Assembly (NCBI GenBank): GCA_048937405.1
Contig: JBHLNF010000027.1
Coordinates: 1-14,146 of the forward strand
Source of the DNA: Promethearchaeota archaeon
GTDB taxonomy: Archaea > Asgardarchaeota > Lokiarchaeia > Sigyniarchaeales > SOKP01
Direction of reading: 5' to 3'
DNA length: 14,146 nucleotides
Positions within the stretch are counted from its first letter, which is position 1, and the number at the start of each line of letters is the position of its first letter. Positions 1 to 14,146 of this stretch are shown here, one piece after another. A model generated the notes under the pieces. It ran no database searches, was not told where the DNA came from, and worked only from the letters and a program-made list of their open reading frames with translations. The translations under genes and the position numbers were made by a program.

Positions 1-312
1 GGCTTAAAAAGTTCGAAAATAGCTTTCGGAGAAGTTTTACCTAATGTGCTACCCTATATATTCTTGGCTTTTATTATATTTTTAGGTAATGCTATTATAA
101 TTGAGGCAGGAATAGCATTGATTGGATTAGGACAACAAAATTGGCTAACATTAGGGTTATTATTAAATCACGCAGTAGAGTGGGGTTTTATATATCCCAG
201 AAGACTTTATGCGATATGGTTAACTCCAGGAATTTGCTTGATATTAATATATTTAGCATTCTTTATAATACACTCAAGTGTAAGTCGGACCTTTGAACAA
301 AGAAAAGTATAA
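1..312 (+). CDS. Opp/Dpp-family ABC transporter permease (OppC/DppC-like), 5'-truncated by the window edge
   Basis: The frame is open from position 1 (GLKSSKIAFGEVLPNVLPY...), which is the end of the EAA loop (G..S.KI.F.E.LPN). It continues with IIIEAGIALIGLG (OppC 'EA.LSFLGLG'-like) and W..PG motifs. The track's GTG at 46 is internal. It lies directly upstream of two ABC ATPases. Confidence 0.88.
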   Translation, partial: GLKSSKIAFGEVLPNVLPYIFLAFIIFLGNAIIIEAGIALIGLGQQNWLTLGLLLNHAVEWGFIYPRRLYAIWLTPGICLILIYLAFFIIHSSVSRTFEQRKV

Positions 313-341
313 AATTTTAAAAAAAAGAAAAAAAACTAAAT

Positions 342-1340
342 ATGACAGAAGAAGTAATTAAAATAAAGGATCTTAAGGGTTATTATAGAGGATCATTTGG
401 AGTTGTTCATGCTGTTGATGGAGTATCATTATCTGTTAATAAGGGGGATATTTTGGGAATAGCAGGTGAATCTGGATGTGGAAAAACTTCTTTAGCAGAA
501 TTAATAACTGGAAGACCAATACAATTATTGCATCGTGAGGGAGGGCAAGTTTATGTTAATGATCTTTCAATGTATGAATTAGATGCGGAGGTTATAAGAG
601 AAGAAATTCTCTGTAAAGTGATGGGATATGTACCTCAAGCTTCCCAAAATTCATTAAATCCAGTTAAAAAAATTAGAAATTTTATATTAGATGCAATGAG
701 GGAACGCATAGGAACAAAAACTAAACATAAAGAAAAAGTTTTAGACAAAGTAGCTGAACACTTTAAGAAATTAGGTTTAGAAAAATCAGTTATGGATAAA
801 TATCCACATGAACTTAGCGGAGGAATGAAACAGCGTGTCGTTGTAGGCATATCTACTTTATGGAATCCATTTATATTAATTGTAGACGAACCAACAAGTG
901 CATTAGATGTTACTACTCAACAACTTTTAATAAAAACATTTATACATTTAAAGAAAATAGGAATCGTTGAGACAATATTATTTATTTCTCATGATCTTCC
1001 CACCTTAGCACAAATATGCAATAAATGTATAATAATGTATGCCGGAAAAATTGTTGAACAAGCAAGTATGGATGATATTATTAGTATTCCTCAACATCCA
1101 TATACTAAAATGTTGGTGTCTTCAATAGCAAGCTTTAATCCTGATGGGTCTGCTGAAACAAACTTAGAAGGAATTCCAGGAAGCCCTCCAGATTTAAAAA
1201 ACCCTCCTAAAGGTTGCAGATTTTATCCACGTTGTTCAAACCATTTAAAAAAATGCAAGGAAAACTATCCCCCATTTTTCATTCCAAGAACAGAAAGTAA
1301 CCCAGTAGCATGTTGGTTATATGAGGAGGTTGGTGATTAA
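342..1340 (+). CDS. Opp/Dpp-family ABC transporter ATP-binding subunit (OppD/DppD-like) with C-terminal Cys-rich domain
   Basis: Walker A GESGCGKT, signature LSGGMKQR, Walker B LIVDEPT and H-loop ISHD. The C-terminal HPYT and GCRFYPRC...C...VACW motifs are typical of the oligopeptide ABC C-terminal domain. Confidence 0.95.
   Translation: MTEEVIKIKDLKGYYRGSFGVVHAVDGVSLSVNKGDILGIAGESGCGKTSLAELITGRPIQLLHREGGQVYVNDLSMYELDAEVIREEILCKVMGYVPQASQNSLNPVKKIRNFILDAMRERIGTKTKHKEKVLDKVAEHFKKLGLEKSVMDKYPHELSGGMKQRVVVGISTLWNPFILIVDEPTSALDVTTQQLLIKTFIHLKKIGIVETILFISHDLPTLAQICNKCIIMYAGKIVEQASMDDIISIPQHPYTKMLVSSIASFNPDGSAETNLEGIPGSPPDLKNPPKGCRFYPRCSNHLKKCKENYPPFFIPRTESNPVACWLYEEVGD
1323..1336 (+). promoter_or_regulatory. 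Ribosome-binding site / translational coupling for the second ATPase
   Basis: GAGGAGGTTGGTGA lies immediately before the TAATG stop/start overlap at 1338-1342. Confidence 0.6.
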
Positions 1341-2143
1341 TGCCGAAGAAGGAAATACTAAAAATTCAAAATCTTACAAAAAAATATACCTCTGGTCTTA
1401 TAAGAACTAAAGAGACAATAGCAGTTAAAGATGCTTCATTTAAGTTATATTCGGGAGAGATTATTTCTCTTGTTGGTGAAAGTGGAAGTGGAAAAACAAC
1501 TATAGCTAATTTAATATTAAGATTTATCCAACCAACTGAAGGAAAAATATTTTTTAAAGGGAAAGAAATTCATGATATTCCAATGAAAGATTATTATAAA
1601 AAAGTCCAAGGGATCTTTCAAGATCCTTATAGTTCTTTTAATTATTTTTATAAAATTGATCATATGTTAAATCAAGTGTTTAAATATAGCTTAAAGGATA
1701 TTTCCAATAAAAGACAAGCTCTTGAATCGACATTAAGTATTGTAGGGCTTAATACAGACGATATTTTAGGAAGATTTCCACACCAAATTTCGGGAGGCCA
1801 ATTGCAGCGTGTCTTAATTGCAAGAGCGTTACTTTTTAAACCTAAATTAATAATTGCAGATGAACCAACAAGTATGATTGATTCAAGCTCTCGTGCAGAT
1901 ATTTTGAACCTTTTCAAAGAATTAAAAGACGAAACAAATCATACGGAAGGTATATCAATAATATTCATCACACATGATATAGGACAAGCGCAATATATAT
2001 CAGATCGGGTAATAGTTATGAAAGAAGGAGTATTCGTGGAGAATGGGCGAACAAAAGAAGTTTTTCTAAATCCTAGTCATCCATATACTCAAAATCTATT
2101 AGCTAGTGTACCAAGTATTTACCGGAAATGGGAATTAGATTAA
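1340..2143 (+). CDS. Opp/Dpp-family ABC transporter ATP-binding subunit (OppF/DppF-like), lacking the Cys-rich tail
   Basis: Walker A GESGSGKT, Q-loop IFQDPYSS, signature ISGGQLQR, ADEPTS, ITHD and HPYT. The start overlaps the previous stop (TAATG), with GAGGAGG/GGTGA just upstream. Confidence 0.95.
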   Translation: MPKKEILKIQNLTKKYTSGLIRTKETIAVKDASFKLYSGEIISLVGESGSGKTTIANLILRFIQPTEGKIFFKGKEIHDIPMKDYYKKVQGIFQDPYSSFNYFYKIDHMLNQVFKYSLKDISNKRQALESTLSIVGLNTDDILGRFPHQISGGQLQRVLIARALLFKPKLIIADEPTSMIDSSSRADILNLFKELKDETNHTEGISIIFITHDIGQAQYISDRVIVMKEGVFVENGRTKEVFLNPSHPYTQNLLASVPSIYRKWELD

Positions 2144-2249
2144 AGGAGAAGGAATATTCAAATGTAAATTTAAAATTTTCTTAAAAGAGTTCAATTAAAA
2201 AAACAATTCTCTATTTTTTTTTAAGTTAAAGTATATTTAGGTGTAAATT

Positions 2250-4694
2250 TTGAAATATGGATATTTTGATGATGAAAATAAGGAATATGTTATAACAAGG
2301 CCAGATACCCCACTTCCATGGATTAACTACTTAGGTTGTGAGTCATATTTTGGTATAATCTCCAATACTGCAGGGGGATATTCTTTTTATAAAGATGCCC
2401 GATTGCGAAGAATTACCCGATATCGTTATAATAATGTTCCTACTGATTTTAACGGGCGTTATTTATATATTCGCGATAATGAAAACGAAGAATTTTGGTC
2501 TCCAACTTGGCAACCAACTCGAAGTAATTTAGAACATTATGAATGTAGACATGGTTTAGGATATTCAATAATTAGTTCTATTTTTAAAAAAATTGAGGTA
2601 AAAATTCGTTACTTTGTACCTTTAAGGGATAACTTAGAAATTTGGCAGCTTTCAATTAAAAATAACCGTAAAAATCGTGTTAATTTATCAGTCTTCTCAT
2701 GTATTGAGTTTTGCTTATGGGATGCTGAAGATGATAGTACAAATTATCAACGTAATTTTAACATTGGTGAAACTGAGATTGAAGATGGAGTGATTTACCA
2801 TAAAACAGAATATCGTGAAAGAAGAAATCATTTTGCTTTTTTTGCTTGCTCAGAACCCATCATAGGTTTTGACATGCAACGAAATGATTTTTTAGGTGCA
2901 TATCGAAGTTGGGAAAGTCCAATTGTAGTGGAACGAGGAATATCCGCCAATTCTGAAGCCCATGGATGGGCACCAATAGGATCCCATCATATTAAAATTA
3001 TGATTGAACCAAGTGAAACAAAAAAAATTATTTTTATTCTTGGATATCATGAAAATCCTATTACTCACAAATTTAATCCTATTGGATCACAGATAATAAA
3101 TAAAGATTCTGTAAAGAAAGTAATTATGAAATACTATGACCCAATAAAAGTAGATAAAGCGTTTAAAGCCTTAGGTATTTATTGGGAGAATTTATTAGGG
3201 AAATTAAAAATTAATACACCTGACATTCACACAAATAGGATGGTTAATATATGGAATCCTTATCAATGTGCTATTACCTTCAAACTCTCAAGATCAGCTT
3301 CTTATTTTGAATCTGGAATTGGCAGAGGAATTGGATTTCGTGATTCTAATCAAGATTTGCAAGGTTTTATATATATGGATCCAATTCTAGCTAAAGAACG
3401 TATATTGGATCTAGCTGCTACACAATTAAAAACAGGAGGTACTTATCATCAATATCAACCCCTAACAAAGCAAGGAAATCATAGTTTGGGTAGTGATTTT
3501 AATGATGATCCACTTTGGCTAATTTTAAGTGTTGCTACGTATCTAAAAGAAACAGGTGATTGGAATATCCTAGACGAACAGGTTCCTTATGAAAACGTTC
3601 CTGGAACCGAACAAACTCTTTTAAATCATTTAAAAGATAGTCTTCAATATATTCATGAACGATTAGGACCACATAAATTGCCTTTGATTGGTCGTGCTGA
3701 TTGGAATGATTGTTTAAATCTAAATTGTTTTTCAGAAGTTTCAGGAGAATCCTTTCAATCAATCAAAAATAAGGAAGGCAAGATTGCAGAATCAATATTT
3801 ATTGCATCATTATTTATTTTGGCATTAAAAGATTTTGTTGAAATCCTTCAGAAAAAACAAATAGATAATGACTTGGAAATGTATCTCGATTGGTCTGATA
3901 AGATGAATTCTGCAATTATAAAATATGGATGGGATGGAGACTGGTTTATTCGGGCTTATGATGATTTTGGAAATAAGGTCGGTTCCCATCAATGCAAAGA
4001 AGGTCAAATCTATGTAGAATCCCAAGGATTATGTGTTTTTGCTGGAGTTGGTATTGATGAAGGTTTTGCAGAAAAAGCACTTAATTCTGTTAAAAATAAA
4101 CTTGCTACTCCTTATGGTATAATGCTTTTACAACCTCCTTACACACAATATTATCCTCATTTAGGTGAGATCTCATCTTATCCACCTGGATACAAAGAAA
4201 ATGGATCTATATTCTGTCATACTAATCCTTGGATAATGATCGCTGAAACTATAATAGGACGTGGAGATCAAGCTTTTGAATATTATATTCGTTTAAATCC
4301 TTCAGCACGGGAAGAAGTTAGTGAAATTCATCGCTGTGAACCATATGTCTATGCACAAACAATTGCTGGAAAAGATGCTCCAACTTATGGAGAAGCTAAA
4401 AATTCTTGGTTAACTGGAACAGCAGCTTGGAGTTTTGTTGCTATGACAAATTGGATTCTTGGTATCCGTCCGACTTATGAGGGATTATATATTTCACCAA
4501 TAATTCCAAAAAGTTGGTCAGGTTTTCAAGCTACTCGGATTTTTCAAGGGGTTAAGTATCATATTTCTGTAGAACGTGTTGGCAAGGGTAATAAATCTAT
4601 AATATACATAAATAATATACAAATAGAAGGTAATGTTGTTTCACCACCATCTTCAAAAATTAAAGAAATGTTTATAACCGTTAAAATAGTCTAA
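2250..4694 (+). CDS. GH94 glycoside phosphorylase, most likely cellobiose phosphorylase
   Basis: 814 aa. N-terminus MKYGYFDDENKEYVIT.PDTP.PWINYLG, then RRITRYRYN, SRSASYFESGIGRG.GFRDSNQD, catalytic-Asp motif LIGRADWNDCLNLNCFS, YPPGYKENG.IFCH.NPW and GEAKNSWLTGTAAW, all characteristic of cellobiose phosphorylases. TTG start with AGGTG at 2239-2243. Confidence 0.93.
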   Translation: MKYGYFDDENKEYVITRPDTPLPWINYLGCESYFGIISNTAGGYSFYKDARLRRITRYRYNNVPTDFNGRYLYIRDNENEEFWSPTWQPTRSNLEHYECRHGLGYSIISSIFKKIEVKIRYFVPLRDNLEIWQLSIKNNRKNRVNLSVFSCIEFCLWDAEDDSTNYQRNFNIGETEIEDGVIYHKTEYRERRNHFAFFACSEPIIGFDMQRNDFLGAYRSWESPIVVERGISANSEAHGWAPIGSHHIKIMIEPSETKKIIFILGYHENPITHKFNPIGSQIINKDSVKKVIMKYYDPIKVDKAFKALGIYWENLLGKLKINTPDIHTNRMVNIWNPYQCAITFKLSRSASYFESGIGRGIGFRDSNQDLQGFIYMDPILAKERILDLAATQLKTGGTYHQYQPLTKQGNHSLGSDFNDDPLWLILSVATYLKETGDWNILDEQVPYENVPGTEQTLLNHLKDSLQYIHERLGPHKLPLIGRADWNDCLNLNCFSEVSGESFQSIKNKEGKIAESIFIASLFILALKDFVEILQKKQIDNDLEMYLDWSDKMNSAIIKYGWDGDWFIRAYDDFGNKVGSHQCKEGQIYVESQGLCVFAGVGIDEGFAEKALNSVKNKLATPYGIMLLQPPYTQYYPHLGEISSYPPGYKENGSIFCHTNPWIMIAETIIGRGDQAFEYYIRLNPSAREEVSEIHRCEPYVYAQTIAGKDAPTYGEAKNSWLTGTAAWSFVAMTNWILGIRPTYEGLYISPIIPKSWSGFQATRIFQGVKYHISVERVGKGNKSIIYINNIQIEGNVVSPPSSKIKEMFITVKIV

Positions 4695-4858
4695 ACTATG
4701 TATTTGTTTTATGTCTACTTTTCTATCCCTTTTAGTCTTAAATCTTATAAAACTAAATTATAATTATTATTTTTAGTAAATTATTCCACAAAAAAAATAA
4801 AATTATTAGAAGAGATGAGAATGCATAGAATGAAAATTAAATTATAATATTAATTAGT

Positions 4859-5470
4859 TTATTTTCTTAGCATCGCACAAAGACGTACATCTGTATCGGG
4901 AATTATTGTGTCTTCAAGTACTTCAAACCCATGGTGTTCATAAATAGATACATTTTTATCCGTATTTGTTTCAAGGTAAATTGGTAAATTTTCTTTCTCA
5001 ACCCTTGCAAACATAGCTTTTAGTAAAGTACTCGCATGACCCTTTCCTTGGAATTCAGGTTCAACCCCAAGAGGTGCTAAATACCAATGTTTGAAAGGTG
5101 CATTACGTTTATGTATTAAATCAGTATATTCTTCGATTTTTTTTGTTCTTTTGTAAAATTCCATACCAAGTTCATCGACGACTTTCTTTCCCCCACTCCG
5201 TACTTTTGCTTCGTATGTTTTATAAATATATTCAAAAGGGATCCATCCAGCAAACCCTTCTAAATCAGAACTTGGGGAATATACCTCTCCGTATAAAACG
5301 TCATAACGTATTACATATTCAAAGACATACTTTAGTTTCTCTTTTCTTTCAGAATCATCAGGAATGGTGTAAATAAAACCTGGATTGTTATAAAAAGCGC
5401 GGGATAAAACTTCACTGGCTTTTTTAACATGATCTTCAGTTAAACGGAAAAGTTTGTTTAAATCAGTCAT
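4859..5470 (-). CDS. GNAT-family N-acetyltransferase (resembles the puromycin N-acetyltransferase-like subgroup)
   Basis: HWYLAPLGVEPEFQGKGHAS (acetyl-CoA-binding Q-G-x-G motif A), LPIYLET and NVSIYEHHGF (motif B). N-terminal 'VLSRAF..NP'. Confidence 0.9.
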   Translation of the reverse strand: MTDLNKLFRLTEDHVKKASEVLSRAFYNNPGFIYTIPDDSERKEKLKYVFEYVIRYDVLYGEVYSPSSDLEGFAGWIPFEYIYKTYEAKVRSGGKKVVDELGMEFYKRTKKIEEYTDLIHKRNAPFKHWYLAPLGVEPEFQGKGHASTLLKAMFARVEKENLPIYLETNTDKNVSIYEHHGFEVLEDTIIPDTDVRLCAMLRK

Positions 5471-5498
5471 TATTGGTATTAAATATAATAAAATGAAC

Positions 5499-5514
5499 GT
5501 TAAAAGCTTTTTTG
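5499..5514 (-). promoter_or_regulatory. Putative archaeal BRE/TATA promoter of the GNAT gene
   Basis: The minus strand reads AAAAAAGCTTTTAAC, with the TATA-like TTTTAA about 30 nt before the ATG at 5470. This fits a leaderless or very short-leader mRNA, and no RBS is evident. Confidence 0.5.
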
Positions 5515-5658
5515 TTTTTGTTTATCAAGATTTTAATTACAGACATATTTTTAAATACTCATTTGATAATCTAATAAATTTTGAGAATTTAATCTAAGAT
5601 TCGAATAAAAATTAATAATCTAAATATATGTATTGAAAAAATTGATATTAGAAAGAAA

Positions 5659-7134
5659 TTAATAACTCTTGGCAATATAGACCGTACATCCTGCAGGTTT
5701 CCCACAGATTAGGCAGGTTGCAAACTCGTGTTTTTCTTCATCAAACCTTCTACCTCGAACAAATCCACCAATTTCTTTTTCAACCACTTCAGCACAAGGA
5801 TACGCATCCATATCAATTGAGCAGAAACCACAGCACACAATTTTACCATTATTAATTGCTTCAATTGCTGCATCTTTTTCATAAACAACTTCGATTTGAG
5901 ATTCGAAATCAATCAAAGATTTCTCTTTAATCTCTTTAGTATAATTTTGAGCAAGATCATCGATTTTAACTTTCAAATTGTCTTTTTGTATGGTCAATTT
6001 TTTTCCATCGTGCCTTTTTACAACTATTACTTTATTATTTTCGATATCTTTTGGTCCTATCTCAATTCTTAATGGAACCCCTTTTAATTCCCAATAATAA
6101 AATTTACTTCCAACAGATAGATCGGAATCATCAAGTTTAACTATATACTTATCTTTTAGTTCTTCATATACTTCCTTAGCTCCTTTTAGAACTGCTTCTT
6201 CTTTCCCTTTATATAATATTGGAACAATCACTATTTGGATCGGAGAAATATCAAAAGGCAAGATTAATCCTTTATTATCACCTAGATATGCTATTACTGC
6301 TCCATAAATTCGACTTATTGCAGGACCATAGCATGTTTGATATCCATACTTTTCCTCACCATCTTTATCTACAAACTTTATATTGAATGGTTTTGAAAAA
6401 TTTTGTCCAAGTAGATGTGTTGATGGCTGTTGCATCACTTTTCCTGAACCCATTAGTACATCAGCTGCAAAAGTTGATACTGCTCCAGGAAATTTATCCC
6501 ACTGAGGTCTTTCAAAAAAGATAATTGGAATTGCAAATTCCTCTTGAAGCATCTCATATGCCATTTCCATATCTTCTTTTACTTGATCCATAGCCTCTTC
6601 CATTGTGGCATACACGTTATGAGCCTCTATCCAATGGAATTCTCTGCCTCTAAAAAAGGGTCTTGTCATCTTTGTTTCATATCGCCAAACTTGACATGAT
6701 AAATACCTTTTAAAGGGGAGATCTTTATAACTATGAATCCATAAAGGATACATTTTATATAATGCCGTCTCACTTGTAGGACGTAGAGCTAGCTTTTCAG
6801 TAAGTTTACCCGAACTACCTGCTTCGGTTACCCAAAAAACTTCAGGAGTAAAACCCTCAACATGCTGTGCTTCTAAATGAAAATTTGATTCAGGTATTAC
6901 GGAGGGCATCGTCAGTGGTAAATGACCATTCTTTTCTAATAATGTTTCATACTTAGCATACATTTTTTTAATTGTAATCGTAGCCCATTCTCTATAAACC
7001 ACAAACCCTTTAACATTATATCTGATATCTGCTAATTCTGCTTTATTTAATATTTCTGTATACCATGCGGAAAAATCCTCTTCCTTCGAAACTGTAATTC
7101 CTGTTATAGGTGCTTCTTTTTTCTTTTTTCCCAT
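5659..7134 (-). CDS. proS: Proline--tRNA ligase, archaeal/eukaryote type
   Basis: EDFSAWY..I...ELAD.RY.VKG, HVEGFTPEV.WVT, LALRPTSET, motif 2 RYE...RPFFRGREFHW.E.H, anticodon domain WELKGVPLRIEIGPKD, C-terminal CxxC domain ending AKSY. There is no bacterial INS editing domain. Confidence 0.97.
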   Translation of the reverse strand: MGKKKKEAPITGITVSKEEDFSAWYTEILNKAELADIRYNVKGFVVYREWATITIKKMYAKYETLLEKNGHLPLTMPSVIPESNFHLEAQHVEGFTPEVFWVTEAGSSGKLTEKLALRPTSETALYKMYPLWIHSYKDLPFKRYLSCQVWRYETKMTRPFFRGREFHWIEAHNVYATMEEAMDQVKEDMEMAYEMLQEEFAIPIIFFERPQWDKFPGAVSTFAADVLMGSGKVMQQPSTHLLGQNFSKPFNIKFVDKDGEEKYGYQTCYGPAISRIYGAVIAYLGDNKGLILPFDISPIQIVIVPILYKGKEEAVLKGAKEVYEELKDKYIVKLDDSDLSVGSKFYYWELKGVPLRIEIGPKDIENNKVIVVKRHDGKKLTIQKDNLKVKIDDLAQNYTKEIKEKSLIDFESQIEVVYEKDAAIEAINNGKIVCCGFCSIDMDAYPCAEVVEKEIGGFVRGRRFDEEKHEFATCLICGKPAGCTVYIAKSY

Positions 7135-7164
7135 CGAAAATCATCAAATATAATTAACCAAAAA

Positions 7165-7176
7165 TTATATACTTTA
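7165..7176 (-). promoter_or_regulatory. Putative BRE/TATA promoter of proS
   Basis: Minus strand TAAAGTATATAA, about 30 nt upstream of the ATG at 7134. Confidence 0.5.
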
Positions 7177-7226
7177 TGAGAATCTTAGAAAGGATATCTA
7201 AATTGATACAAATTAGATACTATTCT

Positions 7227-7973
7227 TTAGCTTTTATCAGAAAGGAGTAAAGCATTAGTAATTATTAATCCTGGTTTTACTACAACATCATACTTCTTCG
7301 TTCCTAAAAACTCTTGGACTTCTTTTGCTACATTTTCTATTTTTTTTATATCATGCTCATCAGGAACCGAATAACTAATGACTGATTGGGCGGATTCTAA
7401 ATCTATTTTACCTGCTTCGTCAACTTTTTTTATTGAAACATGATTTGCGCCAGCTAATTTTGCAATTTTCTTAATTTCCTCCTCTAAAGAGCCAAATGTA
7501 AAATACTCTTTACTTCTCGACAAGAATTTTTCGGATATAATCTTTTCTAAATTAGCCCGGGAGGTTGGATCATAAAAGGCAGTTAATTCTTGTGCACAGA
7601 TAGTTTTATACTTCCCTTGAATTAGCTCTTCTTTACTATTTATAAACTCAATTAATTTTTCATAATATTCTGGGTCTATCTTTTGAAAGTTTTCTATGTT
7701 TCTAACTAAATCCGTCAATTTATCAATCAAATCATAATAAAATTTTAAGATAGACTTAATTTCCAATTTATCCTTCATCTCTTTTATTTCAGGATAATAC
7801 TTTTTAAGAATTAGGTTAATGCTTTTATTAAATTTAGCACAAACACCAGCTATATCATCAACAACTCGAATAGAATTTCTATTTAGTAGTTCAATTAAAT
7901 GACTCTCTAAATTCGGTAAATCCTCGAAAATCTTGGTAATCTCAAGCCTGTATTTTTTTTCAATATAGCTCAT
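7227..7973 (-). CDS. Hypothetical soluble protein (248 aa; helical N-terminal part, probable alpha/beta C-terminal part)
   Basis: Long ORF filling the gap between neighbours, with K/E/I/L-rich natural composition and a TATA-like element upstream. No family motif recognised. Confidence 0.8.
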   Translation of the reverse strand: MSYIEKKYRLEITKIFEDLPNLESHLIELLNRNSIRVVDDIAGVCAKFNKSINLILKKYYPEIKEMKDKLEIKSILKFYYDLIDKLTDLVRNIENFQKIDPEYYEKLIEFINSKEELIQGKYKTICAQELTAFYDPTSRANLEKIISEKFLSRSKEYFTFGSLEEEIKKIAKLAGANHVSIKKVDEAGKIDLESAQSVISYSVPDEHDIKKIENVAKEVQEFLGTKKYDVVVKPGLIITNALLLSDKS

Positions 7974-8001
7974 TCAACTATAAAAAAGATAAAAATCTTC
8001 C

Positions 8002-8014
8002 TATATAATGTTAT
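8002..8014 (-). promoter_or_regulatory. Putative BRE/TATA promoter of the 248-aa gene
   Basis: Minus strand ATAACATTATATA, ending 28 nt before the ATG at 7973 (leaderless spacing). Confidence 0.45.
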
Positions 8015-8057
8015 TTTTATCATAATAAAAAGAATATTTGTGATTTGGAAATAAAAC

Positions 8058-9266
8058 CTAAAGAGCAATAAATATTTGTACCATAGTCATTATTGCACCA
8101 GAAACTATTGGAACAGTAAAATTATCGTCTACTCCAAATGAAAAGAGTTCAATTATAGGAGCCACAACCCCTCCACATAAAAGAATAATTAAGGGAATAT
8201 CAAAAATAAAGAAGATAAAATATCCACAAATAAGAACACTACCGAAATACGCAAGTGTACCTTCAAGTGTTTTATCAAAAATTTTATGTTTACCAAACGC
8301 TAAGCCAAATATTTTGCCAAAAATATCTCCGAATATTAGAAATATTAACGAAGCTATAGCAATATTTTTTTCAAATACTAGAATGCTAATAAAACCAGCA
8401 ACGAGAAATACTGTCATTGAAGAAAACTTACTAACTTCACCTTTTTTAAAAATCGATTTGACTTTTTCAGTCAATAGCACATTAGTTTGCTTATTAATGA
8501 ATCGTGTTAAATCAAGTAAAATAAAAGCTAATGCAACAGAACCAATGAGTATAAGTGAGGGAAGTTTTGGATTAAAAACATAAAATATGACAAATATTAT
8601 TGCAAATGGTCTCATCGCAACTCGCCACCAATGAGATTTAAAAGTCTCATCTTCGATGAGTATTTTCTTCTCTGATATTATTTTATAAAGCCCAATTGAA
8701 GCAATGTGAATAAGGATTAATATAAAGAAGAAATTATATTCACTCGTAGGATAAATTTGAAAAACAGCAAAACCAAGAATAGGGAATATAATAAGGGATA
8801 AAAGAGAGCCAATATTACAAATATAAATAAAAAGAACAACTAAAATTAATAAATACAGTATTACATAGAAGATTTCTATACTTGTAGTCATATAACAAAC
8901 TAAATAGAAAAGTAATAAACCTGTTGATGTTGCTACTCCCTGACCACCATGAAAATTAAGATAATAAGGGAAAATATGTCCAATAATCGCAGCAATTCCA
9001 CTTAATTGTATTATGAAAAAGCTGCGATCTAATCCATAAGCCATTAACATTACTGCTAAACCTTTTAAAGTATCAAATATTGCAGTTGGAATACCATACT
9101 TAAGCCCCAAAACGCGAAATGCATTAACTGTTCCAGGATTTTTTGTACCTTCCTCCCTTAAATCAATTCCTTTTAATTTTCCAAAAATAAATGCTGGTAA
9201 AATTCCCCCGATCAAATAACCTAAGATAATGCATAAAATATCTAAAAATAGTTCAATGAAATCCAT
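8058..9266 (-). CDS. Fusion protein, copy A: N-terminal PlsY-like acyltransferase domain + C-terminal CTP-dependent lipid kinase domain (phytol/dolichol/Dgk1, COG0170-like)
   Basis: PlsY motifs GYLIGGI.PA, GIDLREEGTKNPGTVNAFRVLG, FDTLKG and AAIIGHIFP...FHGGQGVAT. Kinase motifs FGDIFGKIFG..FG.HK..DKTLEG and IE......DDNFTVP. ATG at 9266 is preferred over TTG at 9269 because AAGTGA lies 6 nt upstream. 402 aa. Confidence 0.85.
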   Translation of the reverse strand: MDFIELFLDILCIILGYLIGGILPAFIFGKLKGIDLREEGTKNPGTVNAFRVLGLKYGIPTAIFDTLKGLAVMLMAYGLDRSFFIIQLSGIAAIIGHIFPYYLNFHGGQGVATSTGLLLFYLVCYMTTSIEIFYVILYLLILVVLFIYICNIGSLLSLIIFPILGFAVFQIYPTSEYNFFFILILIHIASIGLYKIISEKKILIEDETFKSHWWRVAMRPFAIIFVIFYVFNPKLPSLILIGSVALAFILLDLTRFINKQTNVLLTEKVKSIFKKGEVSKFSSMTVFLVAGFISILVFEKNIAIASLIFLIFGDIFGKIFGLAFGKHKIFDKTLEGTLAYFGSVLICGYFIFFIFDIPLIILLCGGVVAPIIELFSFGVDDNFTVPIVSGAIMTMVQIFIAL

Positions 9267-9303
9267 CAATACTCACTTAATTTGATACTAATTGAATATT
9301 TTG

Positions 9304-9326
9304 TTTATAAGAATATAAATATTAAG
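9304..9326 (-). promoter_or_regulatory. Putative promoter of fusion copy A (conserved with copy B)
   Basis: Minus strand CTTAATATTTATATTCTTATAAA contains TATA-like TTTATA and is 19/23 identical to 10710-10732. Confidence 0.6.
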
Positions 9327-9464
9327 TTTTATACAATATTGAAATTAAAAGAGAAAAAAAATCGTATATTTTATTCAAAGTTTAGAAATCCTATTGCTAA
9401 AGCTTAAATTTAATCTAAATAGAACATTATTGATGGAGATAAGATAAACGATTTATCTTTTTAT

Positions 9465-10673
9465 TTAAAAACCAAAAAACATTAAGGAGGTCATAACAGC
9501 ACCACTAATTATGGGAACAGTGAAATTGTCATTCATTCCCAAGGGAAGAAATTCAGAAAAAGTTGCTGCAATTCCTCCTCCTATTAAAATAAATAGGGGG
9601 ATATCCACTATTGTATAAATGAAGTATCCACATATAATAATTGTACCGATATAGGCAAGAGTTCCCTCAAGGGATTTATCAAATAATTTATGACGACCAT
9701 AAGCTAGACCAAATATTTTACTAAACATGTCACCAAAAGTGAGAAAAACCAATGCAGTTATCGCTATCTCTATCTTAAATAATAAAATAACAATGAAAGT
9801 AGAAATTAAAAATATTGTCATTGATGAGAATTTTTTTTCCTCACCCTTTTTAAAAATTGATTTGATTTTTACTGTTAATAGTTCTTGAGCCTGCTGAGAA
9901 AGAAATCGAAATAAATCAAGACCAATAAAACATATACTTACAATACCTATTAAAAAAAGAGCGACTGTTTTAGAATACACAAAGTAAAATACCAAGAATA
10001 GAAGAGCAAATGGTCTTATCGCCACCCTCCACCAATGAGATTTAAAACTCTCATCCTCAATATTAAACAATTTTAACGTTATAATACTATAAATACCAAA
10101 TAAGATAAGAAAAGCAAGAATTATCCAAGAAAAAATATTATAAGGATTATTAGGATAATGTAAATAAATAGCATACCCATAAACAGGTAAAGTAAAAACC
10201 ATTGGCATAGATTTTTTTGTTCTAGATGCTGAATAAAATATTATATAGATAGCCATTAAGAAGAATATTACAAAAAAAAATTCAATATTAACTAAATACT
10301 GAGTGAACATATAAAGTAATATAATTCCAGAAGCTGTTGCTATTCCTTGACCACCACGAAAGTTCATATAAAAAGGTAAAATATGTCCTACAATTGCCGC
10401 AAATCCGCTAATTTGAGCAAAAATATAATTAGCCCCTATTCCAAGTGTTAAAAAAATAGCAATTATGCCTTTTAAAGTATCATACAACGCTGTTAGAAGG
10501 GCATATTTGAAACCTAAAACGATATGGACATTGGAAGTTCCTGCATTCCCAGTTCCTTCTTCTCGAATATCAATTCCCTTTAATTTCCCTAAAAAATATC
10601 CAGGATTAATTGTACCTAAAAAATACCCAATTAAAATACCGAAAAAACCTAAAATTACCTCAAAAGGCTCTAT
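9465..10673 (-). CDS. Fusion protein, copy B: PlsY-like + CTP-dependent lipid kinase domain; probable non-canonical ATA start
   Basis: The frame stays open upstream of the track's TTG (10487): IEPFEVILGFFGILIGYFLGTINPGYFLGKLKGIDIREEGTGNAGTSNVHIVLGFKYALLTALYDTLKG, colinear with copy A from residue 1. There is an in-frame TGA at 10680-10682 and no in-frame ATG/GTG/TTG between 10487 and that stop. Motifs GHILP...FRGGQGIAT, FGDMFSKIFG..YG.HK..DKSLEG and NDNFTVP. 402 aa. Confidence 0.82.
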   Translation of the reverse strand: MEPFEVILGFFGILIGYFLGTINPGYFLGKLKGIDIREEGTGNAGTSNVHIVLGFKYALLTALYDTLKGIIAIFLTLGIGANYIFAQISGFAAIVGHILPFYMNFRGGQGIATASGIILLYMFTQYLVNIEFFFVIFFLMAIYIIFYSASRTKKSMPMVFTLPVYGYAIYLHYPNNPYNIFSWIILAFLILFGIYSIITLKLFNIEDESFKSHWWRVAIRPFALLFLVFYFVYSKTVALFLIGIVSICFIGLDLFRFLSQQAQELLTVKIKSIFKKGEEKKFSSMTIFLISTFIVILLFKIEIAITALVFLTFGDMFSKIFGLAYGRHKLFDKSLEGTLAYIGTIIICGYFIYTIVDIPLFILIGGGIAATFSEFLPLGMNDNFTVPIISGAVMTSLMFFGF

Positions 10674-10709
10674 GGAATTTCACTTAAATTAGTAATAATC
10701 TATAATAGA

Positions 10710-10732
10710 TTTACAAAAATATAAGGATTAAG
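10710..10732 (-). promoter_or_regulatory. Putative promoter of fusion copy B (conserved with copy A)
   Basis: Minus strand CTTAATCCTTATATTTTTGTAAA is 19/23 identical to 9304-9326 and lies at nearly the same distance from the start. Confidence 0.6.
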
Positions 10733-10736
10733 ATTT

Positions 10737-10767
10737 AAAAAAAATAAAAATAAAATATAAAAAAAAA
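10737..10767 (-). terminator. Putative oligo-T terminator of tfb
   Basis: Successive T-tracts on the minus strand (A-runs on + across 10737-10767) begin about 30 nt after the tfb stop. Confidence 0.45.
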
Positions 10768-10799
10768 TTAATCTCCTTGTCCGAAATTGGATAATCTCT

Positions 10800-11732
10800 T
10801 CACTGGAGTTTGCTTTTTATCTGTTTAGAGCGAGATCTTAATGTAACCTCTGTGACTTTAGCCACTTCTGAGACTTCAGCCTGTGTCTTCCTGCAGTTTC
10901 CCGCTTTAGCCGCCATGTAAATTACACTTGCAGCTAAACCTTTGGGATCTTTACCTGTTCGTAATAATCCATTTTTAGATGCTTCAACCAGCATGTTGAT
11001 CGCTTGTTTCTGGGTTTCCATGGGTAAACCAAGGTCATTCCCGAACCGAAAGACTAATTGTTCCGCAGTTATGGGTTTATATTTCAAATTCAACTCAATA
11101 AGTACTTCCTTTACAATCATACCTAAAGAGCGATGGACAGTTCTTCTGGGGGTCATAGATGCTTCACATACTTCTTCAAGTAATCTTGGAAATTCATGTA
11201 CTCGAATTGCTGCATATAAGGAAGCAGCAATGAAACCATCAATCGATCTTCCCATAGTTAATTTTTTCTTTGCTACAACGGAATAAATCTTCCATGCCGT
11301 TTCTTTTATGTATTCTGGTATATTCATTTTGCTTGTGAGCATTTTAAGCTTAGGTTTTGCTTCCCAGAAATTTCTTTCAATGCTTGAAATTAACGAATTT
11401 TGGATTTTAGATAATCTTGAGAATAGTGTTTTTCCCCGAGCATTTATTAATCTACCCTTTGAATCAATTTTTGAGTTTGGTAACATAGTTCTCGGACCGA
11501 ATTCACGCCATCTTGGTTCGGTTCTACGTCTTTTATTGACTTCTTCTACAGTATAGGCGCGACGTTCATTTCCTACAAGATTACGACCGAAACTCATACC
11601 ACAATTCAAGCATACATTATCTCCATCCCGAGACTCGATAGAAGGATTATTACAGCATTGAGCATCTGAGCTACAGCTTAATTCATCCTCTGTAGTGGCT
11701 TTGGTTGAACGTAGTCTATCTTTATAACTCAT
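10800..11732 (-). CDS. tfb: Archaeal transcription initiation factor IIB (TFB)
   Basis: Zn ribbon CC...VCLNCG, B-reader-like ERRAY...RRRT, first cyclin repeat ERNF..A / GRSI....AASLYAAIR....PR.L.E, second repeat GKDPKGLAASVIY, and HTH KTQAEVSEVAKVTEVTLRSR. AAGTGA lies 6 nt upstream of the ATG. Confidence 0.96.
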   Translation of the reverse strand: MSYKDRLRSTKATTEDELSCSSDAQCCNNPSIESRDGDNVCLNCGMSFGRNLVGNERRAYTVEEVNKRRRTEPRWREFGPRTMLPNSKIDSKGRLINARGKTLFSRLSKIQNSLISSIERNFWEAKPKLKMLTSKMNIPEYIKETAWKIYSVVAKKKLTMGRSIDGFIAASLYAAIRVHEFPRLLEEVCEASMTPRRTVHRSLGMIVKEVLIELNLKYKPITAEQLVFRFGNDLGLPMETQKQAINMLVEASKNGLLRTGKDPKGLAASVIYMAAKAGNCRKTQAEVSEVAKVTEVTLRSRSKQIKSKLQ

Positions 11733-11933
11733 TTCTGTTCACTTTTTATTATATTATTCTTTTCCAGCGTTCTCTATAATAAACCATAAGGATATTGATC
11801 AACGCATTTTTTTGTTCTGTGATGCTTATGATCGGTTTTGTATATATTTATTGCGTTTTTATTTTATAATTTTACTTTTTTTATTATAGATAGTGTCTAT
11901 TTATTATGGTTATGTCACTAATTGTTAATCCAA

Positions 11934-11950
11934 TATATAAAAGCTTTTCT
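11934..11950 (-). promoter_or_regulatory. Putative BRE/TATA promoter of tfb
   Basis: Minus strand AGAAAAGCTTTTATATA, a purine-rich BRE followed by TTTATATA. It shares the AAAAGCTTTT core with the GNAT promoter and lies about 200 nt upstream of the ATG. Confidence 0.55.
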
Positions 11951-12151
11951 ATATAAAATTGTTATTCATATAAGAACAAATGAAATATGGGTTTATAGTG
12001 GGAAAAGATAAATTATAAGTTATGATCAATGATAAAATGAAATTTCCTATCTTAATTTTGAAAAAAAAATTATAGTTTCTCACAAAAATAGAGAGTAAGA
12101 ATTATTTTTATGAATTAAGAAATCTATAATCTTTCTTAAAAATTGAGGACT

Positions 12152-13930
12152 TTAATGACAAAGATATATAAATCTCTCCATAAAATAGAGAAATATCTGG
12201 TTATAATATCCTGTGAAATAGAAATCTGAAGCATGCCCTCCAAGAGGCATCCATAGTATTGCACACATTTTATTTCCTTTAGCAATATATCTATTCCGAA
12301 TATTTTGAGAGATACTAAAGTAATTCAATATATCATGGGTACCTTGGAAGATGAGACATGGTGGACTATTAGATTCGATCAGTTTCTCTGGATTTTTAAA
12401 GATATCTGATCCACTCACTCCAAAAAATCCCATCTGTCCATTTGCAGGATAGAATGGAACTAAACCTTTAATTTTTATATCTGTACTAAAAATATTCGTA
12501 TAGTTCCCGCTCGCAATTGCTAAAGCTACTGCACAAGTGAGATGTCCTCCAGCAGAACCTCCACTTATAAATACAGAATCTAAATTAGCACCATAATTTT
12601 CCGAATGATTAGTAATGTAGTTAGTAAAAACACCAATATGTCGCATCATATCATCTATATTGAAATTTCCTTTTTTATAATTTGGAGTTAGAGGATCAAG
12701 AGCATATAAAGGATTCTCATCGATGCCATATTGTATATCAAAGACCGTATAACCTTGAGCTGCAAAATACTTATTCATCTGCATCATATTCATTAATCCT
12801 TTATCTCCAGAGACCCAACCCCCTCCATGAATTCGAATGATAGTTGAATTAATACCAGGAAGATCATTTCTTTTAATAACAGGCATATAAACATCAAAAT
12901 ATAGTCTGATACCCTCATCATCATAGAATAAAGTATTTTTTTCAATTTTGCAGTCTTTTGGTGGGATTCCTAAAAAATAATTGGATAATGAAAAGGGAGT
13001 TTTTAAAAAATATTGATTCACATTTGGAGGGATCTCTTCTCTCCAGTTTGAACTAAACATACGTGAAAAGTCTTTTTCAATATCATTAATCGTGTTATGT
13101 GTTAAAAAGAGAGGTACCATTAACATTCCTGAGATTATAACGCTAATTATTATATTTCTATATCCTTTTCTTGTATTCCATTTACGATGTTTTAATTTCA
13201 AAAGTAAGATTGTATTTCCAAAAAATATTATTGAAAAGAATATACCAAATTGCCCCGAAATAATTGCTATAAATGTGGTAACAAATTCAAAAGATCCAAA
13301 AATACATACTATTCCAAAAAGTATTCCTATAATGAAAGTAATCCTCGATATTAATGTTAAGATTTTTTTTAAAAAAATTTTAGTTTTAGTATTTCCTCTC
13401 GAAATCTTATTCTCAAAAATTTGGATTTGCAAACCTGAGTTATTATTTTGGTAAATTCTAATCCCTAGAATAGCATAAATCATTCCAAAAGCCATTACTG
13501 CAAAATAAAAAAGGTAAATCAATGTATAAGCCCCTAGATTATAAAATAATTGGTTTGAATAAGTAACTGAGATAAGTAAATTTCCTAACATGATACAAGT
13601 TGTAGTAAGAATAATTAAAATCAAAAAAATATAACTTAACACATTCCATCGAGTTGGAACATTGTAATAATTACTTCTCATCATTGAATTAATAATAATC
13701 ATTATGAAATTATTAAAAATAGAAATTAGTATGATAACTCCCAATAAGTCCCAAAAAATGGAATAAATAGGAAATAAAATATAGAAAATTCCTGAGATGA
13801 TGCAAAATAAATTTAATATAATTGATATGTAACTGATAATTTTAAATGAAGGAATCTTCAAGGTTTTCTCTCTAGTTTTCAAATTCTTGTCTCTTTTAGC
13901 TACCCCTGCTATTAGCATAGATTTAATCAT
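12152..13930 (-). CDS. Multi-pass membrane protein with C-terminal HSL-family alpha/beta hydrolase (esterase/lipase)
   Basis: About 7 hydrophobic segments in the first ~280 aa, then IHGGGWVSGDK (oxyanion hole), GGSAGG nucleophile elbow, PP.LIFQGTHD (Asp) and GGHASD (His). ATG at 13930 (TTG at 13933 is the alternative), preceded by AAGTGA. Confidence 0.9.
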   Translation of the reverse strand: MIKSMLIAGVAKRDKNLKTREKTLKIPSFKIISYISIILNLFCIISGIFYILFPIYSIFWDLLGVIILISIFNNFIMIIINSMMRSNYYNVPTRWNVLSYIFLILIILTTTCIMLGNLLISVTYSNQLFYNLGAYTLIYLFYFAVMAFGMIYAILGIRIYQNNNSGLQIQIFENKISRGNTKTKIFLKKILTLISRITFIIGILFGIVCIFGSFEFVTTFIAIISGQFGIFFSIIFFGNTILLLKLKHRKWNTRKGYRNIIISVIISGMLMVPLFLTHNTINDIEKDFSRMFSSNWREEIPPNVNQYFLKTPFSLSNYFLGIPPKDCKIEKNTLFYDDEGIRLYFDVYMPVIKRNDLPGINSTIIRIHGGGWVSGDKGLMNMMQMNKYFAAQGYTVFDIQYGIDENPLYALDPLTPNYKKGNFNIDDMMRHIGVFTNYITNHSENYGANLDSVFISGGSAGGHLTCAVALAIASGNYTNIFSTDIKIKGLVPFYPANGQMGFFGVSGSDIFKNPEKLIESNSPPCLIFQGTHDILNYFSISQNIRNRYIAKGNKMCAILWMPLGGHASDFYFTGYYNQIFLYFMERFIYLCH

Positions 13931-14089
13931 CAATTCACTTGTTAAGAAATTTTAACAGTTTTAATTACTATTAAATCTAATAATTCCCTCAGGAATCAAT
14001 GTCTTAACTTATATACTTAATTAAAAAAGTAATATTAAAACATGAATAAATAGAAAGATTTAAAAATTGGAAGCGTAAAAAACAAGAAA

Positions 14090-14146
14090 TTAATATTTAT
14101 AACCTGATGGAAGAATCTCTCTCAGTTTTCTATCGATTTTATATAT
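14090..14146 (-). CDS. Possible 3' end of a gene entering from the right edge (IYKIDRKLREILPSGYKY*)
   Basis: Open frame from the window edge to TAA at 14090-14092, locally less AT-rich and followed by a T-rich tract. It is too short to identify. Confidence 0.3.
   Translation of the reverse strand: MYKIDRKLREILPSGYKY

What the first reader, a model, noticed from the sequence alone, without database searches (positions are those of the whole stretch)
10662..10690. Copy B appears to start at an ATA codon, and the ORF track misses 62 N-terminal residues
Seen: upstream of copy A the minus strand reads TTAAGTGA-GTATTG-ATG, and upstream of copy B it reads TTAAGTGA-AATTCC-ATA, with the same motif and 6-nt spacer. 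tfb also has AAGTGA-6nt-ATG. Starting at ATA (10673) gives 1209 nt, the same length as copy A (8058-9266), and a gap-free N-terminal alignment (MDFIELFL..GY vs IEPFEVIL..GY). An in-frame TGA lies three codons upstream and no canonical start exists before 10487, which would delete PlsY motif 1. Inference: AUA initiation is used, possibly to keep copy B at low level. Alternatives are a recent ATG>ATA mutation or a sequencing error.
Basis: partly seen in the sequence, partly recalled or inferred. Interest (0 to 1): 0.7.

Follow-up and report, generated by a model that had tools for sequence, protein, structure and literature searches.

The report
ATA start codon, Loki archaeon gene
The second copy of a tandem membrane-lipid enzyme gene in this uncultured Loki-type Asgard archaeon really has ATA where its relatives have the ATG start. 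It is very probably still translated from that ATA, because this genome starts several percent of its genes, even an essential ribosomal protein, at ATA or ATT behind a ribosome-binding site.

Summary
Copy B (window 9465-10673, minus strand) has ATA at the start position, six bases after AAGTGA. An in-frame TGA lies three codons upstream, and the first ATG/GTG/TTG lies 62 codons downstream, inside the PlsY domain. Metagenome contigs from two samples carry the same ATA, so an assembly error is unlikely.

All seven genus orthologues, and the closest database homologue, start at ATG at the aligned position. The ATA is therefore a species-specific G-to-A change. That does not make it a lesion:
- Copy B shows the same purifying selection as its ATG-starting orthologues, including the 62 "missing" codons.
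- In the same genome the single-copy ribosomal protein uS4 also has ATA behind AGGTGA, where 29 of 29 orthologues have ATG.
- An estimated 150-320 of about 3,570 ORFs lack an early canonical start.
- Twenty candidates checked encode Pfam domains starting at residues 1-12 after ATT, ATA, ATC or CTG in 15 cases.
- aIF1 starts at ATT in 22 of 22 readable genus genomes.
- The initiator tRNA has a normal CAU anticodon.

AUA initiation is supported. Deliberate down-tuning of copy B is untested. This scan has already reported the genome-wide habit in this genome and in other Lokiarchaeia. The public gene call (369 aa, from ATT 10574) is probably 33 residues too short.

The parts
10671..10673 (-). ATA, proposed initiation codon of copy B. 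It is orthologous to the ATG of 7 sister-species genes.
   Evidence: contigs of two samples carry it
10680..10685 (-). AAGTGA, a Shine-Dalgarno-like motif (GTGA core) 6 nt before the ATA. Its TGA (10682-10680) is also the in-frame stop that closes the frame upstream.
   Evidence: The GTGA spacer peaks at 6 nt before ATG starts, and AGTGA is enriched 3.7-fold there. AAGTG-N7-start is conserved in both paralogue clades.
9465..10673 (-). Copy B coding sequence: 402 codons plus stop. It has an N-terminal PlsY-like domain and a roughly 200-aa C-terminal membrane domain with no Pfam match.
10485..10487 (-). TTG, the first canonical start codon in the frame (codon 63). Starting here would delete TM1 and the GTGNAGTSN motif.
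10572..10574 (-). ATT used as the start by the public gene call (369-aa product MDIREEG...). It cuts off 33 residues, including TM1.
10693..10703 (-). ATAGATTATTA, conserved 20-30 nt upstream of the start in the copy-B clade. It may be a TATA-type promoter element. Transcript start not determined.
   Evidence: conserved in G002, G048, G059, G061 and G000; a positional TATA analysis was inconclusive
8058..9266 (-). Copy A coding sequence (ATG start), the paralogue with 51% identity.
9273..9278 (-). AAGTGA, 6 nt before the ATG of copy A.
11739..11744 (-). AAGTGA, 6 nt before the ATG (11732-11730) of the tfb-like gene.

Best explanation
Copy B is an intact, selected gene whose start codon changed from ATG to ATA in this species' lineage, and it is still translated from that ATA.

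Proposed mechanism (inferred): the small ribosomal subunit is positioned by pairing of the (A)GUGA motif, 6 nt upstream, with the 3' end of 16S rRNA. The ordinary initiator tRNA (anticodon CAU, found in this genome) then reads AUA with a mismatch at the third codon base. The protein therefore begins with Met and keeps its first transmembrane helix and the PlsY motif.

This works because the organism, a Loki-type Asgard archaeon, tolerates near-cognate starts (ATT, ATA, also ATC, CTG, ACG) genome-wide, mostly behind SD sites. Its start-codon proofreading factor aIF1 is itself always encoded with an ATT start in this genus.

Output from AUA is probably lower than from AUG. No evidence shows that this was selected for. 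The simplest reading is start-codon turnover under AT-biased mutation in a lineage with relaxed start-codon stringency.

Shown: the sequence facts, orthology of ATA to ATG, purifying selection, the genome-wide pattern, and the CAU initiator. Inferred: that ribosomes actually initiate at this AUA, and with what efficiency.
For: **Locus**
- There is no canonical start before codon 63, and stops close the frame upstream.
- ATA aligns codon for codon with the orthologues' ATG: G059 reads AAG TGT GAA TCT ATG GAC and G000 reads AAG TGA AAT TCC ATA GAG.
- The PlsY profile and the 5XJ5 structure need the residues that begin at the ATA.

**Sequence reliability**
- Contigs of two samples show ATA.

**Selection**
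- dN/dS against 7 ATG-starting orthologues is 0.13-0.31 for the first 62 codons and 0.10-0.19 for the rest. ATG-versus-ATG pairs give the same range.
- G000-specific changes number 14 nonsynonymous and 48 synonymous; the sister genes show 14-25 and 38-79.
- Variants in near-identical metagenome contigs are 33 synonymous and 7 nonsynonymous. The three that lie upstream of TTG 10487 are all synonymous.

**Same event in an essential gene**
- uS4 of G000 has AGGTGA-aatatt-ATA, while 29 of 29 orthologues have ATG.

**Same family**
- G001's only copy has AAGTGA-TAATAA-ATA aligned to ATG in its sister genes. A third member (G015) has lost its canonical start. The three lie in three separate clades.

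**Genome-wide**
- In ORFs whose first canonical start is at least 20 codons further in, 5'-proximal ATA and ATT codons carry an SD of at least 5 nt in 11.5% and 12.4% of cases.
- Other codons there carry one in 3.8%, and interior ATA/ATT in 3.1-3.3% (Fisher p = 8e-4 and 6e-6).
- 97 ORFs have no canonical start for at least 40 codons, against about 17 expected (and my own geometric null).
- 37% of those 97 have a near-cognate codon plus an SD of at least 5 nt. The figure is 13% for ATG starts and 7% in an interior control.
- Twenty candidates were checked with Pfam. In 15 of them a domain starts at residues 1-12 after the ATT/ATA/ATC/CTG codon. These include Ras-type GTPases, actin, a class-I aaRS, ThiF, a proteasome subunit, Usp and a GPN GTPase. 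uS4 is judged instead by its N-terminal MGDPRR alignment.

**Machinery**
- aIF1 starts at ATT in 22 of 22 readable genus loci.
- The initiator tRNA has anticodon CAU.
- Internal ATA codons align with Ile, in 109 of 143 aligned residues.

**Precedent**
- AUA and AUU starts behind SD motifs give about 10-30% of AUG output in S. aureus (PMC13009471).
Against: - There is no direct evidence of initiation. No RNA run was listed, and no ribosome profiling or proteomics is available.
- All 7 genus orthologues and the closest database homologue use ATG, so the ATA is young. Pairwise and lineage substitution counts cannot exclude a very recent knockout.
- The SD here is only a 4-nt core (GTGA), weaker than in most of the genome-wide examples.
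- A conserved ATAGATTATTA at -30 to -20 could be a TATA box. That would imply a very short or absent leader, where an SD could not help and AUA would be a poor start.
- A paralogue (copy A) could make loss of copy B harmless.
- 19 of 54 genus genomes show no family member, so the family may be dispensable.
Confidence: 0.74

Rival explanations
1. Fresh start-codon loss. The ATG>ATA change silenced copy B very recently. The gene is a young pseudogene, redundant with copy A, that has not yet had time to decay.
For: - All 7 genus orthologues and the closest database homologue have ATG.
- A paralogue sits 198 nt downstream.
- The family was not found in 19 of 54 genus genomes.
- G-to-A is the expected mutation in a genome with 30% GC.
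Against: - There is no stop or frameshift in 402 codons of a genome where a random frame closes about every 12 codons.
- G000-specific substitutions are 14 nonsynonymous to 48 synonymous, the same as in ATG-starting sisters.
- The same change in essential uS4 is evidently tolerated.
- G001's sole family member also has ATA.
Confidence: 0.13
2. AUA initiation is real and was selected specifically to hold copy B at a low level. This is the first reader's regulatory idea and is a special case of the best explanation.
For: - Non-canonical starts lower output to about 10-30% of AUG in S. aureus reporters (PMC13009471).
- Copy B is the more divergent paralogue.
- The TGT>TGA change that created GTGA in G000 could be a compensating adjustment.
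Against: - The ATA is unique to this species among the 8 copy-B genes in the 54 genus genomes searched, so it is not a conserved regulatory feature.
- The same change occurs in uS4, a highly expressed gene.
- The genome-wide frequency points to drift rather than gene-specific design.
Confidence: 0.12
3. Translation starts further downstream, giving an N-terminally truncated protein. Candidates are ATT 10574, as in the public 369-aa gene call, or TTG 10487.
For: - A public gene caller chose ATT 10574.
- TTG 10487 is the first canonical codon.
Against: - Both candidates remove the first helix of the PlsY fold, and TTG also removes the conserved GTGNAGTSN motif.
- The skipped codons are under purifying selection (dN/dS 0.13-0.31). 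The three variants seen upstream of TTG 10487 are all synonymous.
- No SD of at least 4 nt precedes ATT 10574 at a proper spacing (reading).
Confidence: 0.05
4. Artefact or recoding. This groups a sequencing or assembly error, ATA reassigned to Met, read-through of the upstream TGA, and a frameshift from the GTG inside AAGTGA.
For: None positive. These are listed for completeness. The GTG at 10683 opens only a 7-codon frame.
Against: - Two samples' contigs agree on the ATA.
- Internal ATA codons align with Ile, in 109 of 143 aligned residues.
- TAA at 10691-10689 closes the frame even if the TGA were read through.
- The GTG mini-frame is not conserved in the orthologues.
Confidence: 0.02

Closest known systems
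SD-directed AUA/AUU start codons of bacteria: S. aureus infC, ccpN and citZ (AUA) and cvfC1 (AUU) (PMC13009471); E. coli infC and pcnB AUU (own knowledge)
   Same: A near-cognate AUH codon sits at the normal spacing behind a Shine-Dalgarno motif and is read by the ordinary initiator tRNA. Output is reduced, to about 10-30% of AUG in reporters. The fidelity-factor gene itself carries such a codon (infC there, aIF1 here).
   Different: - Those cases are a handful of conserved regulatory genes per genome, with extended SDs.
- Here the change is species-specific, the SD core is only 4 nt, and the machinery is archaeal (aIF1/aIF1A/aIF2).
- The habit affects an estimated 4-9% of genes.
'Rare ATT start codon' proposed for the Asgard (Kariarchaeaceae) tubulin gene atubA (PMC13394414)
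   Same: An Asgard gene whose deposited protein was too short. An upstream ATT at a plausible distance from a ribosome-binding site restores the conserved N-terminus.
   Different: That is a single anecdote in another Asgard lineage, presented as rare. No genome-wide or evolutionary analysis was made.
Near-cognate initiation sites seen by ribosome profiling in Haloferax volcanii (PMC7261190)
   Same: Archaeal ribosomes were seen at near-cognate codons; about 30% of the putative alternative start sites were of this kind.
   Different: Those sites were set aside as possible false positives and were alternative sites, not the sole start of conserved genes.
Eukaryotic near-cognate (non-AUG) initiation policed by eIF1 (abstract of PMC13754004; own knowledge of the eIF1 autoregulatory context)
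   Same: The homologous fidelity factor (eIF1/aIF1) sets how often near-cognate codons are accepted. The factor's own weak start suggests feedback.
   Different: Eukaryotes scan from a cap and use Kozak context rather than SD pairing. AUA is among their weakest near-cognates.
Bacterial PlsY acyl-phosphate:glycerol-3-phosphate acyltransferase (PF02660; structure 5XJ5)
   Same: The N-terminal half matches PF02660 (E = 5e-32) and 5XJ5 (E = 1e-18) from the first helix onward.
   Different: - The protein is twice as long, with an extra C-terminal membrane domain that has no Pfam match.
- It scores below the TIGR00023 cut-off (98 against 137 bits).
- It has GGQG where 5XJ5 has GGKG.

Membership tests
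SD-directed near-cognate (AUA) start codon | No canonical start codon is available upstream of conserved, required N-terminal sequence, and the frame is closed upstream. | tested here: met
   TGA at 10682-10680 and TAA at 10691-10689 close the frame. The first ATG/GTG/TTG is at codon 63. The PlsY profile starts at residue 15 and 5XJ5 aligns from residue 10.
SD-directed near-cognate (AUA) start codon | The candidate codon is positionally orthologous to the canonical start of relatives. | tested here: met
   Seven copy-B orthologues have ATG at the aligned codon, and the flanking codons align.
SD-directed near-cognate (AUA) start codon | A ribosome-binding motif lies at the organism's own preferred spacing. 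| tested here: met
   The GTGA core lies 6 nt before the ATA. The genome-wide GTGA spacer peaks at 6 nt, and AGTGA is enriched 3.7-fold before ATG starts. It is only a 4-nt match to the consensus AGGAGGTGA. The 16S 3' end is not in the assembly, so the anti-SD sequence was inferred from motif enrichment.
SD-directed near-cognate (AUA) start codon | The gene, including the codons between the near-cognate and the first canonical start, is under purifying selection. | tested here: met
   dN/dS is 0.13-0.31 for the first 62 codons. Lineage-specific changes are 14 nonsynonymous to 48 synonymous. Contig variants are 33 synonymous to 7 nonsynonymous.
SD-directed near-cognate (AUA) start codon | Direct evidence that ribosomes initiate there (profiling, toeprint or N-terminal peptide). 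| not testable with these tools
   No RNA run was listed. No proteomics or Ribo-seq is on hand.
SD-directed near-cognate (AUA) start codon | The organism demonstrably uses such codons elsewhere. | tested here: met
   SD enrichment at 5'-proximal ATA/ATT (p = 8e-4 and 6e-6). Pfam domains start at residues 1-12 in 15 of 20 candidates checked. uS4 has ATA. aIF1 has ATT in 22 of 22 genus loci.
Pseudogene / decaying paralogue | Disrupted frame or relaxed constraint. | tested here: not met
   The open frame of 402 codons is intact. Substitution pattern is the same as in ATG-starting orthologues. A very recent inactivation cannot be excluded.
PlsY (glycerol-3-phosphate acyltransferase), equivalog TIGR00023 | Score above the curated equivalog cut-off, and conserved catalytic motifs. 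| tested here: not met
   PF02660 is matched (111.7 bits against a cut-off of 24.1). TIGR00023 scores only 98.1 bits against 137.2. GGQG replaces the GGKG of 5XJ5. It is a PlsY-like domain in a fusion protein, not shown to be a PlsY equivalog.
Genetic-code change (ATA = Met) | Internal ATA codons align with Met in relatives. | tested here: not met
   The 21 internal ATA codons of copy B align with Ile in 109 of 143 orthologue residues and with Met in 14.

The most novel reading that the evidence does not exclude
Copy B is a snapshot of rapid start-codon turnover in a Lokiarchaeial genus that runs translation initiation at relaxed stringency.

- Roughly 4-9% of genes start at AUU, AUA, AUC, CUG or ACG, mostly SD-assisted.
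- ATG<->ATA switches occur between sister species even in essential genes such as uS4.
- The set-point may be held by aIF1, whose own gene carries a genus-wide conserved AUU start. That would be a feedback loop analogous to bacterial infC and eukaryotic eIF1.
- In copy B the neighbouring TGT>TGA change, which created the GTGA core, may be a compensatory gain of SD strength.

If true, start-codon fidelity in close archaeal relatives of eukaryotes is tunable and evolves. Many published Asgard protein N-termini, including actin and small GTPases, would then be mis-called.
Probability: 0.55. Interest if true: 0.75.

Novelty: new member of a known kind. Interest (0 to 1): 0.5.

Why it matters
**For this gene.** The correct product is 402 aa with a complete PlsY-like fold. 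The public call (369 aa) and any ATG/GTG/TTG-only call (340 aa) lose the first helix or the first catalytic-type motif. That would mislead any work on Asgard lipid synthesis.

**More broadly.** This locus adds evolutionary evidence to a pattern that this scan has already seen repeatedly in this genome and other Lokiarchaeia.
- ATG>ATA changes arise in single species and are tolerated, even in uS4.
- They arose twice cleanly in this one gene family, and a third member lost its canonical start.
- The affected genes stay under normal selection.

In five full-text searches I found only one anecdotal ATT start for an Asgard gene (PMC13394414) and no genome-wide description. Standard gene finders that allow only ATG, GTG and TTG will truncate several percent of proteins in such genomes.

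Tried and rejected
- **RNA evidence:** no RNA holder was listed for this stretch, so expression and the transcript start could not be examined.
- **Read laying** gave contigs only. 25 difference rows were not shown, but the depth arithmetic for X4 leaves no room for a further contig over 10655-10725 at 90% identity or more.
- **16S rRNA** is not in the assembly. A grep for the anti-SD site hit only coding DNA. The SD consensus was therefore derived from k-mer enrichment.
- **tRNA detection:**
  - ARAGORN found only 14 tRNAs and no tRNA-Met, and no tRNA genes on the test loci. These tRNAs carry introns.
  - A pattern search for an initiator-like anticodon arm with an anticodon other than CAU gave only non-tRNA hits in the genus.
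  - The real initiator was found by BLAST from a relative.
- **Leader length:** the position of TATA-like words relative to start codons showed no sharp peak, so whether the mRNA is leadered or leaderless stays open. The sigma-70 and terminator scan was uninformative for an archaeon.
- **C-terminal half:** Pfam gave no match even at E = 10.
- **Upstream GTG:** a +1 frameshift from the GTG inside AAGTGA was rejected, because the mini-frame is not conserved.
- **Alternative start at ATT 10652:** the GAGGT just before it is too close to serve as an SD.
- **The c >= 20 class alone:** the count of ORFs lacking a canonical start for at least 20 codons is not evidence by itself, because my geometric null expects about 250 against 319 observed. 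Only the excess at 40 codons or more is informative.
Full report
**1. The observation**

On the minus strand the window reads ...TAA TTT AAG TGA AAT TCC ATA GAG CCT TTT GAG....
- ATA is at 10673-10671. AAGTGA is at 10685-10680, and its TGA is in frame with the ATA. A further TAA lies at 10691-10689.
- The frame then stays open for 402 codons, to the stop at 9467-9465.
- It contains no ATG, GTG or TTG before TTG 10487, which is codon 63.
- Copy A (9266-8058) has the same length, an ATG start, and AAGTGA six bases upstream. So does the tfb-like gene.
- The two proteins are 51% identical, without gaps at the N-terminus.
- Both match the PlsY family PF02660, with profile position 1 at about residue 15.
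- The solved PlsY structure 5XJ5 aligns from its residue 5 to residue 10 of copy B. The 62 codons that an ATG/GTG/TTG-only ORF list omits are therefore part of the fold.

**2. Is the base real?**

Logan contigs from two metagenome samples of one study cover the site without any difference. X1 covers 10110-10900 at depth about 20, and X4 covers 10625-10851 at depth 8. X1 may be the source sample of the assembly, so X4 is the more independent witness. No contig with another base was seen, which makes a sequencing or assembly error unlikely.

**3. What relatives show**

*The family in the genus.* It occurs in 35 of 54 genomes of the genus, with 42 distinct genes.

*Orthologues of copy B.*
- Seven orthologues of copy B, at 75-80% identity, all start with ATG.
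- The flanks align codon for codon. G059 reads AAG TGT GAA TCT ATG GAC, and G000 reads AAG TGA AAT TCC ATA GAG.
- The closest database homologue (82% identity) also starts with Met.
- The ATA is therefore a derived G-to-A change in this species.

*Other family members without a canonical start.*
- G001's only copy reads AAGTGA-TAATAA-ATA, where its sister genes read AAGTGA-N6-ATG.
- A G015 paralogue has GAG where a sister gene has its GTG start. An ATA lies one codon upstream of that GAG.
- A maximum-likelihood tree places the three genes in three separate, well-supported clades. Each is next to a gene with a canonical start.

*Conserved upstream motif.* AAGTG-N7-start is conserved across both paralogue clades. 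This argues that the motif lies on the mRNA and is used.

**4. Is copy B decaying?**

No sign of decay was found.
- Pairwise dN/dS against the seven ATG-starting orthologues is 0.13-0.31 for the first 62 codons and 0.10-0.19 for the rest. Comparisons among the ATG-starting genes give the same range.
- Changes unique to G000 at otherwise conserved columns number 14 nonsynonymous and 48 synonymous. The sister genes show 14-25 and 38-79.
- Variants in near-identical metagenome contigs are 33 synonymous and 7 nonsynonymous. The three that lie upstream of TTG 10487 are all synonymous.

These tests cannot exclude a knockout that happened very recently.

**5. The genome-wide context changes the reading**

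I laid the whole genome (4.47 Mb, 29 contigs) in the script box and called 3,570 coding-like ORFs that have an upstream stop.

*The ribosome-binding motif.*
- Upstream of confident ATG starts, the words GAGGT, GGTGA and AGTGA are enriched about 4-fold.
- The GTGA spacer peaks at 6 nt.

*SD association of ATA and ATT.* These figures are for ORFs whose first canonical start lies at least 20 codons further in.
- ATA and ATT codons within the first 10 codons carry an SD of at least 5 nt in 11.5% and 12.4% of cases.
- That is the same rate as real ATG starts (13%).
- Other codons there carry one in 3.8% of cases, and ATA/ATT in gene interiors in 3.1-3.3% (Fisher p = 8e-4 and 6e-6).

*ORFs with no early canonical start.*
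- 97 ORFs have no canonical start for at least 40 codons. A simple geometric null expects about 17.
- Scaling by the chance that a coding region lacks ATG, GTG and TTG gives roughly 150-320 affected genes, or 4-9% (plus my own arithmetic). The estimate is rough.
- Of these 97 ORFs, 37% have a near-cognate codon with an SD of at least 5 nt. The figure is 13% for ATG starts and 7% in an interior control.
- Near-cognate starts therefore lean more heavily on the SD.

*Pfam check of 20 candidates.* In 15 of them a domain begins at residues 1-12 after the ATT, ATA, ATC or CTG codon. They include:
- two Ras-type GTPases, whose P-loop would otherwise be lost
- actin, which marks the organism as an Asgard archaeon
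- a class-I aminoacyl-tRNA synthetase
- ThiF, a proteasome subunit and two Usp proteins
- a GPN-loop GTPase, rubrerythrin and an XPD-type helicase

Public names for homologues say Promethearchaeota / Lokiarchaeota.

**6. The decisive analogy**

The single-copy ribosomal protein uS4 of this genome reads AGGTGA-aatatt-ATA GGA GAT CCA (IGDPRR...). All 29 orthologues fetched, from 5 genera in 2 families, read ATG GGA GAT CC.. This is the same event as in copy B: a species-specific ATG>ATA behind an SD, but in a gene that cannot be dispensable.

**7. Machinery**

- aIF1, the factor that rejects non-AUG codons, starts at ATT in G000. The frame after its upstream TAA reads GAG AGT ATT AAA GAC GAC GAT ATA TGT..., and the first canonical codon lies after the zinc knuckle.
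- That ATT, with its GGTTGTGATAA context, is conserved in 22 of 22 readable loci in the genus. In other families of the order, aIF1 appears to use ATA, TTG or GTG.
- The initiator tRNA of G000 was found by similarity to a relative's gene. It carries introns and has the ordinary features: A1:U72, a GGG/CCC anticodon stem and anticodon CAU.
- Internal ATA codons of copy B align with Ile.

Nothing points to a special tRNA or a code change. The likely mechanism is mismatch-tolerant decoding of AUA by Met-tRNAi on an SD-positioned subunit.

**8. Mechanism and its limits**

Shown: the anatomy, the orthology, the selection signal, the genome-wide habit and the normal initiator.

Inferred: initiation at this AUA, and a lower yield than from AUG.

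By analogy, S. aureus AUA and AUU starts behind SDs give about 10-30% of AUG output (PMC13009471).

Open points:
- The SD core is only 4 nt.
- ATAGATTATTA is conserved at -30 to -20 in the copy-B clade. It may be a TATA box, which would leave little or no leader. I could not settle this, and no RNA data were available.
- The idea that ATA was selected to keep copy B low has no support beyond plausibility. The ATA is not conserved, and the same change hits uS4.

**9. Comparison with what is known**

- The kind, a non-canonical AUH start behind an SD, is established in bacteria: infC and pcnB (own knowledge) and ccpN, citZ and cvfC1 (PMC13009471).
- For archaea I found only near-cognate profiling peaks in Haloferax that the authors set aside (PMC7261190).
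- For Asgard archaea I found only a single 'rare ATT start codon' proposed for a tubulin gene (PMC13394414).
- Five full-text searches found no genome-wide description.
- This scan's own earlier notes report the same habit in this genome and in other Lokiarchaeia. I reached it independently before reading them. I re-tested their aIF1 claim; I had tested uS4 after reading the notes.

**10. Verdict**

The 'low-level' purpose is unsupported. As a single locus this is a further member of a known kind. Its added value has three parts:
- evidence of start-codon turnover (two clean ATG>ATA events and one start loss in one family, plus uS4)
- evidence that the affected gene stays under selection
- a corrected gene model: the public 369-aa call from ATT 10574-10572 is probably 33 residues short

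Noticed in passing
G000:C28:552393-552896 (L026/L065): Ribosomal protein uS4 starts at ATA behind AGGTGA in this genome only. All 29 orthologues fetched have ATG.
   Followed up: yes
G000:C29:21980-22294 (L046/L141): aIF1 (SUI1 domain) starts at ATT. The ATT and its GGTTGTGATAA context are conserved in 22 of 22 readable genus loci. Other families of the order seem to use ATA, TTG or GTG. This suggests infC/eIF1-like feedback on start-codon stringency.
   Followed up: partly
G000:C3:~4900-5080 (L137 1380-1560, minus strand); G023:C1:~903300-903480 (L134): The initiator tRNA gene (A1:U72, GGG/CCC anticodon stem, CAU) is interrupted by an intron right after the anticodon loop. In G000 there is also further inserted sequence in the T-arm region. 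ARAGORN misses it and most other tRNAs of this genome.
   Followed up: partly
window 9468-10076 and 8061-8669 (minus strand): The C-terminal 200-aa membrane half of both paralogues has no Pfam match even at E = 10. It contains a nearly invariant FKSHWWRVA(I/M)RPFA segment and KSIFKKGE..KFSSMT.
   Followed up: no
window 10347-10349 / alignment: Both paralogues have GGQG where the solved PlsY 5XJ5 has GGKG. They also score below the TIGR00023 equivalog cut-off, so their substrate or activity may differ from bacterial PlsY.
   Followed up: no
G002:C13:6184-8710; G059:C104:20783-23363: The tandem arrangement of copy A directly downstream of copy B is conserved in at least two other species of the genus.
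   Followed up: partly
genome-wide: ACG codons near the 5' end of ORFs that lack an early canonical start carry an SD in 3 of 7 cases, and CTG in 2 of 13. One CTG case (Fer4-ETF alpha, G000:C6:21297) has a Fer4 domain starting at residue 3. The near-cognate set is probably wider than ATA and ATT.
   Followed up: partly
G007:C18:24883-25194: There is a second, diverged aIF1-like copy (63% identity) with two in-frame TAA stops in a sister species. It is probably a pseudogene. G024 has an intact second copy (64%).
   Followed up: no
window 10640 (loose end in X1): The same sediment sample holds a contig from a relative's orthologue. It matches the window up to 10640 and then diverges. Read on the minus strand it encodes ..NPIELFIGIL, like the N-terminus of the G057 orthologue. 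Several species of the genus therefore co-occur in that sample.
   Followed up: no
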